A stretch of 64,000 bases of DNA from contig CP045477.1 in assembly GCA_009392915.1 (NCBI GenBank), positions 608,001 through 672,000 on the forward strand. Direction: 5' to 3'. Positions 1 through 64,000 of the stretch are shown here, piece after piece. The stretch comes from Candidatus Forterrea multitransposorum CG_2015-17_Forterrea_25_41. Lineage in GTDB: Archaea > Iainarchaeota > Iainarchaeia > Iainarchaeales > CSSED10-239. A model generated the notes under the pieces. The model was given only the letters and a program-made list of their open reading frames with translations. It ran no database searches and had not been told where the DNA came from. The position numbers and the translations under genes are program-made. Numbering within the stretch: position 1 is the first letter of the stretch; each line of letters begins with the position of its first letter.

Positions 1-276
1 TTAGAAATATTAAGAGCTCTTGAAGAACATAAAGAAAGTATTTCTGAAGAAATTACAAAAACTAAAGAAAAGTTAGAAAAAGAAGAAATTACAAAATTTA
101 CTTATGCTACAATGCAAGAAGTTAATCAAAAAAATTTAGATGATAACACAAATAGAAGAAAAATAATCTGGAATGAAATTGCAGAAACTATTAATAATAT
201 TAGTGATAATTTAAATGGTCTTAAAGAATTATACAATCAAAAAACAGAAAACAACGACGCTCCAGAAGTTAAATAA
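1..276 (+). CDS. 3' end of an upstream gene encoding a charged, coiled-coil-like hypothetical protein (partial)
   Basis: Frame 1 is open from the window edge to TAA at 274-276 and translates to a Lys/Glu-rich sequence (..KEKLEKEEITKF..). No recognisable domain. Confidence 0.3.
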   Translation, partial: LEILRALEEHKESISEEITKTKEKLEKEEITKFTYATMQEVNQKNLDDNTNRRKIIWNEIAETINNISDNLNGLKELYNQKTENNDAPEVK

Positions 277-303
277 ATCTTTATTAGGGAATATTGATGA
301 AAT

Positions 304-2331
304 ATGGTTTTTCCTTCTTTAAAAGTTACAAAAGAACTTACAGATAAGATAAGTAAACTTGAAGAAATAGAAAATACTAGAAGTGAAGATGAAGAAAAAA
401 TCATAAATCAATTTTTTAAAAAAGAAATATCTCAAAAACAATTAATTTCTCTATTAAGAGAGAAAAAAATACAATCTATTTCTAAAAAAACAGATATTAA
501 GGCAGTACATGCACTTGTAGATTATAATAAAACTTTAGCAAAGTTATCAGAAAATCTACAACTACAAAAAATACCTATTTATAGTATTGAAAATAGATCT
601 ACGTTTAAAAGAATTTTAAAAAACTTATTTACAAAGAAAACTAAAAAAATAAAACCAAAGAAAGTAGAAGTTAAAAAAGATATTGATACAAAAAAAGAAA
701 CTGAAATTAAAAAAGACACAAAAATTGAAACCAAAAAAGAAAAGAAAGATACAAATATCTTTGATAGAATATTTAAGAAAAGAGAAGCATTAGTTACAAA
801 AGTTGAAGAAAAACATGAAATCAAACCAACTTTTGAACCTCCAAAAGAACTTTTACCTGAAAACTATCAAGTCTTAATACATGGTTTTGCATATGCCTTT
901 ATTAGAGAATCAGAAAATGAAAGAATATATGTTGTTGCAGAACCAGAACTTACAGAAGAAGAAGAAAGAATTTTAAAAGAAACTAGAGAATCACTTATTA
1001 ATAAAATATCACTTGCAGATCTTACTGATGAGTCTCAAATGTATACTTTAGTTGAAAAAATATTTACAAGAAATAAAATAAAACTTGAAAAAGAACAAAA
1101 AGATAAAATTGTTTATTATATTATAAGACAAGTAAGTGGACTTGATAAAATAGAACCACTTATGCATGATCCATTAATTGAAGATATTGAGTGTGATGGT
1201 ATAGGGATACCAATCTTCATTGTTCATAGAAAATATGGACACATTGTAACAAATATTGTTCTAGATACAGAAAATGAACTACAACAATTTATTATAAAAA
1301 TGGCACACCTTTGTAAAAGTTATGTTTCATATGCATCTCCACTTTTAGATGCAATTTTACCAGATGGATCTCGTGTAAATGCAACATTAACTTCAAATGT
1401 TTCAACAAGAGGACCAACTTTTACAATCAGAAAGTTCCCTCAAAAACCATTAACAACAATTGATTTAATTAACTCTGAAACAATCACTCCAGAAATTGTA
1501 TCATATCTTTGGACATTACTTGAATTTAAAAAGAACATGATATTAATTGGACCAACAGCTGGTGGAAAAACAACACTTCTAAATGTAATTTCTTCATTTA
1601 TACCAGAAGCACAAAGAGTAGTATCAATTGAAGATACAAGAGAAATTAATCTTTTACTTAACAACTGGATTCCACAGATTACAAGAAGTGGTTTTGGACC
1701 TCCTGATCAAAATGGAAAAAGATATGGTGAAGTTAACATGAATGATCTTTTAAAAGAATCATTCAGACAAAGACCAGATTACTTAATTATCGGTGAAGTA
1801 AGAGGAGAAGAAATGGCTTTAATGTTCCAGGGTATGGCATCTGGACACTGTTCTCTATCAACAGTACACTCTAAAAGTGTAGAAGCATTAATTACAAGAA
1901 TTACAACTCCTCCAATCTCTTTAGATCCTTCACTTATAACAAGTCTTGATATTGTAATTGTAACAGGATTTACTGGTGTTGGAGAAGAAGGAAAGAGAGA
2001 AATTAAAGAAATTGATGAAATTAAAGGTTATAATAGTAAAGATAAGAAAGTAGAATATAATCCAATATATAAATCAATAGATAAATTTAAAGAAAAAAGT
2101 GCAACTTCACAAAGTGATCTTTTCCATAAAGAAACAGCTTTAGTATACAATAGTGATGTTTTAAAAGAAATATGTACAGAACATAATATTTCTAAAAAGA
2201 AAATGACAGATATAATAATGGCAAGAACTAAATTTATTGAAGCACTTACTAAAAACCCACCAAAAGATTACGTAGAATTTAATAAACTACTTAAAAATTA
2301 TAAAAGAAAAGAAGATTTTACTGAAAATTAA
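304..2331 (+). CDS. flaI: Type IV pilus/archaellum assembly ATPase (FlaI/ArlI, GspE/PilB family) with a long lysine-rich N-terminal extension
   Basis: Walker A GPTAGGKTTLLN is followed by the secretion-NTPase motifs (SIEDTREINL, LIIGEVRGEE). The first ~200 aa are low-complexity and K/E-rich. Confidence 0.8.
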   Translation: MVFPSLKVTKELTDKISKLEEIENTRSEDEEKIINQFFKKEISQKQLISLLREKKIQSISKKTDIKAVHALVDYNKTLAKLSENLQLQKIPIYSIENRSTFKRILKNLFTKKTKKIKPKKVEVKKDIDTKKETEIKKDTKIETKKEKKDTNIFDRIFKKREALVTKVEEKHEIKPTFEPPKELLPENYQVLIHGFAYAFIRESENERIYVVAEPELTEEEERILKETRESLINKISLADLTDESQMYTLVEKIFTRNKIKLEKEQKDKIVYYIIRQVSGLDKIEPLMHDPLIEDIECDGIGIPIFIVHRKYGHIVTNIVLDTENELQQFIIKMAHLCKSYVSYASPLLDAILPDGSRVNATLTSNVSTRGPTFTIRKFPQKPLTTIDLINSETITPEIVSYLWTLLEFKKNMILIGPTAGGKTTLLNVISSFIPEAQRVVSIEDTREINLLLNNWIPQITRSGFGPPDQNGKRYGEVNMNDLLKESFRQRPDYLIIGEVRGEEMALMFQGMASGHCSLSTVHSKSVEALITRITTPPISLDPSLITSLDIVIVTGFTGVGEEGKREIKEIDEIKGYNSKDKKVEYNPIYKSIDKFKEKSATSQSDLFHKETALVYNSDVLKEICTEHNISKKKMTDIIMARTKFIEALTKNPPKDYVEFNKLLKNYKRKEDFTEN

Positions 2332-3632
2332 AAAGGATCATCATAAGATAAAAGGCCGTCTTTTTGGGTTTTTTTAGTATAATTTTGTTTTTGTGGTTTT
2401 TTTTTCTTTTTTATAATTATTAAAAATATAATTAAAATTATTATTATTACAGAAATTACAATATAATAAAAAACACTATTTTGTTCAACTTCTTCTTCAA
2501 TAAAACCAGAATCAATAATTGCTTTAGATTTAGACTTTAAAATTGAAATTTTATCAATAGCTTGTGAATATTGAGCTTTTGAAACTAAATCATTATATTC
2601 ATTATATGTTCTAAAAAGAGCATCAACTTCTGATTGTTCCTTCCAATAAGGTTTGTATTCATCGTTTAAAATTGTAGTGATAGCATGCTCTAAATTGTTA
2701 TAATTTGTAAAAGAAGCATCATAACTAGTCATCAAGTCCTTTAATTTAACAGACTCCATCCTAAGTTTCAAGTTATCAATAAATATACTTACCTTTTCAT
2801 CACCTTTTAAATCTAAATATAGTTTAGAATAGAAAGAACTTGTTGAAGAAAGGCTTTCATAAACATAATTAATATTTGAATTAAGGCTTGAAGGAGGAGA
2901 AACTAAGTTTACAAGCCCAGAAATTTCATTTGCTGGAATATTATCTTCAGCTACAATTTTTGTAACCAATTGTTCTGATTCTTGAATATATTCTAAAGAA
3001 GCTTGAGATAATTTATCATAACCTTTAAAAGAAGAATCAAAAGATTTTAAAAGACTAGATGTATCTTTACAATCTGGAGAAGATAAAAATGAATTTTGAG
3101 AATTTAGAAGTGAAGTTAAACTTTCTTTTAGATCTTCAAGATAAACTATTAGATTATTTATATGATTAATTGTTATTGTTATTTGAGAATTAAGTTCAAC
3201 AGAATAATTCTTTTCTAAAAGACCATTTAATTGTGCTTTCTTTGAATTAAGAGAAGTAATTATTGAATTAATTCTGTCAATTAATTGAGAAGATAAATAA
3301 TTATTAGGATTTGAATTTTTTAAAGATTTTAAAAGATATTCAGTTTTGATTAAATTAACATTAAAAGAATCAGTTTCACTTAAATAAACTTGAGAAAGCT
3401 CATTTGAGATTGGAACAAATAAAACAGATTCTCCTAAAGAATTTACAATAGGTATTACAAAATATTCTTCATCTTCACAACTTATCTTTGGTTGTGTAAA
3501 AGTATCAATCATATCATTTTCAGAAAGATACTCTTTTGAAATATCTTGAGCTCCAAATAAAGATAAAGCAAAAAGGTTTGAAGAAAATAAAACAATCACT
3601 AAAAATATTAATAAAATCTTTTTCATAAACAT
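2328..3632 (-). CDS. Secreted, C-terminally membrane-anchored hypothetical protein
   Basis: Likely start at the internal Met (MFMKKILLIFLVIVLF...), giving a signal peptide. Long Ser/Asn/Leu-rich predicted extracellular region. C-terminal hydrophobic helix followed by KKKKK. Confidence 0.4.
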   Translation of the reverse strand: MFMKKILLIFLVIVLFSSNLFALSLFGAQDISKEYLSENDMIDTFTQPKISCEDEEYFVIPIVNSLGESVLFVPISNELSQVYLSETDSFNVNLIKTEYLLKSLKNSNPNNYLSSQLIDRINSIITSLNSKKAQLNGLLEKNYSVELNSQITITINHINNLIVYLEDLKESLTSLLNSQNSFLSSPDCKDTSSLLKSFDSSFKGYDKLSQASLEYIQESEQLVTKIVAEDNIPANEISGLVNLVSPPSSLNSNINYVYESLSSTSSFYSKLYLDLKGDEKVSIFIDNLKLRMESVKLKDLMTSYDASFTNYNNLEHAITTILNDEYKPYWKEQSEVDALFRTYNEYNDLVSKAQYSQAIDKISILKSKSKAIIDSGFIEEEVEQNSVFYYIVISVIIIILIIFLIIIKKKKKPQKQNYTKKTQKDGLLSYDDPF

Positions 3633-3651
3633 CAATTTTTTTAAACTATTA

Positions 3652-4629
3652 TTATTCATCTCTAATAGCTCCATTATTAAAAACTTTATAGAAAATAAAA
3701 ACATATAAAAGACCTATAAGAGAAAAGGCAATTGAAAAATATATCTGCGCCATTGAAGCAATTAAAATACCAATGAAAAGAGCAAAGAATTTATTTACAA
3801 CAACCATTAAAGGAATACTTGAAATTGAATCTAAAACTTGATTTTTAATATCATTAGTATTTAAATTTGCATAAAGTCTATCAAAATCTTCAGTACTTGT
3901 TTTAGCACTACTGTTTTCTTTAATATTTTCTATAAAGTCAATATAGTTATAGACTACAGGATCTTTTAATTTTTGTAACTCTTTATATTCTTCTGAATCT
4001 ATTATAAAATTTACAACTGAAGAAGTACTTGCTTTACTTATACTGTAAGAAGTACCAAGCCAATTACCAATATCATCACCTACAAAAACTTCAACCATAC
4101 CCATTTGCATTTTTTGAGAATAACTTGCTTGATTTGGTAAGATTACAAGAAAGATTACTAAAAATAAAGTTAAAGATAAAAGAATACTTATCTTTGAATT
4201 TGCATAGTTTGAAAGAGAGTTAAGATGATCTCTTTCTTTAAATTTATTATATGTTAGAATAGATAAAAGTAAATGAGAAGCTAAATAAAATAAAACAAAT
4301 AACCAAAAATTTGCAGAAAATTTAAATATTAAAAAAGAAATTATAAAACCTAAAGTTATTCCTAAAAAAACTTCTAAAAGATCTAAATTTTTTTCTTTTC
4401 TAACAGATAAAGCAATACAGATTGCAGAAGTTATTGGAAATAATAAAAGTAAAAATAAAAAATCTAATGTTAAAAAAGTATTAACAATATCAGATAAATT
4501 AAAAACAATTAAAGAAGTTAGAGAAATACCTGATGCTTTATAAAAAAACATCCACATTATTATTGAAAAAGCAATTAAAAATATTTTTAAAATACCTTTT
4601 TTTTCAAAAACTTCAGTATAACTCATCAA
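3652..4629 (-). CDS. Polytopic integral membrane protein (function unknown)
   Basis: Multiple hydrophobic helices spread over 325 aa. No recognisable catalytic motif. Confidence 0.4.
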   Translation of the reverse strand: MMSYTEVFEKKGILKIFLIAFSIIMWMFFYKASGISLTSLIVFNLSDIVNTFLTLDFLFLLLLFPITSAICIALSVRKEKNLDLLEVFLGITLGFIISFLIFKFSANFWLFVLFYLASHLLLSILTYNKFKERDHLNSLSNYANSKISILLSLTLFLVIFLVILPNQASYSQKMQMGMVEVFVGDDIGNWLGTSYSISKASTSSVVNFIIDSEEYKELQKLKDPVVYNYIDFIENIKENSSAKTSTEDFDRLYANLNTNDIKNQVLDSISSIPLMVVVNKFFALFIGILIASMAQIYFSIAFSLIGLLYVFIFYKVFNNGAIRDE

Positions 4630-5536
4630 TGTTCACCAAATCTAAAAGACCTTCTTTTTCATCAACAATAAAAGTTGTTTCTGCTTGAGAGACATAACTA
4701 TCTTTCCTATCAACTAAAACAGGAAAGCTTGCAATAATTTCATTTTTTAAAAGCTCTCTTAAAGCATATCTTCTTTGAAATGTAGAAAGATTTTTACCAA
4801 CCCAATATTCTGAAAAAGGAGTTCCATTATATTTATGGATCTCTTCAAGAATTAATTTAGCGTCTTTATTTCTAATACCTCTATCTTCTATGTGTTGAAA
4901 AATTAAAATTTTATCAGCTTCAGAAACAAAACCATCTCCAGTAGATGCAAAAGGTTCAATTGCAAATGGAAGATTAATTTCTGTTATTGGAATATTAATA
5001 TCATTTGAAGTGTTTGGTATTGATGGTGATGCATGAGGTTCATATCTTTCAATTGCATGTCCTGTAAGATTTATAATTGTTTTAAAACCTCTTGAAGTTA
5101 TTTCTTTATCAATTATTTTTCCAAGATCAGAGATTTTTGTAGTTTTATAATTATTTATTAAATGCTCTTTTGCTTTTTTAAGAGCAAAAAAAGAAGCATC
5201 TCTTAAAGATTCATGTTTTTTATTAAAAATTATTGTTTGTGCAGAATCTGCAATATATCCTTCAATTGAAACACCAACATCAACTTTTAAAACATCATCT
5301 TCTTTTAAGATTACTGGAGATTCTAAATCATAGGTGTTATGTGCAGCTTCATTATTAACAGACAGGTTTACTGGCCAAGCAGGAACAGCACCATTATCTA
5401 AAATAAACTTATCAATTTCAACACCTATTCTTGAAAGGTCAGAGCCAACTTTAATTAAGTTCTTTGCAAATTTTTGAGTTTTAAAGTTTAACTCTCCAGC
5501 TTTTTTTAAAAGTTTAAGATTTATATCTTGAGTCAT
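4613..5536 (-). CDS. map: Methionine aminopeptidase, archaeal type 2 (M24 family)
   Basis: Pita-bread metal-binding region motifs DVGVSIEGYIAD and TGHAIERYEPH. Length ~300 aa. Confidence 0.85.
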   Translation of the reverse strand: MTQDINLKLLKKAGELNFKTQKFAKNLIKVGSDLSRIGVEIDKFILDNGAVPAWPVNLSVNNEAAHNTYDLESPVILKEDDVLKVDVGVSIEGYIADSAQTIIFNKKHESLRDASFFALKKAKEHLINNYKTTKISDLGKIIDKEITSRGFKTIINLTGHAIERYEPHASPSIPNTSNDINIPITEINLPFAIEPFASTGDGFVSEADKILIFQHIEDRGIRNKDAKLILEEIHKYNGTPFSEYWVGKNLSTFQRRYALRELLKNEIIASFPVLVDRKDSYVSQAETTFIVDEKEGLLDLVNIDELY

Positions 5537-5542
5537 GTAAAA

Positions 5543-6052
5543 TCATTTTTTATTTTTTTTAGAAATATTTTTCTTTGAACTATTAAAAGAAAGTATAAAT
5601 AAAAATAACATCGCAATTATAATTCCTGAAAATAAAGGAAGATCACTTACAGGAACTTTATTTGAAGATTTAATTACTGTAAAATATTTACTAAAAAGAT
5701 TATTTGAAGGATTATCATCTGTATCAGTTAAAAAAATTCTTAGCATATATGGTTGGTTTGAATAATTAATATCAGCACCTGTAACTGTTATTAAATTATC
5801 ACCATCATTTAAAGAACCATTATCAGTATAGAAAGGAGCTCCTCCTGTTGGTCTGTAAATGTTTAAATCATAATCTGCAAATCCTGGAGAATTTGAAGAA
5901 ACTACAACTGTAATATTAAAATCTGAATTAGCTCTTACAGTGTTTGGAATTACAACATCAGTTATTCCAAAATCATCATAAGCAGAAATATTGAAAGAAA
6001 TAAAAATAATCATTAAAAAAGATATTATACTAAAAATAATTTTGTTTTTCAA
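5543..6052 (-). CDS. Small secreted hypothetical protein with C-terminal membrane anchor
   Basis: N-terminal hydrophobic signal. C-terminal TM helix plus KKNISKKNKK tail. Confidence 0.35.
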   Translation of the reverse strand: MKNKIIFSIISFLMIIFISFNISAYDDFGITDVVIPNTVRANSDFNITVVVSSNSPGFADYDLNIYRPTGGAPFYTDNGSLNDGDNLITVTGADINYSNQPYMLRIFLTDTDDNPSNNLFSKYFTVIKSSNKVPVSDLPLFSGIIIAMLFLFILSFNSSKKNISKKNKK

Positions 6053-6171
6053 AATCTATCACCTTACACCTAAATATATTTATATAAAACTAATAAATAT
6101 ATTAACTGGTAAGTAATAAAAAGCTTTTTGTTTTAATAAAAAAAAGAAAAATAGAGATGATCTAATACTTT

Positions 6172-6639
6172 TTAAAGTCTAGAATCAAAATCTCCGTGGT
6201 TAACCATTTTTGTAACTTCAGAAGCAGGAAGATTATCAATAGTAACACCCATTGCTCTACAGGAACCTAAAATTTCTTTAACAGCAGATTTTTTAGATTT
6301 TGAAACTAATTGAGAATATTTAGCATTCATGATTTTTAAAACTTGTTCAAATGTTAAATTTCCAGCAACTTCTTCATTAACTTTTGAAGCACCTTTCTTA
6401 ATATTTAATTCTTTTTTAATTAATGCTCCTGTTTGAGGAGAACCTAATTCAATTGTAAATTTCTTTTTAGAATCAATATGTATCTTAACAGGAATTTCCA
6501 TACCATTAAGATGTTTTGTATCTTCATTTATTTTATTTACAATTTCCATTGTATTTACTCCTAAAGGACCTAAAGCAGGACCAATTGGAGGACCAGCATT
6601 TGCTTTTCCAGCTTCTACTAAAACTTTTATTGTAGGCAT
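6172..6639 (-). CDS. rpl11: 50S ribosomal protein L11 (uL11)
   Basis: N-terminus MPTIKVLVEAGKANAGPPIGPALGPLGVN is diagnostic of L11. Confidence 0.9.
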   Translation of the reverse strand: MPTIKVLVEAGKANAGPPIGPALGPLGVNTMEIVNKINEDTKHLNGMEIPVKIHIDSKKKFTIELGSPQTGALIKKELNIKKGASKVNEEVAGNLTFEQVLKIMNAKYSQLVSKSKKSAVKEILGSCRAMGVTIDNLPASEVTKMVNHGDFDSRL

Positions 6640-6663
6640 ATTTTAATCACTCTTTTTATATTT

Positions 6664-7101
6664 TTAATTTAATAATTTTATGTTTTCTGCTTTAATTGTT
6701 ATTGGAATCTTAACACTTGCATCGAAAAGTTCAATGATAACTTCTTCTTTTGCTAAATTAATTCTAACAACTTTTGCTCTAGAACCTTTAAAAGGGCCTA
6801 GGATAATTTCAACAGTTTGTCCAGGTTTTATAGAAGTCATTAATGGTCTTGATTCTAAAACTCCTGCAATTTCTGAAATATTAATGTTTCCTTCAACAAT
6901 TTTTCCACCTTTAATATGAGGAACATTATGAACTAAAATTTCAACTGTTTTTTTAGAATCAGCTTCAACTAAAAGATACCCTTTTAAATCAGCCATTTCA
7001 ACTACAGAATAAACTTCAAGTTCATCTTGTCTTGCTTTATTTGCTAAAAGATCCATTATTACTTTTTCTTGACCAACTGTTGTTCTTATTGTAAAAATCA
7101 T
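6664..7101 (-). CDS. spt5: Transcription elongation factor Spt5 (NusG homolog)
   Basis: NGN domain plus C-terminal KOW motif (GQTVEIILGPFKGSRAKVVRI). Conserved position between SecE and L11. Confidence 0.85.
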   Translation of the reverse strand: MIFTIRTTVGQEKVIMDLLANKARQDELEVYSVVEMADLKGYLLVEADSKKTVEILVHNVPHIKGGKIVEGNINISEIAGVLESRPLMTSIKPGQTVEIILGPFKGSRAKVVRINLAKEEVIIELFDASVKIPITIKAENIKLLN

Positions 7102-7126
7102 ATTTTTTCACACACTTATAAGTTTT

Positions 7127-7303
7127 TTAAAAAAAGCTTGCAATAAGCTTTACAAAATAACCAATAACTCCTATAACTACTATTCCTATGGCAATAATCT
7201 TTGCCATAAAACCAAACTCTTTAGTAGTTGGTTTTTGAGAAATGTTTAATATTCTTCTTGAAGATGCAAAGAAATTATTTAATTTATTCATCATTTTTGA
7301 CAT
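7127..7303 (-). CDS. secE: Protein translocase subunit SecE/Sec61-gamma (small ORF not in the supplied track)
   Basis: Manual translation gives MSKMMNKLNNFFASSRRILNISQKPTTKEFGFMAKIIAIGIVVIGVIGYFVKLIASFF (58 aa), with a single C-terminal TM helix. Sits in the conserved secE-spt5-rpl11 order. Confidence 0.6.
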   Translation of the reverse strand: MSKMMNKLNNFFASSRRILNISQKPTTKEFGFMAKIIAIGIVVIGVIGYFVKLIASFF

Positions 7304-7327
7304 ATTTTAATCAACTCTTATATTTTT

Positions 7328-8398
7328 TTAAACACTATCAATATCAAGATCCATACCTTTTAGATCATCTGAATTATATCCTTCTTCAAGATAAGGAATA
7401 TGAGCACCTGCAATTACAACCATAACTTTTACTTTTTTATTTGCAAGGTTATCATCAATCATAGCACCCCAAATAATATGAGCATCTTCATTTATTTTAG
7501 AAGCTACAGTATCAACAATAAGCTCAGATTCTTTAATTGTTAAATCAGAACCACCAATTACATTTACTAAAGCTTTCTTTGAGCTTGTAATATCAATATC
7601 AAGTAAAGGAGAAGTTAATGCATTTTCAACAGCTTCCATTGCTCTTGAATCATTACCTTTTTCAATATTTGATTCTCCAACACCAATCATTGCCATTCCA
7701 CCTTTTGAAAGAATCGTTCTAAGATCTGCAAAATCAAGATTAATTATTCCTGATTTTGTAATAAGCTCAACTATACCTTTTACACTTTCAGTTAAGATTT
7801 TATCAACTTCTTGGAAAGCAACATTTAATGGAAGATCTGGAGCAATTTCTAAAATTTTATCGTTTGGAATTATTATTAAAGTATCAACTTCTTTTTTTAA
7901 TTTATCAAGGCCTGCAAGAGCGTTTTCAATTCTTTTTTTACCCTCTACAGCAAATGGTAAAGTTGCAACTCCAATTGTTAAAGAACCTTGTTCTTTTGCA
8001 AGTCTTGCAACAACAGGTGCAGCACCAGTTCCTGTTCCACCACCAAGACCACAAGTTACAAATACTAAATCTTTTCCTTTAATTAAATCTATAAGTTCAT
8101 CTTTTGATTCCTCTGCAGCAGAAGCACCAACATCTGGATTTGATCCAGCACCTAAACCTTTTGTTGTTTTTTTACCAATTAATATTTTTTTATCAGCATT
8201 AACTCTTATTAAAGCTTGAGCATCTGTGTTTAAAGCAATTGTAAAAGCTCCTTCAACACCAATATTTGTTAATCTTTCAATAGTGTTGTTACCGCTACCA
8301 CCAGCACCAATAACACATATTTTTGGTAAAGATGCATTTAAAAATTCTTCAAGTTCTGCATTGGTTTGTTGATTGTTATCCAAGATAATCCACCTCAT
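7328..8398 (-). CDS. ftsZ: Cell division GTPase FtsZ
   Basis: Tubulin signature GGGTGTGAAPVVA and the GAGGSGNN N-terminal glycine loop. Confidence 0.9.
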   Translation of the reverse strand: MRWIILDNNQQTNAELEEFLNASLPKICVIGAGGSGNNTIERLTNIGVEGAFTIALNTDAQALIRVNADKKILIGKKTTKGLGAGSNPDVGASAAEESKDELIDLIKGKDLVFVTCGLGGGTGTGAAPVVARLAKEQGSLTIGVATLPFAVEGKKRIENALAGLDKLKKEVDTLIIIPNDKILEIAPDLPLNVAFQEVDKILTESVKGIVELITKSGIINLDFADLRTILSKGGMAMIGVGESNIEKGNDSRAMEAVENALTSPLLDIDITSSKKALVNVIGGSDLTIKESELIVDTVASKINEDAHIIWGAMIDDNLANKKVKVMVVIAGAHIPYLEEGYNSDDLKGMDLDIDSV

Positions 8399-8504
8399 AA
8401 ATAAATAAATATATTATTATATAATAAGTATAATATTATATATTATAGTGAGGAAACCTTTAAATATAATATGGTTAACCTATTTTTATGAAAGGTGAAT
8501 AAAA

Positions 8505-9407
8505 ATGATATATGAAAACGTAAAAAATGTTGCAAAAGGAATAAAAGAGATAAAAATTCAAGGTGCAAGTAATATTGAGCTTGAAGCAATAAAGGCTATT
8601 AAAGAATATATTTATGAAACTAAAAAGCTTGGAGAAGAATTAATTGAAGAAACAAAAGAAAACATTAATCATTTAGTTGTTCAAAGACCAAATGAACCAA
8701 AGCTTAGAAACTCATTAAACTATATTTTTCAAGAAGTTAAAAAACATCCACATAATACTGAGGAAATTGAAAAAGAAATTGAAAAATATCAAGAAAAAAC
8801 AGAAATTGGAAATGAAAAAGTTTCTGAAATGGCATCTCAAATGATTACAGATGGATCTAAAATTTTAACACATTGCCATTCAACTTTAGTTGAAAATGCT
8901 TTTAAAAAAGCATATGACAAAGGAATTGATTTTCAAGTATTCTGTACAGAAACAAGACCTAGATACCAAGGAAGAATAACTGCTAAAAATCTATCAGATT
9001 ATGGAATTAAGACAACAATGGTGACTGATGCTTCAGTTACACATTATCTTAAAGGAATAGATTATTTTTTCACAGGTGCAGATGTTATTTTTTCTGATGG
9101 AACAATAATGAATAAACTTGGAACTCATGCAATTAGTATTGCAGCAAAAGAATTTAAGACAGAACATATAGTTCTTACAACTACACATTGTGTTGAAGCA
9201 AACGATCTTTTATCCTTTGTTCAAGAAATTGAAGAAAGATCTGAAGATGAAGTTTGGGAAAAAGAAAATAGACCAGTTAATTTAAAGATTAAAAATCCTG
9301 CTTTTGATATTGTTCCAAATGATCTTATTGGAAAATTTATAACAGAAGAAGGAGTATTTTCTCCAGAAACACTTTCATTCTGGGTTAATCAATTCCAAAG
9401 AAAATAA
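8505..9407 (+). CDS. eIF-2B alpha/beta/delta family protein (aIF-2BI / ribose-1,5-bisphosphate isomerase-like)
   Basis: C-terminal block GADVIFSDGTIMNKLGTHAISIAAKEF is typical of the eIF2B/MtnA family. Confidence 0.7.
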   Translation: MIYENVKNVAKGIKEIKIQGASNIELEAIKAIKEYIYETKKLGEELIEETKENINHLVVQRPNEPKLRNSLNYIFQEVKKHPHNTEEIEKEIEKYQEKTEIGNEKVSEMASQMITDGSKILTHCHSTLVENAFKKAYDKGIDFQVFCTETRPRYQGRITAKNLSDYGIKTTMVTDASVTHYLKGIDYFFTGADVIFSDGTIMNKLGTHAISIAAKEFKTEHIVLTTTHCVEANDLLSFVQEIEERSEDEVWEKENRPVNLKIKNPAFDIVPNDLIGKFITEEGVFSPETLSFWVNQFQRK

Positions 9408-9450
9408 TTGTTTTATTTATAAAAAGAATTTTTCTTTTTATTTTTTTAAT

Positions 9451-11877
9451 TTAGAAAAAATCATTTAAACCTTTCTGTTTTTTACCAGTTACAAGCTCAT
9501 CTTTTGAAATATTAAAAACTTCAAAAATAGAAACTACAGAAGGTAATAACTGATTTTCAAGATAATAATTAGTATCATAATCATAATCATTTTCTTCTTT
9601 GTAAAGTCTTGCTTTATCAGAAATATTTTTAGAAGGATAATTTGTAATTATGTATTCAACTAAAGCATTTTCTGAAATCTTCTCTCCATTATTTTTAGCA
9701 TAAGATAATGCAGACATTGCAGGATTTAAAGTTTTATAATTTTTAAGACTTTTATGAACAAAAGATTGTAAAACTAATTTTTCAATAGGTATTTTTTTAT
9801 CTTCAAGAGCTTTAATAATATTTCTTACATACTCTAAAGCTTTTTTAACATCTTTATCAATTAAAAGAATATTAAATAATTCTTTTTGAGTTTCTTTTAC
9901 AAGCAAACACCAATCTCTTCTTACAAACTCAAAACCTTTAATCTTTAGAGAACCATCTTTTGAAAGAAGAGCATATTTTTTCTTAGCTCCCTTAGTTTTA
10001 TCTCTTGAAAGAACAAATAATCCAGAAGTAAAAAGACCCTCAGTTTCAAGAGACATTGACTCTGGAAGAGATTTATTTATTTTTTCAAGATCAGAATATA
10101 GTTTTTTTTCATCATTGTATTTTATAAAACAAGAATCTGTATCAGAATATATAACAGTATAACCTAAATTTTCAAAATCACTTATAGTTTCTTGAATCTT
10201 TGTCCTTACTAAATGATACATTATTTCAAGACAAGGCCTACAATACCATCTTGCACCTGCAAAACCCATGTAACCATAAGTAGATGCAAGTAATATTTTT
10301 AGAGCATATTGTTTTGCAAAAAGAGATCTGTATTCTTGAGTATCTTTTTTATAATCTTTCATTTTATTTTTAATTGAAATTCTTAGAGATAAAAAACTTT
10401 CTAAAAGTTCAGGAACAAAACCTTTTTTGTCTTTTGAAATTTTATAACCTAAAACTTCAGAATAATCTTTTGATTCAATATTAATTGTTTCAGGACTTAT
10501 GTTATATGCCATAATTAAAGAAATATGATAACTTCTAAAATCAACAACAGCAATATTTTCATGAAGTCCAACTAAAGGATCTTTTACAAAAGCACCAGTA
10601 AAACTAAACTCATATCTATTTGAAACAACTTCTGGGGTAGGTTTATTTTCAAGAAGAATATCTTTTTTAAAATAATTATAAATAAATAATTTTTCAATCA
10701 TCTGTCCTGCAGAAGTTCTTAAAGTATCATAAATTGGAGACGCTATTAATTTTGAAATTTCATTAATTATTGAAAGATAATTTATAGAAAGATAATATGT
10801 TGCAAAAACATCATCTATATTATATTCTATAATTTTTGCATAATCTTGAGAAGAATAAAGATCAATAAAATCTTTTACTTTTAAAATGATTTTTTTATTA
10901 CCAGTTATTTTTTCATAAACAGAATTAAGATCTAATTTAGAATAATTAAAGACTTGAAGATAGTTTAAAAGTCTCATTAAAATATAAGTGTCAATGTGTA
11001 TAATGCTATCTATAGATACTGAAGTATTTCCTCTTTTATGAAAAGTTAATTTTTTATTAAACTTTATATCTTGAGATTTAATTACTTTATATCTTTTATA
11101 AATATAATCAAAATCAAAACGATCTCCATTATAAGTGAATATTAAATCAGGATCTTTTTCTTCTATTCTTTTAAAAAAAGAATCAATCATTAAAGATTCA
11201 TCTGTAAAGAAATTAACTATTGTATTTTTTTCTTTAAAAGACTTATAAAAATCATCTTCATTAAAAGAAATATCTTTAAAGAAGAAAATCTCCTTATTAT
11301 AATTTTCATCCATCATACAGATGGAAATTATTGGAGAAGTTTTTGGTTTTGGAAAAGAAAGATCCTTTAAAGGTAAAACTTCAATATCAAAAGTTAAATG
11401 TTTTAAAGACTCTGGCAGAACATCTTCTAAAACTTCAAAAGAAAGTATTTTTGAACCTGTATAACTAAATTTAATTTTTTTAAAATTATTTAAAGAATGA
11501 TCAATAAAAAACCTTTGAATAAAAGGAATATCATACTCTCTTAAAGAATAAGAAGAAGATAGATTAATTTCTTTATCAAGTAAATGTGCTCTTGAAGAAA
11601 TTAATGATTCAATATCTTTAAAGATTATTTTATAAGAAAAAGAAGCGCCTTTTTTATCAGTTTTAATAATTTCTAAAATATTTTTTAAAGACTTAGAAAG
11701 TAAAATAAGATCTTTTTCTAAAAGAAGTTTATCTGAAACTAAATAGAAATATGGAGAAAAATCATAACTATAGTTTTTCTTAACACCATCATTTCCTTTT
11801 ACACTTAAAAAAAGAGAACCATCATAAAAGGCATTTATAAAAATACCTTCTGATTTTAAAATTGTATTAGACATCAT
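9451..11877 (-). CDS. polB: Family B DNA polymerase
   Basis: Pol motif C YSDTDS (VIYSDTDSCFIK), motif B KILLASTYGYMGF, and N-terminal exonuclease region. 808 aa. Confidence 0.85.
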   Translation of the reverse strand: MMSNTILKSEGIFINAFYDGSLFLSVKGNDGVKKNYSYDFSPYFYLVSDKLLLEKDLILLSKSLKNILEIIKTDKKGASFSYKIIFKDIESLISSRAHLLDKEINLSSSYSLREYDIPFIQRFFIDHSLNNFKKIKFSYTGSKILSFEVLEDVLPESLKHLTFDIEVLPLKDLSFPKPKTSPIISICMMDENYNKEIFFFKDISFNEDDFYKSFKEKNTIVNFFTDESLMIDSFFKRIEEKDPDLIFTYNGDRFDFDYIYKRYKVIKSQDIKFNKKLTFHKRGNTSVSIDSIIHIDTYILMRLLNYLQVFNYSKLDLNSVYEKITGNKKIILKVKDFIDLYSSQDYAKIIEYNIDDVFATYYLSINYLSIINEISKLIASPIYDTLRTSAGQMIEKLFIYNYFKKDILLENKPTPEVVSNRYEFSFTGAFVKDPLVGLHENIAVVDFRSYHISLIMAYNISPETINIESKDYSEVLGYKISKDKKGFVPELLESFLSLRISIKNKMKDYKKDTQEYRSLFAKQYALKILLASTYGYMGFAGARWYCRPCLEIMYHLVRTKIQETISDFENLGYTVIYSDTDSCFIKYNDEKKLYSDLEKINKSLPESMSLETEGLFTSGLFVLSRDKTKGAKKKYALLSKDGSLKIKGFEFVRRDWCLLVKETQKELFNILLIDKDVKKALEYVRNIIKALEDKKIPIEKLVLQSFVHKSLKNYKTLNPAMSALSYAKNNGEKISENALVEYIITNYPSKNISDKARLYKEENDYDYDTNYYLENQLLPSVVSIFEVFNISKDELVTGKKQKGLNDFF

Positions 11878-11907
11878 AAAAAATCTTATAAAAAATAAAA
11901 TATTATT

Positions 11908-12558
11908 TTAAAGAATACTTGAAAAGAAATACATAATAACAAATAAAATAATTGTCATAACAATATTTCCTAAAACTTCAAAATTAAACATTTTTTTTAC
12001 AAAATGATAAAACATTAAAATATAATAAACTAATAAAGCTATTGAAAAAATAAATAATAAAATTAATCCAACAACAGCTCCTCCACCTAAATTAGGAAGC
12101 ATACCTGAATTATAGATGTAATCTGGATTTTGAATTGCCATTGACATAAAAGGAATTACTTTTGGCATAAAAATTAAAACAATTGCAAAAACAACTAATA
12201 TTGCAATAATAGAAACTATTCTAAAAGCCGCAAGAGAAGAAAGTATGTTTTTTAGTTCTCCACCTTTTAGATTATTCTTACCTTTTACAAAATAAAGTAT
12301 TAAATAAATAATTATTCCTAAAATAAACCAACTAAAAACAAAAGTTATAATTAATCTAATTGTAAAATAGGATAATACATTTGGTGACTTTAACAAAAAT
12401 AAAACTAAAGTTTCAATAAAAATTGAAATGAAAATTACAATCGCAGCAGTAGAAACATCTACTTTTTCATAAAAATGATTAATTAGTTTTTTTGGATTAA
12501 AACTAACAATTTCTTTTTCATCTTCAATTAAGTTTTTCTTTTTAAGTCTAGCAACCAT
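11908..12558 (-). CDS. Integral membrane protein (unknown function)
   Basis: At least 5 hydrophobic helices. No catalytic Asp motifs. Confidence 0.4.
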   Translation of the reverse strand: MVARLKKKNLIEDEKEIVSFNPKKLINHFYEKVDVSTAAIVIFISIFIETLVLFLLKSPNVLSYFTIRLIITFVFSWFILGIIIYLILYFVKGKNNLKGGELKNILSSLAAFRIVSIIAILVVFAIVLIFMPKVIPFMSMAIQNPDYIYNSGMLPNLGGGAVVGLILLFIFSIALLVYYILMFYHFVKKMFNFEVLGNIVMTIILFVIMYFFSSIL

Positions 12559-12703
12559 ATAGTATCACAATATTATTATATATAAATATATTTATATATT
12601 TATCTTTTATTTATAATATTTCAAAAAACAAACAAATAAGTATTTTAAAGACAACTATAACATTATATTATTAAATAATTCAATAAATGGAGGTTTTTTA
12701 AAT

Positions 12704-12988
12704 ATGACAAGAAATAAAGAACAAGATTTGTTAAATGAAGCTATTTATGATAAAGGAGTAACTTCTCTTGATGATGTTAAAAAAGAAAAACCTCAAAAAG
12801 TTAAAAAAAAAGCTTTAGGTTATGATGAAGGTATTTTAGACACAGTTTTTAAAAAGAAAAAAGTTGTTAAAAACCAAGCTTCTGCTCGAAAAGAAAAGAA
12901 AGAAACCTCTCTTGGAAAAAAATCTATTAATCCTTTTAATATTTTTAAGAAAAAGAAAAAAGGAGTAGCCTTTTTTAATAAACTTTAA
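12704..12988 (+). CDS. Small lysine-rich hypothetical protein
   Basis: 94 aa, strongly K-rich, low complexity. Confidence 0.3.
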   Translation: MTRNKEQDLLNEAIYDKGVTSLDDVKKEKPQKVKKKALGYDEGILDTVFKKKKVVKNQASARKEKKETSLGKKSINPFNIFKKKKKGVAFFNKL

Positions 12989-13002
12989 ATTTTGAGAAAT
13001 AA

Positions 13003-13698
13003 ATGGATTTTGAAAGAAAAAAAGATGTTGAAATCTTAGAAGAGATTGTCCACAACTTAAATAATATTTCTACAAATCAAAACTTTATTATTAAAGAAAT
13101 TAATGAACATAAGTTTAAGGATGGGTTTATTATAAAAAGCAATCTTAGAAGAAAACTTATAACTCTAAATTACGAGGGCGAAAGAATAGCGCTTCTTGGA
13201 TTTACAATTAAAAACAGAAACATAGAAATCCAAAGTATACAAGGAATAAAAGGAACTACTTTTAAACACCCTTCAAATTGGCATCAATATCTTTTAACTC
13301 CTTTTATAGCATCTTGCCTTAAAGCATATCAAACTCCTCAGAGAGTTACTAAATACATTTCATTTCCAGATATTTCGTCTGGAGTTTTAGAAGGAAGAAT
13401 AAAAGAACTGAAAGGGCTTTTAGAAAAAATTAATGAGACAAATAAATCAGAGCCGAATTTTTTTGATAAAAAGAGAATTAGTTATTATACAGATAAACTA
13501 AAAACATTAAATCAAAGACTCATTATTACAAAAAAGATTAGAGACGATTATTTTACAAAAGAGGGTTTTATAAACCTTAATAAGCGCAGAGTCTCTTTAA
13601 TAGTTAATAAATATCAAGAACAAATTAATAGGTTAAAAAATAAGAAACCGCTTACAAGAATTAAAAGACTTAGAAAAAATACCATTAAAAAAAGATAA
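13003..13698 (+). CDS. Hypothetical basic protein
   Basis: 231 aa ORF with an R/K-rich C-terminal tail. No identifiable domain. Confidence 0.35.
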   Translation: MDFERKKDVEILEEIVHNLNNISTNQNFIIKEINEHKFKDGFIIKSNLRRKLITLNYEGERIALLGFTIKNRNIEIQSIQGIKGTTFKHPSNWHQYLLTPFIASCLKAYQTPQRVTKYISFPDISSGVLEGRIKELKGLLEKINETNKSEPNFFDKKRISYYTDKLKTLNQRLIITKKIRDDYFTKEGFINLNKRRVSLIVNKYQEQINRLKNKKPLTRIKRLRKNTIKKR

Positions 13699-13815
13699 AA
13701 TTACACTTTTTTTAAAAAGAAACCTAATTTTTATGGTTAGAAAATATATTTAAATAGATAGTTATATATATTATATATAATATACTTAATTATTAATTAA
13801 AAATGGTGAAAAAAA

Positions 13816-14220
13816 ATGAGTGATTTTCAAATAAAGTTTGCCCAAGCAGGACAACTAAAAGAAAGACAATTTATTGTAATTGAAGAAACAATCTGTAGAA
13901 TTGATACTATAGATAAATCAAAACCTGGAAAACACGGAGCTGCAAAAATTAGAATGACAGCAACAGGTGTTTTTAATGATAAGAAAATGAATCTTTTAAA
14001 ACCAGCAGATGCTGATGTTGAAGTTCCAGTAATTGATAAAGGAAACGCACAAGTAATTTCTGATTCTGGAGATAAATACCAAATAATGGATGTAACAGAT
14101 TACCAAACATATGATGTTGATAAAGCTGAATTTAAGGATCTTAAAGCTGGAGATAATCTAGAATATATGAAAGCTGGACCTTTTATTAAAATTGTTAGAA
14201 AGAAAGCAGACACAGAATAA
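13816..14220 (+). CDS. eif5a: Translation initiation factor 5A (aIF-5A)
   Basis: Hypusination loop KPGKHGAAKIRM. 134 aa. GGTGA Shine-Dalgarno upstream. Confidence 0.85.
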   Translation: MSDFQIKFAQAGQLKERQFIVIEETICRIDTIDKSKPGKHGAAKIRMTATGVFNDKKMNLLKPADADVEVPVIDKGNAQVISDSGDKYQIMDVTDYQTYDVDKAEFKDLKAGDNLEYMKAGPFIKIVRKKADTE

Positions 14221-14277
14221 TTAAATTCTGTGCTTTTTTTATTTTTAAAAGAAAAAAACCTTTACTAAAAAAAAGGT

Positions 14278-15813
14278 TTATTCTTTAATTTCTATTTTTT
14301 CAAAAAGATGACCTTGTTTTTTTATGGTTTTTCCTTCCATAGTGTTAGTGAAAGCTAACCTCTTATGTCCAAGATTACTCTCATCCAAACCTAGTTGTGA
14401 AAAAATTTCTGTCCATTTTCTTGTAAGAATAGGAGATAACTCTAAAGCAAGTATCCTTATAGACTCTAAAAGAACATACATTACTTGATCAAACTTTTCA
14501 AGATCTTCTTTTAAAAGATCCCAAGGTTTGTTGTCTTGAACATATTTATTTAAAGCATATGACATTTGTAAAATTTCATTAATTGCTTTAGATAATTCAT
14601 ATTCTTTATAATGATTATGAATTATTTGTATCTTTGATTCAATCTCTTCTGCAAAAGAATCTTTAAAGAAATTAAATCCATTTTCTTTATTTCTTTTTTC
14701 AGCTAAAGTAACAACTCTTGATAAAAGATTACCAATACTTGAAACAAGATCACTATTTACTCTTTCAACAAAGCTTTTCTTTGAAAATTGACCCTCATCT
14801 CCAAAAGGCATTTCTTTTACTATATAATATCTATAAATATCTGAACCAAACTTTTCAATATACTCTTCAGGATAAACTACATTTCCAAAAGATTTAGACA
14901 TTTTCTTTCCTTCAGACATCCACCAGCCATGAGCAAATTCTTGTTTTGGAAGAGAAACATCTATTGATTTTAAAAAGATAGGCCAATAGATTGCATGAAA
15001 CCTAGAAATATCTCTACCCATTAATTGAAAGTCAGGAGGCCAATATTGTTTAAATTTTTCAGAATCACTTCCACCTAAAGCAGAATAATAATTAAACAAA
15101 GCATCAAGCCAAACATATATGGTATGTTCTTTATCAAAAGGAAGTTCTATACCCCAAGGCACTTTTTCTTTGTGTCTTGAAATACATAAGTCTTCAAGAC
15201 CGTTTTTAATAAAAGAAACAAATTCATTTTTATTTGATTCTGGAGAAAGAAACTTAGGATTATCTTCAATATATTTTAAAAGCCAGTCTTGATATTTTGA
15301 AAGTTTAAAAAAATATGCATCTTCGTGTTCTATTGTAACTTCATGACCAATAGGGCATTTATTTTCAGAAACATCTTTATCTGTAAAAAAAGATTCACAT
15401 CCTTTACAATAATATCCTTTATAGCTACCTTTATAGATATCTCCTTTTTCAAACATTTTTTGTGCAATTTCTTGCACTGTTTTTTTATGTTCTTTATCAG
15501 TTGTTCTGATAAAATAATCATAAGAGATATCTAAATCTTTCCATACTTTTTTTGTATAGTCAACTAAAGAATCAAGAAACTCTTTTGTATCTTTTTTTTC
15601 ATCTTCTGCAGCTTGTTGTACTTTTAAACCATGCTCATCAGTTCCTGTTAAATAAAAAACATCAGAACCTAAAAGACGATAGTATCTTGCAAAGATATCT
15701 GCAACCACAGTTGTGTAAGAGTGACCTAAATGGAACTTACCACTTACATAATAGATTGGTGTTGTTATATAATATTTTTTTGGAAAATCTAAATTATTCA
15801 TAATTTTAATCAC
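14278..15813 (-). CDS. metG: Methionyl-tRNA synthetase
   Basis: HIGH motif (GKFHLGHSYTT), KMSKS motif (KMSKSFGNV), and the Cys-rich CPIGH...CKGC knuckle. Confidence 0.9.
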   Translation of the reverse strand: MIKIMNNLDFPKKYYITTPIYYVSGKFHLGHSYTTVVADIFARYYRLLGSDVFYLTGTDEHGLKVQQAAEDEKKDTKEFLDSLVDYTKKVWKDLDISYDYFIRTTDKEHKKTVQEIAQKMFEKGDIYKGSYKGYYCKGCESFFTDKDVSENKCPIGHEVTIEHEDAYFFKLSKYQDWLLKYIEDNPKFLSPESNKNEFVSFIKNGLEDLCISRHKEKVPWGIELPFDKEHTIYVWLDALFNYYSALGGSDSEKFKQYWPPDFQLMGRDISRFHAIYWPIFLKSIDVSLPKQEFAHGWWMSEGKKMSKSFGNVVYPEEYIEKFGSDIYRYYIVKEMPFGDEGQFSKKSFVERVNSDLVSSIGNLLSRVVTLAEKRNKENGFNFFKDSFAEEIESKIQIIHNHYKEYELSKAINEILQMSYALNKYVQDNKPWDLLKEDLEKFDQVMYVLLESIRILALELSPILTRKWTEIFSQLGLDESNLGHKRLAFTNTMEGKTIKKQGHLFEKIEIKE

Positions 15814-15881
15814 ATCCTTTATTTTTTATAAAGGCAAAATATTTAATGTAAAAAGATAATATAAAATATTTGCCAAAGACT

Positions 15882-15912
15882 TTAAAAAACCTGCTTTACT
15901 TAAGAGCAGGTA
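15882..15912 (-). terminator. Hairpin plus T-run immediately 3' of the 16055-16738 gene
   Basis: The minus strand reads acctgct-cttaagtaa-agcaggt (7-bp perfect stem) followed by TTTTTT. Confidence 0.35.
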
Positions 15913-16054
15913 TCACATGGCCATAATAAAAATAGTTAGAGCTAGAGAAGAAATATTTAAAGAGCTTTTCTCTTTTAGATATATGTTTTTACCTCTAAGC
16001 ATATATATTTTATAGAAAAAAACATATTTAAAGAGATGTTAAAAAGTTTTATAA

Positions 16055-16738
16055 TTAAACATACCCTTCAATGTATGCTGTTTTTGTTTTTATAAAAAGC
16101 TTTTTGGATAATTCAGGAAAAATTAAACCTTTTTTTAATTTACACACAAATTCAAAAAGTCCAATAGCAGGATAAGGAAGCAAATTATAATGAATATTTT
16201 CAAAAATAAATCCATTTAGAAAAACAGATAGCTCAGAAAGGTAATATTCAGATAATTTTTCTAACTCATTTAAAGTAAAAGATTTATCTGAAAAAAGATT
16301 TTTAATATAATTTAAAACATAATTTCTAAAAAGAATATTAGTATTAAATTCATCAAAAATTAAACACCTGTTTTTTTTATAATCAAAAGAATTAATTACA
16401 TCTTTCCAACGAACAATAATAATTTTTTTTTGAATATCTTGCAGATATTTTGCAATGATTTTTTCACACAATCTTTTTACTTGAGATCCTTTCTTAAAAG
16501 CAGTTTTTTTAGCAGAATCTTTTGAAAGATTAAAAAATATTTCATCATTAATAGCTTGGATTTCATCTGCAATTAAAATAGCTACTTTTTCGTTTGTATT
16601 TTCTAAAGCCCAATCTAAATATCTTTTAATATGTTCTTCAGAAAAATAATTATTTCTTACACTTATTCCAATATAAATATTAAATTTTTTATTTTTAACT
16701 TCAGTTTCATTTGTTAAAAAATAATTTTTAATAATCAT
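16055..16738 (-). CDS. Cyclodipeptide synthase (CDPS)-like protein (class-I aaRS-like fold); tentative
   Basis: IYIGISVRNNYFS resembles the CDPS catalytic-Ser pocket GIS-x-G/R-N-x-YFS. The Y-x3-E (YYLSE) with a Tyr 20 residues after the Glu matches the recalled spacing of AlbC Y178/E182/Y202. 227 aa. Confidence 0.45.
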   Translation of the reverse strand: MIIKNYFLTNETEVKNKKFNIYIGISVRNNYFSEEHIKRYLDWALENTNEKVAILIADEIQAINDEIFFNLSKDSAKKTAFKKGSQVKRLCEKIIAKYLQDIQKKIIIVRWKDVINSFDYKKNRCLIFDEFNTNILFRNYVLNYIKNLFSDKSFTLNELEKLSEYYLSELSVFLNGFIFENIHYNLLPYPAIGLFEFVCKLKKGLIFPELSKKLFIKTKTAYIEGYV

Positions 16739-16747
16739 TATATATAC

Positions 16748-18397
16748 CTAAGAAAAATCAATCTCAAAACCACAAACAGGCATAGTATAGTTGTGCTTTT
16801 CTAAAACTTCTGGAGAAAATTCACCTATATGTCCAACTTCGTCATCATTAATTATAACTGCAGCACTTCTTCCTTTAATATAAAAAGGATAATCTTTTTC
16901 TTTAAGTCTTAAAGTTTTACCTAAAACATTTGTTAAAGATAAAAGATATGAAGAGATTTCAGTAAAACTAATCTTAGAGTTTGCAATAACTGCTGCTAAG
17001 TGAAGTTTATTTTCAGATAAAGTATCAAGCTCTTTATTTTCTAAAACAACATAATCACAAGCAAATAATTTTTGTGGAAAAGACTTATGTTGATTATTTG
17101 TTAAAGCTTTAAATAATTTAGGAATAATCCAATTACCAACAATATTAATTGAACTTTCAGCACTAAAACCTAAAGGAATATATTTTTCTCCCTTTATATT
17201 AAAATTTTCAAAAGAATCTTTTTTTGAAGAAAGAATAAAAGGTAATATTTCAATAAAACCCATACCCACCATAGAAGTTATTATTTGTTCTTGGAAAATA
17301 GACTCCTTTAATCTTTCTCCATTAAAGTGAACATCTGAGTATGTAGGAGTAATATTGTTTATAGCAAACCCTCTTAAAACATCATCTACAACATCATTTT
17401 CATGAAGGATGTCTGTTCTAAAGATAGGAATGGTGACTTCTATTAAGTCATCTGATTGTTTATTACAAATAAACATCATTTTCTCTAAATTAGCTATAGC
17501 TTCTTTTAAAGTTAACTTAATTCCTAATAATTGATTTATATATTTTAAAGAAACAACCATTTTTCTTAAAGATACATCTGGAGAAATAATTTTTTTATCA
17601 AAATATTCAATTTCTAAAGAATAAACTTCTCCTCCAAAATCTGCAAAAATAGAAGTTAAAATATTCATTGTATTTTTAAGTTTAGTTAAGTTTTGACCAG
17701 TACATTCTAAAAAAACTTCTTTTGTGCTTTCTAAGACTCTACCTGTTTCTTGAGAGTTAATGATTGGAGGCATTGAAAGTATTTTTTCATTAGAATCTTT
17801 AAAGAAAAGATATTTTTGTTTATCTTTAACTAAATAAGAATATTCTTGACCAGTCGGATGATTTTTAATAATATCAAAACCAGTCATTTCTTTTGTTTCT
17901 CCTAAAGGTATAAATTTAATATTTTCTGGAAAATCTGCCATAAAAGTTATTGGAAAAGTTATTTTATCTAAAGGATAAACACCAATAGCAACAGATTTTC
18001 TTTTTCTACCATAAGTTAAGTGTAATTTTTCTTGAACATTTATTATTTCTTTTATTTTTTCAGAATCTAAATTTAAATTTTTAACAATTGCACACATGGT
18101 ATGATTACCATAATTAGTTGCAGATCTATCAACAATTACTTTTTGTTTAGAATCTTTTAAACTAAAAGGAGTGTATTTTTTTAAAGATAAATAACTTTCT
18201 AAAGCTCTTTTAAAACCTACAAAAGAAAGAAGATCTATTCTTTCAGCAGTAACTTCTATTTTTAAAAGATCTGTTTCTTTATCATAAGAATCTATCTCTA
18301 AACCAAAATCAAAAAGAATTTCTTCTAATTTTTCTAAAGATAAATCTTTTCCAATTTCTTTTTTTAATCTATTAAATTCAAAATCTATTACTGCCAT
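16748..18397 (-). CDS. pheT: Phenylalanyl-tRNA synthetase beta subunit (archaeal type)
   Basis: ~550 aa with B3/4 and B5 domains and a class II-like C-terminal core. Immediately downstream of pheS. Confidence 0.8.
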   Translation of the reverse strand: MAVIDFEFNRLKKEIGKDLSLEKLEEILFDFGLEIDSYDKETDLLKIEVTAERIDLLSFVGFKRALESYLSLKKYTPFSLKDSKQKVIVDRSATNYGNHTMCAIVKNLNLDSEKIKEIINVQEKLHLTYGRKRKSVAIGVYPLDKITFPITFMADFPENIKFIPLGETKEMTGFDIIKNHPTGQEYSYLVKDKQKYLFFKDSNEKILSMPPIINSQETGRVLESTKEVFLECTGQNLTKLKNTMNILTSIFADFGGEVYSLEIEYFDKKIISPDVSLRKMVVSLKYINQLLGIKLTLKEAIANLEKMMFICNKQSDDLIEVTIPIFRTDILHENDVVDDVLRGFAINNITPTYSDVHFNGERLKESIFQEQIITSMVGMGFIEILPFILSSKKDSFENFNIKGEKYIPLGFSAESSINIVGNWIIPKLFKALTNNQHKSFPQKLFACDYVVLENKELDTLSENKLHLAAVIANSKISFTEISSYLLSLTNVLGKTLRLKEKDYPFYIKGRSAAVIINDDEVGHIGEFSPEVLEKHNYTMPVCGFEIDFS

Positions 18398-18403
18398 GTT
18401 AAT

Positions 18404-19897
18404 TCACTCAAATTTTCTTTTAGGGATGATATAGTTTCTTAAGAAATCAATATCACAATCATCACCAAATACTTCCTTAATATTTCCTTTTTCTAAAAGA
18501 AGCATACCTATTCTTTCAATACCAATTCCCCAAGCAATTACATTATTTTTAATACCATAAGGCTCTAAAGTTTCTTGTCTGAAAATACCAGAATTCATAA
18601 TTTCTTTATAACTTTTTGATTTTTCAAAATATGCAAAAACTTCAACACTTGGTTCTGTGTAAGGATTATAAGTTGGTTTAATTTTTATTTTTGTAATACC
18701 AAGTTTTGCTAAGAATTCTTTAATAAAACCAATTAAATCTGAAAGACCAATATTCTTTCCAATAACAAAACCTTCTGCTTGATAGAATTCAGCTAAATGT
18801 GTTGCATCTAAAGATTCATTTCTAAAAACTTTACCTATACAAAAATATTTTGAATTTTTCTTTTCTTCTTTAGATAAATTGTAAAAAGTTCTAAAAGTTA
18901 CAGAAGTTGTGTGTGTTCTTAAAATTAAATCTTTTGCCATATCTTCATTCCAAACATATTGATGACCAGTAGAACCTGTTTCACCACCATTTTCATGAAC
19001 ATCTTTTATTTTTTCTAAAAAAGATTTATCTTTTACAAGACTACCTTTTAAAGGTAGATAAAAAGTATCTTGAAGCTCTCTCATAGGATGATCTTGAGAA
19101 ATAAACATTGAATCCATTGGCCAAAAAGAAACATCCACATAAGGACCTGACATTTCTTTAAAACCCATTTCTAAATAAAGATCTCTAATATATCCCATTA
19201 TAAGTCTCATAGGATGTATTCTTCCAATTTCTGCAGGTTTTGGTAGTTTAGAGACTTGGTATTCTTTAAATTTAAGATCTTTATAATCTCTTGATTTTAA
19301 AATTTCAGAAGTTAGATTAATTATTGTATCTTTATCTACTGCATAATCTTTTTCTTTTAAGAAAGAATATTCTTTCTCTAAAGTTATTTTTTTAAAAATA
19401 AATTTTCTTTGTAGAAAATCATTTATTTTTTCTTGAGAAGTCTCTTTTCCAGAAACAATTAAATTAAGATCATTTTTTTTAGAATCTATTTTTTCTTTAT
19501 AGTCTTTTGTTGGAACTATTTTTCCTTGTTCAATGGATATTAGATTAGTTCTTTTTGAAACTCCAAAAGCTAAAGAAACTTCTTCTTTTTCAAGGTTTGG
19601 AATATCAAGAGATTTTAAAGAAGATACTAAAACTTCTTTACCCTTTATAAAATCACAAAATATTTCTTCAATAAAACCATTTTTTAGAGAAAGAGAACCT
19701 ATTTCTGTTAAACTATAAGTTATAATTTCATCTACTTTTTCAGAAATTACTTCTTCAGATTTTAAAAACTCTAAAGCTCTTCTTAAAGAATCAACTTCTA
19801 TATCTAAAGCTGAATTAATTTCTTCAAAGCTTAAAGTTTTTTTTTCTTTTAAAAGATCATATAAAGAATAATCAATCTCATTTATTTTTATAACCAT
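18404..19897 (-). CDS. pheS: Phenylalanyl-tRNA synthetase alpha subunit
   Basis: Class II motif 2 FRNESLDATHLAEFYQAEG and motif 3 GIGIERIGM. Confidence 0.9.
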   Translation of the reverse strand: MVIKINEIDYSLYDLLKEKKTLSFEEINSALDIEVDSLRRALEFLKSEEVISEKVDEIITYSLTEIGSLSLKNGFIEEIFCDFIKGKEVLVSSLKSLDIPNLEKEEVSLAFGVSKRTNLISIEQGKIVPTKDYKEKIDSKKNDLNLIVSGKETSQEKINDFLQRKFIFKKITLEKEYSFLKEKDYAVDKDTIINLTSEILKSRDYKDLKFKEYQVSKLPKPAEIGRIHPMRLIMGYIRDLYLEMGFKEMSGPYVDVSFWPMDSMFISQDHPMRELQDTFYLPLKGSLVKDKSFLEKIKDVHENGGETGSTGHQYVWNEDMAKDLILRTHTTSVTFRTFYNLSKEEKKNSKYFCIGKVFRNESLDATHLAEFYQAEGFVIGKNIGLSDLIGFIKEFLAKLGITKIKIKPTYNPYTEPSVEVFAYFEKSKSYKEIMNSGIFRQETLEPYGIKNNVIAWGIGIERIGMLLLEKGNIKEVFGDDCDIDFLRNYIIPKRKFE

Positions 19898-19933
19898 AGA
19901 AATAACCTAAATTTATTTTATAATAGAATAAAA

Positions 19934-20725
19934 TTAATCTTCAAACAATTCTGAATCTATTAAATATTCTTTCTTTTGTTTTTTAGGTTTTATTACAGAA
20001 TTTTTAATAACAAAATTTTTAATAGATTTTTCAAGAGTATCTCTAAAGATTAAAATAATAGATAATAAAATAATAAATATAATTATTAAATAATAAAAAA
20101 TATTTGAATCACTTGACCCAACAAGTACAAAACTTGGTTTTGGAGGTTTTTTTTCATAAATTAAAACTTTTATTTGGTTTGTTGAAAAACTATTCCAGTA
20201 AAGAGTATTATCAACAATCTCTGCTTTAGGGTTTGTATCTCTAAAAACTAAAGGATCGTAGACTTTTATAGATAATTTTGAATTAGAAGGAATTACATAA
20301 AGATTATTAACAATTAAACTTCTAAATAAATTTTCATTAAACTTCCAAAGAATATCATCTTCTGTTTCATAGAAATTTTCTAATATTAAATCAGATATTT
20401 CATAATTAATATTTATTTGATCTTTTGTTTCATCAAAAATAATAGAAACATTTGAAAAATCATTTAAATAAATATTAGGTTTTAATCTTGGATCAATTTC
20501 TTCAAATTTATCAAGATCTATATTTGCAGCAATTATTTGGTTTTTAAAATTAACTTTATCATTATAGATATAAGGGTTATAAGATACATCCCAAACTTCT
20601 TTAATAATTGCCTTATCTGGACTTTTAATATCAATAGTTATATTAAAATTAGTAATTTCTGCAGAATAAACAGTAGAGGCAAATAAAAAAATTAAGAAAA
20701 ATATTAATAATTGTTTATATTTCAT
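19934..20725 (-). CDS. Secreted hypothetical protein with C-terminal TM anchor
   Basis: N-terminal signal peptide and C-terminal hydrophobic helix. Confidence 0.35.
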   Translation of the reverse strand: MKYKQLLIFFLIFLFASTVYSAEITNFNITIDIKSPDKAIIKEVWDVSYNPYIYNDKVNFKNQIIAANIDLDKFEEIDPRLKPNIYLNDFSNVSIIFDETKDQININYEISDLILENFYETEDDILWKFNENLFRSLIVNNLYVIPSNSKLSIKVYDPLVFRDTNPKAEIVDNTLYWNSFSTNQIKVLIYEKKPPKPSFVLVGSSDSNIFYYLIIIFIILLSIILIFRDTLEKSIKNFVIKNSVIKPKKQKKEYLIDSELFED

Positions 20726-20859
20726 TTTAATAATCTACTCTTTATTTTTTAAATTGGTTTAATGTTTATTTACTAATATTAAACTAATCTATATAATATA
20801 TTGTAGAAATAAGTTTATATACCTTTTTAATATTGTAAATAAAAGTAAAAGAGTAATAT

Positions 20860-21891
20860 TTAAAAGATCCTATCAAAACCATTTATTTCAAAAACATAAA
20901 TTAATAAATTATAAGAATTAGCATAATTTGCATACCCTAAAAAAGAAAAAAGAGAAGAATTAAAATTAATTAAAGAAATTTTTTTAGAATTTAATAAAAG
21001 ATTATTAAGTTTTTGTCTTTTTATAAATCTCTTAACATTTGATTTTCTTAGTTTTACTTTAGTTGGGTAAATTTTATAACCTAAAAAATCAACCCCTTTA
21101 TCTACTAAATTAATATAAGTTTTGTTTTTAGGAATTGTAAGTAACAAATTATTTTTTAAAAATAATTTAATTTTTCTTCTGAAAATACTTAACTCTTGTT
21201 TAGAATTTGAAAATATTAAAAAATCATCAACATACCTATAATAGTGTTTGATTTTTAAAGTATGCTTAATATATTGATCAAGCTCATTTAAATAGATATT
21301 TGCAAAAAGTTGAGAAGTTAAATTACCAATAGGAATTCCTTTTTTATTATTTAAAAACGAAAAAGAATAACTATCTATTATTTTATATATTATAACCAAT
21401 AATTGCTTGTCTTTAATTCTTTTTTTTATAATATATTTTAAAACCTCTTTTTCAATAGAAGGAAAATATTTTTTAACGTCTTGTTTTAAGTAATATTTAG
21501 GAGATTTTTTAGATTGAACTAATTTTTTTATTTCTAAAAAACCTTTAAAAGTACCTTTTCCTTTTCTACATGCAAAAGAATTATTTATAAAAGTTTTATC
21601 AAAGATAGGCTCAATAATATTTATAATTGCATGTTGAACAACGACATCTCTAAAACAAGGAGCACTAATAATTCTTTCTTTAGGTTCATATACCTTAAAA
21701 TTTCTATATGGAGAAAAATTAAAATTACCAGAAATTAATTCTTCTTGTATTAAAAATAATTCTTTTTCAAGATTTTGAGTAAATTTTAAAATATATTTCT
21801 TATTAGGATTTGATTTTCTGGCACGTTTATATGCATTATAAATGTTTTTAAAAGAAGTAAATTCTTCCCAAAGATTATTATATGATTTCAT
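20860..21891 (-). CDS. DGR-type reverse transcriptase
   Basis: RT motifs including catalytic YVDD (YRYVDDFLIFS) and the DGR-specific motif-4 signature IGNLTSQ. Lies directly downstream of the template repeat. Confidence 0.88.
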   Translation of the reverse strand: MKSYNNLWEEFTSFKNIYNAYKRARKSNPNKKYILKFTQNLEKELFLIQEELISGNFNFSPYRNFKVYEPKERIISAPCFRDVVVQHAIINIIEPIFDKTFINNSFACRKGKGTFKGFLEIKKLVQSKKSPKYYLKQDVKKYFPSIEKEVLKYIIKKRIKDKQLLVIIYKIIDSYSFSFLNNKKGIPIGNLTSQLFANIYLNELDQYIKHTLKIKHYYRYVDDFLIFSNSKQELSIFRRKIKLFLKNNLLLTIPKNKTYINLVDKGVDFLGYKIYPTKVKLRKSNVKRFIKRQKLNNLLLNSKKISLINFNSSLFSFLGYANYANSYNLLIYVFEINGFDRIF

Positions 21892-22124
21892 TTTTTATAG
21901 AACCTATTAAAAATTAAAAGTTATTACAGATTTCTTTAATCTAATAAAATTAAAATACTAAATGTAATAACTTATTTTTATATTCGATTTTTAAAACATA
22001 AAAACAAAAATGTTTTTATGGCATACCTTATATGCAATCAGGAAACATTTTACAGATGTAGTTTTTAGAATATACACTTTGCATATTTTAAAAAATAAAA
22101 ATAAATATACAAACTCTGATAAAA

Positions 22125-22146
22125 CCTTATTTCTTTAAAAATAAGG
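22125..22146 (-). other. Stem-loop abutting the 3' end of the DGR template repeat
   Basis: ccttattt-ctttaaa-aataagg gives a perfect 8-bp inverted repeat, 2 nt from the TR boundary. Confidence 0.4.
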
Positions 22147-22148
22147 AG

Positions 22149-22269
22149 AAACTACTGAACACAGCGCAGGCCGATGTTGTTGTTCCGGTTCCCAGGAGTA
22201 TTGTTCAAGTTCAAGTTCAAGACCCCTGCATTAGTTCCATTGTTCCAGTTACCACCGCGCAGGAAAGAA
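22149..22269 (-). repeat. DGR template repeat (TR)
   Basis: 121-nt GC-rich repeat, 101/121 identical to the 3' end of the target gene. On the gene strand every mismatch is an A in this copy, including repeated AAC codons. Not inside an ORF. Confidence 0.88.
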
Positions 22270-22345
22270 ACGACTCCTTTTTCTGTAAAAGCCCTATTCT
22301 TTTTATAACTAAAAAGAACAAAATAAATAATTATTAGAAAAGTTT

Positions 22346-22675
22346 TTATAAATTATGCTTTAAAAGCCCCCCAATTAATTTACCTAAATCATTTAGTTTT
22401 TTAGAAATAACTTCATATTTTTTAAAAGAAATAATTTTTAGATCAAAAGAGAGCCTCACATATATTTTTAAAAGTTCTAAATCAGTATCAATTTGATTTA
22501 AAGTATTAATTTTATGTTTTGAAAAAAGAATAGTATTAGATAATAAAGAAATAGTAGTTTTTTTCAAATCTTCTCCTAAAATATATTTGTCAGATTTAGG
22601 AAATTTTTTAATTTCAGGATAAATATAAAGTAAAAAGTTATATGTTTCTTTATATAACTTTAAATCAAATAACAT
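22346..22675 (-). CDS. avd: Avd (DGR accessory variability determinant); four-helix-bundle family
   Basis: 109 aa basic protein. KLYKETYNFLLYIYPEIKKFPKSDKYILGEDL...LNDLGKLIGGLLKH matches the Avd/23S-IVS four-helix-bundle pattern. Located between target gene and TR. Confidence 0.7.
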   Translation of the reverse strand: MLFDLKLYKETYNFLLYIYPEIKKFPKSDKYILGEDLKKTTISLLSNTILFSKHKINTLNQIDTDLELLKIYVRLSFDLKIISFKKYEVISKKLNDLGKLIGGLLKHNL

Positions 22676-22685
22676 ATTATAAACA

Positions 22686-23093
22686 CTATTTTTTATTTTC
22701 TTCTATTTTTTTTATAAGTCCATTAAAATATTTAATTTTTTCTTCAAATTGATTATAAAAAAAAAGAATTTTATCTTTAGATAAATCTTTATTAATTTCA
22801 CTTAATATAAGTAAATTTGATTGAGTTGTAGAAACACAATCTCTTGAATAAGAATAAAGTAATGATTTTTCATTAGAATGATATTTATTATATCCTTTTG
22901 ATAAAAAAGAAAGAATATTTATTAAATTTGAAATAGTTTCTTGAAAAATAAAATTATCATTTATAGATGATTTATTTTCTTCTAAAAATTTATAAGTATT
23001 AATAACTAAAGGAAAGAGTTCTTTGTAAACCCCAAAATTTAAAATTCCTCTTTCTATATTTACTAAACTCATAACAACCATATTTTTGTCCAA
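22686..23093 (-). CDS. Hypothetical protein inside the DGR cassette (possible second accessory factor)
   Basis: 135 aa ORF, co-oriented, between the target gene and avd. No recognisable motif. Confidence 0.35.
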   Translation of the reverse strand: MDKNMVVMSLVNIERGILNFGVYKELFPLVINTYKFLEENKSSINDNFIFQETISNLINILSFLSKGYNKYHSNEKSLLYSYSRDCVSTTQSNLLILSEINKDLSKDKILFFYNQFEEKIKYFNGLIKKIEENKK

Positions 23094-23267
23094 TATATAT
23101 TGTGATTTATTAAAACCACTTTAATTGAGTAGCAAATTTTTTTGTAAAAAACAAAAAAATTTGCAAAAGCAAAAAACATTTGCTTTCTCTTTTGCCAATT
23201 TATTTTTTTCTTTTTTCACTTTTATTTTTTATTTTTTTGCACAAACTCAATCTTGAAGCATTGTTTT

Positions 23268-23309
23268 TCGCGACGTTACCCGTCTTACCGTCTTGCCGTC
23301 TCACCCGTC
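23268..23309 (-). repeat. GC-rich tandem direct repeats 3' of the VR
   Basis: Four imperfect tandem copies of (a/g)(c)ccgtct(t/c) (gene strand GACGGNNA) in an otherwise AT-rich intergenic region, ~34 nt downstream of the target-gene stop. Confidence 0.4.
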
Positions 23310-23342
23310 AAAATACAATATTCTCGAAATACATTTTTTCAA

Positions 23343-23463
23343 AAACTACTGAACACAGCGCAGGCCGACGACGCTGCCCCGGCCCCCAGGAGTAAAGTTC
23401 AAGCGCAAGCCCAAGACCCCCGCATTAGTTCCACTGCCCCAGCCACCACCGCGCAGGAAAGAA
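23343..23463 (-). repeat. DGR variable repeat (VR) at the 3' end of the target gene
   Basis: 121-nt copy of the TR with 20 substitutions, all at TR-adenine positions (A to G/C/T on the gene strand). Spans the final 39 codons plus stop of ORF 23346-24707. Confidence 0.88.
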
Positions 23464-24707
23464 TATACAGTAGTAGAAGTATCTCCAAAATCACTATAAG
23501 TGTAAATTCTACCAACACCATTATCTGCTGCATTATAATTATTACTTGTAAGTAAAAATAAATCTTTATACTCTAAAGTGGTATTACCTAAATTATCAGA
23601 AGAAATGTATTGGGCTTCTCCACCACCTTTTGAATAATCAAAATAATCAAAACCAGTAGTAAAGTTACTATCATCAGCATTGTTAAAACCATCAGGTTGG
23701 TCTTTTCTTTGGATAGTGTCACTTGTCCATTGCCAAACATTACCAGCTAAGTCCCAAATTACTTCACCGTTTGTTAAAGTTAAGGTTCTTTTTGTAGTGC
23801 CAGAAAGTTCATCAAAACCTTCCATAGCACCAGAAGAAGAAGAATTACCACGTGGAAGATAACCTTCTCCAACAACTCCAGTTGACCAGTTTGAAGGTAC
23901 TTGTTCAATGTTTCTTGCAATGGTCATCCATTCGTCATTTGTTATTAAATGTCCACCTACTGCAGCACAAGCTGCAATAGCTTCGGTTTGGGAAATTCTT
24001 GCTATTGGAGAACCTTCTGGAGTTGATACTAAAGTGCCTGGAGTAGGACATAATTCATAACTATAAGTATTATAGGTTAAAGAACCAGTATTACAATCTG
24101 GATAATCAGCTACAAGGTTTCCTTTACCATCTCCATTTGCATCCATTTTCATTTCATATTTTGAAACACAAAAACCACCACGCTCATTCATGGTTCCATA
24201 TAAATGGTTTCCTGGAACTGGAACATAGCCTTCTGGACAAGAAAGAGGAGTTTTTACGGTTTGAAAAAGATCAGGTTTAGTTATCATTTGAGAATTGTCT
24301 AAATATAAAACTAAATCTAAAGAGTCACCTAAAATACCATGATCAAGAGTAGCAGATTGATTGGAAAGAATAGTGACAGGAGGTTCTAAAGGATTAATGT
24401 TTGAATTGCCTAATAAACTATAACCGGTAATGGTAATAGAAGTATAAGGAGAACCATAAGGGGGTTTATACTCTAGAAGAGAACGACCATTGATAGAAGA
24501 TTTAATATTTAAATAAAAGCCAGTTTCTGATTCTGTATAAACTTCAATACTTGAAGCTTTAGAAAAAGAATCATTGGTAAAGCCTTTACCCCAAGAAAGA
24601 ATAATACCAATAATAGCAACAGAGACAACTATTAAAAGAATGGTGGCTATCAAAGGAGAAATACCTTTTTGAAATCTAAAACGCTGAAAAATATATTTGA
24701 AAAACAT
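23346..24707 (-). CDS. DGR target protein: pilin-like surface protein with C-terminal FGE-sulfatase/C-type-lectin-fold variable domain
   Basis: N-terminus FQKG|ISPLIATILLIVVSVAIIG is an archaeal class III (prepilin) signal. C-terminal domain has the FGE hallmark AGNVWQWTSD and ends ...RGGGWGSGTNAGVLGLRLNFTPGGRGSVVGLRCVQ, which is encoded by the VR. Confidence 0.85.
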   Translation of the reverse strand: MFFKYIFQRFRFQKGISPLIATILLIVVSVAIIGIILSWGKGFTNDSFSKASSIEVYTESETGFYLNIKSSINGRSLLEYKPPYGSPYTSITITGYSLLGNSNINPLEPPVTILSNQSATLDHGILGDSLDLVLYLDNSQMITKPDLFQTVKTPLSCPEGYVPVPGNHLYGTMNERGGFCVSKYEMKMDANGDGKGNLVADYPDCNTGSLTYNTYSYELCPTPGTLVSTPEGSPIARISQTEAIAACAAVGGHLITNDEWMTIARNIEQVPSNWSTGVVGEGYLPRGNSSSSGAMEGFDELSGTTKRTLTLTNGEVIWDLAGNVWQWTSDTIQRKDQPDGFNNADDSNFTTGFDYFDYSKGGGEAQYISSDNLGNTTLEYKDLFLLTSNNYNAADNGVGRIYTYSDFGDTSTTVYSFLRGGGWGSGTNAGVLGLRLNFTPGGRGSVVGLRCVQ

Positions 24708-24847
24708 AAGGGATCAAAATTAAAGTTAATTAAAATATAATATTATAAAAGAAGAATATATTTATAAACATAATGATTAAAGAGAAAAAAGGAAAAAAGT
24801 TAAAAAAACAATACTCTTTAAATAAAAATTGGTTTATATAATTATAT

Positions 24848-25543
24848 ATGAGTATAAGTATTAAATATCTTGGACACTCATCATTTCTGTTAACTATCGA
24901 TAAAAAGAATATTTTAACAGACCCTTTTTTTAAAAATGATTCGTTAGGAAAAATGGAAAGATTAGTCCCTTGTCATCATAAAGTTGAAGATCTTCCAAAG
25001 ATTGACTCTATTTTAATAAGTCACGAACACACAGATTCTTTCGATAAAGATTCAGTAAACTATTTATCTAAAAAATATAATCCAAAGATTATATCTCATT
25101 ACAGTATCTTGAAAGATATTGAAGGTCTTGAACATAATAAAGTTTCAATTGAAGAATATCAATCAAAAGATATCAATAACATAAATATTCAAGCTCTTCC
25201 TGCACATCACCCTGGTGCGTTTTATCCTTTAAGTTTTTTAATTAAAAACAAAAAAGGAAAAACTGTTTATTTTGCAGGAGACACTTATATGACAAAAGAC
25301 CATGACACTATAAAACCTGACATTGCACTTTTACCAATTGGTGGAAAAAGAACAATGGATCTTGGAACTGCAATTAGGGTTATGAAAAAAATGAGACCTA
25401 AGTTTGTAATTCCAATGCATTATGATACTTTTGAAGATATTAAAAGAAATCCTCAAGAATTAATCTATAGGTTTGGAAAAAACTATACAGATGTTAATAC
25501 AGTTATTTTAAATCCAGGTAAAACTTTTAAATTTAAAAATTAA
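24848..25543 (+). CDS. Metallo-beta-lactamase-fold metal-dependent hydrolase (UPF0173-like)
   Basis: N-terminus KYLGHSSFLL and His cluster ISHEHTDSFD. Confidence 0.7.
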   Translation: MSISIKYLGHSSFLLTIDKKNILTDPFFKNDSLGKMERLVPCHHKVEDLPKIDSILISHEHTDSFDKDSVNYLSKKYNPKIISHYSILKDIEGLEHNKVSIEEYQSKDINNINIQALPAHHPGAFYPLSFLIKNKKGKTVYFAGDTYMTKDHDTIKPDIALLPIGGKRTMDLGTAIRVMKKMRPKFVIPMHYDTFEDIKRNPQELIYRFGKNYTDVNTVILNPGKTFKFKN

Positions 25544-26451
25544 TAATCTTTAATTTCTAAAGAAAAAAGATCTTCTGGAAGAGAAATATTCTTTTTATTT
25601 TTTAAATTAGCTTCTAAATCTTTATATCTTGAAGACACATGAACTAAATATAGTTCTTTTGCTTTTATTTTTTTTGAAAAACTAACAACTTCTGAAAAAG
25701 AAGAATGTTTCTTAAGTTTAGCTTTTTCTTTTTCTTCATCTAAGAAAGTACACTCATGCACTAAAACATCTGGAGATTCAATAAATTTAGGATGTTTTTT
25801 TAAAACAGCAGTATCTGTAAAATATAATATTTTTTTACCTTGTTTTTTGAAAGATAAATCCATTACTTGACTTGGTTTTATAACTTTACCATCTACCTTA
25901 ATTGATTTTCCTTCTTGAAGTTTTGAAAATAAAGGTCCTTCTGGTATTTTAAGTTTAATTGCTTTTTGTTTATTAAACTTACCAATTTTATTATTTACTT
26001 TAAAACAATAACCATAAGATGGAACTGTATGATCAAGCTTTACAGAAGTAATTACTCCATTATCAATCTTTATTTTTTGATTACTTTTAATTTGTAAAAT
26101 ATTTATTTTAAAAGAAAGATTTATTCCACCAGCTTTTAAAAAATTTTCAAGAAAATTTTTATAACCAAAAGGAACATAGATGTTAAGTTCATCTTCTCTT
26201 TTTAAAAGAGACATGCTTGATAATAAACCTAAAATACCATAATAATGATCTCCATGAAAATGTGTTATAAAAATACTTTTTATTTTTTGAATACTTTGAG
26301 AAGTTTTTAAAATTTGTTGTTGAACATTTTCACTTGCATCAAAAAGATAATTACTTCCTCTATAATTAATTAATAAAGAAGTTAAGTTTCTAGATTTTGT
26401 TGGAGTAGATGCACTTGTTCCTAAAAAATAAATATTAATATTATCAGCCAT
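25540..26451 (-). CDS. rnz: Ribonuclease Z (tRNase Z, short form)
   Basis: MBL fold with HFHGDH motif (ITHFHGDHYYGILGLL) and N-terminus YFLGTSASTP. ~300 aa. Confidence 0.8.
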   Translation of the reverse strand: MADNINIYFLGTSASTPTKSRNLTSLLINYRGSNYLFDASENVQQQILKTSQSIQKIKSIFITHFHGDHYYGILGLLSSMSLLKREDELNIYVPFGYKNFLENFLKAGGINLSFKINILQIKSNQKIKIDNGVITSVKLDHTVPSYGYCFKVNNKIGKFNKQKAIKLKIPEGPLFSKLQEGKSIKVDGKVIKPSQVMDLSFKKQGKKILYFTDTAVLKKHPKFIESPDVLVHECTFLDEEKEKAKLKKHSSFSEVVSFSKKIKAKELYLVHVSSRYKDLEANLKNKKNISLPEDLFSLEIKDY

Positions 26452-26558
26452 ATAAAATATATAAAAACAAATGTATTTTAAGGATATTGATACATCTATT
26501 ATATATCATATAATATTTATATTCTAATTTTGATAAAAATAAAGAAAATTGAGAAAAT

Positions 26559-28430
26559 ATGAAAAAAGAAATTAAGATAAAAGAACTTGTATACAAAGAT
26601 ACAAGTGAAATAATAATTCCAAAAAAAACAATTGATCAAGTAATTGGTCAAGACAAATCTATAAATCTTATTAAAAAAGCAGCTTACCAAAAAAGACATA
26701 TGCTTTTGATAGGTGAACCTGGAACAGGTAAATCTATGATTGCAGCTGCTCTTGCAGAGATTCTACCTTCTTATCAATTAAAAGATATTTTATCATATCC
26801 AAATAAAGAAGATTCACATAATCCAATAATTAGAGTTGTAAATGCTGGAGAAGGTAAAAAAATTGTAGAAAATGCAAAACTACAAGCTATGAAAAATAAT
26901 AGTTCTCAAAGACTATTAAGTTTTATACTTCCAATGGCATGGCTTATTCTTTCAGTTGCTTTATGGCAATTTAAAGTTATTTCAGACACAGTTTTTGCAG
27001 CAATGCTTATTCTTTCAGGATTTATAATGATTGCAACTGCTTTAAGTTTACAAATGATGCAAAAAACAAAAGGTTTAGTTCCTAAAATATTAATAGACAA
27101 CTCTAAAAGAAAAGAAGCGCCTTTTGTGGATGCTACTGGTGCAAGAGCAGGTGCTTTACTTGGAGATGTTTTACATGATCCTCTACAATCAGGTGGTCTT
27201 GGAACTCCACCTCACTACAGAATTATTCCTGGGATGATACACAAAGCAAATGAAGGAGTTTTATTTTTAGATGAAATAGCATCTCTTTCTCCAAAATCAC
27301 AACAAGAACTTTTAACTATATTACAAGAAAAAAAATACAGTATCACTGGACAATCAGAACTTTCAAGTGGAGCTATGGTAAGAACAACACCTGCACCTTG
27401 TAATTTTATATTAGTTGCAGCTGGAAATTATCAAGATCTTGAAAAAGTTCATCCTGCTATAAGATCTAGAATTAGAGGTTCTGGTTATGAATGTCAAATG
27501 AATGTTGATATTCCAGATAATGCAGAAAACAGAAATAGAATGGCACAATTTGTTGCACAAGAAGTAATTAAAGATAAAAAAATTCCACACTTTACAAAAA
27601 ATGCTGTAGAAGAAATTATTTTTGAAGCTAGAAAAAAAGCAAATAGAAAAAATCATTTAAGTTTAAAATTAAGAGAACTTGGTGGACTTGTAAGATCTGC
27701 AGGTGACATTGCAAAAGAAAAAGGACTTAGTCTTGTAACTGAAAAAGAAGTAATGGAAGCTAAAAAACTATCTTCAACCTTAGAACAACAAATGGTTGAA
27801 AAAATGATGGAAGTTAAAAAAGAATATGACATTTATAAAACAACTGGTAAAAAAGTTGGAAGAGTAAATGGACTTGCTGTTATGGGAATGACAGAAGCAG
27901 GAATAATGCTTCCTATTGAATGTGAAGTTACATTTGCACAATCTCAAAATCAAGGAAAAGTTATAGCTACAGGAAAATTAGGAGAAATTGCAAAAGAATC
28001 TGTTGAAAATGTTTCTGCAATTTTTAAAAAATTAACTGGAAAAGATATCTCAAACTATGACATACATGTTCAATTTTTACAAACACATGGAGTTGAAGGA
28101 GACTCAGCATCAATTTCTATTGCATCAGCTGTAATTTCTGTTCTTGAAAATATACCAATTAAACAAACAATAGCAATGACAGGATCATTATCTATTAGAG
28201 GAGAAGTTTTACCTGTTGGTGGAGTTACAGGAAAGATTAATGCTGCAATTAACTCAAAGATTAAAAAAGTATTAATTCCATATACCAATAAAGAAGATGT
28301 TGTACTTTCAAAAGAAGCTCTTAAAAAAATAGAAATAATTCCTGTTAAAACAATAAAAGAAGTTATAGAGCATGCTTTTGAAGATGGTGCTAAAAAAGAA
28401 AAACTATTAAAGAGATTAAAATCTCTTTAA
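26559..28430 (+). CDS. lonB: Archaeal membrane-bound Lon protease (LonB)
   Basis: AAA+ Walker [10 protein letters not shown], two TM helices inserted into the ATPase domain, and C-terminal Ser-Lys protease domain ([21 protein letters not shown]). Confidence 0.85.
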
Positions 28431-28441
28431 AATTCTTTTTT

Positions 28442-29158
28442 TTAAATTAACATACTTGATAAATAGAAATTAATTTTAACCTTATTCTCTAAATAATACT
28501 CTAGATAAAGAGGAGAATCTTCTGATAACTTAATTAAAACATCAGTCTCATTATCTATTGATTTTGTAATATTTTTTAAATATGATAAAGAAAATTTAAC
28601 CATAATGTTTTTCTTAGACTTAATTTTAACTTTAGAAATTATAGTCTCGATTCTTCCTTTATCTCCTTGAGATTCAATAATAAATTTATTATTTTTTATT
28701 TTAAAAGTAACAGTTGTACCTATAAGACTTATATCTTTAAAAATTTCTTTTAAAAGATAAGCTTTTAGAGAAATTTCTGCATCATATTCAATAACAGGGA
28801 TAGAAATCTCATTATCAGAAATATCTATATAACTAATATTAAACTTTCTTTCAATTTGTCCTAAAAGATTAATCTCTAAAGAATTATCTTTTAATTCAAG
28901 TTTTAATTTATCAGAATCAAAAGATCTTGAAATAATATTATATAATTCATGAATATTTATTCCAACTAAACTAGGCTCAACTAGATAATTTTCAAAATAA
29001 GATTTATCAAAATAAAAGTCAAGTAAAAGAATCTGTGTTTTATCAACAGCTTTGATATATATTCCATCTTGTTTAAACCTTACATTAGTTTCTTGTATTA
29101 AGCTTGAGATTGACTCTAAAGCATCTTTAAAAAGTTTAGTATTTTTTGCAGTTATCAT
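28442..29158 (-). CDS. pcn: DNA polymerase sliding clamp (PCNA)
   Basis: ~238 aa with PCNA-like alternating hydrophobic pattern. Divergently adjacent to the RFC large subunit. Confidence 0.65.
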   Translation of the reverse strand: MITAKNTKLFKDALESISSLIQETNVRFKQDGIYIKAVDKTQILLLDFYFDKSYFENYLVEPSLVGINIHELYNIISRSFDSDKLKLELKDNSLEINLLGQIERKFNISYIDISDNEISIPVIEYDAEISLKAYLLKEIFKDISLIGTTVTFKIKNNKFIIESQGDKGRIETIISKVKIKSKKNIMVKFSLSYLKNITKSIDNETDVLIKLSEDSPLYLEYYLENKVKINFYLSSMLI

Positions 29159-29271
29159 ATCTAATCACACAATATAATATATATGCCCTAAGATTTATAA
29201 ACTATAATCATTTGAGTTAATAATTAATAAGAGTAATAACGTTTTTAATTACTTCCTAAATATATTATATT

Positions 29272-30513
29272 ATGACAAATTTTCTTGAAAAATACAGACC
29301 ATCAAATCTTAGTGAAATGATTGGCCAGAAAAAACAGATTGAAACCTTAAAAGAAAGTTTAAGTAAAAATCCAAGTACACCAATCTTTATTTATGGAGAA
29401 AGTGGTATTGGAAAAACCTTGGCAGTAAAACTACTTGCAGAAGAACTTAACTTGTCTATTTATCATACAGATGCTTCTGATATGAGAGGAAAAGAAGCAA
29501 TTACAAGTCTTGCTCAAGTAGCATATTCAGCATCAAACATATTTGGTCAAAAAAGATTGATTCTTTTAGATGAAATTGATGCTATGGAAGATAAAAGAGG
29601 AAGAGAAGATGCTGGAGGATTTGCAGAAATTACAAAGATAATTGATAAAACAAAACAACCTATTATTTTTATTGCAAACGATCCTTATGAAAATAAAAAA
29701 TTAAGGCCTATCTTTAATAAATGTGTACAGATAAGGTTTGATCTTCCAAATAAACTATCAATACTTAAGTTTGCAAAAGAAATTTGTGATAAGGAAGAAA
29801 AAGATTATGATTTAATGTCTCTTAAAACACTTGTTGAAAATACAAAAAATGATATTAGAGCTTTACTTTTAGATCTTGAGACTTTATGTAATTTTGATAA
29901 AATAACATTAGAAGACATTGAATCTCTTGGAGATAGAAAAAGAGATGAAGATGTTTTTAAAGTTCTTGGAAAAATATTTTATCCAAGAGGTTTTCTTGAA
30001 ACTAAAAATGCAATAAATGATTTAAGTATAGATTGGGAACTTTTATTTGCATGGCTTGAAGAGAATATACCTAGAAAATATAAAAATCCAATAAATCTTG
30101 AGAGAGGTATGGAAGCTTTAAGTAGAGCAGATGTTTTTAAAGGAAGGATAAAAGCTACAAATTGGATTCTTTTAAAATATATTTTAGATTATTTAACAGT
30201 TGGAGTTGCTTATGCAAAAACAGAAAAAGAAGCAGGAGGCTTTTCACCTTTTGTTTTTCCAACACTTTTAAAAAAATTAAGTTCTAATAAAAAAGAAAAA
30301 ATAATTTTTGATAATATTGTATTAAAAATGCAAGAGAAAATACATGCATCAAAAAGAATAATTAAAAGAGACTACATACCTTTTCTTTTAATTATTGCAC
30401 AAACAAATAAATTTACAAAAGATATTGTTAATTATTTTGGATTTGAGCATGAAGAAATTAAACAACTTGGAGCTAAAATATCTTTAAAAGAATATGAAAA
30501 AATAATTGAATAA
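29272..30513 (+). CDS. rfcL: Replication factor C large subunit
   Basis: AAA+ motifs YGESGIGKTL and LILLDEID plus C-terminal RFC-large-type extension. Confidence 0.75.
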   Translation: MTNFLEKYRPSNLSEMIGQKKQIETLKESLSKNPSTPIFIYGESGIGKTLAVKLLAEELNLSIYHTDASDMRGKEAITSLAQVAYSASNIFGQKRLILLDEIDAMEDKRGREDAGGFAEITKIIDKTKQPIIFIANDPYENKKLRPIFNKCVQIRFDLPNKLSILKFAKEICDKEEKDYDLMSLKTLVENTKNDIRALLLDLETLCNFDKITLEDIESLGDRKRDEDVFKVLGKIFYPRGFLETKNAINDLSIDWELLFAWLEENIPRKYKNPINLERGMEALSRADVFKGRIKATNWILLKYILDYLTVGVAYAKTEKEAGGFSPFVFPTLLKKLSSNKKEKIIFDNIVLKMQEKIHASKRIIKRDYIPFLLIIAQTNKFTKDIVNYFGFEHEEIKQLGAKISLKEYEKIIE

Positions 30514-30531
30514 AATTTAAAATGATTTAAT

Positions 30532-32322
30532 ATGGCAACAGAATATACAAGAATAGCAGTAATTGATAAAAATAAATGTCAACCAAAAGCATGTAACTAT
30601 CTATGCCACAGAGTTTGTCCTCCTGTTAAAATGGGAGAAGATGCAATCGAAGTTACAAATAGAGAAAACTGGACACCACCAGTAATTAATGAATCATTAT
30701 GTACTGGTTGTGGTATTTGTCCTCACAAATGTCCTTTCAATGCAATTACAATTATAAACACAGGAATTAAGTTTGGAGATCCAATACACCAATATGGTCA
30801 AAATAGTTTTAGAGTATATTCTCTTCCATCTGCTGAAAAAGGTTTTATTACTGGGCTTATTGGAATTAATGGTTCTGGAAAAACAACAAGTATAAACATC
30901 CTTTCAGGAAATTTAGTTCCTAACTTAGGAGCCTATGATGAAAAAGAAGACATAGATAAAGTAATTGAGTATTATAGAGGAAAAAACATCCAAAAGAATT
31001 TTATAGAAATTAAAGAAAAAAAATTATCTTTTGCATATAAAATACAGAAAGTTGAAGAAATTCCAAAAGTCTTTAAAAAAAGCATTAAAGAATTACTTGA
31101 AAATATTTCAAAAGATAAAGAATATTATGAAAAAATTATAAAAGAACTTGAAATTGAAAAACTTCTTTTAAAAACACCAACAGAGGTATCAGGTGGAGAA
31201 TTACAAAGAATAGCAATTGCTGCATGTCTTTTAAAAGATGCTCAAATTTATTTTTTTGATGAGTACACTACATTTTTAGATATTAAACAAAGATTTAAAA
31301 TTGCAAAAATATTAAGAGAGAAAATAAATGAAAATAATTCAATTATGTTAATTGAACATGATCTTGCAATCCTAGATTACATTAGTGATTTTGTACAAAT
31401 AATGTTTGGTAGGAAAAATGCATATGGACAATCTTCTAATAAAAAAACAACAAAAAAAGGAATTAATGAATTTTTAGAAGGTTTCTTAAAAGAAGAAAAC
31501 ATAAGAATTAGAAATTATAAAATAGAATTTAGCTCTGCAAAATATGCAACTGAAAAAAGAATAGAAACCACTCTTGCAAAATATCCTTCTTTTAAAAAAA
31601 CATTAGGAGAATTTAACCTAGAAGTTGAAGAAGGAGAAATTAAGAAAGGAGAAATAATTGGTGTTTTAGGACAAAATGCTATTGGAAAAACAACCTTTAT
31701 AAAAATTCTTGCAGGAGAAATCAAAGCAGATGATAAAGATCTAGATATTAAACTTAAAGTGTCTTATAAACCACAATATATCGATCTTAATGAAGATATT
31801 ACTGTTCAAGAATTATTTTTAAAAAAAGAAATAAATCAAGATATTTTTAATTCAGAGATTAGAAGACAACTTGATATTGATAGTATAATTGATCAAGAAA
31901 TAAATCAACTTTCTGGAGGAGAACTTCAAAAGGTTGCAATTGCATATACTCTTTCAAGAAATGCAGACATCTATCTTATTGATGAACCATCAGCATTTTT
32001 AGATGTTGAGCAAAGATTAATTGTTTCAAATGTTATTAAAAGCGTTATCTTAAAGACAGAAAAAAGTGCTTTAGTTGTAGATCATGATCTTTTATTTGTA
32101 GACTATATTTCAGATAGAGTTCTTTTATTCCAAGGAGAAGCCTCTGTTAAAGGTTTTGCAAACAAAATAGATAAAATAGAAGCTTCTTTTAATAAATTTT
32201 TAAAAGAACAAAACATGACTTTTAGACAAGATCCTGATACTAAAAGACCAAGAGCAAATAAACCAGACTCACAAAAAGATAAAGAACAAAGAAAAGATAA
32301 TAGTTATTATTATACTATTTAA
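30532..32322 (+). CDS. abcE1: ABCE1 / RNase L inhibitor-like ribosome recycling factor
   Basis: N-terminal 2x[4Fe-4S] ferredoxin domain (CQPKACNYLCHRVCPP; CTGCGICPHKCP) and two ABC cassettes (GINGSGKTT; LSGGELQ). Confidence 0.9.
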   Translation: MATEYTRIAVIDKNKCQPKACNYLCHRVCPPVKMGEDAIEVTNRENWTPPVINESLCTGCGICPHKCPFNAITIINTGIKFGDPIHQYGQNSFRVYSLPSAEKGFITGLIGINGSGKTTSINILSGNLVPNLGAYDEKEDIDKVIEYYRGKNIQKNFIEIKEKKLSFAYKIQKVEEIPKVFKKSIKELLENISKDKEYYEKIIKELEIEKLLLKTPTEVSGGELQRIAIAACLLKDAQIYFFDEYTTFLDIKQRFKIAKILREKINENNSIMLIEHDLAILDYISDFVQIMFGRKNAYGQSSNKKTTKKGINEFLEGFLKEENIRIRNYKIEFSSAKYATEKRIETTLAKYPSFKKTLGEFNLEVEEGEIKKGEIIGVLGQNAIGKTTFIKILAGEIKADDKDLDIKLKVSYKPQYIDLNEDITVQELFLKKEINQDIFNSEIRRQLDIDSIIDQEINQLSGGELQKVAIAYTLSRNADIYLIDEPSAFLDVEQRLIVSNVIKSVILKTEKSALVVDHDLLFVDYISDRVLLFQGEASVKGFANKIDKIEASFNKFLKEQNMTFRQDPDTKRPRANKPDSQKDKEQRKDNSYYYTI

Positions 32323-32819
32323 GGTCTTCTTTGGAAAATAATTTCTGCAGAAATATAATTATCTACAATTGAAACATTACAATCAGATAAATCACCAGAA
32401 ACATCTATTTCTTTATCAAAATAAACTTCTTTTGAAATTTCAGAAGTAATATTTGAAGATTGATTATTACATAATAAATCTAATTTTCCAGAATATCTGT
32501 CTCCTGAAAGAGCAGAATTTTCAATTGTAATATCACAATCAAGGCTATTTTTATTTGTTTCATTTAACATAGATGAAAGATAATTATTAACTCTTGAATC
32601 ATAATTATTTTTTGTTGCAATTGAACAACTATTAAAAGTTTCATCCAGCAAAGAATCTACAACAATATTATCTGCTGATAAGGCTAAAAGAGAAACATGA
32701 TTATAAGAATTTGTTATAACTTCTGTGTTATCAGAAATAATTATTGAAGGAGTTAAAAAAACTATAACAATTAATAAAATAATTCCACTAAACAAACCTT
32801 TTTCCATCAAACCCCTCAC
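32319..32819 (-). CDS. Archaeal type IV pilin-like protein (class III signal peptide)
   Basis: N-terminus MEKG|LFSGIILLIVIVFL. Fourth gene of a co-oriented cluster. Confidence 0.5.
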   Translation of the reverse strand: MRGLMEKGLFSGIILLIVIVFLTPSIIISDNTEVITNSYNHVSLLALSADNIVVDSLLDETFNSCSIATKNNYDSRVNNYLSSMLNETNKNSLDCDITIENSALSGDRYSGKLDLLCNNQSSNITSEISKEVYFDKEIDVSGDLSDCNVSIVDNYISAEIIFQRRP

Positions 32820-33090
32820 AATAAACTTTAGTTTCTAAATCATTATAACCATTATCAGTTGAAGTAAAATCATAATAAAAATATTCAGTACACCAGTAAT
32901 ACTCAGCTAGACTTGTAACTTCTCCTTCTCCTGAATTAAACTCATTGTAGTTAAGTGAATTTAAAATTACTTGCTTATCTGTATTAACTGACCTATAAAC
33001 AACAAAAGTTGTAAGTGTTAAAAACAAAATAAATATCATTACATAATGAAGAGTTGTAATTGTTAAAATATATCCTTTATTTTGTTTCAT
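32788..33090 (-). CDS. Archaeal type IV pilin-like protein (class III signal peptide)
   Basis: N-terminus QNKG|YILTITTLHYVMIFILFL. Confidence 0.45.
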   Translation of the reverse strand: MKQNKGYILTITTLHYVMIFILFLTLTTFVVYRSVNTDKQVILNSLNYNEFNSGEGEVTSLAEYYWCTEYFYYDFTSTDNGYNDLETKVYCEGFDGKRFV

Positions 33091-33600
33091 TTATCTCCAC
33101 ACCTTTAAATTTAGTTCTTGTTTAGTATCTAAAATATTATCATTACCAGATAAACTATCAATATACCTTTTTTTATTAATTGCAAAGTTTGGTGTAATTG
33201 AAACATTAAAATCTATAGAATAATAATTATCAATTGATGGATCTAAAACATCAGTACATTCATTTGTAGTAAAAGCATAACTTGTAAGAGAACATTTATA
33301 GTTTGTAGGAATCCCTAGATTGTTTTTTGAAATATTTGAATTTTCAGTAAGGCATGCAGGAATATGATATCTATTATGAGAATCAAAAGCATAACAATTA
33401 ATATATGGATTATTAACTATATTTTTAAAAGCCATTTTTCCAACATTGTTTAATTGAGAATTAATATTATCTGTTGTTGTAGAATAAACTTTTGATTCAA
33501 CAATATTTACTAAAAGGAAAGAAACAAGTATGATTAGAACAACTGAAAAAAGAATATCTAAAACCATAATTTGTCCTTTTTTATTTTTAATCATAATCAA
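33091..33600 (-). CDS. Archaeal type IV pilin-like protein (class III signal peptide)
   Basis: N-terminus KNKKG|QIMVLDILFSVVLIILV. Confidence 0.55.
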   Translation of the reverse strand: MIMIKNKKGQIMVLDILFSVVLIILVSFLLVNIVESKVYSTTTDNINSQLNNVGKMAFKNIVNNPYINCYAFDSHNRYHIPACLTENSNISKNNLGIPTNYKCSLTSYAFTTNECTDVLDPSIDNYYSIDFNVSITPNFAINKKRYIDSLSGNDNILDTKQELNLKVWR

Positions 33601-34070
33601 TCACAAACAATATCTCCAGAACTATTATAACAAGTTACTATTTCTCCACAGTATTTCTCAAAATCACTAAAAGAAAATTTAGTGTTGTTTAAAGACATGT
33701 TTTGATCGTAATAAATAACAGAATCATCATACTCTACAATCATATTTAAAAAACCAGGGTTAATAATAAACTTACATTCTACATTCTTAGAAGGAATCGT
33801 AATGTTTGGAATTTTAAAAGTATTTTCAAAACTTACATTAAAATTATTATCAACAACATCAGTTACAAATATTTCTTGAGACTTTAAAAAACTATAAAGA
33901 GAATCTGAAATTTGAGATTGTTGTTCTTTTATTTTATATAACTCAATTGTTTCAACAGTATTGTTTGAAAGATCATTAAATACAGTTATAAATATTATTA
34001 GAAAGATAATAATGATTACAACTTCAATTGAAACTTGAGCTTTTTTATTTCTATTCATAAATATTAACAA
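33597..34070 (-). CDS. Archaeal type IV pilin-like protein (class III signal peptide, Glu at +5)
   Basis: N-terminus NRNKKA|QVSIEVVIIIIFLII. Confidence 0.5.
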   Translation of the reverse strand: MLIFMNRNKKAQVSIEVVIIIIFLIIFITVFNDLSNNTVETIELYKIKEQQSQISDSLYSFLKSQEIFVTDVVDNNFNVSFENTFKIPNITIPSKNVECKFIINPGFLNMIVEYDDSVIYYDQNMSLNNTKFSFSDFEKYCGEIVTCYNSSGDIVCD

Positions 34071-34145
34071 TTAATTAGTTATATATTATAAAATAGAATA
34101 AAACATTTATAAACATTAGCAATTTAAAGAAAAAAAAGAAAAAAA

Positions 34146-34412
34146 TTAAAGTAAAGTAGATACTTCAATTTCTATGTCTCTAACACCATCAATAGCTTTA
34201 ATAGCATCTTCAAGTTTATCTAAAAGACCATCTATTTTATCAGGGAAGACAACTCCTAACTTAATTACTTTTAAACCAAAAGCAATTGGTTCAATTTCAA
34301 GCTTTGCAACTTTGAAAGGATCACCAAAACCTTTTTCTAAAGATTCTTTGATCTTATCAATATCTTCTATTTCCTCAGGGTATACTTTGTATACTGAAAG
34401 AATGTCACCCAT
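34146..34412 (-). CDS. ef1b: Elongation factor 1-beta (aEF-1β)
   Basis: 88 aa. MGDILSVYKVYPEE...IEPIAFGLKVIKL... is the typical aEF-1β sequence. Confidence 0.85.
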   Translation of the reverse strand: MGDILSVYKVYPEEIEDIDKIKESLEKGFGDPFKVAKLEIEPIAFGLKVIKLGVVFPDKIDGLLDKLEDAIKAIDGVRDIEIEVSTLL

Positions 34413-34458
34413 AAATAATTCACCTACATTATGTTTTTAAAAATAATAAATTTAATAC

Positions 34459-34614
34459 CTAAGGACCTATAAATGAACAACTTGGACACTTATATTTCTT
34501 TGATATAGATTTACATCTGTTACATCTAATAATTTCTACTTTCCCGCAGTTTGGGCATTTAAATTTTGTGAAATTATCTGTAACTTCTATATTACAACTA
34601 CTGCATCTATCCAT
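34459..34614 (-). CDS. Zn-ribbon protein of the COG2888-type, partner of aEF-1β (small ORF not in track)
   Basis: Manual translation gives MDRCSSCNIEVTDNFTKFKCPNCGKVEIIRCNRCKSISKKYKCPSCSFIGP, with four CxxC pairs. Conserved position upstream of ef1b. Confidence 0.5.
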   Translation of the reverse strand: MDRCSSCNIEVTDNFTKFKCPNCGKVEIIRCNRCKSISKKYKCPSCSFIGP

Positions 34615-34670
34615 TAGTAATGCACCTCTAATTTTTTTAAAAAGAATAATTATATATTAACTTAAAACTA

Positions 34671-34681
34671 TATATATTTAA
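34671..34681 (+). promoter_or_regulatory. Putative TATA box for the tRNA-Arg gene
   Basis: tatatatttaa is centred ~30 nt upstream of the tRNA 5' end. Confidence 0.35.
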
Positions 34682-34705
34682 TAAACAAATCATTTTTAAA
34701 AGGGT

Positions 34706-34778
34706 GGGGTTGTAGCATAGTGGATAGTGCAGTTGGCTTCGGACCAACAGGTCGTGGGTTCAAATCCCACCAACCCCT
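34706..34778 (+). tRNA. tRNA-Arg (anticodon TCG)
   Basis: Manual fold: acceptor GGGGTTG/CAACCCC, D-stem GCAT/GTGC, anticodon stem GTTGG/CCAAC with loop CTTCGGA, T-arm GTGGG-TTCAAAT-CCCAC. No encoded CCA; followed by a T-run. Confidence 0.85.
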
Positions 34779-34812
34779 TTTTTCTATTTTTTTAAAAAAA
34801 TTAGAAAGAGAA

Positions 34813-35475
34813 CTATAAATCTTTTTCTTCTAAGATATCAAAGACAATAAGCTTTGAAGGAATATTTTGTAATTCCATCTCTTCTCTTAAATTTTCAGGA
34901 GTATATTTTAAAACTTCAAAGGTATCATAATGCATTGGAATTACAATTTTTGGTTTTAAAAGATTTAAAGCATAACAAGCTTCTTTTGGTCCCATATTAA
35001 ACCTACCATCAATAGGAAGCATCACAATTTCTGGAGCATATAAATCTTTAATAATTTTCATATCTAAAAAAACATTTGTATCTCCTGCAAAATAAATACT
35101 TCTTTGATCATATCTAATAATAAAACCTACAGGAACCCCTTTATTTGAGGAATGCTCAGCTTTAACAAAAGTAAAAGAAATACCTTTATAATCAATTGTT
35201 CCACCTAAATTCCCACCAATTGTTGGAACATGAAATTTATTTAGTTCTTGAGCAAGATCAAAAATTGTAATAATCTCTGCACCAGAATGTTTAGAAATCT
35301 CAATTGCATCTCCTAAATGATCGTGATGATCATGAGTTAATAGAATAACATCTGGCTTAACATCTAAAACACCCATTTTAGATAAAGGATTGTTTGTTAT
35401 AAAAGGATCTAAAAGAATTTTAATATTATTAATTGTGATTAAAAAACAAGAATGTCCAATGTATTTAATATTCAT
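34813..35475 (-). CDS. Metallo-beta-lactamase-fold metal-dependent hydrolase (UPF0173-like)
   Basis: N-terminus KYIGHSCFLI and LLTHDHHDHLGD. Paralog of 24848-25543. Confidence 0.7.
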   Translation of the reverse strand: MNIKYIGHSCFLITINNIKILLDPFITNNPLSKMGVLDVKPDVILLTHDHHDHLGDAIEISKHSGAEIITIFDLAQELNKFHVPTIGGNLGGTIDYKGISFTFVKAEHSSNKGVPVGFIIRYDQRSIYFAGDTNVFLDMKIIKDLYAPEIVMLPIDGRFNMGPKEACYALNLLKPKIVIPMHYDTFEVLKYTPENLREEMELQNIPSKLIVFDILEEKDL

Positions 35476-36329
35476 GATTTAAGCTCCTCACTTTTTTTAT
35501 TAATTTTTTCAATAATTGTAAATGGTCCAAAGAAATAAACTTTTCCAAAACTAAATCTTACTAAAATATCATTAATATAGATTTTAAACCTAATAGATAG
35601 ACTTTGTTCAAAATCTTTTAAAAGAAATTCTTTAAAAGAATCAAAATCTTTAATATTTAACTTAAAAGTAAAATCATTTTTTTTAATAAAAATATTATTA
35701 CTCTCAAAAAAAGTTATAGTCTGAGGATATTGATTTGAGCAATCAATAGTTAGTTCTTCAAAAGAATAAAGTTCTAAAACATGTTTAAAAATATCAAATG
35801 TTTTAGCATTAAGGTTAAAAATTAAATAATCTTCAAAATTTTCATTTTTTAAAATAGTTATATGGTTTGAAAGAATAGATGAGATGTAAGCATAATGAGA
35901 AACACTTGAATCAATTTCTTTTTTTAAAATTTCAAGATCACTTATATAAAAATTAGAACTTGTTTTTCCTGTTTTTAAAAAACTAGGATCTTGCTTACTT
36001 CTTTCAAGAAATATTTGTAAATTTTTTACAATCTCATCAACATCTTCTAAAGAACTTTTCTTTCTTGATTTTTCTAAAAGATCATTTATGTTAATTAAAA
36101 TTTTATTTTTAAGTTTAGACTCAATTGTCTGTCTTCCTTTTTCTGTTAAAAAATAATCATCATTATTCTTTTCAACTTCACCAAAAGCCACTAAATTTTT
36201 TAAAGCTCTTGAAAGAGCAGCTTTTGCAGAATTGACTGATGAATAGTTTGAAACCATTTTTGTTAAAAGATCATTATAATTTGTTTTCTTTTGACTTATC
36301 TGTAAAAGAATTGAATCTGAAAGAGCCAT
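35472..36329 (-). CDS. Hypothetical protein (possible N-terminal winged-helix domain)
   Basis: 285 aa with no catalytic motif. Confidence 0.3.
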   Translation of the reverse strand: MALSDSILLQISQKKTNYNDLLTKMVSNYSSVNSAKAALSRALKNLVAFGEVEKNNDDYFLTEKGRQTIESKLKNKILININDLLEKSRKKSSLEDVDEIVKNLQIFLERSKQDPSFLKTGKTSSNFYISDLEILKKEIDSSVSHYAYISSILSNHITILKNENFEDYLIFNLNAKTFDIFKHVLELYSFEELTIDCSNQYPQTITFFESNNIFIKKNDFTFKLNIKDFDSFKEFLLKDFEQSLSIRFKIYINDILVRFSFGKVYFFGPFTIIEKINKKSEELKS

Positions 36330-36500
36330 ATATATATTTCACATCTTAAAATATTATTAATTACTAAATAATTATTAGAAGGAAAAATATATAAAGACAT
36401 GTTAACATATTTATGTATTAACAAAGAAGTGTTAAGAGAAAAAAGAATATTTTATAAATCGTTTTGTGAAATAAATATATATAAGGAATTATTTTTAGAA

Positions 36501-36509
36501 AAGGAGGAG
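36501..36509 (+). promoter_or_regulatory. Shine-Dalgarno-like site upstream of the histone gene
   Basis: AAGGAGGAG lies 6 nt before the ATG. Confidence 0.4.
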
Positions 36510-36514
36510 AATAT

Positions 36515-36724
36515 ATGTCAGAATTACCAATAGCAGCAATAGACAGACTTATTAGGAAAGCAGGGGCTGAGAGAGTCTCTGAAGATGCAGCAGAAGAACT
36601 TGGAAAAATATTATCAGAAGTTGCAATAGACATATCAAAACAAGCAATAGAACTTGCAAGACATGCAAAAAGAAAAACAGTAACATCAGAAGATATTAAA
36701 CTTGCTACAAAAACAATGCAATAA
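36515..36724 (+). CDS. Archaeal histone (HMf-like histone fold)
   Basis: 69 aa. AIDRLIRKAGAERVSEDAAEELGKILSEVAIDISKQAIELARHAKRKTVTSEDIKLA is the canonical archaeal histone. Confidence 0.9.
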   Translation: MSELPIAAIDRLIRKAGAERVSEDAAEELGKILSEVAIDISKQAIELARHAKRKTVTSEDIKLATKTMQ

Positions 36725-36734
36725 AGGTTTTTTT

Positions 36735-37577
36735 ATGGATAGATTTGACCTACATACACACACTCATTTTTCAGATGGAAAGTTAAGTCCAACAGAATTA
36801 GTGATAAAGGCTAAGGAAATTGGACTAAAAGGAATTTCAATCACAGATCATGATAGTATAGAAGGGTATTTTGAAGCAGAAAAAGCAGCAGAGAAAAACA
36901 ACCTAACCCTTATCTCTGGGGTTGAGATTCAAGGAATGGGTACAGAGATTTTAGGATATGGTTTTGATCCTAAGGATAATTATCTTGAAATGTTTCTTGA
37001 AAAACAAAGAATACAGAGAAAAAAGTTTATTAAAAAAAAAATAGAAGGACTTTTAGAGTATGGTATAGAAATTGACTATAATGAAGTTTTAGAAAACTCA
37101 GGAAAAGGTCAAAACCCTAATTCTGCAAATATAGCACAAGTAATGGTTGAAAAAAGACATGTAAAAAGCCTTGATGAAGCATTTAGTGAATATTTAAGAG
37201 AGATTAGAGTTAGACTTGAAACTCCTCCTACTAGAACAAAAAAAGTTATTCAAATTATTAAAGATGCACAAGGAATACCTGTACTTCCACATCCATGGTA
37301 TCTTAAGGATTTTCAAAAGGCAGAAATTGAATCTTTTATATTAAAATTAGTTTCAGAAGGTCTTTTAGGAATAGAAACTAATGGATATATTCCAGAAGAT
37401 TTAATAAAATATAAAAATACTGTTTTTATGGATAAAATAAAAGAACTTACTAAAAAATACGAGCTAATTGAAACTGCAGGCTCTGATTTTCATGGAGATC
37501 TAGTACATGAAAATAATGTTTTAGGAAAATACACTGTTTCTAAAAAAACAATTTTACAATTAAGCTCTAAAGCTTAG
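36735..37577 (+). CDS. PHP-domain metal-dependent phosphoesterase
   Basis: N-terminal HTHTHFSDG motif. Start placed at the ATG at 36735; the upstream TTG in the track overlaps the histone stop. Confidence 0.7.
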   Translation: MDRFDLHTHTHFSDGKLSPTELVIKAKEIGLKGISITDHDSIEGYFEAEKAAEKNNLTLISGVEIQGMGTEILGYGFDPKDNYLEMFLEKQRIQRKKFIKKKIEGLLEYGIEIDYNEVLENSGKGQNPNSANIAQVMVEKRHVKSLDEAFSEYLREIRVRLETPPTRTKKVIQIIKDAQGIPVLPHPWYLKDFQKAEIESFILKLVSEGLLGIETNGYIPEDLIKYKNTVFMDKIKELTKKYELIETAGSDFHGDLVHENNVLGKYTVSKKTILQLSSKA

Positions 37578-38136
37578 ATTTTACAAAATCTAATGTTTTT
37601 TTAAAGACTTGATCTATGTTTATGTTTGTAGTATCTAAAACATAGTTGAAAACAGATAAATCTTTACCAAAATCAAAACCATAAATTTTTTTATAATGAG
37701 CTCTATTAAACTTATCTTTTTTTCTTAAAATTTTATCTGCAGATTCTAAAGAAATTTTATTTCTTAAAGCCATTCTTTCAGCTCTTATCTTATGAGTTGC
37801 TTTAAGCCAAATTTTTAAAACCCCTTTTTTCTTTTTTAAAAGATAAGGAAGAGTTGAAGAATCTAAAACAATATTTTCATTTTCTTTAACTAAAGAAAGC
37901 AAATATTTATCTAAATTTTTATCAAAAGAAAAATCATTTTTTCTAACAACCATAAGATTTGATTTTTCATACCAACCTTTATTCATTTTAGTTTTTTCAG
38001 AAATTGTTTTTTGATTATCTGTAAATTGTTTTAAAACATCAGAAGTATGAACAACTTTATATTTTAGTTGTTTACCTAAATACCTCGAAACCATGCTTTT
38101 ACCAGAAGCTGCATACCCACAAACTAAGATAATCAT
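37567..38136 (-). CDS. P-loop nucleotide kinase (cytidylate kinase/archaeal (d)NMP-kinase-like)
   Basis: MIILVCGYAASGKSMVSRYL Walker A motif. ~190 aa. Confidence 0.5.
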   Translation of the reverse strand: MIILVCGYAASGKSMVSRYLGKQLKYKVVHTSDVLKQFTDNQKTISEKTKMNKGWYEKSNLMVVRKNDFSFDKNLDKYLLSLVKENENIVLDSSTLPYLLKKKKGVLKIWLKATHKIRAERMALRNKISLESADKILRKKDKFNRAHYKKIYGFDFGKDLSVFNYVLDTTNINIDQVFKKTLDFVKSKL

Positions 38137-38248
38137 AAATAATCACATATATATTATATAGCAAAGATTTTTAAAACAAATATATTTATAAAACCATATA
38201 GTAACTAATAATATTGGACAAAAAAACATTAAAAAGTGGGGAAAATAA

Positions 38249-38662
38249 ATGGTTGTTAAAGATTCATTGAATGATTTTAAAAAAATTAGTAGTCTAGATT
38301 CATCTTGTCAAGAACTGCATATTACAAAGTCTTTTTCAATAAAAATAATTACAAAAATAATTACAAAATGTAAAAGACTAAAGTTAATAACACTTTCAAA
38401 AACAACAAAAGAAAGAATGGGTGAAAATACAAAAAAATTATTAAAATCAAAAAAAATAGCCCTTCAGATTAAAAATGAACAAGGAAGACCTATTGATATA
38501 CCTGCATCAAAACTTAAAAAAATTATTGAGATGCACAAAGATTTTTCATACAGAGAACTTGAAGAAAAATTAAAAGTTCCAAAAAGCACTATTCATTATT
38601 TAATTAGAAAATCTAAGAAAAAGAAATTAAAAGATGGAAAGAAAATTATTTATTTAAAATAA
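38249..38662 (+). CDS. Small lysine-rich hypothetical protein with possible C-terminal HTH
   Basis: 137 aa; KVPKSTIHYLIRKSKKKK. Confidence 0.3.
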   Translation: MVVKDSLNDFKKISSLDSSCQELHITKSFSIKIITKIITKCKRLKLITLSKTTKERMGENTKKLLKSKKIALQIKNEQGRPIDIPASKLKKIIEMHKDFSYRELEEKLKVPKSTIHYLIRKSKKKKLKDGKKIIYLK

Positions 38663-39097
38663 TTTTTCCATTTTAATAGAAGATCCAAAAAAATCAGAAT
38701 TATGGTTTTTTATTTTTTTATAACCTAATTTTGAATAAAAATTAATTGCTGTTAAAGAAGAATAAATAATTACAGAAGAAAAGTTTTTTTTTATTTCTTC
38801 TTCAGCAAAAAAAACTAATTTAGAACCTAAACCTTTTTTAAAAGAAAAAGGTGAAACATATAAAGAATAAATTTGGTTTTCAGAAATACAAATCGTTCCA
38901 ATAATTTTATTTAGATCTTCTAGAACATATATATTTTTTTCTTTAGAGCTAGTTATAATTTTTGAAATAGAATAATGACTTAGCATGTTACTAATTACTT
39001 TTTTAGAATAATCTTTAGAATTAACATTTAAAAGACAATCACTAATAATTACATTTAGTTCTTTAGCATCATCTAATTTAAATTTTCTAATTTTCAT
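38654..39097 (-). CDS. GNAT family N-acetyltransferase
   Basis: Acetyl-CoA motif FKKGLGSKLVFFAEEE. 147 aa. Confidence 0.7.
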   Translation of the reverse strand: MKIRKFKLDDAKELNVIISDCLLNVNSKDYSKKVISNMLSHYSISKIITSSKEKNIYVLEDLNKIIGTICISENQIYSLYVSPFSFKKGLGSKLVFFAEEEIKKNFSSVIIYSSLTAINFYSKLGYKKIKNHNSDFFGSSIKMEKLF

Positions 39098-39137
39098 AAC
39101 ATTAATTTATATAAAGTTAAATTGCTTAAAAATTAAT

Positions 39138-39485
39138 TTAAGCAATTCCTTCAGTATTTGATTCATCCTTTGGTTTATCTTCTTTTTTGTTTTCTTTAGA
39201 TAAATCATTTAATCTTTTTAAAGTGTCGTTTTCTTGTTTTTCAACAGTTTTTAATCTTAATTCAACTGTTTCTTTAGTTTCTTTTGTTTCTTTAATAACA
39301 TCAGTTTTATCTTTTAAAATAAAAATGTTACCAACACCTTTGTAAACTTTAGTTTCTTTTGTATTTTCAAGTTCTTTAACTGTGCTATCTAACACATTTA
39401 CTTGAACTTGTAATTGTTGTTTTTGTTGAGATAAATACATTAATTGTTGTCTATAAGTATTTACCATATTATTATCTTTACTCAT
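39138..39485 (-). CDS. pfdB: Prefoldin beta subunit
   Basis: Coiled coil - β-hairpin (VYKGVGNIFI) - coiled coil. Terminal member of the exosome superoperon. Confidence 0.7.
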   Translation of the reverse strand: MSKDNNMVNTYRQQLMYLSQQKQQLQVQVNVLDSTVKELENTKETKVYKGVGNIFILKDKTDVIKETKETKETVELRLKTVEKQENDTLKRLNDLSKENKKEDKPKDESNTEGIA

Positions 39486-39730
39486 TTTAAATCCACCTCA
39501 TAAACTTTAGAAATTAATTCTAAAAGATTTATGTAATTATTAATTGTTGCTTTAAAAGCAATAATATCTTTAGCATAAATCTCAATAACTAATTTCTTAT
39601 TTTCAATAGTTATTCGAGAATTTGAACGATCATATTTTTTTCTATCAATTTCAAGATCTAAAATTTCTTTTAAATCTTTTGGACTTTTTGTTTTTATTTC
39701 AAAAACAATTGAAAGAACTTGATCAATCAA
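39482..39730 (-). CDS. KEOPS subunit Pcc1-like small protein (tentative)
   Basis: 82 aa, position between Brix and prefoldin β. Weak sequence evidence. Confidence 0.35.
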   Translation of the reverse strand: MIDQVLSIVFEIKTKSPKDLKEILDLEIDRKKYDRSNSRITIENKKLVIEIYAKDIIAFKATINNYINLLELISKVYEVDLK

Positions 39731-40196
39731 AATTACTCACTTTAACTATTTTAAATTTAAATCCTAAATATTCTTCATTTTCAAGAAAATTAAAGACATT
39801 TTCTTCTGATGTTTGAAAAACACCAAAATTACTTTTTAAAGACAAATATTTTTTTTCAAGAAAATAAAATACTTTTTTTAAATCATTAAAAGAAGAATTT
39901 ACTGAAGAAATATATGAAAAAGACTTTAAGTGTCTTAAATCAATAACTTCAATTAAATATTCTCTTTCAAGAAAATAACTATCTTCTCTTAAAGCATAAA
40001 CTGAAAGTAAGATATTTCCTTTAATAGAAGAAACTATTAAAAAATATCTATGTCCTAAATATAATGCTTGTTTAAAAAATTTTAAAAGAGGAGTTTTTCC
40101 TCTTGGCAAATAATTCATTCCAGGAAGATATTTTGTAAGATATTTAGAAAATCTTTTTTCTAAAAGATTTGATTTCCTAGAAACTGTCACAAACAT
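39723..40196 (-). CDS. Brix-domain (Imp4-like) ribosome biogenesis protein
   Basis: MFVTVSRKSNLLEKRFSKYLTKYLPGMNYLPRGKTPL matches the archaeal Brix N-terminus. Conserved superoperon position. Confidence 0.65.
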   Translation of the reverse strand: MFVTVSRKSNLLEKRFSKYLTKYLPGMNYLPRGKTPLLKFFKQALYLGHRYFLIVSSIKGNILLSVYALREDSYFLEREYLIEVIDLRHLKSFSYISSVNSSFNDLKKVFYFLEKKYLSLKSNFGVFQTSEENVFNFLENEEYLGFKFKIVKVSNFD

Positions 40197-40198
40197 AT

Positions 40199-40327
40199 TT
40201 AATTTGCCTTAATCTTTTTTAAAACAGGTTCTCTTTTTTTATAAAATATTCTAGAACCGCAAACTCCACATTTATCATTTTCTGGAATTGCATCATATTC
40301 AGTTTTACATCTTGCACAATAATACAT
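40199..40327 (-). CDS. rpoP: DNA-directed RNA polymerase subunit P (RpoP/Rpb12) (small ORF not in track)
   Basis: Manual translation gives MYYCARCKTEYDAIPENDKCGVCGSRIFYKKREPVLKKIKAN (CxxC...CxxC Zn ribbon). Conserved position next to L37ae. Confidence 0.6.
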   Translation of the reverse strand: MYYCARCKTEYDAIPENDKCGVCGSRIFYKKREPVLKKIKAN

Positions 40328-40339
40328 TATTTTTCACCT

Positions 40340-40564
40340 TTAATTCTTTGAAGAAAGTTTATATGCAGCACCTGCTATTTCAGTTTTACATTTTGAACAT
40401 GTAAATATAGCAGAATCTCTTTTTGAAATTCTTCCCTTATATCCACAATTAGGACATACATAAGAAGATTTATCTGTTTTAGTTGCAAGAAGATATTTTT
40501 GTCTAATTCCTCTTCCGCCTCTAACACCATATTTTCCGGTTTCTTTTACTTTTTTTGTAGCCAT
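40340..40564 (-). CDS. rpl37ae: 50S ribosomal protein L37ae (eL43)
   Basis: 74 aa with Zn ribbon CPNCGYKG...CSKC. Confidence 0.85.
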   Translation of the reverse strand: MATKKVKETGKYGVRGGRGIRQKYLLATKTDKSSYVCPNCGYKGRISKRDSAIFTCSKCKTEIAGAAYKLSSKN

Positions 40565-40576
40565 TTTAAATCACAT

Positions 40577-41383
40577 TTATTCTAAAGCCTCTATTTTTTT
40601 TAAAATTTCATTGTATTTATTTACAGAAATATCAACCATTGTAAAAATTTCTTCTTCAGTAAAAACACCATTTTTACTTTTTTGACAAGAAACAACAGTA
40701 TCTTTTACAAGACCTAAACTAAATCTTGCATCTGAAGCATATTCTTCTGATTCTGTAGGATCAACAATTATTTTTCCTTCAATTTTTTCAAAAGTAAAAC
40801 TTAAAGGAATATTTAAAAGTTCTAATTTTTTATCAGAATATTCTTTTGAAATAATATTATTTTTTTCATCAAGTTTTGGTATCTTAGCGTTTTTTAAAGC
40901 TGCAAGAGCTGCAATTTCAGTTGCATCAATTAAATTACCATCAGCATTAATTGCAATACAATCAACGAAAATAATAAATACTTTTTCTCCTGCGACAATT
41001 GAAAGTTTTTTAAAATCTATTGCTTCTGCAGATCTTATTGCTCTATCAGCAACTCTTCCATACTCAAGAGCATCTATTTGTGGAGGACCTGTTGAAAAAT
41101 CAGGAGAAGAAATTCCAGTAAGCTCTAAGTTAAGAGACATGCTTCCTTCATCTGGAGAATCTGGATATGGTGTTCCTACTGCAAATTTAATTCCAGCAAC
41201 AATTTCTGTTTTTCCAAGTTTAACCCAAGCAGAACCATCTGCTGAAGACAAAACTGAAGTTTTAATTTCAAGATCTCTAAAATCTTCAAATCCTCTATTA
41301 TCTTCTCTTTTTCCATTTTTTATTTTTTCTTTAATGCTTCCCGCATTAATTAAATTTAATATATCACTCATTAATATCACCAT
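40577..41383 (-). CDS. rrp42: Exosome complex component Rrp42 (RNase PH-like)
   Basis: 268 aa RNase PH fold, downstream of rrp41. Confidence 0.75.
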   Translation of the reverse strand: MVILMSDILNLINAGSIKEKIKNGKREDNRGFEDFRDLEIKTSVLSSADGSAWVKLGKTEIVAGIKFAVGTPYPDSPDEGSMSLNLELTGISSPDFSTGPPQIDALEYGRVADRAIRSAEAIDFKKLSIVAGEKVFIIFVDCIAINADGNLIDATEIAALAALKNAKIPKLDEKNNIISKEYSDKKLELLNIPLSFTFEKIEGKIIVDPTESEEYASDARFSLGLVKDTVVSCQKSKNGVFTEEEIFTMVDISVNKYNEILKKIEALE

Positions 41384-42068
41384 TTACAGGGTATTTTTCA
41401 AGTAAAGCATTCTTTTGAAGAGCATATACTTTTTCTGCAGCTGAAAAACCCATTGAAACCATTTTTTTCCAATCGTCTTTGTTTACAAAACCATCCATTT
41501 GTAAAAGAGCAATTTCTTTTTGAGGCATAGTAATTGCAATTGCAGTGTCAACTGCATCAGGTGCATCTTCTTCATCTTTAGTTAAATCATAGATTAAATC
41601 TCCATTTGCTCTTCCAATAGCAACCGCTGAAACTAAACCTTTCATTGGAAGACCTGCATCTGCACATGCTAAAGAAGCTGCTGTTAAAGCTGCAACTCTT
41701 GTACCTGCATCAGCTGAAAGAATTAATGTGTTTACATTAATAACTGTGTTTGGAAATTTTTCAGTCATAATAACAGATTCTAAAGCAAAACCTGAAACTA
41801 AAGAAATTTCTTTATCTCTTTTTCCAGGAACTGGAGATTTTCTATCAGAAACTGAAAAAGGAGCCATTCTATATCTATAATCTACAACTGCTCTTTGAGA
41901 ATTTGACAAATGTTTTGGAAACATTGGTCTTGGTCCGTGAACTGTTGCAACAACTGTGTTTTTACCCCATTCAAGATAACATGAACCAGCAGCACTTTTT
42001 ACAACTCCAAGTTCTATCTTGATTGGTCTTAAATCATCTTTTTTTCTACCATCTAATCTTGTACTCAT
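41364..42068 (-). CDS. rrp41: Exosome complex exonuclease Rrp41 (RNase PH)
   Basis: N-terminus MSTRLDGRKKDDLRPIKIELGV and ~234 aa length. Confidence 0.85.
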   Translation of the reverse strand: MSTRLDGRKKDDLRPIKIELGVVKSAAGSCYLEWGKNTVVATVHGPRPMFPKHLSNSQRAVVDYRYRMAPFSVSDRKSPVPGKRDKEISLVSGFALESVIMTEKFPNTVINVNTLILSADAGTRVAALTAASLACADAGLPMKGLVSAVAIGRANGDLIYDLTKDEEDAPDAVDTAIAITMPQKEIALLQMDGFVNKDDWKKMVSMGFSAAEKVYALQKNALLEKYPVNGDINE

Positions 42069-42074
42069 AATTTA

Positions 42075-42698
42075 TCACTTTAATTTATTTTTTTCAAAAA
42101 AATCTTTTACACTGTTTGTAAGATTTGATTTTTGAGAATTTTTTACAACTAATGAAAATGCTCTCTTTGCAAGGGATACATCTTCTGAGTTATACCAAAT
42201 CCATCCATTTTTACCAATAACTATATTTCCACCTAAATGTTCTTTAAATAAATTTAGCATAGATTCATTTTTACCAATAAGTCTTGGTATCTTAACTGGA
42301 GAGGTTTGAAAAACTCTTGCTTTTGGTAAAATATTTATGTTATCAAACTCTAAAGAACCATTGTCTGCTATATTTTTAATTCTTAAAAAAACAACAGTAC
42401 CAATAGCAAGTTCTTTTCTAATATTTGATTTTAAAAGAAAAGAATCATCAAAAGAATTATATTCTAAAATATAACCATTAAGCACTTCATCTTTTACAAC
42501 AGCAATAATTCCATCTCCAGATATTGGAGAATAAGGGCCGTTTAAAGGTATTACTGAAACAAAATCATTTGATTCAGATAGAATACCAATAATTGAACTA
42601 TATATTTTGTTGTTTTCAAAATAAACATTTTGTCCTAATTTTTTTACCTGATCTGTTATTAAGTCGCCAGGAACAACTATTTTTTTTTCTGTATTCAT
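42075..42698 (-). CDS. rrp4: Exosome RNA-binding subunit Rrp4 (N-terminal, S1 and KH domains)
   Basis: IVVPGDLI N-terminus and KH-like IGKNGWIWY. No Cys, so not Csl4. Confidence 0.65.
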   Translation of the reverse strand: MNTEKKIVVPGDLITDQVKKLGQNVYFENNKIYSSIIGILSESNDFVSVIPLNGPYSPISGDGIIAVVKDEVLNGYILEYNSFDDSFLLKSNIRKELAIGTVVFLRIKNIADNGSLEFDNINILPKARVFQTSPVKIPRLIGKNESMLNLFKEHLGGNIVIGKNGWIWYNSEDVSLAKRAFSLVVKNSQKSNLTNSVKDFFEKNKLK

Positions 42699-42710
42699 AT
42701 TTTATCACAT

Positions 42711-43436
42711 TTAATTTTCATCAACAACAGTTGCAACTAAATTCCCATGAGTTAAATTATTAAGATCAGAAACTAAATTTTGTTTTTGACCTGCTGGAAT
42801 TTTTATTTTTGCAACTAATGCACCGCTTGAAAGCCATTTTTGATCTACAATTTCTTGTTTGTAGATTACAGATGATATTTTTCCTGCATAATTTGCAGGA
42901 ACTTCAACCATTAAAATAATTTTTTCAAAAGAGATTGGCATTATTCTTTTTAATTTATCTACAATTTCTTCAATTTCTTTTTCTTTGTGTTTACTTAAAT
43001 TTATTTTAATTTTAAGTTCTTCAAAAGCATTAACTATTCTTTGTTCAGGAATAGGAGTTTTGTTTTTAGGATCATGAGCATATTTTGAAATATAATTAAT
43101 TATTTCTTTTTCTCTTTTTTCCATCATTAATTGTTTTTGAGCAGTTGTTAATTGAACATCTCCATCTTTAACAATTTTTTCTGCTATTTTAAAAACATCT
43201 TCAGTTTCAAAATGTTCTAAAAGTAATTCTCTTGAAGCAACATTTGATTTTTGAAGATCAGAATAAACTTCTTCATAAGCTAAAACATCTTCAATCTTTA
43301 AATCAGATTTTCCAAGTCTAAAATCCCATGCTTGGAAAGGATATACTAAAATTTCAAAATTATGATCTGCTCTTTTAATTTTGGCAACAACTGTATTTTC
43401 TAAATTACCTTTATTTTTTTCACCCTTATAAAACAT
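42711..43436 (-). CDS. sdo1: SBDS/Sdo1 ribosome maturation protein
   Basis: N-terminus MFYKGEK...AKIKRADHNFEILVYPFQAW is typical of SBDS. Conserved superoperon position. Confidence 0.75.
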   Translation of the reverse strand: MFYKGEKNKGNLENTVVAKIKRADHNFEILVYPFQAWDFRLGKSDLKIEDVLAYEEVYSDLQKSNVASRELLLEHFETEDVFKIAEKIVKDGDVQLTTAQKQLMMEKREKEIINYISKYAHDPKNKTPIPEQRIVNAFEELKIKINLSKHKEKEIEEIVDKLKRIMPISFEKIILMVEVPANYAGKISSVIYKQEIVDQKWLSSGALVAKIKIPAGQKQNLVSDLNNLTHGNLVATVVDEN

Positions 43437-43453
43437 AATTACTCATATCCTCC

Positions 43454-43852
43454 TTAACCTTTTAATTTTTTATTAACATTTTTTAAAATTTCTAAAACTT
43501 CTTTACCTTCTTTTCTATTGATAGCTTTTGAAAATTCTTTTATAAACTCATTATGTTTTTCTGTTTTTGAAAAACTCCATAAAAATTTACTAAAAATATT
43601 CTCAAACAAAGTCTCTGCTTTTTCTTTTTCAACTTTAGAAAGACCATTTACTTTATGTTTTACTCTTGCAGATAAAATTTTATGATTTGCAAGCATTTTT
43701 TGATCTAAAACAACACCTGTACTAAATTTAGATGCATTTGATTTATTTTTCACAAAAGTTTCAGCTAAACTTTTATATTCCTGAATAGAAGGATGTTTTT
43801 TTAAATTTTTAAGATAAGGATTTTTTTTTAATGCAGGATTATTACTTTTCAT
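43454..43852 (-). CDS. Small basic hypothetical protein, tandem paralog A
   Basis: 132 aa. Shares LKKN...YK...KILSxRV...INRKxGxEVLEIL..KK with 43865-44260. Confidence 0.35.
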   Translation of the reverse strand: MKSNNPALKKNPYLKNLKKHPSIQEYKSLAETFVKNKSNASKFSTGVVLDQKMLANHKILSARVKHKVNGLSKVEKEKAETLFENIFSKFLWSFSKTEKHNEFIKEFSKAINRKEGKEVLEILKNVNKKLKG

Positions 43853-43864
43853 ATTTTTTTCACT

Positions 43865-44260
43865 CTAAATATATTTTTTTGAAATTTCCATTAATATTTC
43901 TAAAACTTCTCTACCTTTTTTTCGATTTATCTTTTCTGCAAAAACTTTTGAAAATTCAAAATATTTTAAACAACAATTTTTTTCTTCTAAAAGATTTAGT
44001 TTATTATAAATCTTATTTAAGAGAGAGAGTGCTTTTTTCTTGTCTTCAACAGGTAAATTTTTTAGTTTATTTGAAACTCTAACACTTAATATTTTATAGT
44101 TTACTAAATTTCTTTCAATTAACATATGTTTCTTTAAAACTTTATCTGTGGTTCCTTTAAGTTTTGTTGCAAATCCCTTATAATGACTAACAGTATGAGA
44201 TTTTTTTAAATCTGTTATCATTTTATTTTTTTTCAATGAAGGAAGATTTGTTTTTGGCAT
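43865..44260 (-). CDS. Small basic hypothetical protein, tandem paralog B
   Basis: 131 aa paralog of 43454-43852. Confidence 0.35.
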   Translation of the reverse strand: MPKTNLPSLKKNKMITDLKKSHTVSHYKGFATKLKGTTDKVLKKHMLIERNLVNYKILSVRVSNKLKNLPVEDKKKALSLLNKIYNKLNLLEEKNCCLKYFEFSKVFAEKINRKKGREVLEILMEISKKYI

Positions 44261-44283
44261 ATTTTATTTAACACTTAATATTT

Positions 44284-45006
44284 TTAAATTAATTTAGAAT
44301 ATTTTTCAAAAGGTACAACAGAATCGTTATTATCATTTATGTGTATTACTTCTATATTCTTTGAATCTAATTTTTGTTTAGCTTCAAGATTTAAAGATAA
44401 AGTTTTAATTGCAAGTTTTAAAGCATCTTCAAAATTTAAATTATCTTTATAATTCTTTTCTAAATGTGCCATTAATTTTGGTTTATTTTGACCAATAGCT
44501 ATAGCTTTATAAGCTGTTGTTGCTCCACTTGGTTCTATTTCATAAATATGTTTTCCTAATGAATCAATACCTGCAACAATTAAAGAAACACCAAAAGGTC
44601 TTGCTCCTCCATATTGTGTAAAATATTGAACTACATTTCCAACTTTTTTAACTAAAGTATCAATTTCTATAGGATCGTCATAGTAAACTTTATTTTCTTG
44701 AGCCATTTGTCTTGAATAATCAACTAAACGTCTACCATCTCCAATAAGTCCAGAACAAGCAACCCATACATGTTTATCAACTTTAAAAACTTTCTCAACA
44801 GAAGATGGAATTACAAGTGATGAAAAGATTTTTTTATCAGCAACTAAAACAATTCCTTCTTTGTAAGTTACAGCAACAGCTGGACTTCCTTTTTCAATTA
44901 TTTTAGAAGCATAATCAACCTGGTATAAATGTCCTTCAGGACTAAAAACTGTTATTGATCTGTCATATGCTTGTGCCATTGCATTATTATTAGAAATTGG
45001 AAACAT
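44284..45006 (-). CDS. psmA: Proteasome alpha subunit
   Basis: YDRSITVFSPEGHLYQVDYA N-terminus. 240 aa. Confidence 0.9.
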   Translation of the reverse strand: MFPISNNNAMAQAYDRSITVFSPEGHLYQVDYASKIIEKGSPAVAVTYKEGIVLVADKKIFSSLVIPSSVEKVFKVDKHVWVACSGLIGDGRRLVDYSRQMAQENKVYYDDPIEIDTLVKKVGNVVQYFTQYGGARPFGVSLIVAGIDSLGKHIYEIEPSGATTAYKAIAIGQNKPKLMAHLEKNYKDNLNFEDALKLAIKTLSLNLEAKQKLDSKNIEVIHINDNNDSVVPFEKYSKLI

Positions 45007-45200
45007 ATTTTATTCACCTTTTTTTTCCTTTAATTATAATTATAAATAAAAATAGCTTTTTTTAAGATAAAATACTAATTAATAAAAAGCTATTAAATAA
45101 TAGCTAAAAATACTTAAACTTTAGTTACCTCTACTATTCTATACTATATATTATTATAGCAACAGATATAAAAACATTATGATTAATAAAAATATACAAT

Positions 45201-45518
45201 TTAATCTAATGATTTAAGAGTAGAAACTTGCTTAGTTACATAAACTAAACCTAAATCTTGCTTTAAATAGAAAATAGATGTTAAAAAAGAATCTTTGTAA
45301 TCTTTATTAATCCTAACAATTGCTGTGTTTTTTGTTGACTTCATTAAAGTAATATTTGCATTAACTAAACTAAACAAACCAAAAATATTTTGATAATTTT
45401 TTAAAAACAAACTAAAAAGATTATTAGAATATTCCTTTGTAAACTCTAACTTAAAATATATTTTTTTATGTCTTAAAGTTGGTCTTATAACATTTAATTT
45501 TTTTTTTAGTTTCACCAT
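45201..45518 (-). CDS. RNase P protein component Pop5/Rpp14-like (tentative)
   Basis: IRPTLRHKKIYFKLEF...IFGLFS...AIVRINKDY fits the Pop5 pattern. Located in the conserved neighbourhood upstream of psmA. Confidence 0.5.
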   Translation of the reverse strand: MVKLKKKLNVIRPTLRHKKIYFKLEFTKEYSNNLFSLFLKNYQNIFGLFSLVNANITLMKSTKNTAIVRINKDYKDSFLTSIFYLKQDLGLVYVTKQVSTLKSLD

Positions 45519-46132
45519 TTATTATCAACCATCCCTTTTGATAAGATTTTTAAAATAAATGATTCTTCTAAATCAAAATTTTTTAATAAACTAAATAAAA
45601 TATCTCTTGAAACTAAATCTTCTTTTGTTTTTGCAAAAGACGCAAATGTAAAATCAACTAGATGTATTTTTAAAAGGTTTACAATAAATAAATTTTGTTT
45701 TAAATATTTATTTTGTAATGGTTTATCTCTTAATAGATTATAATTAAAAATAACTTTTACTTTATGTTGAAAACAAGATCTTGCATTTTGTTCATCAAAA
45801 ATCAATTTATCAGAAAGTGGATTATATAAAAAAGGAATATTTTTACTTGTTGAAATTACTGTATTATTTTTTAAAGATTGAGAAGTTACTAAAAATAATT
45901 CTTTTTTTTTATAAAAATGTGCAAGAGAAGGTTCTTTTAAAAGATAAGCTTTCTTAAGTTTTAATATTTTTGATTTAGGTAAAATAAAATCTTTTTCTAA
46001 ATCTTCTTTTTTAGATATTTCTCTAAAAACATAGATATTTTTTATATTTAATTTTGTAAAAGTCTCTTCTAAATCTTCAATAGAATATTTTTCTATTAAA
46101 TCATCCATTACAAAATCAAATGTATTTTTCAT
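45512..46132 (-). CDS. Possible RNase P protein component Rpp30 (tentative)
   Basis: 206 aa, adjacent to Pop5 and psmA as in the archaeal superoperon. Sequence evidence is weak. Confidence 0.35.
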   Translation of the reverse strand: MKNTFDFVMDDLIEKYSIEDLEETFTKLNIKNIYVFREISKKEDLEKDFILPKSKILKLKKAYLLKEPSLAHFYKKKELFLVTSQSLKNNTVISTSKNIPFLYNPLSDKLIFDEQNARSCFQHKVKVIFNYNLLRDKPLQNKYLKQNLFIVNLLKIHLVDFTFASFAKTKEDLVSRDILFSLLKNFDLEESFILKILSKGMVDNKW

Positions 46133-46136
46133 AAAA

Positions 46137-47843
46137 TCACATTTTACTAGGAACTTTTATGCCTAAAAGATTTAAAGCATTATTTAAAGTAATTAAAAAA
46201 GCTTTAATTAATAATAATCTAGTATTTTTTGTATTTTCATTAACAACTAATACAGGACAATTAGTATAGAATTTATTAAAGATATGAGAGAGTTCTAAAA
46301 CATAATTAACCATTACATGTGATTTATAGCCTTTATATGAGACAAATACTTTTTCTTTAAAATCATTTATTTTTAAAGCTAATAAAATTTCATCTTCTTC
46401 TAAAGAATAATCAATAATTAAAGAATCTAAAGATAAATCACTTGAATTTGATTTTTCTAAAATACTTTTAGCTCTAACCCCACTATATTGAACATATGGA
46501 GAAGAATCTCCTTGGAAATCAAGAGCAGAACTTATATCAAATACAATTGTTTTATTTAGATTTGTTTTAAGCATTTCAAATTTAATAACTCCAAAAGATA
46601 TATCTCTAACAATAGAATCATCAAAATCTAAACCATTTTCAATTAATTTATTTTTAACTCCAGAAAACAAAGAATCTCTGAAATCTTCATAAAGAAAACT
46701 CTCGCCTTCTCTTGATTTCATTTTCCCTTCAGAAGTATTTATAAGTCCATGATTAATATGGAAGTGTGTTGTTGAAGGATAAATAAAAGAAAATAATTTA
46801 AATAATTGTTTAAAATAAAAATCTTGTTCACTTGCAACTACATATAAAAAATCATTACAAGAAGGATATCTTTCTTTTTTTAAAGAAACTAAACCAATAT
46901 CTTTTGCTCCATAAAGAGCAGCACCATTTTGTTTAATTAAAATAAAATTACCTAAAGATTCATCTTTTAAATCAGCTACAATAGCGCCATCATCTTCTAA
47001 AAATAATTCTTTATTTTCAGAAAATAATTTATCTTTAACTTCAAAAAATCTTTTTTCAGTATCAGATTCAAAAAAACTACTATCTAAATAAACATCAAGT
47101 TCTTTTCCAACATCCATGTAAGCTTGATGACTTTTATTTGCTAAATTTTTAATTTCTTCTTGAAGAGAACTTGATTGCATAATTTCTACTTGAAGAGAAT
47201 CAATTTCTTTAGTATAAACTTCTTTATTTTCTTCTAAAAGTAAACCTGCTTTAATATAGATACTTCCAAACCATTTAGAAACATCTTTATCAGGAATTTG
47301 CTTTTCTGAATCTGTTAGTTTAGAATAATACCAATACCATTTAGCAACATGAGTTCCTATATCTCCACCATAGGAAACAGGTTTAGGATCTGCTCCAACA
47401 AAGGTTAAAATTCTTGAAACAAAATCACCAGTTACAATGTTTCTTACATGTCCTATATGTAAAGTTTTTAGAGGATTTGCATTAAAGGTATCAATAACAT
47501 ATTGTTTATCATCTATTTTTAATGAACCATACTCTTTATCTTTTGTTAAAACTTCAGTAATTGTTTCTTTTAAAAGAAGAGAATCATTTATTTTTGCATT
47601 AAAATAACCATTAACTTCAGAAAAAGTAAATACTTCATTTGAAGGTATCTTTAAGTATAAATCTTTAGAAATCTCTTGAGGAGATTTTTTTAAAATTTTA
47701 GAAACTGCAAAACAAGGAAATGAAAGATCCCCTAAATCTCTTGAAGGAGGACTTGAGGTTAAGTTAAGTATCTCTTGAAAAGATTTAACATCATCTTTTA
47801 AAACTTGAAAAATAGAGTCTGCAAATAATTTTTTATAATCCAT
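46137..47843 (-). CDS. argS: Arginyl-tRNA synthetase
   Basis: Class I HIGH region NANPLKTLHIGHVRN. ~568 aa with C-terminal DALR-type anticodon-binding region. Confidence 0.85.
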   Translation of the reverse strand: MDYKKLFADSIFQVLKDDVKSFQEILNLTSSPPSRDLGDLSFPCFAVSKILKKSPQEISKDLYLKIPSNEVFTFSEVNGYFNAKINDSLLLKETITEVLTKDKEYGSLKIDDKQYVIDTFNANPLKTLHIGHVRNIVTGDFVSRILTFVGADPKPVSYGGDIGTHVAKWYWYYSKLTDSEKQIPDKDVSKWFGSIYIKAGLLLEENKEVYTKEIDSLQVEIMQSSSLQEEIKNLANKSHQAYMDVGKELDVYLDSSFFESDTEKRFFEVKDKLFSENKELFLEDDGAIVADLKDESLGNFILIKQNGAALYGAKDIGLVSLKKERYPSCNDFLYVVASEQDFYFKQLFKLFSFIYPSTTHFHINHGLINTSEGKMKSREGESFLYEDFRDSLFSGVKNKLIENGLDFDDSIVRDISFGVIKFEMLKTNLNKTIVFDISSALDFQGDSSPYVQYSGVRAKSILEKSNSSDLSLDSLIIDYSLEEDEILLALKINDFKEKVFVSYKGYKSHVMVNYVLELSHIFNKFYTNCPVLVVNENTKNTRLLLIKAFLITLNNALNLLGIKVPSKM

Positions 47844-47894
47844 TCTAAAAAAACCTTTTTAAATTTATTTTACAAAATAGAAATTGTAAAAAAG

Positions 47895-47967
47895 CGAGTC
47901 CGGAGGGATTCGAACCCTCGACCCACAGCTTAGAAGGCTGTTGCCCTATCCACTAGGCCACGGACCC
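47895..47967 (-). tRNA. tRNA-Arg (anticodon TCT)
   Basis: Minus-strand fold: acceptor GGGTCCG/CGGACTC (one G-U), D-stem GCCT/GGGC, anticodon stem ACAGC/GCTGT with loop CTTCTAA, T-arm GAGGG-TTCGAAT-CCCTC, discriminator G. No encoded CCA. Confidence 0.85.
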
Positions 47968-48047
47968 ATATATATATTATGAAAGAATAAATATTTAAAG
48001 GAAAGCTATTTTTAACTTTTTTGAAAAAAAGAAAAAAAAAGGAAAAA

Positions 48048-49640
48048 TTAATTTCCTGTGTTGTTAGAAGATAAATTTGTGTATGCTTCTTCTAATTCCT
48101 GAATTTCATCTTGATAATTTAAAGATACAAGATCATATACTGTTTGAACTCCTAAAACAGGATTTAATTCAAATAATTTTCTATTAACATCTAAAGAAAT
48201 ATTTTGATCTTCAGAACATTTTAAGAAAAGTATAGGGAATATTGAAAAAACATCATTTGTAACTAAAGGTTTAATTACAAGATTTATTTTATCAGAATAT
48301 AAATATTCTTCATAAAATTCATCTGTTAAAGTTTCTTTTTCAAATTGATTACAATAAGGACAATCATAATCTGTGAAAAGAACAACTGAAACAGGTGCAT
48401 CTTCTGTACCAATTAATTTATCTGATTCTTTAATAATTGAAGAATAATCTAATATTTTATAGATACCATCAATACCACTACCTAAAGCAAGTTGAGGGAA
48501 AACATCTTCTCTTAAGATATATCCATTGTTAACAGTTTCTTCTTTAAAGATTAAATTAAAAATATCTTTATTTTCAGAACCATTAAAATCAACGGAATTA
48601 ACATCTCCTAAAACATACATTGCAGGTAATGTATTTGAACCAATAGTTTCTAAAATTTCAATTCCTAATTCAGAATCGTATTGTACATATTCAACATCTA
48701 AATCAAATAAAACAGAGAAAATAGAATTTACATTTTCAAGTAATAATTCAGAAGTTTTTAAATATTCAATAAACTCTGTATTCTTTTCAGAAATCATTTC
48801 ATTTTCTTTATCGTAAATATAATACATTTTTAATGAATCTTGAGTATATGAAAATGAAGAATTATCATAATTTAGATCTAATGACTCTACGTTTTCTACA
48901 GAATCAATAAACTCTGTAAAAACATTATAATCTTTAAAACCAGATAAATTATATCCATTTACATAGATTGTTGGAGTTGACATTACATATAATTCTTGTG
49001 CTTGTAAGAAATCATTTTGTATTACACTTACTTTTTCATAATCATATAGATTAGAATCTTTTAAAAGATAATTATTTTCTAAAAGACAAGCATCCATTTC
49101 TTCAGAATTAATATTTAAATCTGAATAACTTTCTTCTAAAATTTCTTTTTGATAAGTTCTCATATCAGTTAAAAGAGTTAAAGTTAAGTTTAATGATTTT
49201 TCTTCAAATTCTTCTGCACTCATAGTAACAGTAAAAGTATTTGAATCAATTGTATTTGTGTCAGTTCCATTTAAAGGATCATCATTTGTTTGAACAGGAG
49301 TTATAGGAATTAAAAATGCTAAAGCAATAATTAAAACTATTAAACCAGCTAAAACACCAATAATTACATAATCTCTTTTTTTAGTAGATCTCTTTTTTGA
49401 AACATCTTTATGTTTTTCGTGAGAATGAACTTCAACTTTTGGTTCGTGTTTTTCAATTTCAACTTTTTTAGGTGTTGAAACTTTTTTTGAACTCATCTTC
49501 TTTGGCATTGCCTTTTTTGAAGTAGTTGATTTTTTTTTTGCTTTGTTTTTATTAACATCTAAAACAGTATTTGTATCTTCAAAAACAACTTGTACTTTTT
49601 TTGGAGATTTAGCTTTAGATTTTTTTTTAGTTTTAGCCAA
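48048..49640 (-). CDS. Membrane-anchored extracytoplasmic protein with C-terminal thioredoxin-like CPYC domain
   Basis: K-rich N-terminus, one TM helix (VIIGVLAGLIVLIIALAFLI), and C-terminal FTDYDCPYCNQFEKE thiol-disulfide oxidoreductase motif. Confidence 0.5.
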   Translation of the reverse strand: MAKTKKKSKAKSPKKVQVVFEDTNTVLDVNKNKAKKKSTTSKKAMPKKMSSKKVSTPKKVEIEKHEPKVEVHSHEKHKDVSKKRSTKKRDYVIIGVLAGLIVLIIALAFLIPITPVQTNDDPLNGTDTNTIDSNTFTVTMSAEEFEEKSLNLTLTLLTDMRTYQKEILEESYSDLNINSEEMDACLLENNYLLKDSNLYDYEKVSVIQNDFLQAQELYVMSTPTIYVNGYNLSGFKDYNVFTEFIDSVENVESLDLNYDNSSFSYTQDSLKMYYIYDKENEMISEKNTEFIEYLKTSELLLENVNSIFSVLFDLDVEYVQYDSELGIEILETIGSNTLPAMYVLGDVNSVDFNGSENKDIFNLIFKEETVNNGYILREDVFPQLALGSGIDGIYKILDYSSIIKESDKLIGTEDAPVSVVLFTDYDCPYCNQFEKETLTDEFYEEYLYSDKINLVIKPLVTNDVFSIFPILFLKCSEDQNISLDVNRKLFELNPVLGVQTVYDLVSLNYQDEIQELEEAYTNLSSNNTGN

Positions 49641-49688
49641 AAATAATCACCTTTTATTTAATTATAATAATAGTAATTAAAAACAAAA

Positions 49689-50702
49689 ATGTTTAAAAAG
49701 AGTACTAAAGCTTATATTCTTATGGATAAGAAAAATAAAAATACAGAAGAAATATTTAAAGATTTAAAGAAAAAACATTATGGAATTTATGGAAAACACT
49801 CTGCAGTTGAAATCTGTAGCTGGAATAAAAAAGCATTAAGAGGAGAGGGTGTTTGCTATAAAGAAAAATTTTATAATGTAGATTGTCATAGATGTGCACA
49901 AATAACCCCTACAGTTATTAATTGTCATTTTAATTGTAACTTTTGTTGGAGACCTTCAGAATATATGAAAGAATGGGAAATGAATGAAGATTTATTAGAT
50001 GATCCTAAAGATATTGTTGAAGGACTTTTTAAAGAAAGAATCAAACTTTTAACTGGGTTTAAGGGAAACCCAAAAGTTAATCAAGAAAAATATCAAGAAG
50101 GGACAATTCCAACACATGTAGCAATCTCTCTTGCTGGAGAACCTACAATTTATCCTAAAATAGGAGAAATGGTTGGATATTTAAAAAATAAAAAAATGAG
50201 AAGTATATTTATTGTAACAAACGGAATGGAAACAGATAGACTTCTTGAAATGAATAAAAATAAACAACTTCCAACACAACTTTATTTATCTATTGTTGCA
50301 TGTACAAAAGAAATGCATCAAAAAATAAACAGAACAAAAATTAAAGATAGTTGGGAAAGATTAAATAAAACTATTGATATTTATCCAACACTTAATTGTA
50401 GAAAAGTAATTAGATTTACTTTAATTAAAGGAATGAATGATTCACTTAAATATTTAGATAAATTTATTGAAATGTTTGAAAGAAGTAATACAGATTATTT
50501 AGAAATTAAATCATACATGCATTTAGGACTTTCAAGAGAAAACTTAAGTGCAGATAATATGCCTGATCATCAAGAAGTTTTAGAATTTTCAAAAGAAATT
50601 GAAAAAAGAAGTAAATTATTTAAGATTCACAATGAACAAAAAGAATCAAGAATAATTCTTTTAAAAAATAAAAATAGTAAAGTTATAGATTTTATTAAAT
50701 AG
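49689..50702 (+). CDS. taw1: Radical SAM enzyme, tRNA 4-demethylwyosine synthase (Taw1/TYW1)-like
   Basis: Cx3Cx2C (CHFNCNFCWR) preceded by C-x13-C-x13-C (ICSW..GVCYK..DCHRC), resembling the TYW1 auxiliary-cluster spacing. Confidence 0.6.
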   Translation: MFKKSTKAYILMDKKNKNTEEIFKDLKKKHYGIYGKHSAVEICSWNKKALRGEGVCYKEKFYNVDCHRCAQITPTVINCHFNCNFCWRPSEYMKEWEMNEDLLDDPKDIVEGLFKERIKLLTGFKGNPKVNQEKYQEGTIPTHVAISLAGEPTIYPKIGEMVGYLKNKKMRSIFIVTNGMETDRLLEMNKNKQLPTQLYLSIVACTKEMHQKINRTKIKDSWERLNKTIDIYPTLNCRKVIRFTLIKGMNDSLKYLDKFIEMFERSNTDYLEIKSYMHLGLSRENLSADNMPDHQEVLEFSKEIEKRSKLFKIHNEQKESRIILLKNKNSKVIDFIK

Positions 50703-50715
50703 AGAGAAGAAAAAA

Positions 50716-51576
50716 ATGGAACTTAATACTGAACTTATAGATGTTTTAAAAACAATTAATAAAGAAAAAGTTATTTGTCTTTTAGCACCAAGCTTTGTTG
50801 TAGATTTTAAATATCCTAAAATAATTTTAGAACTTAGAAGAATTGGTTTTAATAAAATTGTTGAACTTACATATTCTGCAAAATTAATAAATAAAGAAAT
50901 ACACAAACAAATATTAGAAAATAAAAAAAAACAATATATTTGTGGAAACTGCCCTAGTGTTGTTAAATATATTGAAAATAAATATCCAGAACTTAAAAAA
51001 AATATTATGGATATAGCTTCACCTATGGTTATTATGGCAAGATTTATGAAAGAAAAATATCCTAGTCATATAATTGTTTTTGTAGGACCTTGTTTTTCAA
51101 AAAAACAAGAAGCAAAAGAAAACAAAGAAGTTGATTATGCACTTACCTTTAAAGAAATAAATGATATGTTTTTGTATGCTAAAAAAAATGGTTTTTATAA
51201 AAAACAAGAAAATGAAAATAAGCATTTTGATAAATTTTATAATGATTATACAAAGATATACCCTTTATCTGGTGCAGTTGCAGAAACCATGAATACTAGA
51301 GAAATATTAAAACCAGAAGAAATGATTATTGCAGATGGAATTAAAGAAATTGATAAGGCAATTATGAAATTTAAAGAAAATAAAAAAGTAAGATTTCTTG
51401 ACATGCTTTTCTGTACTGGAGGTTGTGTTGGAGGACCTGGCATAATTTCAACAGAAACTATTGAACAAAGAGAAGACAGAGTTATTCATTATAGAGATAA
51501 ATCAAAAAATGAAAAACTTGGAAAAAACTTTGGAAAATTTAAATATGCAGAAAACCTTAGTTTAAAGAGGAAATAA
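50716..51576 (+). CDS. [FeFe]-hydrogenase H-cluster-domain-like protein (compact, non-canonical L1 motif)
   Basis: LAPSFVVDF (P1). [30 protein letters not shown] aligns with CpI [40 protein letters not shown] (L2). [12 protein letters not shown] (L3). Confidence 0.65.
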   Translation: [286 protein letters not shown]

Positions 51577-51579
51577 TAA

Positions 51580-51999
51580 TTAAATAGTTAAAGAAAAAAT
51601 AACAGGAGTCTTTGGTTGTTCAGAAATAAATTTTTTTAAAGCAACTTTTAAAAGATTTAAAGTTAAATAAGCACATCTTACTCTTGTTTGTAAAACTCCA
51701 TCTAAATTTTCAATAATTGATTCTGGTTTTAAATTTATAATTTCATCTATTTTTTTATTTAAGGAAAGCTCGGTTGCAATACAGCCCCCTGCTTTTGAAA
51801 TTACACAACCAGAATGAACAAATGAAATATTTTTAACTATCTTTTTGTCTTTTGAGAATTTAACATAAATTGTGACTTTATCACTGCACCCAGAATTATT
51901 ACCTTCTATTTTTATATCAAAAGGCTTTAATACACCATAATTAACTGGGTTTGAATAATAATCTAAAATTATTTGACTAGGGATATAATCATCACTCAT
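51580..51999 (-). CDS. SufU/IscU-like Fe-S cluster scaffold protein
   Basis: 139 aa with three conserved Cys (GCSDK, HSGC, GGC). Heads the SUF gene block. Confidence 0.6.
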   Translation of the reverse strand: MSDDYIPSQIILDYYSNPVNYGVLKPFDIKIEGNNSGCSDKVTIYVKFSKDKKIVKNISFVHSGCVISKAGGCIATELSLNKKIDEIINLKPESIIENLDGVLQTRVRCAYLTLNLLKVALKKFISEQPKTPVIFSLTI

Positions 52000-52871
52000 A
52001 ATTTATCTTTTATTTTTTTCTCAATATAATTAATTATTTTTTCAGGATAGAAAGAAATATTTGCTTTTAAAAAAGAAGAAACCATTAAGTTATAAGCATT
52101 TTTTTTAGATAAAGATCTTGAAGATAAATAAAATAATTGTTCATCAGTTACATGTTCAACTGTTGCAGCATGAGTTGCTTTAACATTTTTTGGAACTATT
52201 TCAAGCATTGGGACACTAATAGATCTAGAGGTATCTGAAAGAAGCATACTATTTGTTTCAAGATATGCTTTTGAAAAATCACCAGATTTTAAAATGTTAA
52301 TCATTCCATCATATCTTGAAAAAGATTTATTTTTTAATACATTTTTAATTGTTGTATTAGAAATAGTTTCTTTGTAAAGATGATTATTTCTTATATTTAT
52401 ATATGCTTTTTCAGATTTAGATAAAAGTAAAACATCATTTTGATTTAATTGAGAATCTTTTTTTATAAAAGTTTCTTGATTATATTTTAAATTATTTAAA
52501 TCAAAATAAAGATTTGAAATGTAAATAATAGACTTATCTAAAATAAAATTATTATCATAACTAAAATCATTAACTTTAAAATTTCTTATAAGATTTAAAG
52601 ACTTAGTATTTTGAAAATAATAAATAATATTTTTATGTTTTAAATTTTTAAAATCAGAAATTTCAAATAAATTTTTATTAGAAATTTTATTAAAAATTAT
52701 TAAAGAATTATTTTTAATAGAAGAAATATTAAAACTTGAAAAATCTTTAATAGAATCATCTATTAAATAGACATCACTATAATTAGATAGATTAAGTTTA
52801 TCTAAAGTATTTAGAATACTTTTAAAAATTTGTTTTAATTTATAATTATTTAAATTAATTTTTAGAAACAT
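51996..52871 (-). CDS. sufD: Fe-S cluster assembly protein SufD (short)
   Basis: C-terminal SufBD β-helix region (TVEHVTDEQLFYLSSRSL). Follows sufB. Confidence 0.65.
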   Translation of the reverse strand: MFLKINLNNYKLKQIFKSILNTLDKLNLSNYSDVYLIDDSIKDFSSFNISSIKNNSLIIFNKISNKNLFEISDFKNLKHKNIIYYFQNTKSLNLIRNFKVNDFSYDNNFILDKSIIYISNLYFDLNNLKYNQETFIKKDSQLNQNDVLLLSKSEKAYINIRNNHLYKETISNTTIKNVLKNKSFSRYDGMINILKSGDFSKAYLETNSMLLSDTSRSISVPMLEIVPKNVKATHAATVEHVTDEQLFYLSSRSLSKKNAYNLMVSSFLKANISFYPEKIINYIEKKIKDKL

Positions 52872-52877
52872 ATAAAT

Positions 52878-54323
52878 CTATCCTACAGAATTTTCAAACT
52901 CCATTTCAATTAATCTATTAAGTTCAACTGCATACTCTAAAGGAATTTGTTTTGAAAATTCACTTATAAAACCTAAAATGATTAAAGTAATTGCTTTAGA
53001 TTCATCAATACCTCTTGACATTAAATAAAATAATTGTTCTTCACCTATTCTTCCGACAGTTGCTTCATGAGAAACTTCTGCAGTAGGTTCATCAACAACT
53101 ATTACAGGATAAGTATCAGTCTTACTTATTGAATCAATTAAAATTGCATCACATCTAACATTAGATTTAACATTTTTAAGACCCTTATCTATTCTTACAA
53201 GCCCTCTATATGCTGATTCACCACCATCTTTTGAAATAGATTTTGAAACAATTGTTCCGGTGGTATTATTTGCTTGATGAACAATTTTTGCACCTGCATC
53301 TTGTTTTTGATTTTTTGAAGCAATTGCAATAGATAATACTTCTCCTCTAGAATTATCTCCTTTTAAATAAATTGCAGGATATTTCATTGTTAGTCTTGAA
53401 CCTAAATTACCATCTACCCATTCAACACTTGCATTTTTATAAGCAAAAGCTCTTTTTGTAACTAAATTATAAATATTATTTGCCCAATTTTGAATTGTAG
53501 TGTATCTTATACTAGCACCTTCTAAAGCAATAACTTCAACAACAGCTGCATGCAATGATTGAGTGGAAAATCTTGGAGCTGTACATCCTTCGACATAATG
53601 GATTTTACTACCTTCATCTGCAATTATTAAAGTTCTCTCAAATTGACCCATATTTGAAGAATTAATTCTAAAATATGCTTGAAGAGGAGTATCAACTTTA
53701 ACACCTTTAGGAACATAAACAAAAGAACCTCCTGACCAAACAGCAGAATTAAGAGAAGAAAATTTATTATCATCAATTGGAATTACAGATCCAAAATATT
53801 TTTTTACAAGTTCAGGATATTTTTTTAAACCTTCATCCATGGATAGAAAAACAACACCTTTTTCTTCAAATTCTTTTTTTGTTTTATGATAAATTACTTC
53901 AGAATCATATTGTGCACCAACACCTGCAAGAAAATCTCTTTCAGCTTTTGGAACCCCTATTCTATCAAAAGTTTTTTTAACATCTTTTGGAACATCTTTC
54001 CAATTTGTTTTTTCAGAATCTCCAACTGATGCAAAATAAGTTATATTTTTAAAATCAATTTCTTCAAGTGGCATTATTCCCCAAGAAGGCAATTTTTGTT
54101 TTATAAATGTTTTATAAGCTTTTAATCTAAAATCAAGCATCCATTTAGGTTCTTTTTTTATTTTTGAAATATTTTTTATAACAGTTTCACTTAACCCTTT
54201 ATCAAACTTAATTTTATAATCTTTTGTAGAATATGAAAAGTCATATTTCTTTATTTTTGTAGCTTTCTTAGCTTTTTTTAGAGAAGAATCTTTTACTCTT
54301 CCATCTATTTTATTTCTATTCAT
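52878..54323 (-). CDS. sufB: Fe-S cluster assembly protein SufB
   Basis: 481 aa with conserved ATVGRIGEEQLFYLMSRGI C-terminus. Confidence 0.85.
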   Translation of the reverse strand: MNRNKIDGRVKDSSLKKAKKATKIKKYDFSYSTKDYKIKFDKGLSETVIKNISKIKKEPKWMLDFRLKAYKTFIKQKLPSWGIMPLEEIDFKNITYFASVGDSEKTNWKDVPKDVKKTFDRIGVPKAERDFLAGVGAQYDSEVIYHKTKKEFEEKGVVFLSMDEGLKKYPELVKKYFGSVIPIDDNKFSSLNSAVWSGGSFVYVPKGVKVDTPLQAYFRINSSNMGQFERTLIIADEGSKIHYVEGCTAPRFSTQSLHAAVVEVIALEGASIRYTTIQNWANNIYNLVTKRAFAYKNASVEWVDGNLGSRLTMKYPAIYLKGDNSRGEVLSIAIASKNQKQDAGAKIVHQANNTTGTIVSKSISKDGGESAYRGLVRIDKGLKNVKSNVRCDAILIDSISKTDTYPVIVVDEPTAEVSHEATVGRIGEEQLFYLMSRGIDESKAITLIILGFISEFSKQIPLEYAVELNRLIEMEFENSVG

Positions 54324-54330
54324 AATTTAT

Positions 54331-55098
54331 CTATTTAGACTTTTTTTTATAGTCTTCAATTATTTTTGTAAAACCATTTTTTTCAATATAGTTTGCAAAA
54401 GAACTATCTCCGCTTTTTATAATTTTTCCTTCATACATTACATGTACAAAATCTGGTTTTAAAAAATCAAGTATTTTTTTATAGTGTGTAATTACAATTG
54501 CAGAAAATTCTTTATTTTCTTTTTTTAAATTATTTATAGAATTACAAACAAGCTTTAAAGAATCAATATCAAGACCAGAATCAGTTTCATCTAAAATTGC
54601 AAGTTTAGGTTTTAATAAATTAAGTTGTAAAATTTCAGCACGTTTTTTTTCTCCACCAGAAAAACCAACATTTAAATCTCTAGATAAAAAATTTTCTGGC
54701 ATGTTTAAAAGAGAAATTCTTTCTTTAACTAAAGTATTAAACTTTAATGGAGAAATTCTTTCTTGATGAGTTGAAGAAAAAGAATTTTTTAAAAAAGAAA
54801 AATAATTAAGACCTTGAATCTCTAAAGGAGATTGAAAAGATAAAAATATTCCTTCTCTTGCTCTCTTGTCAACAGATAATTTTAATAAATCTTTTTCTAA
54901 AAATTTTATTTTTCCAGAAGATATTCTATACTTAGGATGACCCATAATAGAGTATGCAAGAGTTGATTTTCCAGAACCATTTGGCCCCATAATTGCATGA
55001 ATCTCTTGATTTTTTACATCTAAGTTAAAGTTATTTAAAATTTGTTTCTCTTCAACAGAAACTGATAAATTTTTTATAGAAATTAAATTTTTAGCCAT
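54331..55098 (-). CDS. sufC: Fe-S cluster assembly ATPase SufC
   Basis: ABC ATPase motifs GPNGSGKSTL, LSGGEKKR, ILDETDSGLD. 255 aa. Confidence 0.9.
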   Translation of the reverse strand: MAKNLISIKNLSVSVEEKQILNNFNLDVKNQEIHAIMGPNGSGKSTLAYSIMGHPKYRISSGKIKFLEKDLLKLSVDKRAREGIFLSFQSPLEIQGLNYFSFLKNSFSSTHQERISPLKFNTLVKERISLLNMPENFLSRDLNVGFSGGEKKRAEILQLNLLKPKLAILDETDSGLDIDSLKLVCNSINNLKKENKEFSAIVITHYKKILDFLKPDFVHVMYEGKIIKSGDSSFANYIEKNGFTKIIEDYKKKSK

Positions 55099-55226
55099 AT
55101 ATTATCACATATAAATGAAATACAATTCATCTATATATGTATTATATAAAAGAATTTAAAAAGGTAAGGTATTTATTTAAATGGAACAACTAAATATGTA
55201 TAGATAAAAAAGGGGGTTTTTTAAAA

Positions 55227-55403
55227 ATGCTTGAAACAATTATAGGAATAATAGGTTTAATTTCTGCAATCTGGGTAATTTATGATGTATTAACAAATAA
55301 TAAAAAATTATCAACAGTTAAAAAAGTTATTTGGATTATTTGTGCTATTTTATTTAGTATACTTACAGCAATAATTTATTTTTTAGTTTACAAAATGAAA
55401 TAA
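55227..55403 (+). CDS. Small membrane protein with PLD-N-terminal-like (PLDc_N) domain (not in track)
   Basis: MLETIIGIIGLISAIWVIYDVLTNNKKLSTVKKVIWIICAILFSILTAIIYFLVYKMK with two TM helices. AGGGGGT SD 9 nt upstream. Confidence 0.4.
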   Translation: MLETIIGIIGLISAIWVIYDVLTNNKKLSTVKKVIWIICAILFSILTAIIYFLVYKMK

Positions 55404-55448
55404 ATTATAAAAAAAACAGAAAGAAGAAGGAAAGAAAAGAAAAAGAAT

Positions 55449-56522
55449 TTAATCTTCAATTCCTTTTTCTGTAACATTATATGCAACTTCACCATCAGGA
55501 AGTGCAGGAGAATCAACAAGCTTTGCAATTCTTTTTGAACCAGAACTTTTTCTTAAGTATAATCTTGTCTTGGAAGCGTGTTTTACAACATTTCCACCAA
55601 TAGCGTCAGTTGGATCACCAAACAAAACATCTGGTCTTGACATTACTTGGTTTGTAACAAATACAGCAACATTATAAAGTTCTGCAACCTTTTGTAAAAG
55701 TCTCATATGCTTATTTAATTTTTGTTGTCTATCAGATAATTGACCTCTACCAGTAAACTCAGATCTAAACTGACTTGTAAGAGAGTCAACAATTAAAAGC
55801 TTAATATTTTTTTCTTTAATTAAATCAACAGCTTTTTCTGCTAAAAGCATTTGATGATCACTATTATAAGCTCTTGCAACAAATATTTTTTTCATAACTT
55901 CGTCAGGATCAAGACCTTTTGCAATAGCCATCTGACTTACTCTTTCAGGTCTGAAAGAATTTTCAGTATCAATATACAACACAGAACCTTCAAGACCACC
56001 TTTGTCTTTAGGAAGTTGAGTTGTTACACATAATTGAAAACACCATTGAGATTTACCAGAAGCAAACATACCATAAACTTCAGTTATTGATTGACTTTCA
56101 ATACCACCTGCAAGAAGTTCATCAAGACTTGCAGAACCAGTTGTGATTTTATCAATCATTTTTCTTTTTTCTAAAAGAATATCAGCACTCTCAAAGCCCA
56201 TTTCAAGAGAATCTCTTGCAGCCTTAATACATTTAATTGCAGTTCCTTCACCTAAACCTGCAATTGCAACAAGTTCCATTGGAGAAGCAACAGCTATTGC
56301 TTCATAAGTATCAAAACCAGCAGCCTTAAGTTTTTCAGCAGAAGTTGGACCTATTCCTGGAAGATCTAGAATATCCTTTGGTTTTATTTTATCTTTGATT
56401 GGATCAGCATCCTTAGATACCATAGTATCTGTTTCTAAATCTTCTGAATCTAGAGAATCATCTATAGTTTCATTTACAAAATCATTATTTTCTTCATTAT
56501 CCATAATCTTTTCTTTCTTCAT
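55449..56522 (-). CDS. radA: DNA repair and recombination protein RadA
   Basis: N-terminal HhH ([17 protein letters not shown]), RecA core with Walker A (GMFASGKSQ) and Walker B (LLIVDS). Confidence 0.9.
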
Positions 56523-56722
56523 ATTTTCATCACATTTTAATTATTCTAAACAATTATATTAAGGAATTTAAAGAATATATGTGTTTTGGTAGGGGGTAGC
56601 TGGCCGAGAAAAAAACCAAAAATAAGATAAACAAATAAATAGTTTTCTATCTACTATTAAAATAGCTATATAAAATATTATATTATAATAACTATAAATT
56701 ACTACAAAAAGAAAGATAAAAA

Positions 56723-58873
56723 ATGCTTGAAACAAATATTAAATGGCTTAAAGAAATTTCAGATCATGAAGTCCTAGAAGTAGGATATAAAGCACATATT
56801 TTATCAGAAATTTCAAAAGCAAATATTCCACTTCCAAGAGGTTTTGTAGTTAATTATAAAAATTTTTTTAATTTTGTACAAAAAGATAATTTAAAAGAAA
56901 AAATAAATGAAATTTTAAAAACTATTGATTATAACAACAAAGAAGATATTGAAAAAAAATCAATAGAAATAAGAACACTTTTTTTAAAACAAAAATTTGA
57001 TGAAGACTTTATTTCTGATGTCTTAAAAATGTATACAAAGCTTGGAGAATCAAAAGTTGGATTTATGAATACCAAGGTAGATGAATATACAGCTATAAGA
57101 GCATCTGTTTCTTCTGAAGAATATCCTTTAAAAGAACTTGATCCAATAGAAAGACATACAGGTTTTTTAAATATTAAAGGAAGAGAAGAAGTATTAAACA
57201 GTATTAAAGAATGTTGGGCAGATCTTTATGCTCCTGAAATCTTAGAATATAAATATAAAAAAGGTTTTGAAGAAAATAAAATACATCTTTCAATAATTAT
57301 TCAAAAAATGATACCTGGTAAAAAATCAGGAATAATGCTAACTTCTAAAAATGATTCAAAAGATACAATTGTAATTGAAGCAATACATGGTTTTGGAGGA
57401 AAAAGCCTAATTACAGAAGTTACTCCTGATCACTATGAGATTAATAAAAAAACACTAACTACAATTAAAAAAACACAATCAAATCAAGAATGGATGCTTA
57501 AAAGAATTGTAGGAAAAACTACAAAAACAAATGTAGATGTTAAAGATAGTGAAAAACAAAAATTAAATCAAAGAGATCTAAATGAACTTGCAAATATAGG
57601 AAATAAACTTGAAATGATCTATGGAACTTCTTTAGAAGTTAATTGGGTAATGGATGAAAACGAAGAATTTCTAATTGTTAGTGTAAACCCAATTGATCCT
57701 AATCTTAAAAAAATTAAAAAAAAGAAAAAAATAGATATTACTTCTTATCAAGAAAAACTAGATAGTTATAAAAAAAATTTACTTTTAGAAGGTATTGGAG
57801 TTTCAAACGGACTTTCAATTGGTATTGTGAAAATAATTAATAATAAAAAAGATCTTTTAAGAGTTGATGAGAATACAATTTTTGTAACTAAAATGACAAC
57901 TCTTGAAATGTCACAAACATTAAGAAAAGCAAAAGGAATTGTTACAGATGCTGGAAGTACAATCTGTCATGCAGCATTAATTGCTAAAAAATATGATGTA
58001 CCTTGTGTAGTACACACAGAAAGATCAACAGAAATATTAAGAGATGGACAAGCTGTTTTAGTTAATGGATTTAATGGTAAAGTGTATAGTGTTATAGGGT
58101 ACGTTGCACCACCAATTACAAAAACAGTTACAGAAACTAGAAGAGAAAATGAAGTATCTATTGAAAAAGCACAAAATAAAGATCCAGAATATCCAAAGAC
58201 AATTACAAAAATATTTATTAAAATAAATAATTTAGAAGAAGTTAAAAGTATTAACTTACCTGATATTGATGGTATAGTTTTAAGCATAGATTCTTTATTT
58301 ACAAATTATGAAAAAGGAAGTATGCTTGAAAACATTAATTTATTAGTTCCAACAATTAAAAATAAACTTTTAGAAATTACTAAAATATTTGAAGGAAAAG
58401 AAATTTTCTATAAAGTAAATACACATAAACAAAATTTAATTACTGAAAATGTTTCAAGTTATGAAATTGAAGCTATTATGGAACTTAAAAGTAGAATTAA
58501 CATTTTACTTGAAAATATTAAATCTGCAGATGAAATAATTCCTGTTAAAGAAAATACAGAATCAAAAATAGGAGTTTTAGTTGAAAATATTAAAGAAAAT
58601 ATAATTTCTGAATATATTTCAAGAGGTATAGAAAATATAACCTTTAATTTAGAAGAAATTGATTTTGTAAAAGTAAAAGAAGTTATTAAAATATGTAAAG
58701 AAAATAAAATTATGAGAATTGCAGAAATTAATTCTAAAAATACAATTTCAAATATTAAAACATATATTGATTCAAATATCAATGGAGTAATTATTAATAA
58801 AGAACAATTAGAATATAAAGATACAATTTATAAACAAGAAAGAGATCTCTTAAAGAATCTTCTTTCTGTTTAG
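56723..58873 (+). CDS. PEP-utilising enzyme (phosphoenolpyruvate synthase / pyruvate-water dikinase family) with atypical C-terminal region
   Basis: N-terminal PPDK_N-type ATP-grasp region and phospho-His mobile domain (KGIVTDAGSTICHAALIAKKYDVPCVV). C-terminal ~250 aa lacks obvious PEP/pyruvate TIM-barrel motifs. Confidence 0.65.
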   Translation: MLETNIKWLKEISDHEVLEVGYKAHILSEISKANIPLPRGFVVNYKNFFNFVQKDNLKEKINEILKTIDYNNKEDIEKKSIEIRTLFLKQKFDEDFISDVLKMYTKLGESKVGFMNTKVDEYTAIRASVSSEEYPLKELDPIERHTGFLNIKGREEVLNSIKECWADLYAPEILEYKYKKGFEENKIHLSIIIQKMIPGKKSGIMLTSKNDSKDTIVIEAIHGFGGKSLITEVTPDHYEINKKTLTTIKKTQSNQEWMLKRIVGKTTKTNVDVKDSEKQKLNQRDLNELANIGNKLEMIYGTSLEVNWVMDENEEFLIVSVNPIDPNLKKIKKKKKIDITSYQEKLDSYKKNLLLEGIGVSNGLSIGIVKIINNKKDLLRVDENTIFVTKMTTLEMSQTLRKAKGIVTDAGSTICHAALIAKKYDVPCVVHTERSTEILRDGQAVLVNGFNGKVYSVIGYVAPPITKTVTETRRENEVSIEKAQNKDPEYPKTITKIFIKINNLEEVKSINLPDIDGIVLSIDSLFTNYEKGSMLENINLLVPTIKNKLLEITKIFEGKEIFYKVNTHKQNLITENVSSYEIEAIMELKSRINILLENIKSADEIIPVKENTESKIGVLVENIKENIISEYISRGIENITFNLEEIDFVKVKEVIKICKENKIMRIAEINSKNTISNIKTYIDSNINGVIINKEQLEYKDTIYKQERDLLKNLLSV

Positions 58874-58893
58874 AATTTTTTTAAAAAAAAAAA

Positions 58894-59169
58894 CTATTTT
58901 TTAACAGAAGGAGCTTTTCCTTTACCAATACCTGATAAATAACCCATTTCTTTTAAAACTTCACCAGAAGTAACTCTTGGATTTTTTAGAAACATATCTT
59001 TTAAATGTTCTTTTTGTATTTTTGAAAGACCATGAGGATATACTTTATTTACACTTCCAAGAACATGTGTATAATGCTTTTTAATAGATTCTATAGACAT
59101 GTTTTTTGATTTAGATATTTTTGGTAAAGTTCCTTTTGAAACATAAGGTTTTTTTCTTGTAATTGCCAT
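58894..59169 (-). CDS. Small basic hypothetical protein
   Basis: 91 aa, K-rich, no confident family assignment. Confidence 0.3.
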   Translation of the reverse strand: MAITRKKPYVSKGTLPKISKSKNMSIESIKKHYTHVLGSVNKVYPHGLSKIQKEHLKDMFLKNPRVTSGEVLKEMGYLSGIGKGKAPSVKK

Positions 59170-59198
59170 ATTTTAAAAATCCTTTTTAAGTAATTTAA

Positions 59199-59269
59199 AG
59201 CCTCAATAGGGAGTCGAACCCTATTCTTCCGCTCTGCAGGCGGATGCATGACCGTTCTGCCATTGAGGC
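59199..59269 (-). tRNA. tRNA-Cys (anticodon GCA)
   Basis: Minus-strand fold: acceptor GCCTCAA/TTGAGGC, anticodon stem TCCGC/GCGGA with loop CTGCAGA, T-arm TAGGG-TTCGACT-CCCTA. Short variable loop. No encoded CCA. Confidence 0.8.
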
Positions 59270-59354
59270 TAAAAAACATTACACAAACTATAAATAATGT
59301 TTCATAGGTATATATTTAATAATTAGAATAGTTTATAAACATTAGGTAAAATTT

Positions 59355-60554
59355 ATGAAAATTGCAATATTTAGTGATTGGCACTTAGGCCTTAATTTTG
59401 GCACAGATCTTGAAATGGATTCTTTTGTGCAGTTATCAGAAGCTTTCATGCAGATTAAAGAAGAAAATGTTGATTTTATAATTACTTGTGGAGATCTATT
59501 TGATAAAACTATGCCTACACATGAAGTTTATTATGAAGCTATCTCTGTACTTAACAATGTAGATATTGAAAACAAAATTAATCTAAAATCAAGACAAGAA
59601 AGAAAATTAAAAATACCAATGATAGGAATTATTGGAAATCATGAATTTAGAGGTAAAGACTTTAAATCAACTGTTGAACTTTTAGAAGTTATGAATTTTT
59701 TAAGAGTTGTACATGCAGATTCAGTAACTATAGAAAAAGAAGAAGAAAAAGTAAATGTTTTTGGTCTTTCAGGAGTTCCAGATAGATTTGCAAAAGATAT
59801 TTTAGATAAATGGAATCCTACACCTAAAGAAGGATACAATATTTTACTTCTTCATCAATCTTTTAAAGAATATCTTCCTTTTGAAAGTGAAGAAATGTTA
59901 TCTTTAAGTAACCTCCCTAAAGGTTTTGATATTATTGCAAATGGACATCTTCATTGGAAAGTTATAGAACCACTTGATGAAAAAACAAGATTTATAATGT
60001 CAGGTTCAACTGTCTCAACACAAAATAAAAAAATTGAATCAGATACTGAAAAAGGGTTTTTTATTTTAGACACAAAGACAAATAACTTAGATTTTCATGC
60101 AATTAAAAATACAAGGAAAGTTTTCTATAAAGATTTAGATCTTAAGTTAACAACTCCTGAAAAAACAATTGAAATTATAACTTTAGAGATTGAAAAACTA
60201 ATTGAAAAAAAAGAAGATAAAAAACCTCTTCTAAGAATAAGGCTTAAAGGAGAATTACTAAAAGGTTATTTTTTAAAAAGTATTAATCTTAAAGAAATTG
60301 AGGATAAATATAAAGATTATTTTTACATTTCTTTTTCAAATAAAATACAAGAACAGAAATTAAAAGAAAGTGTTGAAAAATTAAAAAGTATTGAACAGAA
60401 TAAAGGTAATCTTTTTGAAATTTCTAAAAGTATTTTCTTTGAACAGATATCTCAAACAAATATCTCCAAAGATTTTGATTATCAAAGATTTTTTGATATT
60501 CTTTATAATGGAGATTTATCTAAAGCAAAAGAGTTTATTTTAGATAAAAAATAA
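59355..60554 (+). CDS. Mre11/SbcD-like calcineurin-type metallophosphoesterase
   Basis: Phosphoesterase motifs IFSDWHLG, GDLFD, GNHEF, GHLH. 399 aa with C-terminal coiled-coil-like region. Confidence 0.7.
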   Translation: MKIAIFSDWHLGLNFGTDLEMDSFVQLSEAFMQIKEENVDFIITCGDLFDKTMPTHEVYYEAISVLNNVDIENKINLKSRQERKLKIPMIGIIGNHEFRGKDFKSTVELLEVMNFLRVVHADSVTIEKEEEKVNVFGLSGVPDRFAKDILDKWNPTPKEGYNILLLHQSFKEYLPFESEEMLSLSNLPKGFDIIANGHLHWKVIEPLDEKTRFIMSGSTVSTQNKKIESDTEKGFFILDTKTNNLDFHAIKNTRKVFYKDLDLKLTTPEKTIEIITLEIEKLIEKKEDKKPLLRIRLKGELLKGYFLKSINLKEIEDKYKDYFYISFSNKIQEQKLKESVEKLKSIEQNKGNLFEISKSIFFEQISQTNISKDFDYQRFFDILYNGDLSKAKEFILDKK

Positions 60555-60617
60555 TTTGAAAACAAGAATAAACTCTAAACAAATAACTATTTAAACATTT
60601 TCTATATAATATTTAAT

Positions 60618-60929
60618 ATGAACTGCGCATCATATTATTTTTTTAATGTAATCTCAAACGAGACCAGATGGAAAATCATTAATTCTTTATATGAATCAGA
60701 TAAGTTTGTAACAGACATCTGTAAAGATATTAATGAAGAACAATCAAAGGTTAGCCATAATTTAAAAATACTTCTTGAATGTAATGTTGTTTTTTCTCAA
60801 AGACAAGGAAAATATATTAAATATTCCTTGAATAAAAAAACCATTAAACCACTTATTAAGATATTAAATGATCATATGAAAAATTTTTGTGGTGGAAAAT
60901 GTAAAAGAAATGTAATTGAGAAAAAATGA
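60618..60929 (+). CDS. ArsR/SmtB-family winged-helix transcriptional regulator
   Basis: 103 aa with HTH (ETRWKIINSLYESDKFVTDICKDINEEQSKVSHNLKIL) and C-terminal CGGKC. Confidence 0.55.
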   Translation: MNCASYYFFNVISNETRWKIINSLYESDKFVTDICKDINEEQSKVSHNLKILLECNVVFSQRQGKYIKYSLNKKTIKPLIKILNDHMKNFCGGKCKRNVIEKK

Positions 60930-62050
60930 ATACTAAATATTTTGATTATGCATCAACTTGTCCTGTGGATACTAGAGTTCTTGAAAAAATGAAGCCTTAT
61001 TTTTCAGAAAACTTTGCAAATACCTCAAGCATGCATTCTTTTGGTGAAAAAATAAAAGATGAAGTTGAAAATGCAAGAGAAGAAATTTTAAAAAAAATAA
61101 ATGGTATTAACCATAAACTAATATTTACTTCTGGAGGAACAGAAAGTAATAACCTAGCCCTTAAAGGAATTGCAGAAACCTATAGAGAAAAAGGAAATCA
61201 TATTTTAATAAGTAAAATAGAACATGATTCAATTTTAAATTCTGCAAAATATCTTAAAACAAAAGGATATGAAATTGAGTATATTGAAAATGATTCAGAA
61301 GGATTAATTGACTTAGAAGACTTAAAACAAAAGATTAGAAAAGATACAATTTTAGTTTCAATAATTCATGGAAATAATGAAATTGGAACTTTACAAGATC
61401 TTGAAAAGATTGGAGAAATTTGTAAAGAAAAAGAAGTTTTTTTCCATACTGATGCATGTCAAAGCTTCTGTAAAAGTGAAATTGATCTTGAAAAACAAAA
61501 TATTGATCTAATAACAATTAATGCACATAAAATATATGGCCCTAAAGGTATAGGTGCGCTAATTATTAAAAAAAATATTAACCTAACTCCTCTTTTTCAT
61601 GGAGGAGGACATGAAAATAATTTAAGAAGCGGAACTTTAAATGTACCTGGTATAATTGGTCTTAGAGAAGCAATAAAATCTTTAGATAAAGAAGAACTCT
61701 TAAGAGAAAAAAAATTAAGAAATTATATTTTTTCAGAAATTGAAAACATTAATTCAATTAAAATATTAGGATCAAAAGAAAACAGACTTGTAAACAATGT
61801 TTGTTTATTATTTGAAAATATTGAATCAGAATCAATTCTTTTATCTTTAGACTTAAAAGGATTTTATGTTTCAACAGGTTCTGCATGTCTTTCAAATAAT
61901 AATGAAAAAAGTCATGTTGTTTCAGCACTAAAAGTTTTAAAAAATAAAAAAAATGGAATCTTAAGAATTTCTTTAGGTAAAGAAAATACTTTAGAAAGCA
62001 CTAAAGAATTAATTATTGAAATTAAAAAAACAATTGAAAAATTTGATTAA
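60926..62050 (+). CDS. Cysteine desulfurase (NifS/IscS/SufS-like class V aminotransferase)
   Basis: PLP-Lys region INAHKIYGPKGIGAL and active-site Cys loop STGSACLS. 374 aa. Confidence 0.85.
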   Translation: MNTKYFDYASTCPVDTRVLEKMKPYFSENFANTSSMHSFGEKIKDEVENAREEILKKINGINHKLIFTSGGTESNNLALKGIAETYREKGNHILISKIEHDSILNSAKYLKTKGYEIEYIENDSEGLIDLEDLKQKIRKDTILVSIIHGNNEIGTLQDLEKIGEICKEKEVFFHTDACQSFCKSEIDLEKQNIDLITINAHKIYGPKGIGALIIKKNINLTPLFHGGGHENNLRSGTLNVPGIIGLREAIKSLDKEELLREKKLRNYIFSEIENINSIKILGSKENRLVNNVCLLFENIESESILLSLDLKGFYVSTGSACLSNNNEKSHVVSALKVLKNKKNGILRISLGKENTLESTKELIIEIKKTIEKFD

Positions 62051-62052
62051 CT

Positions 62053-62268
62053 ATGAAAATAACTTCAGAAACAAAATTAAAAGAACTTCTTGAAAGAGAA
62101 GATATTTTTGAAATATTAATGGCACACGGTTTTCCATGTGTAACTTGCCCAATGGCAAGAATGGAAATGGATATTCTAGAAATTGGTGCTGTTTGTGAAA
62201 TGTATGGTATTGATCAAATATCTTTACTTGAAGATTTAAATGAATTTTTAGAAAAAAAGGAGAAATAA
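62053..62268 (+). CDS. DUF1858-like small redox/disulfide domain protein
   Basis: 71 aa; ..ILMAHGFPCVTCPMARMEMD..CEMYGID... pattern. Confidence 0.45.
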   Translation: MKITSETKLKELLEREDIFEILMAHGFPCVTCPMARMEMDILEIGAVCEMYGIDQISLLEDLNEFLEKKEK

Positions 62269-62271
62269 TTT

Positions 62272-62841
62272 ATGAAATTAAAATATTTATTTATAATTAT
62301 GGTGCTTGTAACCATTTTTTCAAACACAGTCTTTTCAGAAGATGTAAATGTTGATATTAATCAGAATGTAATAATTGATATAAACCAAGAAACAAAAATA
62401 AACGTTTATTTCTTTGGAACTTCAACTTGCCCTTACTGTGCTCAGGAAAAAGAATTTTTCACAGAATATGTTAAAAATAATCCAGATGTAAGAGTTTATT
62501 ATTTTGAACTTGATACTCAAAGAAATAATTCAAAACTATTACTTGAATTTTCAAAAGCTTTTCAAGAAAGAAGCACAAGTGTGCCTATAACTTTCATTTC
62601 AGAGAAAGTATGGATTGGCTTTTCTGAAAGTATACAAGGACAAATGGAAACAATAATTAATAATTGTAGAGAAAACACTTGTAAGGATTCTTATACACTT
62701 CTTGAAAATCAAGAAGAATTTAGAGAATACTTAACTAATGACAAGTATGTTAAATATCTTGGAGAAGAAATTAAAAAAGAGAAAACAGACAAAATTGGTT
62801 TTTTTGAAAGAATAGTTACTTTCTTTAAAAATATATTTTAA
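62272..62841 (+). CDS. Secreted thioredoxin/glutaredoxin-like protein (CPYC)
   Basis: Signal peptide followed by VYFFGTSTCPYCAQEKEFF thioredoxin-fold motif. Paralog of the N-terminal domain of the next gene. Confidence 0.6.
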   Translation: MKLKYLFIIMVLVTIFSNTVFSEDVNVDINQNVIIDINQETKINVYFFGTSTCPYCAQEKEFFTEYVKNNPDVRVYYFELDTQRNNSKLLLEFSKAFQERSTSVPITFISEKVWIGFSESIQGQMETIINNCRENTCKDSYTLLENQEEFREYLTNDKYVKYLGEEIKKEKTDKIGFFERIVTFFKNIF

Positions 62842-62906
62842 ATATATTTAAAACATTATTCATATATAATATTATTAAAACAATAATTAAAATAAGAGAT
62901 GACTAA

Positions 62907-64000
62907 ATGAATTTTAAAAAAATTATACTTTTTATTTTTTTATTTTTAATAATTACAACAACATATATAGGTAGTGTTTCAGCTCTTGAACAAAAAGAAG
63001 TAAACATCTATTTCTTTGGAACCTCAACATGTCCTTACTGTGCTCAAGAAAAAGCTTTTTTAAAAGATTTTGTAAATGAAAATATAAATGTCACTGTTAA
63101 CTATTACGAGCTTGACAAACAAAAAGAAGCATCTAAACTATTACTTGAGCTTGGAGAAGAATTTAATCAAAGAACAACAAATGTACCTTTAACTTTTATA
63201 TCTGACAAATCATGGATTGGTTTTTCAGAAAATATAAAACAAGAAATAATAAATCAAGTAAATGATTGTTCTCAAAACGAATGTAAAGATACTATTAATT
63301 TTCTTAATGAACCTAAATTCTGGGAAAAATATACAACAGATAAAGAATATGTAACAATAATTGAATCTGATAAAAAAGAAACTAGTTTTGAAAAACCAGA
63401 AATTGAAGATGTTTATGTTCATTTATTCTATGTGCCTGATTGTGCACAATGTCTTAATACTTTAGAATATTTTAAATATATTGAAAGTAAATACCCATTT
63501 ATAATTACAGAAAAATATAATCTTTTAGATCCAAAAAATAAAGAACTTTTTGAAGAATATAAAAATTTATATTCTCTACAAGTTGAAATTTTTCCAATAG
63601 TATTTATTGGAGAAACATATATTAGTGGAGAAACAAATATTAAAAATAATCTTGACAAAGAAATTGATAGATGTTATAACACAGACATTAATTGTTCATG
63701 TCCTGAAAAAACAATTCTCTCAAAAACAAATAAAATACCTTCTTCAGAAGAATATGTTTCTGGAGAAGAAAATAAAAAAATTAGTTTTTTTGGAAAACAA
63801 ATCGATCTTGGAAATAAATCTTTATTTTTAAATACTTTAATTATTGCTTTTGTTGATGGGTTAAACCCTTGCTCTTTATGGGTTTTAATGTTTCTATTAA
63901 GTATTGTTGTTTATTCTGGTTCAAGAAAGAAAATATTTTTAATAGGTATAACTTTTTTAGCAGTTACAGCAATTATTTATGGTTTATTTATAACAAGTGT
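62907..64000 (+). CDS. Thiol:disulfide interchange protein: two thioredoxin-like modules fused to a CcdA/DsbD-like membrane domain (3'-partial, runs off window)
   Basis: Manual translation from the ATG at 62907 is open to the window end. Signal peptide; FFGTSTCPYCAQEKAFL and LFYVPDCAQCLN thioredoxin motifs; then TM region IIAFVDGLNPCSLWVLMFLL (CcdA-type NPC motif). Confidence 0.6.
   Translation, partial: MNFKKIILFIFLFLIITTTYIGSVSALEQKEVNIYFFGTSTCPYCAQEKAFLKDFVNENINVTVNYYELDKQKEASKLLLELGEEFNQRTTNVPLTFISDKSWIGFSENIKQEIINQVNDCSQNECKDTINFLNEPKFWEKYTTDKEYVTIIESDKKETSFEKPEIEDVYVHLFYVPDCAQCLNTLEYFKYIESKYPFIITEKYNLLDPKNKELFEEYKNLYSLQVEIFPIVFIGETYISGETNIKNNLDKEIDRCYNTDINCSCPEKTILSKTNKIPSSEEYVSGEENKKISFFGKQIDLGNKSLFLNTLIIAFVDGLNPCSLWVLMFLLSIVVYSGSRKKIFLIGITFLAVTAIIYGLFITS

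What the first reader, a model, noticed from the sequence alone, without database searches (positions are those of the whole stretch)
16055..16738. Putative cyclodipeptide synthase (tRNA-dependent) encoded next to MetRS and PheRS
This 227-aa protein has IYIGISVRNNYFS followed by …LDWA…VAILIADEIQ, then YYLSE, then a Tyr 20 residues after the Glu. As I recall it, that mirrors the CDPS catalytic constellation of AlbC (GIS-x-G-N-S-YFS Ser pocket; Y178-x3-E182; Y202). CDPSs hijack aminoacyl-tRNAs to make diketopiperazines and are rare in archaea. A CDPS wedged between metG and pheT/pheS in a reduced DPANN-like genome would be unusual. It hints at a Phe/Met-containing cyclodipeptide or a moonlighting aa-tRNA-dependent activity. 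No tailoring genes are adjacent.
Basis: partly seen in the sequence, partly recalled or inferred. Interest (0 to 1): 0.7.

Follow-up and report, generated by a model that had tools for sequence, protein, structure and literature searches.

The report
Cyclodipeptide synthase inserted beside PheRS genes
The gene really does encode a tRNA-dependent cyclodipeptide synthase in a tiny DPANN archaeon, but it is a known enzyme type already labelled as such in public databases, and it sits among tRNA-synthetase genes because a single gene was inserted into an older synthetase cluster.

Summary
Window 16055..16738 (-) is a 227-aa ORF carrying every motif quoted. Its best solved relative is ParcuCDPS (PDB 7QB8 series, E 8.5e-27). 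A pLDDT-93.8 model matches only CDPS structures. S26/Y165/E169/Y189 align to AlbC S37/Y178/E182/Y202, and Y189-P190 places it in the XYP subfamily.

It is not new as an annotation: the identical protein is NCBI NCP71869.1, "tRNA-dependent cyclodipeptide synthase [archaeon]". Its clade is shared by CPR bacteria and DPANN archaea.

The aaRS neighbourhood is not a conserved CDPS feature: none of the other 35 CDPS loci fetched has it. Four sister genomes keep pheS-pheT-metG collinear but lack the CDPS. The gene is therefore a ~0.7-kb single-ORF insertion, starting 9 nt after the pheT stop codon and lying upstream of a conserved hairpin plus T-run. It is probably co-transcribed with pheST.

Pocket P1 (YGLAWVFL) most resembles two enzymes that use Phe (one with Phe trapped in P1), so a Phe-containing (less likely Leu-containing) cyclodipeptide is the best guess. 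P2 is unpredictable. No tailoring genes are present. This is an ordinary new member of a known family with a mildly interesting context.

The parts
16055..16738 (-). CDPS gene (227 aa), XYP subfamily, ParcuCDPS-like clade. Catalytic residues S26, D58, Y165, E169, Y189-P190. P1 pocket Y22/G24/L55/A57/W111/V172/F173/L187. P2 pocket Y144/N147/L148/D151/A191/(I192)/G193.
16034..16747 (-). Approximate extent of the lineage-specific insertion: 9 nt leader, the CDPS ORF and about 21 nt of trailer. It is absent from four sister genomes. Boundaries are good to roughly +/-10 nt on the downstream side.
16748..18397 (-). pheT (PheRS beta, 549 aa). Its stop codon TAG lies 9 nt before the CDPS ATG. Inferred to be the upstream member of the same transcript.
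18404..19897 (-). pheS (PheRS alpha, 497 aa, archaeal type), 6 nt before pheT.
15814..16033 (-). Ancestral pheT-metG spacer, now downstream of the CDPS. It is homologous to the spacers of sister loci L037 and L038.
15884..15911 (-). Conserved 7-bp hairpin (A/CCUGCU...AGCAGG/U) followed by a U6 run. Inferred shared terminator of the pheS-pheT-CDPS unit. The folding energy is not exceptional (z -1.26); the argument rests on sequence conservation.
14278..15813 (-). metG (MetRS; GTG start at 15813, or ATG at 15801 as called by JGI). Neighbour by ancestral synteny, probably a separate transcript.

Best explanation
The ORF encodes an apparently catalytically intact cyclodipeptide synthase of the XYP subfamily, in the ParcuCDPS-like clade that is shared by CPR bacteria and DPANN archaea. 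The mechanism is inferred from the family. A first aminoacyl-tRNA delivers its aminoacyl group to Ser26, which is positioned by Asp58, with the side chain held in the deep pocket P1. A second aminoacyl-tRNA bound with its side chain in P2 gives a dipeptidyl-enzyme. Tyr165, Glu169 and Tyr189 then assist cyclisation to a 2,5-diketopiperazine. P1 here is fully hydrophobic (YGLAWVFL), so the first substrate is most likely Phe-tRNA, with Leu, Tyr or Met as alternatives. The second amino acid cannot be predicted. The gene arrived as a ~0.7-kb single-ORF insertion into an ancestral pheS-pheT | metG housekeeping cluster. It starts 9 nt after the pheT stop codon and lies upstream of the cluster's conserved hairpin plus T-run, so it is probably transcribed with pheST. 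The adjacency to aaRS genes therefore reflects the insertion site, not a conserved biosynthetic cluster. Shown: family membership, fold, residue conservation, the insertion, and the absence of aaRS linkage elsewhere. Inferred: activity, substrate, co-transcription. My confidence is about 0.95 for 'it is a CDPS', about 0.85 for 'a single-gene insertion into ancestral synteny', about 0.6 for co-transcription with pheST, and about 0.4 for Phe in P1.
For: Family: Pfam PF16715 42.2 bits against cutoff 27. TIGR04539 62.2 bits against cutoff 45. phmmer against the PDB gives ParcuCDPS at 8.5e-27 over residues 11-215, and all 14 hits at E<=10 are CDPSs. The AF2 model has pLDDT 93.8 and pTM 0.90. The top 50 Foldseek PDB hits are all CDPSs, the best being 7QB8/7QAX with TM 0.83/0.85.

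Residues: S26, Y165, E169, Y189 and P190 are invariant in 16 clade sequences, and D58 is conserved in 15 of 16. hhalign to the validated AlbC sequence (94% probability) maps them to S37/Y178/E182/Y202. ParcuCDPS mutagenesis shows that S26, D58 and E171 are essential (PMC7613923).

Pocket: my mapping reproduces the published motifs for ParcuCDPS and KKQ51042. Among 26 characterised XYP enzymes, P1 is closest to ParaCDPS FGLAWVIC, where Phe was trapped on the enzyme in P1, and to CDPS 91 FGLAWSLL, which makes cFF/cFY/cFL. The His-selecting residues of ParcuCDPS (Y55/E174/Y189) are L55/V172/L187 here. That resembles the engineered Y55V/E174L/Y189L-type variants that switched to Leu/Phe.

Insertion: sister loci L037-L040 (PheS 63-81% identical) are collinear from PCNA to aIF5A but lack the CDPS, and tblastn finds no remnant. 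The spacer downstream of the CDPS aligns to their pheT-metG spacer, including the hairpin and T-run.

No aaRS linkage elsewhere: of the 36 CDPS loci, only L001, which is the same genome as the window, carries MetRS or PheRS.

Native composition: GC3 is 8.8%, like the neighbouring genes.
Against: No activity data exist for this protein or for any archaeal CDPS that I could find in the searchable literature. Pocket-motif prediction is acknowledged to be weak for XYP enzymes (73% predictable; PMC5816076), and 5 of 8 P1 identities is suggestive only. cLI/cLL- and cAG-type motifs score next. P2 (YNLDAIG) matches nothing characterised. Co-transcription is inferred from spacing and a conserved hairpin whose folding energy is not exceptional (z -1.26). 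Archaeal promoters were not modelled, and a TATA-like run (GTATATATA) lies right at the junction. [quoted passage not shown]
Confidence: 0.8

Rival explanations
1. Dedicated functional coupling. The CDPS was selected at this position because it draws on the Phe-tRNA and Met-tRNA made by the flanking synthetases, and it makes cyclo(Phe-Met) or a similar product.
For: The CDPS ATG is 9 nt from the pheT stop codon, on the same strand, and shares the downstream hairpin and T-run. P1 resembles Phe-loading pockets. CDPS 91, which has a similar P1, makes some cFM (3%).
Against: pheS-pheT-metG adjacency predates the CDPS and persists without it in four sister genomes. None of the other 35 CDPS loci has MetRS or PheRS nearby, including the 54-57% identical closest relatives. 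metG is separated by a 241-nt spacer carrying terminator-like and TATA-like elements. aa-tRNAs are diffusible, so proximity is not needed. P2 gives no hint of Met.
Confidence: 0.1
2. The protein has the CDPS fold but is used for something other than releasing a free diketopiperazine, for example aminoacyl or dipeptidyl transfer to another acceptor, or tRNA-pool sensing.
For: There are no tailoring, export or regulator genes around it. It occurs in a symbiont-sized genome where secondary metabolism is unexpected. ParcuCDPS-type enzymes diverge structurally from classical CDPSs.
Against: The closest characterised relative, ParcuCDPS, is a bona fide cyclodipeptide producer. All cyclisation residues (Y165, E169, Y189) are invariant across the clade. 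Stand-alone CDPS genes are also seen in the relatives.
Confidence: 0.05
3. An inactive or decaying horizontally acquired gene with no role in the cell.
For: It is present in this species only among five closely related genomes. Several XYP CDPSs tested in E. coli were inactive.
Against: The ORF is intact and full length. All catalytic residues are kept. The identical protein is recovered on contigs indexed in 95 blocks of the collection. Codon composition is fully ameliorated to the host (GC3 8.8%). The model is confidently folded.
Confidence: 0.05

Closest known systems
ParcuCDPS (CDPS 90, ETB63777.1, Parcubacteria bacterium RAAC4_OD1_1; PDB 7QB8 and mutants 7QAQ-7QAY)
   Same: Closest solved and characterised relative (E 8.5e-27, about 32% identity, TM 0.83/0.85). 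Same XYP subfamily and near-identical length. Shares the Ser26/Asp58 dyad, invariant G84 and W111, and the Y-x3-E and Y-P motifs.
   Different: ParcuCDPS selects His in P1 through Y55/E174/Y189 and makes cHP/cHE. The window protein has L55/V172/L187 there, a hydrophobic pocket, and D151 where ParcuCDPS has K151 in P2. The host is a DPANN archaeon rather than a CPR bacterium.
ParaCDPS (CDPS 17, Parabacteroides sp. 20_3, cyclo(His-Phe)) and CDPS 91 (Methylovulum miyakonense, cFF/cFY/cFL)
   Same: These have the most similar P1 pocket motifs among 26 characterised XYP enzymes: FGLAWVIC and FGLAWSLL against YGLAWVFL, 5 of 8 identical each. ParaCDPS was shown to load Phe in P1.
   Different: The P2 motifs are unrelated (0-1 of 7 identical). 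I did not measure overall sequence relatedness to these two enzymes. Neither appeared among the GTDB loci or in the solved-structure search, where neither may have a deposited structure.
AlbC (Streptomyces noursei, cyclo(Phe-Leu); PDB 3OQV/4Q24)
   Same: Same fold and the same catalytic constellation S37/Y178/E182/Y202, all aligned. Hydrophobic P1.
   Different: AlbC belongs to the NYH subfamily (H203), whereas the window protein has P190 at that position. Only about 17% identity. AlbC sits in a cluster with the AlbA/AlbB cyclodipeptide oxidase (abstract), and the window gene has no tailoring partner.
AQS34941.1, 'uncultured archaeon' XYP CDPS listed by Gondry et al. 2018
   Same: An uncharacterised archaeal metagenomic XYP CDPS, grouped by those authors with CPR sequences and ParcuCDPS. 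Its P1 motif is FGLVWILH.
   Different: It is a different sequence (237 aa, different pocket residues), and no genomic context is reported.

Membership tests
Cyclodipeptide synthase (Pfam PF16715 / NCBIfam TIGR04539) | Profile-HMM score above the curated threshold | tested here: met
   PF16715 42.2 bits (GA 27), E 1e-10. TIGR04539 62.2 bits (cutoff 45), E 4.9e-17.
Cyclodipeptide synthase | Single-domain Rossmann-type fold shared with solved CDPSs | tested here: met
   AF2 model pLDDT 93.8, pTM 0.90. The 50 best Foldseek PDB matches are all CDPSs, with TM up to 0.85.
Cyclodipeptide synthase | Catalytic Ser (AlbC S37) that carries the aminoacyl and dipeptidyl intermediates | tested here: met
   S26 aligns to AlbC S37 and ParcuCDPS S26, and is invariant in 16 of 16 clade sequences.
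Cyclodipeptide synthase | Y178, E182 and Y202 (AlbC numbering) conserved | tested here: met
   Y165, E169 and Y189 align to them and are invariant in the clade.
Cyclodipeptide synthase | Lacks the class-I aaRS ATP-binding signatures (HIGH, KMSKS); uses pre-activated aa-tRNA | tested here: met
   Direct reading of the 227-aa sequence finds no HIGH or KMSKS motif. That this distinguishes CDPSs from aaRSs is background knowledge (Sauguet et al. 2011, cited).
Cyclodipeptide synthase | aa-tRNA-dependent formation of a cyclodipeptide | not testable with these tools
   Requires expression and LC-MS. No experimental data for this protein were found.
XYP subfamily of CDPSs | Y202-P203 (AlbC numbering), with position 40 variable | tested here: met
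   Y189-P190, invariant in the 16-sequence clade alignment and present in nearly all of the wider set. Position 40 is N29. The definition comes from PMC7613923.
NYH subfamily of CDPSs (AlbC, Rv2275, YvmC) | N40, Y202, H203 | tested here: not met
   N29 and Y189 are present, but position 203 is Pro190, not His. NYH structures are only weaker hits.
ParcuCDPS-like clade | Asp58 within reach of the catalytic Ser (Ser/Asp dyad) and Gly84 in the alpha3/alpha4 helix | tested here: met
   D58 is conserved in 15 of 16 sequences and G84 is invariant. The geometry in my model was not inspected because no coordinates were accessible.
His-using CDPS (ParcuCDPS specificity) | P1 residues Y55, E174, Y189 that select histidine | tested here: not met
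   The equivalents are L55, V172 and L187, so cHP/cHE is not predicted.
CDPS biosynthetic gene cluster (CDPS plus tailoring enzymes) | Adjacent oxidase, P450, methyltransferase, prenyltransferase or similar | tested here: not met
   The neighbours are aaRS genes, aIF5A and ORFs without Pfam domains. No homologue of the SET, methyltransferase or GNAT partners seen in relatives occurs anywhere in the 64-kb window.

The most novel reading that the evidence does not exclude
A CPR/DPANN-associated CDPS clade moves between the two domains of ultra-small episymbionts. In this archaeon it has been hard-wired into the PheRS operon, so that production of a Phe-containing diketopiperazine tracks Phe-tRNA charging capacity. 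The product would act as a signal or antagonist in the symbiont-host interaction. That would be the first functional secondary-metabolite pathway tied to translation-gene expression in a DPANN archaeon.
Probability: 0.15. Interest if true: 0.6.

Novelty: new member of a known kind. Interest (0 to 1): 0.3.

Why it matters
I found no experimentally characterised archaeal CDPS in the searchable literature. This one is small, intact and close enough to the crystallised ParcuCDPS to be a tractable test case. Its P1 pocket looks like a natural counterpart of the engineered ParcuCDPS variants that switched from His to Leu/Phe, so its product would test the pocket-based specificity rules where they are weakest, in the XYP subfamily. 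The finding also gives a clean example of a single-gene acquisition dropped into a housekeeping operon in a reduced genome. It shows that one CDPS clade is shared by CPR bacteria and DPANN archaea, with archaeal members polyphyletic. None of this overturns anything known. The enzyme class, its mechanism and its occasional occurrence in archaeal metagenomes are already documented, and the protein is already correctly named at NCBI.

Tried and rejected
1. aaRS linkage as a general property of the clade. tblastn of the window's MetRS, PheS and PheT against all 36 CDPS loci hit only the window's own genome. The single exception was one weak class-I aaRS-like match 5 kb from the CDPS in L016. Rejected.

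2. Recurrent partner genes. Clustering 260 neighbour ORFs gave a SET-domain gene in 5 CPR loci and a GNAT in 3 loci, but nothing shared with the window. tblastn of those partners against the window found nothing with E below 0.3.

3. Recent foreign origin by composition. GC, GC3 and codon usage of the CDPS are within the range of its neighbours, so this gave no signal.

4. Weak alternative family hits: AAA_22 (16 bits, cutoff 27) and Mplas_Cys_pep (20.2 bits, cutoff 45). Both are below threshold and were rejected.

5. The hhalign mapping of AlbC positions 65 and 67 gave I54 and I56. This is one residue off from the curated alignment of Gondry et al., which places ParcuCDPS Y55 and A57 there. 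I used the curated register, which reproduces two published motifs.

6. An Rfam search of the CDPS-metG spacer returned only a spurious sub-threshold mir-3688 match (22.8 bits against gathering score 84).

8. A taxonomy look-up of 'Candidatus ainarchaeum' found no entry, so the lineage is given only as DPANN, nearest to sequences carrying that NCBI label.

9. Literature searches for CDPS in DPANN or archaea found no dedicated study.

Full report
**1. Observation**

The ORF exists exactly as described: window 16055..16738, minus strand, ATG start, 227 aa (DNA). It contains IYIGISVRNNYFS, LDWA, VAILIADEIQ and YYLSE, and Tyr189 lies 20 residues after Glu169. On the same strand the order is:
- pheS (18404..19897), then a 6-nt gap;
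- pheT (16748..18397), then a 9-nt gap;
- the ORF, then a 241-nt gap;
- metG (14278..15813).

The Pfam content of the neighbours was confirmed on the identical public contig.

**2. What it is**

Three independent sequence tests give the same answer:
- Pfam CDPS PF16715: 42.2 bits against a gathering score of 27.
- NCBIfam TIGR04539 (tRNA-dependent cyclodipeptide synthase): 62.2 bits against a cutoff of 45.
- phmmer against all PDB chains: only CDPSs are returned. The best is the 7QA*/7QB8 series at E 8.5e-27 over residues 11-215.

[quoted passage not shown] It is an XYP-subfamily enzyme that makes cyclo(His-Pro) and cyclo(His-Glu) (PMC5816076; PMC7613923).

An AlphaFold2 model built on 15 homologues is confident (pLDDT 93.8, pTM 0.90). 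Its 50 best Foldseek matches in the PDB are all CDPSs, with ParcuCDPS first at TM 0.83/0.85.

I then profile-aligned it to the clade (hhalign probability 94%). The mapping is S26=S37, N29=N40, Y165=Y178, E169=E182 and Y189=Y202. Position 203 is Pro190. That is the Y-P signature of the XYP subfamily as defined, so the protein is not an NYH enzyme like AlbC.

In a 16-sequence clade alignment, S26, Y165, E169, Y189 and P190 are invariant. Asp58, which forms an essential Ser/Asp dyad in ParcuCDPS, is present in 15 of 16 sequences.

**3. Already annotated**

The identical protein is in NCBI as NCP71869.1, NCP79044.1, NCP97573.1 and NCQ06811.1, named "tRNA-dependent cyclodipeptide synthase [archaeon]". 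It occurs on many contigs up to 839 kb.

**4. Organism**

The window has 24.9% GC. It encodes archaeal-type PheRS, aIF5A, PCNA and family-B DNA polymerase. The PheS protein's nearest named relatives are DPANN: "Candidatus ainarchaeum sp." at 58-63% identity, and Nanoarchaeia and Woesearchaeota at about 41%.

**5. Distribution of the clade**

- A word-indexed search found only 16 relatives at 36-57% identity.
- An exhaustive profile search of 1.84 billion cluster representatives found 1171 CDPS-family hits, of which 148 score E<=1e-30 against this clade's profile.
- A scan of GTDB species genomes returned 22 loci. They are mostly CPR/Patescibacteria (Saccharibacteria, Paceibacterota, Gracilibacteria, Moranbacteria, Parcubacteria). 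There are five DPANN (three Woesearchaeota, one Nanoarchaeota, one Pacearchaeota), plus a few Gammaproteobacteria, one Victivallales and one unclassified bacterium.

In 100 bootstrap neighbour-joining trees, the seven archaeal sequences never formed a single group. One DPANN pair grouped with gammaproteobacterial sequences in 94 of 100 trees (topology). This points to repeated inter-domain transfer, with two caveats: the method is distance-based and the taxon labels come from MAGs.

Gondry et al. 2018 had already listed one "uncultured archaeon" XYP CDPS (AQS34941.1) next to CPR sequences and ParcuCDPS. I found no paper dealing with CDPSs in DPANN specifically.

**6. The aaRS neighbourhood**

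First, none of the other 35 CDPS loci I fetched has MetRS or PheRS nearby. That includes the closest relatives at 54-57% identity.

Second, the PheS search revealed sister genomes. Four loci with PheS 81, 77, 76 and 63% identical (L038, L037, L039, L040) share one gene order. One search shows that L037 is collinear with the window from PCNA to aIF5A: PCNA-Lon-LactB-LactB3-orf263-pheS-pheT-metG-aIF5A. In all four loci pheT is followed directly by metG across a spacer of 45 to about 250 nt, and tblastn finds no CDPS remnant.

The 220 nt downstream of the window's CDPS align to the pheT-metG spacers of L037 and L038. Homology starts about 21-27 nt after the CDPS stop codon. It includes a strongly conserved block, TTATGGCCATGTGATACCTGCTCTT...AGCAGGTTTTTT, which forms a 7-bp hairpin followed by a T-run.

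So pheS-pheT-metG is ancestral. The CDPS is a ~0.7-kb insertion (about 16034-16747) that is essentially just the ORF. It was placed between the pheT stop codon and the ancestral 3' region of the pheST unit. Its composition (GC 20.6%, GC3 8.8%) matches its neighbours, so the acquisition is not very recent, or it came from an equally AT-rich donor.

From the 9-nt spacing and the shared downstream hairpin and T-run, I infer co-transcription with pheST. I infer a separate transcript for metG. The spacer also carries T5 and T7 runs and TATA-like elements. These transcription points are inference only.

**7. Likely substrates**

The published pocket positions (AlbC numbering) are P1 = 33, 35, 65, 67, 119, 185, 186, 200 and P2 = 152, 155, 156, 159, 204, 206, 207. 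Using the curated register of Gondry et al.'s Supplemental Data Set 4, my alignment reproduces two published motifs: ParcuCDPS GAYAWELY and KKQ51042 FGLPWMLL, the latter being my locus L023.

- The window protein's P1 is Y22-G24-L55-A57-W111-V172-F173-L187, or YGLAWVFL.
- Its P2 is Y144-N147-L148-D151-A191-(I192)-G193, or YNLDAIG.

The three residues that select His in ParcuCDPS (Y55, E174, Y189) are L55, V172 and L187 here. In ParcuCDPS, replacing them with hydrophobic residues switched the enzyme to Leu/Phe.

I compared against 26 characterised XYP enzymes. The two best P1 matches (5 of 8 identical, BLOSUM 31 and 30 against a self-score of 46) are ParaCDPS (FGLAWVIC) and CDPS 91 (FGLAWSLL, which makes cFF/cFY/cFL). 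For ParaCDPS, a trapped acyl-enzyme showed Phe in P1. The cLI/cLL- and cAG-type motifs come next at 23. P2 resembles nothing characterised (at most 2 of 7 identical) and lacks the F156/R159 pair typical of the Glu-binding cXE groups.

Best guess: a cyclo(Phe-X) product, with Leu, Tyr or Met possible in P1 and X unknown. The authors themselves warn that motif prediction is weakest for XYP enzymes.

**8. Tailoring**

Nothing next to the gene looks like a tailoring enzyme.

In relatives, a ~150-aa SET-domain gene overlaps the CDPS stop codon in five CPR loci (Pfam). CDPS-SET and CDPS-class-I-methyltransferase fusion proteins also exist. No homologue of these partners is present in the 64-kb window.

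**9. Verdict**

This is a real, apparently catalytically intact XYP-subfamily CDPS. It is a new, uncharacterised member of a known family that public annotation already names correctly.

The position among aaRS genes comes from a single-gene insertion into ancestral synteny. It is not a conserved biosynthetic arrangement. The insertion does probably place the gene under pheST transcription, and the P1 pocket independently leans towards Phe.

Interest is modest at 0.3. The most novel reading not excluded is a Phe-tRNA-coupled diketopiperazine signal in a DPANN symbiont, carried by a clade that moves between CPR and DPANN. I give it about 0.15 probability.

Noticed in passing
window 20860-24707 (minus strand): RT 20860..21891, TR 22149..22269, bAvd 22346..22675, 135-aa ORF 22686..23093, target ORF 23346..24707 with VR 23343..23463: A complete diversity-generating retroelement. 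The 121-nt template and variable repeats are 83% identical, and all 20 mismatches are at template adenines (16 A>G, 3 A>T, 1 A>C). The whole cassette (about 20726-24847) is absent from sister genome L037, where LactB3 and orf263 are adjacent. This stretch therefore carries two lineage-specific insertions, the DGR and the CDPS, flanking orf263-pheS-pheT.
   Followed up: yes
L013 1898-2350, L014 3128-3580, L017 6644-7108, L022 6639-7031, L024 3194-3685; proteins P0020, P0021, P0100 (CDPS-SET) and P0108, P0112, P0120 (CDPS-methyltransferase): In CPR relatives a ~150-aa SET-domain gene overlaps the 3' end of the CDPS gene, and fused CDPS-SET and CDPS-class-I-methyltransferase proteins exist. A SET-domain partner for a CDPS was not mentioned in the CDPS papers I read. 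It may be an undescribed tailoring enzyme, or a protein-directed partner. It is absent from the window.
   Followed up: partly
window 15884-15930 (minus strand); L037 about 10290-10335; L038 about 5225-5270: A strongly conserved non-coding block, TTATGG(C/T)CATGTGAT(A/G)CCTGCTCTT...AGCAGGT(T/G)TTTT, lies in the pheT-metG spacer of three related DPANN genomes. It is far better conserved than the surrounding AT-rich spacer. It has no Rfam match, and the hairpin energy is unexceptional (z -1.26). It is absent from the shorter spacers of L039 and L040. It could be a terminator, a metG leader or a small RNA.
   Followed up: partly
loci L007, L030, L034, L035 and L027-L029, L036 (CDPS genes at the positions listed): Archaeal members of this CDPS clade are polyphyletic: never monophyletic in 100 bootstraps. 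The DPANN pair L007+L030 groups with two gammaproteobacterial MAG sequences in 94 of 100 trees. L007 and L028 also share flanking T2SSF-type membrane-protein genes.
   Followed up: partly
L011 3333-4019 (protein P0005); L036 5950-6642: Two relatives depart at otherwise conserved catalytic positions. P0005 has Tyr instead of Asp58 (AYEIQ). The Pacearchaeota sequence L036 shows G-Q in place of Y189-P190 in my alignment, and its tblastn match stops at residue 176. These may be inactive variants, sequencing errors or local misalignment.
   Followed up: no
proteins P0116 (716 aa), P0118 (624 aa), P0162 (754 aa), P0028 (321 aa): Some clade members carry the CDPS domain at the C-terminus or in the middle of much longer proteins. 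The remaining 200-500 residues have no Pfam match at E<=0.001.
   Followed up: no

Follow-up and report, generated by a model that had tools for sequence, protein, structure and literature searches.

The window, a 64,000-nt (64-kb) stretch of DNA, very probably contains an intact and recently active chromosomal diversity-generating retroelement (DGR) of an archaeon in the lineage Iainarchaeota (DPANN), judging from comparison with related sequences. The cassette is a canonical DGR, given that adenine-specific mismatches between TR and VR, a DGR-type reverse transcriptase (RT), Avd, a target with a C-type-lectin (CLec) fold and TR-flanking RNA elements are all present. This type of system is already well known and, as an earlier note on this DNA correctly said, DGRs had been found in DPANN/CPR genomes before. 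Three extra features stand out: the ORF135 family, the pilin-like N-terminus of the target and an array of four GACGG copies after the VR. The conserved extra helper gene and the previously undescribed repeat array beside the target are carried by this clade.

On the minus strand, the order of the parts is target with VR, ORF128/135, avd, TR, spacer and RT. Our analysis reproduced this canonical order on one strand, the coordinates of all five ORFs and repeats given in the earlier note (Table 1) and its estimate of about 257 nt for the spacer, which is exactly 257 nt. The note had also called the DGR clean and apparently intact, and we agree: all four ORFs are intact, and every testable defining feature was found. 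It left ORF135 without interpretation and does not mention the pilin-like target N-terminus, the GACGG array or the structure of the spacer RNA.

Table 1. Features of the DGR cassette (positions in the window)
Feature	Position	Strand	Details
Target (variable protein) gene	23346..24707	-	453 aa; Pfam FGE-sulfatase E=3.6e-9
Class-III-signal / archaeal type IV pilin-like segment	24549..24668	-	aa 14-53; QKG followed by ISPLIATILLIVVSVAIIG...
VR	23343..23463	-	121 nt; last 38 target codons, stop codon and 3 nt beyond
GACGG direct-repeat array	23280..23309	-	4 copies, period 8-9 nt
Palindrome GCAAATTTTTTTG-N7-CAAAAAAATTTGC	23132..23164	-	upstream of ORF135
ORF135 family gene	22686..23072	-	128 aa from conserved ATG; 135 aa from TTG at 23093
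avd (accessory variability determinant)	22346..22675	-	109 aa, pI 9.5
RNA elements upstream of TR	22283..22319	-	hairpin H0 and 5′ strand of H1
Hairpin H0	22319-22311 / 22304-22296	-	upstream of TR
Stop-like duplex H1, 5′ strand TTTTACAG	22290-22283	-	upstream of TR
TR	22149..22269	-	121 nt, non-coding; 48% GC (window 25% GC)
Duplex H4 (TR:spacer), 5′ strand GTAGTTT	22155-22149	-	last 7 nt of TR
Spacer (Sp) RNA	21892..22148	-	257 nt
Stem-loop H2	22146-22125	-	directly 3′ of TR
Hairpin H3	22113-22078	-	spacer
Primer strand AAACTAC	22064-22058	-	spacer
Stop-duplex strand CTGTAAAA	22055-22048	-	spacer
H5	22035-22021	-	spacer
H6	22020-21997	-	spacer
Single-stranded conserved AAAAATCRAATAT	within 21996-21974	-	spacer
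Long stem-loop H7	21973-21918	-	spacer
DGR RT	20860..21891	-	343 aa; Pfam RVT_1 E=1.7e-23

TR and VR align without gaps over 121 nt with 20 mismatches. All 20 occur at TR adenines, of which there are 31 (hypergeometric P=2.4e-15), and none lies elsewhere (0/20), in line with the adenine templating that the earlier note expected this alignment to reveal. Nineteen of the 20 affect codon positions 1 or 2. A 23-nt core at the 3′ end of the repeat has exactly two occurrences in the 64-kb window, where none is expected, and no sequence difference of the IMH/IMH* kind is present within the repeat. Sixteen VR codons are templated by adenines, 12 of them AAY in the TR, so that up to about 3e16 peptides are possible at 16 residues of the ligand-binding face of the CLec fold.

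The RT aligns over its full length (residues 2-336) with the Bordetella DGR RT (PDB 8ub7_A, E=1.9e-56). The IGNLTSQ and YVDD motifs reported in the earlier note are both there, the former being of the [I/V/L]GxxxSQ type, and the equivalents of bRT R74 and I181, which are reported to have a role in adenine mutagenesis (PMC7826257), are conserved. The top NCBIfam model is a group II intron RT/maturase (E=2e-45), with further matches to retron and DRT models, and no DGR-RT family was returned among the NCBIfam matches, as would be expected if the RT were of group II intron, retron or antiviral DRT type and the TR/VR repeat coincidental. However, these scores are far under the model cutoffs (intron, 155.5 against 300; retron, 63 against 235; Drt3a, 63 against 200), and among solved relatives the Bordetella DGR RT ranks first by about 35 orders of magnitude. 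The motif is IGNLTSQ rather than QGxxxSP, the protein is without a maturase or endonuclease extension, and Rfam gives no intron or retron RNA. Together with the adenine-only mismatches, the sub-cutoff scores and the motif effectively refute such an identity, to which we assign almost no probability.

Related loci bear on whether the DGR still works. The TRs of the window and of locus L005 differ at two non-adenine positions, and each of these changes is also found in the cognate VR. The two VRs differ from each other at 16 adenine-templated sites. In comparisons of near-identical loci across assemblies, such copying of TR changes into the cognate VR, together with natural variants that differ almost solely at adenine-templated codons, shows what appears to be recent DGR activity. 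Among clusters at at least 90% identity, two proteins are identical except for V445L, which is inside the VR. In more distant natural variants, 12-13 of the 16 adenine-templated codons differ, compared with 14-17 of 414 elsewhere (P=2e-13 to 3e-14). The TRs of sister loci are 97.5-98.3% identical, and mismatches in sister cassettes are again confined to adenines (18/18, 16/16 and 14/14).

It is conceivable that the cassette is an evolutionary relic, a DGR that once diversified the VR and has since ceased to function, with TR/VR differences left over from that time. Decay is indeed seen in the clade. In locus L001, a precise VRxTR recombination has removed the array, ORF128, avd and the separate TR, L002 has in addition an in-frame stop in the RT, and L082/L083 retain ORF128 and avd with a truncated TR and a missing RT. 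Moreover, the canonical GC-rich hairpin with a GRNA loop, typically located 4-34 bp past the VR (PMC3240598), is absent at the window locus, where the DNA downstream of the VR folds no better than shuffles (z=-0.06) and forms no stable hairpin. We nonetheless regard a relic as very unlikely. The four ORFs and the catalytic and mutagenesis residues of the RT are preserved, TR changes have been copied into the VR since the window and L005 lineages diverged, a single VR residue separates otherwise identical proteins, and RNA helices are maintained by compensatory changes.

The TR-flanking RNA, which matches no Rfam family, has eight covariation-supported helices. We tested the eight-helix model on 10 loci, using shifted partners and 500 shuffles as controls. 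It pairs 88.8% of cells, a value inflated by the derivation of the model from the window sequence itself, versus 44-54% with partners slid. Changes on both sides occur in 28 of 68 pairs, versus 7-15 with partners slid, and none of the 500 shuffles equals the observed values. The fold has a z-score of -4.0. Duplex H4 exhibits compensatory changes in L090/L086 (GTAATTT/AAATTAC) and L003 (GTAGTC/GACTAC), and duplex rescue is seen in the two most distant loci. The last paired base of the spacer is a C, which is followed by a conserved A.

These elements suggest a route for mutagenic homing that, apart from the RNA fold, the H4 pairing and the TR-to-VR transfer, is modelled by homology on Bordetella phage BPP-1. 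The transcript of the avd 3′ flank, TR and spacer folds into a defined structure, as covariation shows. The Avd pentamer would dock on the stem-loop that immediately follows the TR, and the RT would be held by the conserved single-stranded segment together with the long stem-loop on the 3′ side. The last seven nucleotides of the TR pair with AAACTAC in the spacer, as the compensatory changes show, and this duplex would set cis-priming, with cDNA starting just 5′ of GTAGTTT at about position 22156. The RT, with its conserved adenine-mutagenesis residues, would then copy the TR faithfully except at adenines until the duplex of TTTTACAG with CTGTAAAA, where synthesis would end. Finally, the mutagenised cDNA would replace the VR, with homing anchored by the GC-rich 3′ end TCGGCCTGCGCTGTGTTCAGTAGTTT, which is identical in the two repeats; comparison of loci shows this transfer from TR to VR.

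The gene recognized earlier as encoding an Avd-like four-helix bundle scores above the curated cutoff for DGR Avd proteins (NCBIfam NF033474 DivGenRetAVD, 90.8 bits, equivalog cutoff 80) and matches Pfam bAvd (E=2e-21). The 135-aa ORF listed in the earlier note was recovered (22686-23093, TTG start), but its length probably needs correction. All 14 homologues begin at its Met8 (MSL...), which makes the ATG at 23072 the probable true start and the protein 128 aa long. The product, ORF135, is a second four-helix-bundle protein with the S23-IVP/Avd fold and probably an accessory role. Genes of this family were recovered only beside avd, directly upstream of it, at three genomic sites in the clade (window/L005, L081/L087 and L093/L089) and in the more distant L004, L084, L085, L088 and L092. 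The pairing reaches down to a family member with a profile E-value of 1e-17, and the stop and start codons of the two genes often abut or overlap. ORF135 is thus most likely part of the DGR system in this clade, and its family would be an additional class of DGR accessory protein with the S23-IVP/Avd fold.

The GACGG array begins 33 nt past the end of TR/VR homology. It is the sole four-copy array of a 5-mer in the 64-kb window and holds four of the window's five GACGG occurrences. The motif is invariant, with variable linkers, in L005, L081, L087, L088, L089, L090, L082 and L093. Arrays of this kind with other motifs occur downstream of VRs in unrelated bacterial DGRs. We found arrays in 6 of 34 independent VR-downstream regions, but in none of 34 regions downstream of a TR and none of 34 upstream of a VR (background rate 0.7%, P=2e-7). 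Given that the bacterial DGRs carry arrays without an ORF135 gene, the array is not a site specific to ORF135. It is also upstream of the TR in every array-bearing locus, and therefore a role as operator is equally possible. The palindrome upstream of ORF135, conserved in L005, L081, L087, L089, L088 and L093, may be a regulatory or terminator element.

We also considered that the locus is a plain canonical DGR whose mutagenic homing involves neither ORF135 nor the array. The two would then be unrelated neighbours, such as an S23-IVP-type protein with a different function and a terminator or operator. Consistent with this idea, hhalign finds no relation between the ORF135 and Avd profiles (probability 0.2%), Jackhmmer seeded with Avd does not reach ORF135, homing in BPP-1 needs nothing past +24 after the VR (PMC3240598), only 30 nt separate mtd from avd there, and the arrays of bacterial DGRs and the alternative operator role noted above fit it as well. 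On the other hand, the strict pairing with avd within a tiny family (59 clusters among 1.84 billion representatives) and the enrichment of arrays after VRs make unrelated neighbours the less likely, if still credible, explanation. Our preferred interpretation is that ORF135, as stated, and most likely also the array belong to the DGR system.

The earlier note's placement of the VR at the 3′ end of the target gene was borne out, and the target combines a pilin-like N-terminus with a beta-sandwich and, at its C-terminal end, a CLec fold of the FGE type that contains the VR. An AF2 model (pLDDT 89.3) has as its best Foldseek matches in the PDB TaqVP (5vf4, E=2.8e-9), Mtd (1yu0-4) and FGE enzymes, and the protein accordingly models as a CLec fold nearest to the DGR variable proteins TaqVP and Mtd. 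NCBI annotates it as a "SUMF1/EgtB/PvdO family nonheme iron enzyme", and the Pfam FGE-sulfatase match and weak EgtB/SenA matches could likewise suggest an FGE/SUMF1-type enzyme instead of a variable binding protein. However, these matches are confined to aa 229-351 and are far under equivalog cutoffs, DGR variable proteins are the closest solved folds, Asn-templated positions within the C-terminal 38 codons are hypervariable, and the N-terminus is of pilin type. An enzyme is therefore extremely improbable, and we consider the target to be a variable binding protein.

Its N-terminus matches UpsA (E=5e-5) and, at 15.4 bits, TIGR02537 (cutoff 20); for the window protein alone, pilin N-terminal models score under their curated cutoffs. 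Among 65 members of the target family, TIGR02537 matches 40 and UpsA 42. The N-terminal ~140 residues of the model match a Pyrobaculum type IV pilus subunit (8fk7, Foldseek E=3.3e-4; sequence-level E=0.0047). With an N-terminus of the archaeal type IV pilin type, the target most likely presents its CLec domain at the cell surface or on a pilus-like fibre. No pilus-assembly operon adjoins the cassette. Diversification could plausibly serve attachment to hosts or substrates.

The prototype is the BPP-1 DGR (mtd-avd-TR-brt), whose RT-Avd-RNA structure has been solved (PDB 8ub7). The cassette shares with it the gene order, the RT (full-length alignment, IGxxxSQ, YxDD and the R74/I181 equivalents), Avd and a VR at the C-terminus of an FGE-type CLec fold. 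The order of RNA elements is the same as in the Bordetella RNP (bioRxiv 10.1101/2023.10.23.563531): TR-adjacent 3′ stem-loop, TR:spacer primer duplex, duplex of upstream-of-TR sequence with the spacer, single-stranded stretch and long 3′ stem-loop. By contrast, the host is a cellular DPANN archaeon rather than a phage, the target is pilin-like rather than a tail-fibre protein, and an ORF135-family gene is added. Between the VR and the next gene lie 253-274 nt that hold a GACGG array, instead of 30 nt with a GC hairpin. With the extra hairpin H3, the spacer measures 257 nt instead of 144 nt, and avd and TR are 76 nt apart, instead of 0 nt.

The DGRs of Nanoarchaeota and ANMV-1, among them the one with AvpA (Paul et al. 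2015, PMC4372165; Handa et al. 2016, PMC5006420), are similarly archaeal (DPANN-related), with adenine mutagenesis between TR and VR and a CLec-fold variable protein. Their target genes contain hairpins with GRA loops, and they have a TGGGGT/TGGAAT IMH pair, whereas the window target has no such hairpin. The CLec fold of AvpA is divergent and not of the FGE type, while the window target belongs to the FGE subclass and is closest to the bacterial TaqVP and Mtd. In many sampled Woese-, Pace- and Nanoarchaeota loci, avd was undetected in the stretch examined, in contrast to the window clade, which has avd and a second bundle protein. Known DGR accessory genes fall into the classes avd, HRDC, MSL and CH1, and one DGR in that survey has two avd genes (Wu et al. 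2018, PMC5758913). The cassette fits its architecture B1 (target-avd-TR-RT), but the ORF135 family is in none of the four classes and is missed by Avd profiles. Thermus aquaticus TaqVP (5vf4), the best structural match to the target, is also a cell-encoded DGR variable protein. Legionella LdtA, as cited in PMC5758913, is a precedent for surface display of a DGR-diversified protein, there with a lipoprotein signal and here with an archaeal class-III signal/pilin helix and a beta-sandwich. In a reported bacterial Type V pilus system, a DGR likewise varies the binding end of a pilus-associated protein, although the domain of life and target architecture differ and the pilus type here would be archaeal type-IV-like.

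The cassette at 20860-24707 (minus strand) is a clean and comparatively well-sampled DGR of canonical type that was recently active, and such systems are already known. No other prokaryotic system for the targeted hypermutation of proteins is known, and DGRs are unusually frequent in DPANN and CPR organisms. The set of ORFs that the earlier note had placed on this strand was reproduced exactly (see table), and all of the defining DGR features that we tested are present. The proposed TR and VR align without gaps over their whole length, and all 20 of their 20 mismatches are at TR adenines (hypergeometric P=2.4e-15, with 31 A in the TR). In the target frame, 19 of these 20 mismatches affect codon position 1 or 2. 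The pair is the longest direct repeat of the cassette region, its 23-nt 3′ core has no third copy in the 64-kb window, and the TR has a GC content of 48%, compared with 24.9% for the window. The VR forms the 3′-terminal part of the target gene, whose product has a C-type-lectin fold; this fold or an Ig fold is expected of a DGR target. The TR contains 12 AAY codons, and the 16 adenine-templated codons allow about 3e16 possible peptides. We found no IMH/IMH* pair: the 3′ ends of the TR and VR are identical up to the boundary of homology. The layout corresponds to architecture B1 of Wu et al. 2018. Our literature search, whose coverage did not extend to the CPR/DPANN DGR survey of Paul et al. 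2017, found no paper on Iainarchaeota DGRs.

Features of the DGR cassette and of the RNA around its TR and spacer
Feature	Position	Strand	Description
RT	20860-21891	minus	ORF, 343 aa
TR	22149-22269	minus	copy upstream of RT; 121 nt
avd-sized ORF	22346-22675	minus	ORF, 109 aa
ORF135	22686-23093	minus	135 aa counted from TTG
GACGG array	23309-23280	minus	GACGGGTGA GACGGCAA GACGGTAA GACGGG; begins 33 nt past homology end
VR	23343-23463	minus	121 nt; includes last 38 target codons
target	23346-24707	minus	ORF, 453 aa
H0			hairpin upstream of TR
H1			pairing of TTTTACAG (13 nt upstream of TR) with CTGTAAAA in the spacer
H2			stem-loop, 2 nt after TR
H3, H5, H6			further hairpins
H4			final 7 TR nt GTAGTTT pair with spacer AAACTAC
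single-stranded stretch			conserved AAAAATCRAATAT, between H6 and H7 in element order
H7			long 3′ stem-loop, TTAGTA in loop

The RT ORF, which matches Pfam RVT_1, contains both the IGNLTSQ and YVDD sequences previously taken as signs of a DGR-type enzyme (the [I/V/L]GxxxSQ motif definition for DGR RTs is from PMC7826257). Its best solved relative is the Bordetella phage enzyme bRT (8ub7 chain A, in an entry described as the Bordetella DGR ribonucleoprotein), to which residues 2-336 correspond over the full length (E=1.9e-56). Classification as a group II intron or retron RT had been named as an outcome that would overturn the DGR reading, and the data speak against it. Solved RTs of these two kinds match at E=1.6e-21 or weaker, and the NCBIfam models score far below their cutoffs (TIGR04416 group II intron, 155.5 versus 300; retron, 63.1 versus 235; a DRT model similarly reaches 63 versus 200). 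There is also no Rfam match to an intron or retron RNA in the TR/spacer or post-VR regions. In the alignment to 8ub7_A, the window RT retains the equivalents of R74 and I181, which promote adenine mutagenesis in bRT (PMC7826257). The assignment of the Avd-like gene held as well, given 90.8 bits against the NCBIfam equivalog NF033474 (cutoff 80) and a match to Pfam bAvd PF22296 (E=2e-21); the protein has a pI of 9.5. Avd occurs in about 74% of DGRs.

Comparisons with related loci point to TR-to-VR transfer with adenine mutagenesis and to recent activity of the cassette. A syntenic copy from another metagenome (L005) is 93% identical to the window in nucleotide sequence. The two TRs have two non-adenine differences, both of which are mirrored in the cognate VRs, while the VRs have 16 differences at adenine-templated positions. 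This pattern is what homing from TR to VR after divergence of the lineages predicts. Among relatives of the target protein, P0203 (from the 90%-identity cluster) has one change in 453 residues, V445L, in a templated codon, and P0206 combines V445L with one further substitution at another place. Members that are less closely related have changes in 12-13 of the 16 templated codons versus 14-17 of the 414 others (about 4%), an enrichment with Fisher P=2e-13 and 3e-14. Sister cassettes likewise have mismatches at adenines only (18/18, 16/16 and 14/14).

The RT loci closest to that of the window are from Candidatus Iainarchaeum/ainarchaeum MAGs, that is, Iainarchaeota. The cassette has archaeal housekeeping neighbours (PheS/PheT, LonB, RNase Z, PolB, MetRS, ArgRS, FtsZ, L11, Spt5 and SufBD), together with three tRNA genes. 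Directly downstream of the RT, a gene on the minus strand (19934-20725) encodes a 263-aa protein that carries a signal peptide and, at the C-terminus, a transmembrane segment; no family matches this protein, and it is not conserved beside the cassette at the other genomic sites.

The target protein has an FGE-sulfatase domain according to Pfam. Its AF2 model, built on 65 homologues (pLDDT 89.3), has a long helix at the N-terminus (aa 18-53), then a beta-sandwich (aa 58-148) and, C-terminally, a large domain. In the PDB, this model is most similar to the DGR variable proteins TaqVP (E=2.8e-9) and Mtd and next to FGE enzymes, and its N-terminal ~140 residues match a type IV pilus subunit of Pyrobaculum (8fk7, E=3.3e-4). 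We took as pilin-type an N-terminal [KR]G|[ISA]xP sequence followed by a hydrophobic helix, as modeled by TIGR02537 and Pilin_N. On its own, the window target is below both cutoffs (15.4 bits versus 20 for TIGR02537, 15.7 versus 25.2 for Pilin_N), and it matches the UpsA N-terminus with E=5e-5. In the aligned target family, TIGR02537 matches 40 of 65 members and the UpsA N-terminus 42 of 65; several members are named “flagellin-like protein” by JGI. Given that the model is nearest to TaqVP and Mtd, and that pilin N-terminal models match at the family level, the NCBI label “SUMF1/EgtB/PvdO family nonheme iron enzyme” is misleading and probably wrong for this family.

Roux et al. 2021 state that, in archaeal DGR targets, a transmembrane or other conserved domain can usually not be recognised. 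By contrast, a pilin-type N-terminus is recognisable here at the family level. If this N-terminus is what it resembles, at least some DPANN DGR targets would be located on a surface or fibre, a question left open by Roux et al. 2021, and a surface or pilus-type anchor makes extracellular display of such targets testable. Proteins that combine a pilin-type N-terminus with an FGE-type C-type lectin form a large paralogous family (730 matches), with up to four paralogues recorded on one 977,747-bp contig. No pilus-assembly operon was found beside the cassette. We found just a solitary ATPase gene of the T2SSE/FlaI type (secretion or pilus assembly; 675 aa), at 304-2331 on the plus strand and ~20 kb from the cassette; the genes around this ATPase have housekeeping roles or are uncharacterised, and none can be recognised as a pilus gene.

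Between target and avd is a second gene, ORF135. The coordinates previously assigned to it were reproduced, with one correction: all homologues begin at Met8, so the start is probably the ATG at 23072, and we call the ORF counted from this conserved codon ORF128. The protein has no Pfam or NCBIfam match, Avd models included. Fifteen homologues were recovered (58-100% identity), and two carry PF05635, the S23 or 23S-rRNA-IVP four-helix-bundle superfamily, which includes the Avd fold. When family members were scanned singly, PF05635 was detected in 4 of the 15, although these matches are weak (best E 3.5e-6). The gene could have been a diverged duplicate of avd, but BLASTP, an Avd-seeded jackhmmer search, a PDB profile search and hhalign were all negative; hhalign of the family against 15 Avd sequences gave a probability of 0.2%. 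What speaks for a relationship after these sequence comparisons is fold-level evidence and the weak PF05635 matches. Because hhalign and the Avd-seeded jackhmmer search were negative, we term ORF135 a protein with a putative S23-IVP/Avd fold, and not an Avd.

The ORF135 family is small, with just 59 clusters (50% identity) in an exhaustive profile search of 1.84 billion representatives. A member is encoded directly upstream of avd in all 12 loci that have an identifiable downstream gene, and its stop codon often abuts or overlaps the avd start. The loci covered were the window, L004, L005, L081, L082/L083, L084, L085, L087, L088, L089, L090, L092 and L093; extra ones were found by exact-protein look-ups. 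In a thirteenth locus (L091), the contig ends inside a 58-aa ORF that begins at the ORF135 stop. The gene pair is followed by the TR and then the RT, except in L082/L083, which has a truncated TR and no RT. The pair is present even in L004, whose RT is only 52% identical, and in L092, where the ORF135-family member has a profile E-value of 1e-17. A family member is present in just two of the 80 RT-related genome loci, L004 and L005. Given this restriction and the adjacency to avd in 12 of 12 loci, the ORF135 gene is a clade-specific companion of avd. Judging from this conservation, ORF135 is most likely a DGR accessory factor, and it could act as an adaptor or hetero-oligomer partner of the RT-Avd-RNA particle. 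The accessory classes distinguished by Wu et al. 2018 are avd, HRDC, MSL and CH1, and one DGR in that study has two avd genes.

A GC-rich hairpin after the VR is common in DGRs and is not part of their definition. In most DGRs this hairpin has a 4-nt GRNA loop and occurs 4-34 bp downstream of the VR (PMC3240598). We considered such a canonical cruciform in the window, but folding of 23230-23370 as DNA was no better than that of shuffled sequences (z=-0.06). The sole remnant of a DGR-type hairpin in the window is a degenerate TTTTT-GAAA-AAA at 23344-23333. In the related locus L089, a canonical DGR-type hairpin (stem of 10 bp, GAAA in the loop) directly follows the target stop codon (L089:645-670), alongside a GACGG array.

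The GACGG array of the window contains 4 of its 5 GACGG sequences and is its sole four-copy 5-mer array. GACGG is invariant, with varying linkers, in L005, L081, L087, L088, L089, L082 and L093, and L090 has three copies. In the more distant L004, the sequence GACCACT GACCTCTG GACCACTG occurs at the same place. Arrays after VRs elsewhere have other motifs, AATCTG, CTTGA and GACC: Clostridia have 3-4 copies of AATCTGnn, a gammaproteobacterial MAG has three copies of AATCT and a Parcubacteria locus with avd on the other strand has five copies of CTTGAnnn, each with an 8-nt period. Among dereplicated loci, an array is present downstream of the VR in 6 of 34, and in 0 of 34 both downstream of the TR and upstream of the VR (binomial P=2e-7, with a background of 0.7% per 100-nt window). 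In unrelated bacterial and CPR loci, we also noticed direct-repeat arrays of 8-nt period just after the VR, at a distance of about 20-45 nt in L052, L057, L060, L067, L068, L072-L074 and L078, and likewise in L018:5074-5115, L019 and L070/L071; TGTAnnnn x3 is among the motifs, and hairpins often flank these arrays.

Homing of BPP-1, the Bordetella phage prototype, needs nothing beyond +24 after the VR (PMC3240598), and its mtd-avd gap is just 30 nt. Therefore, the array is not universal among DGRs. Where present, the 3-5 short direct repeats with their 8-9-nt period could be a target-side recognition element, could mark the recipient VR by docking a multimeric DGR protein, or could be an operator of the TR operon, which is downstream of the array in every array-bearing locus. 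The idea that GACGG is a binding site specific to ORF135 is weakened by similar arrays in bacterial DGR loci without ORF135. A G-quadruplex is unlikely, given that GAC and GG are equally conserved in the units. Between target and ORF135 we also noticed a conserved palindrome, GCAAATTTTTTTG-N7-CAAAAAAATTTGC (23164-23132, minus strand), and a conserved TTGGAC just before the ORF135 start; this stretch may serve the accessory operon as promoter, operator or terminator.

It is conceivable, though on balance we lean against it, that the Iainarchaeota clade has a distinct DGR architecture, in which pilin-type targets are displayed and two parts, the ORF135 family and the VR-proximal array, are undescribed in the literature that we searched. 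These two would be possible additions to the list of DGR parts. If the extras are irrelevant, the cassette is an ordinary, though exemplary, DGR. The three clade-level extras (ORF135, the array and the pilin-type N-terminus) deserve follow-up as candidates.

Within the clade, the same type of cassette occurs at three genomic sites. The first (window and L005) has pheS on one side and MBL-fold, RNase Z and LonB genes on the other. The second (L081 and L087) is flanked by a DEAD helicase with UPF0175 and by FKBP with proteasome genes, and the third (L093 and L089) is beside a DDE transposase; L093 (JGI Ga0210014_1004249) is a complete cassette. The more distant L004, L084, L085, L088 and L092 are in further genomic contexts. 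The target of L093 (NCT58966.1, GW776_05680) and window-type genes (NCT58042.1 and NCT58043.1) are on the same 839,632-bp GW776 contig. Since accessions of one assembly include targets of the first and third types, at least two cassettes are probably present in a single genome of roughly 0.8 Mb.

Natural routes of DGR decay can be traced in sister loci: VRxTR collapse, nonsense mutation of the RT and loss of the RT. L001 equals L081 minus 1,084 nt that contain the GACGG array, ORF128, avd and the region upstream of the TR. In L001:5579-5695 and L002:5621-5739 (compare L081:4601-5924), the VR is fused directly to the 3′ flank of the TR. As read from these junctions, precise VRxTR recombination removed the stretch, and the product is a “collapsed” DGR of natural origin that keeps its RT downstream. 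We rejected an assembly artefact as the explanation: the same junction occurs in two independent assemblies, intact counterparts with the same flanking genes exist in L081 and L087, and in L002, on top of the collapse, codon 72 of the RT (6001-7020) is an in-frame stop (YEPK*R). A perfect direct repeat of 4,568 nt duplicates the collapsed target-RT unit in L002 (2072-6639 equals 8423-12990); this repeat may have arisen by recent duplication or be an artefact of assembly. The remnant in L082/L083:4586-6447 retains a long PKD+FGE target, ORF128 and avd, with the TR truncated at about position 93 and a SpoIIM-like gene in place of the RT. Separately, in L011, L014, L016, L021, L036, L037 and other Woese-, Pace- and Nanoarchaeota loci, the VR is 280-470 nt upstream of the TR. 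Many of these DPANN loci have no detectable avd in the stretch examined, an architecture more compact than that of the window.

The RNA of the cassette also appears to be structured. The 471-nt stretch 22350-21880, which contains the region from the avd stop to the RT start, folds better than shuffled sequences (z=-4.0), and Rfam has no family for the TR/spacer or post-VR regions, whether at gathering thresholds or at E<=1. From a 10-locus alignment and inspection we proposed eight explicitly named helices, which were then tested. In this model, 88.8% of cells are paired versus 44-54% when partners are slid by 1-3 columns, a percentage that is inflated given that the helices came from the window sequence itself. 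Changes on both sides occur in 28 of 68 pairs, versus 7-15 with slid partners. For each measure, 0 of 500 shuffles matched the observed value. In both of the most distant loci, RNAduplex recovers pairing equivalent to H1, with -16.1 and -13.0 kcal/mol. In the H4 primer duplex, the change from G-C to A-U is compensatory (GTAATTT/AAATTAC in L090/L086), and L003 likewise has compensatory changes (GTAGTC/GACTAC).

In the Bordetella ribonucleoprotein, the elements are, in order, an Avd-binding stem-loop (Sp3-33), the TR117-129:Sp47-56 template:primer duplex with priming at A56, the cPRT Stop duplex formed by an upstream-of-TR sequence and the spacer, the Thumb Ring and a bRT-binding stem-loop (bioRxiv 10.1101/2023.10.23.563531). 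Similar RNA elements were found in 207 of 278 Avd-containing DGRs, among them those of Nanoarchaeota and CPR (same preprint). The order of the Bordetella elements is the same as that of the helices in the window. Given this match, we infer by analogy that the mechanism is the same as in Bordetella, and we assign the putative helix-protein contacts and priming nucleotide on this basis. The result is an archaeal DGR RNA structure, supported by covariation, that maps one-to-one onto the elements seen by cryo-EM in Bordetella, a correspondence that supports conservation of the mechanism across domains.

Follow-up and report, generated by a model that had tools for sequence, protein, structure and literature searches.

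A chromosomal DGR with a predicted pilin-lectin target in a DPANN archaeon close to Ca. Iainarchaeum

Genes and proteins of the cassette

The minus-strand cassette described here is a canonical and complete DGR, a known type of system with a few unusual parts. It lies in the window, the whole stretch of 64,000 nucleotides that was analysed. In order, it consists of a target gene with a C-terminal variable repeat (VR), a divergent Avd-like gene, a bAvd gene, a non-coding template repeat (TR), a structured spacer of 257 nt, and a reverse transcriptase (RT) gene (Table 1). The unusual parts are the second Avd-family gene and an array of GACGG direct repeats that follows every VR, at the place expected for a hairpin. 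The TR and VR are the top family in a repeat search of the window, and a search of the window with the TR, in which its adenines were treated as wildcards, found no further VRs beyond this pair.

Table 1. Positions of the cassette features in the window
Feature	Position	Strand	Description
RT gene	20860..21891	minus	DGR reverse transcriptase, 343 aa, Pfam RVT_1 E=1.7e-23
Spacer	21892..22148	minus	between TR and RT start, part of the structured DGR RNA
Duplex, downstream arm	22048-22056	minus	UCUGUAAAA, within the spacer
Hairpin	22125..22146	minus	9-bp stem, UAAA tetraloop, begins 3 nt past TR
TR	22149..22269	minus	non-coding, 31 adenines, 12 AAY codons in the VR frame
Duplex, upstream arm	22282..22290	minus	UUUUACAGA, pairs with 22048-22056; predicted duplex bracketing TR
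avd (accessory variability determinant)	22346..22675	minus	109 aa, pI 9.5, Pfam bAvd E=2.1e-21
Second accessory gene	22686..23093	minus	135 aa from TTG; divergent four-helix bundle, Avd / 23S-rRNA-IVP superfamily
Conserved region 3' of target	23130..23342	minus	about 210 nt, ends in T-rich tracts
GACGG array	23269..23309	minus	GC-rich direct repeats GACGGGTGA-GACGGCAA-GACGGTAA-GACGGGTAA-CGTCGCG, 34 nt downstream of VR
VR	23343..23463	minus	final 118 nt of the target ORF, TAG stop included, and 3 nt past the stop
Target (variable protein) gene	23346..24707	minus	453 aa
Target, N-terminal part	residues 1-49		putative class III (type IV prepilin-like) signal and hydrophobic helix, RFQKG followed by ISPLIATILLIVVSVAIIGIIL
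Target, middle part	residues 66-148		predicted pilin beta-domain
Target, C-terminal part	residues 157-453		predicted FGE-type C-type-lectin domain with VR at its end

The cassette belongs to an ultra-small DPANN archaeon from groundwater that is close to Ca. Iainarchaeum and probably depends on a host of its own. The nearest GTDB genomes by RT are those of Ca. Iainarchaeum, and the public assembly collection has an identical RT protein in 92 blocks.

The RT and the canonical accessory protein carry the signatures of DGR proteins. The RT has IGNLTSQ at residue 188 and YVDD at residue 220, which fit the (I/L/V)GxxxSQ and YxDD motifs of DGR RTs, and it scores far under the curated cutoffs of the group II intron, retron, and DRT families. 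PADLOC gives generic RT matches only, with no defence-system signature in the accessory and target proteins. The avd product reaches 90.8 bits against NCBIfam DivGenRetAVD, which has a curated cutoff of 80.

The second accessory gene encodes a four-helix-bundle protein with sequence-profile similarity to PF05635/PF22296, which places it in the Avd superfamily. The significant links of the 135-aa ORF to this superfamily came only from a deeper alignment (representative search); with a shallow alignment, hhalign against Avd was negative, as was a sequence search of the PDB. Homologues suggest that the real start is the ATG at 23072, which would give a protein of 128 aa. The second accessory protein of the window has a near-neutral pI. 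The values for three orthologues are 8.5, 7.7, and 5.5, compared with 9.1-9.5 for the adjoining canonical Avd.

Adenine-specific variation in the repeats

The differences between TR and VR are confined to adenines of the TR. An ungapped comparison on the gene strand (minus) gives 20 differences in 121 nt, and all 20 are at TR adenines, as had been claimed in the initial annotation. With 31 adenines among 121 positions, the hypergeometric probability of this outcome is 2.4e-15. The VR bases opposite the substituted adenines are G (16), T (3), and C (1), the three bases originally named, and the translations also agree with the earlier ones, the TR ending in RGGNWNNGTNAGVLNLNLNNTPGNRNNNIGLRCVQ and the VR in RGGGWGSGTNAGVLGLRLNFTPGGRGSVVGLRCVQ before the stop. 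Codon positions 1 and 2 take 19 of the 20 changes, and the changes involve 12 AAY codons. In theory, 8.3e15 protein variants can be produced, none of them with stop codons.

One part of the initial annotation has to be revised. It described the substitution count as low, while 20 of the 31 TR adenines (65%) are substituted and 11 are unchanged. Its remark that the VR is currently set rested on the low count and is weak; what is found instead is an intact, in-frame VR, of which haplotypes that are otherwise identical carry at least two alleles. The window VR is also skewed toward A>G changes (binomial P=1.7e-4 against other VRs), compared with the balanced spectra of three other VRs (A>G in 18 of 47). 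This skew is unexplained by simple unbiased mutagenesis.

Natural variation among strains and paralogues is concentrated at the same sites. Among five distinct natural VRs in public assemblies, 26 of the 31 TR-adenine sites are variable, as opposed to 2 of the 90 other sites, and both of these follow a change in the cognate TR. Four further natural VRs have 14-20 mismatches at A and none elsewhere when compared with their cognate TRs. At locus L006, the non-A changes C7T and T109C in the TR recur in the VRs. One base, at a mutable VR site, separates the window from a 13.4-kb haplotype of another sample. Remote paralogues show the same homing-type identity: a perfect VR is present in a paralogue that is just 51% identical, and the VR of a paralogue whose DNA is 36% divergent matches the TR of L006 at every non-A site. 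VR sites other than A are identical to the TR even where the flanking coding DNA has diverged by 5-36%, and therefore repeated recent copying is needed.

Taken with the DGR motifs of the RT, the bAvd score above its curated cutoff, the non-coding TR, and the CLec fold of the target, this confinement of variation to TR adenines, with the other positions tracking the TR, supports the earlier interpretation of the pair as the result of mutagenic retrohoming. The sequence comparisons point to a one-way flow from TR to VR, as is characteristic of DGRs. The cassette has apparently been active in recent times, as judged from assembled consensus sequences. The near-identical population, covered by about 35 contigs, shows only two VR alleles, so that diversification may now be slow.

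Structured RNA and sequence elements near the repeats

The TR and spacer are predicted to form a structured RNA with conserved helices. The fold of the TR-plus-spacer RNA has a z-score of -3.4, and RNAalifold predicts 57 pairs across six loci, eight of them with compensatory changes. The arms of the predicted duplex that brackets the TR differ in L005 (UAUACUAAAU and AUUUGGUAUA) but still pair, at homologous places. Its counterpart is the duplex named 'cPRT Stop' in earlier work (Handa et al., bioRxiv 10.1101/2023.10.23.563531). The hairpin just past the TR is likely the equivalent of the Avd-binding stem-loop, by analogy with the 9-bp tetraloop stem-loops that 207 of 278 Avd-containing DGRs have just 3' of the TR (same study). 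It is kept at the same place in L090, where the stem is longer, and in L005, where the sequence is different. A search of the whole window with Rfam found three tRNAs only, and the spacer matched no described RNA family.

The GACGG array is a candidate cis element for target recognition, given its distribution. It occurs once in the window, where no occurrences are expected by chance, and it is found once after every VR in 16 related loci, including the remote targets and a sister cassette. It forms no stable hairpin (z about -0.8). The conserved region 3' of the target goes with the target gene even without Avd and RT, as seen when the window is aligned to L006, L082, L093, and L090.

The prototype of these systems is the DGR of Bordetella phage BPP-1 (mtd-avd-TR-brt). 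A hairpin like that of BPP-1 was considered for the region after the VR and rejected, because folding of the DNA there is no better than for shuffled controls. TR and VR agree over their final 26 nt, so that there is no IMH/IMH* difference. With neither this difference nor a stable hairpin past the VR, directionality depends either on cis determinants other than those of the model system or on ones not recognised in these comparisons. The absence of BPP-1-type elements does not exclude the cassette from the DGRs, because the IMH/IMH* pair and the hairpin or cruciform after the VR are not universal among them.

The target protein and its diversification

The predicted architecture of the target protein is that of an archaeal type IV pilin to which an FGE-type C-type-lectin (CLec) domain is fused. 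Its N-terminus has the attributes of a class III signal, with a charged beginning, K/R-G/A at -2/-1, and a hydrophobic helix. Matches of the window target to pilin-signal models are below the curated cutoffs (UpsA, E=5e-5; TIGR02537, E=0.0096), Pilin_N is matched in 15 of 65 target relatives, and the profile of the target family matches the pilin 8fk7 (E=2.7e-6). The structure model has a helix at residues 18-49, followed by what appears to be a globular beta-sandwich domain, as in solved archaeal pilins. The best structural match is the Thermus DGR variable protein. According to the model the VR would fall in the ligand-binding part of a variation-tolerant, CLec-type fold, and the TR is not the expressed copy, which is the arrangement found in DGRs. 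A T2SSE-family (PilB/FlaI-type) ATPase is encoded at 304-2331, and it is the sole part of a filament-assembly machine seen in the window.

The pilin fusion appears to have a narrow distribution. In a regex scan of 80 RT-related GTDB loci, targets with the pilin motif were found only in the four closest relatives, and therefore the fusion is not general among archaeal DGRs related to the RT of the window. Because it carries a hypervariable lectin domain of roughly 300 aa, the target would not be the major subunit of a filament but a minor pilin, a pilin at the tip, or a pseudopilin anchored in the membrane. Within the part of the literature covered, no paper was found that links a DGR to an archaeal pilin with a class III signal.

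Comparison with known systems brings out what is shared and what is distinct. The BPP-1 DGR is phage-borne and its target is a tail-fibre tip, while the window DGR is cellular and archaeal, with a pilin-type target. The window DGR also differs in having an extra Avd-superfamily gene, in lacking an IMH/IMH* mismatch, and in having the GACGG array after its VR rather than a GC-rich hairpin or cruciform. Paul and coworkers reportedly treated DGRs of DPANN archaea and CPR bacteria in 2017. The window DGR resembles DPANN and CPR elements (Paul et al. 2015, PMC4372165; Handa et al. 2016, PMC5006420) in its ultra-small groundwater archaeal host, chromosomal location, and CLec-type target. In nanoarchaeal targets of the AvpA type (PMC5006420), the VR is internal, the CLec domain is of a non-FGE subtype, and a hairpin with a trinucleotide loop lies inside the gene, whereas the window target has a C-terminal VR and an FGE-type domain, and no hairpin was found. 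Archaeal DGR targets are typically without a recognisable transmembrane or other domain (Roux et al. 2021, PMC8144416); in contrast, the window target has a recognisable archaeal type IV pilin module at its N-terminus. The Thermus aquaticus TaqVP (PDB 5vf4) and Treponema denticola TvpA (2y3c) proteins come from bacterial hosts, unlike the archaeal window target, and TvpA is a lipoprotein, whereas the N-terminal module here is a pilin helix with a beta-domain. Like archaeal type IV pilins (Pilin_N/DUF1628; Pyrobaculum calidifontis 8fk7, Sulfolobus Aap and Ups), the target has the N-terminal motif KG followed by ISPLIATILL, a long hydrophobic helix, and a beta-sandwich domain, but those pilins are about 130-250 aa long and have no CLec domain, which the target adds.

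Other explanations account for part of these observations. The repeats could be an ordinary duplicated gene fragment with chance differences at A, or the product of adenine deamination (A>I>G) without reverse transcription, and the 16 A>G changes among 20 in the window VR are what deamination would produce. However, the same VR has A>T and A>C changes, the three other VRs are balanced, and an A-only pattern is far too improbable under chance. One copy is non-coding, between avd and RT, and lies outside every ORF of at least 50 aa, so the two copies are not both coding sequence with reciprocal differences, as the initial annotation would have expected of paralogous repeats; the differences run in one direction. 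This explanation is effectively refuted. A fossil DGR, which once diversified its VR and is now inactive, so that the VR differences among strains are old inherited states, has more in its favour but is still unlikely. Sister species carry decayed loci, L002 and L003, in which the VR is fused to the TR-side spacer and the Avd genes are lost, with a fragmented RT in L003; the small number of VR alleles in the near-identical population also fits. On the other hand, every part in the window is intact, including the full-length RT with its catalytic motifs, both accessory ORFs, the 31 TR adenines, and the RNA helices. The two 13.4-kb haplotypes differ solely at the mutable VR site, and the agreement of the non-A VR sites with the TR despite diverged flanks calls for repeated recent copying.

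It is very improbable that the element belongs to an integrated virus or other mobile element and diversifies a viral receptor-binding protein rather than a cellular pilin. Many DGRs are phage-borne, a sister cassette in the same genome adjoins an IS transposase and HicAB, and the GC content of the cassette differs locally (62% in the VR, compared with 25% in the genome). The high GC is restricted to the repeats themselves, however, and the flanks on the 660-840-kb contig are core archaeal genes (PheRS alpha and beta, LonB, PCNA, RFC, and ABCE1), with no capsid, terminase, or tail genes within 21 kb around the element. The target has the class III signal and predicted pilin fold, and the chromosome also carries non-DGR paralogues of it, along with remote targets; remote targets are expected to be absent from phage DGRs (Wu et al. 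2018). Overall, the reading of the locus as a chromosomal DGR of a DPANN archaeon from the Iainarchaeota / Ca. Iainarchaeum area, diversifying a predicted pilin-CLec surface protein, is given a probability of about 0.93. Among the observations that speak against it is a stop at codon 8 of the target in one assembly, L001.

The mechanism would follow the Bordetella-phage paradigm. RNA comprising the upstream flank, TR, and spacer would fold around a complex of RT and Avd, which is supported by three predicted features: the duplex flanking the TR, the 9-bp tetraloop hairpin, and further helices in the spacer. The RT would turn the TR into cDNA, misincorporating opposite template adenines, and the cDNA would then replace the VR at the 3' end of the target gene. 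Changes would be limited to the 12 AAY codons and a few other codons containing A, allowing up to about 8e15 variants. Since the target is a predicted pilin with a C-terminal CLec domain, diversification would change the face with which a pilus-borne or membrane-anchored adhesin binds its ligand, and most plausibly it tunes attachment to partner cells or surfaces. A role in partner-cell interaction has been presumed for DPANN and CPR DGRs (Paul et al. 2015, PMC4372165; Roux et al. 2021 clade 5, PMC8144416). Synthesis of cDNA, homing, pilus display, the ligand, and the parts played by the second Avd-like protein and the GACGG array are what we infer for this system. A broader proposal, put forward tentatively and with somewhat less than even confidence, is that DGRs of this Iainarchaeota-related DPANN lineage hypermutate type IV pilin-like lectin tips both in cis and at remote paralogues, and that they use two Avd-superfamily proteins, one canonical and basic and the other divergent and near-neutral, with the GACGG array, not a hairpin, as the recognition element on the target side.

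To our knowledge, no natural system other than DGRs hypermutates proteins in a targeted way in prokaryotes. DPANN and CPR organisms have DGRs in abundance, and the roles of the targets in these organisms are largely obscure. The second Avd-family gene and the GACGG array are leads on how archaeal DGRs recognize their targets. Public assemblies hold a natural series of active cassettes, trans targets, and remnants collapsed by recombination, which could be used to study the maintenance and loss of DGRs. Reading the target as an archaeal type IV pilin with a hypervariable lectin points to diversified attachment at the cell surface. If this is true, attachment of an episymbiotic archaeon to its partner or to surfaces would be under programmed diversification, and the function of archaeal DGR targets would have a concrete, testable answer, that of a pilus adhesin.

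The cassette, its repeats, and its genomic setting

The element in this window is very probably a diversity-generating retroelement (DGR) with recent activity (probability about 0.93). All of the defining DGR features that were tested were found, except for the IMH* and hairpin elements specific to Bordetella phage BPP-1. The parts of the cassette all lie on one strand, in the order target gene, conserved 3' region, second Avd-family (accessory variability determinant) gene, Avd, template repeat (TR), spacer, and reverse transcriptase (RT). The second Avd-family gene is conserved. PADLOC gave only generic RT matches for the cassette, and public databases already list its proteins under the name 'SUMF1/EgtB/PvdO family nonheme iron enzyme' or as hypothetical proteins. 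Directly downstream of the RT is a 263-aa ORF with a signal-like helix at its N-terminus and a transmembrane segment at its C-terminus, and it has no match in Pfam, NCBIfam, or PADLOC. It is probably outside the DGR, since a sister cassette has a different neighbor at this place.

Features of the DGR cassette and of other genes discussed in the text
Feature	Position	Strand	Remarks
Target ORF, 453 aa	24707-23346	minus	VR is the last 39 codons; FGE-sulfatase match (Pfam/NCBIfam)
Variable repeat (VR), 121 nt	23463-23343	minus	
Conserved 3' region, 210 nt	between target and 128-135-aa ORF	minus	
GC-rich array	23269-23309	minus	four direct repeats GACGGnnA; 34 nt downstream of VR
Second Avd-family ORF, 128-135 aa	23093-22686	minus	
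Avd, 109 aa	22675-22346	minus	bAvd E=2.1e-21; DivGenRetAVD 90.8 bits (curated cutoff 80)
TR, 121 nt	22269-22149	minus	A-only mismatches to VR
Spacer, 257 nt	TR to RT	minus	
RT, 343 aa	21891-20860	minus	RVT_1 E=1.7e-23; DGR-type IGNLTSQ and YVDD motifs
263-aa ORF	19934-20725	minus	
Cyclodipeptide synthase homologue	16055-16738	minus	
T2SSE-family ATPase, 675 aa	304-2331	plus	
ORFs adjoining the ATPase	2328-3704; 3652-4629	minus	

The TR and VR align without gaps with 20 mismatches, and they form the top direct-repeat family in a repeat search of the region. The initial annotation held that the two copies differ only at adenines, and pairwise alignment on the gene strand bears this out: the TR base is A at 20 of 20 mismatches, while the VR base is G at 16 of them, T at 3, and C at 1 (P=2.4e-15 for all mismatches on adenines, hypergeometric). 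Its translations of both repeats were reproduced as well. However, the substitution count that it called low is not so, as 65% of the TR adenines are substituted and 11 of 31 are unchanged. The homology has sharp boundaries at both ends, with unrelated flanks. Codon positions 1 and 2 take 19 of the 20 changes, and the TR has 12 AAY codons. Nor are both copies coding, as in ordinary paralogous repeats: the TR is not covered by any ORF of at least 50 aa. A search of the window found no further VR-like copies. The GC content is 24.9% for the window, 48% for the TR, and 62% for the VR.

The cassette is flanked by archaeal core genes, including archaeal-type PheRS alpha and beta, LonB, PCNA, RFC, ABCE1, and family B DNA polymerase. 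By RT, the nearest species-representative genomes are Candidatus Iainarchaeum MAGs (76-82% identity, 100% over a fragment), followed by unclassified archaea, and relatives at about 35-45% are found in Woesearchaeota, Nanoarchaeota, CPR, and Firmicutes. The flanks and RT relatives indicate a chromosomal DGR of a DPANN archaeon, and on the same grounds a phage element was rejected. In a public assembly collection, 92 blocks contain this exact RT protein. A homologue of cyclodipeptide synthase (PF16715, E=1e-10), unusual in a reduced DPANN genome, lies between a class I aminoacyl-tRNA synthetase gene and the PheRS beta gene. Paul and coworkers reportedly described DGRs in DPANN archaea in 2017. 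Such DGRs have been known since Paul et al. 2015 (PMC4372165), and the C-type-lectin fold of their targets since Handa et al. 2016 (PMC5006420).

Change and decay of variable repeats

VR variants were gathered from assembled sequences, through the target protein's 90%-identity cluster and look-ups of exact proteins, which gave DNA for five distinct VRs. Of the 31 TR-adenine positions, 26 are variable in this set, with up to four different bases at a single site, compared with 2 of the 90 non-adenine positions (C7T and T109C). These two are exactly the positions changed in the cognate TR of comparison locus L006, so the VRs follow their TR. A near-identical haplotype from an independent ENA assembly (L086) matches the window over 13,362 nt but for one base. 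This base, at 23372, lies opposite TR adenine 22178 and changes GTC (Val) to CTC (Leu). The chance of a single difference falling on one of the 31 sites is 0.0023, and the two alleles are found in 20 and 15 contigs.

In a related strain, the 486-kb contig Ga0451658_000012 carries two remote targets about 45 kb apart (L082 6001-7608 and L093 5001-6641), and neither has an RT or Avd within the 11-13 kb retrieved around it. Identity to the window protein is 91% for one target and only 51% for the other. In the latter, 36% of nucleotides outside the VR differ from the window gene, yet there are no non-adenine mismatches to the L006-type TR at positions 14-121; the chance of such a match is well below 1e-14, in a region that is also structurally constrained. 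A 452-aa ORF without a Pfam match is immediately upstream of the L093 target. Together, the cross-strain variation, the L086 allele, and the remote targets carry the signatures of repeated one-way, adenine-mutagenic copying of TR into VRs, which on these sequence comparisons appears to occur both in cis and in trans.

The window VR is a strongly glycine-rich allele, with A>G making up 16 of its 20 changes, including five AAC>GGC glycine codons. Deamination might be proposed to explain this excess. However, three other natural VRs combined have balanced spectra, with A>G in 18 of 47 changes (P=1.7e-4 versus the window VR, binomial). The excess is thus a property of the window allele, due to selection or chance, and not of mutagenesis, which argues against deamination.

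The 663-kb JGI contig Ga0100381_1000002 matches the window with one difference over the 21 kb compared. The difference is at 24686 in codon 8 of the target, where the window reads CAG (Gln) and the contig reads TAG (stop). With the stop, the signal peptide loses its charged portion and its predicted cleavage site, so that gene calling in the contig starts at TTG (Leu19). Either a natural knock-down variant or an error of assembly may lie behind the stop.

The sister cassette (L090 2958-7954, also L091 and L092) is a second complete DGR, and the data suggest that it is in the same genome as the window target. It has an 80%-identical target, a 128-aa ORF, bAvd, TR, and RT, and its neighbors are a DDE (IS) transposase, an AAA_14/DUF4143 ATPase, and HicAB. 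The sister TR and the window TR differ at eight non-A positions, and the sister VR shows a single non-A mismatch. In two Ca. Iainarchaeum MAGs (L002 4283-6965 and L003 4369-7011), a VR-like repeat runs straight into the TR-side spacer and then the RT; a separate TR is absent, as are both Avd-family genes. This is the expected remnant of homologous recombination between VR and TR, and it identifies these elements as dead. The L003 RT is in fragments, and L003 also has a duplication of a 6.35-kb segment with the helicase and the target.

RNA and target-side elements

The predicted RNA of TR plus spacer folds better than shuffled sequences (z=-3.4). A 9-bp stem capped by a UAAA tetraloop begins 3 nt past the TR, and a hairpin is found at the same place in the sister cassette (with a longer stem) and in comparison locus L005 (with a different sequence). 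On the other side of the TR, a 9-nt stretch that begins 12 nt upstream, UUUUACAGA, pairs with the spacer sequence UCUGUAAAA. The homologous places in L005 are UAUACUAAAU and AUUUGGUAUA, and the pairing is fully compensated. The covariation set has only six sequences, four of them close, and the covariation appears supportive rather than decisive. According to Handa et al. (bioRxiv 10.1101/2023.10.23.563531), 207 of 278 Avd-containing DGRs have an Avd-binding stem-loop immediately 3' of the TR, typically of 9 bp with a tetraloop, and a duplex formed by sequences on the two sides of the TR. Both the stem-loop and the TR-bracketing duplex are predicted in the window, so the RNP architecture of the Bordetella system probably applies here.

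The target side differs from that of BPP-1. The last 26 nt are identical in TR and VR, so there is no IMH/IMH* distinction, and folding found no stable hairpin 3' of the VR. The BPP-1-specific elements are not universal among DGRs. In the hairpin's place is the array of GACGGnnA repeats, GC-rich in a genome of 25% GC, which occurs once in the window (0 expected by chance) and once after every VR in 16 related loci, including both remote targets and the sister cassette. L093 has a 35-nt insertion with its own 7-bp hairpin directly after the VR, and the array is still present. Its retention beside a paralogue with 36% diverged coding DNA suggests a function, and the array is a candidate target-recognition or protein-binding site.

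A probable type IV pilin with a lectin domain

The N-terminus of the target, MFFKYIFQRFRFQKG|ISPLIATILLIVVSVAIIGIIL, has the form of an archaeal class III (prepilin) signal. Alone the protein gives only sub-threshold matches to UpsA pilin (E=5e-5) and arch_flag_Nterm (E=0.0096). The case is stronger for its large family, which has 730 matches at E<=1e-5, several of them named 'flagellin-like protein' by JGI, and of 65 full-length relatives 15 have Pilin_N (Pfam) and 49 have FGE-sulfatase. The first 50 positions of the family profile match the Pyrobaculum calidifontis type IV pilin 8fk7 (E=2.7e-6), and its C-terminal half aligns with 5vf4, the Thermus DGR variable protein (E=1e-3). In an AlphaFold model (pLDDT 89.2), residues 18-49 form a helix and residues 66-148 a beta-domain, followed by a large C-terminal domain. 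Taken together, the signal, profile, and model best fit a type IV pilin to which an FGE-type C-type-lectin domain has been added, with the VR as the last strands of that domain. We lean towards a pilus adhesin. The variable codons (12 AAY, two ACT, and one ATC) give a repertoire of up to 8.3e15 sequences with no stop codons.

The window also encodes a T2SSE-family (PilB/FlaI-type) secretion or pilus ATPase, adjoined by two ORFs without Pfam matches. These genes could encode the machinery that assembles pili from pilin-like proteins, the DGR target among them.

Pilin-motif targets are found only in the four closest of 80 RT-related loci in GTDB genomes. Some paralogues in the same genome, such as the protein P0061, no longer match the TR, so the pilin-lectin family predates any single association with a DGR. 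P0137, a 662-aa bacterial protein from a Logan assembly, has a prepilin N_methyl N-terminus ahead of a tandem pair of FGE/CLec domains that are relatives of the archaeal target. Its architecture places the pilin-lectin design on both sides of the CPR/DPANN divide.

Archaeal DGR targets usually lack a recognizable domain (Roux et al. 2021, PMC8144416), whereas this one is identifiable as a type IV pilin-lectin fusion. In the literature, of which coverage was incomplete, no link of DGRs to archaeal class III-signal pilins was found. The pilin-lectin target, the conserved second Avd-family gene, and the direct-repeat array replacing the hairpin take this DGR beyond the routine, as does the clear natural evidence of recent activity, trans targets, and decay.
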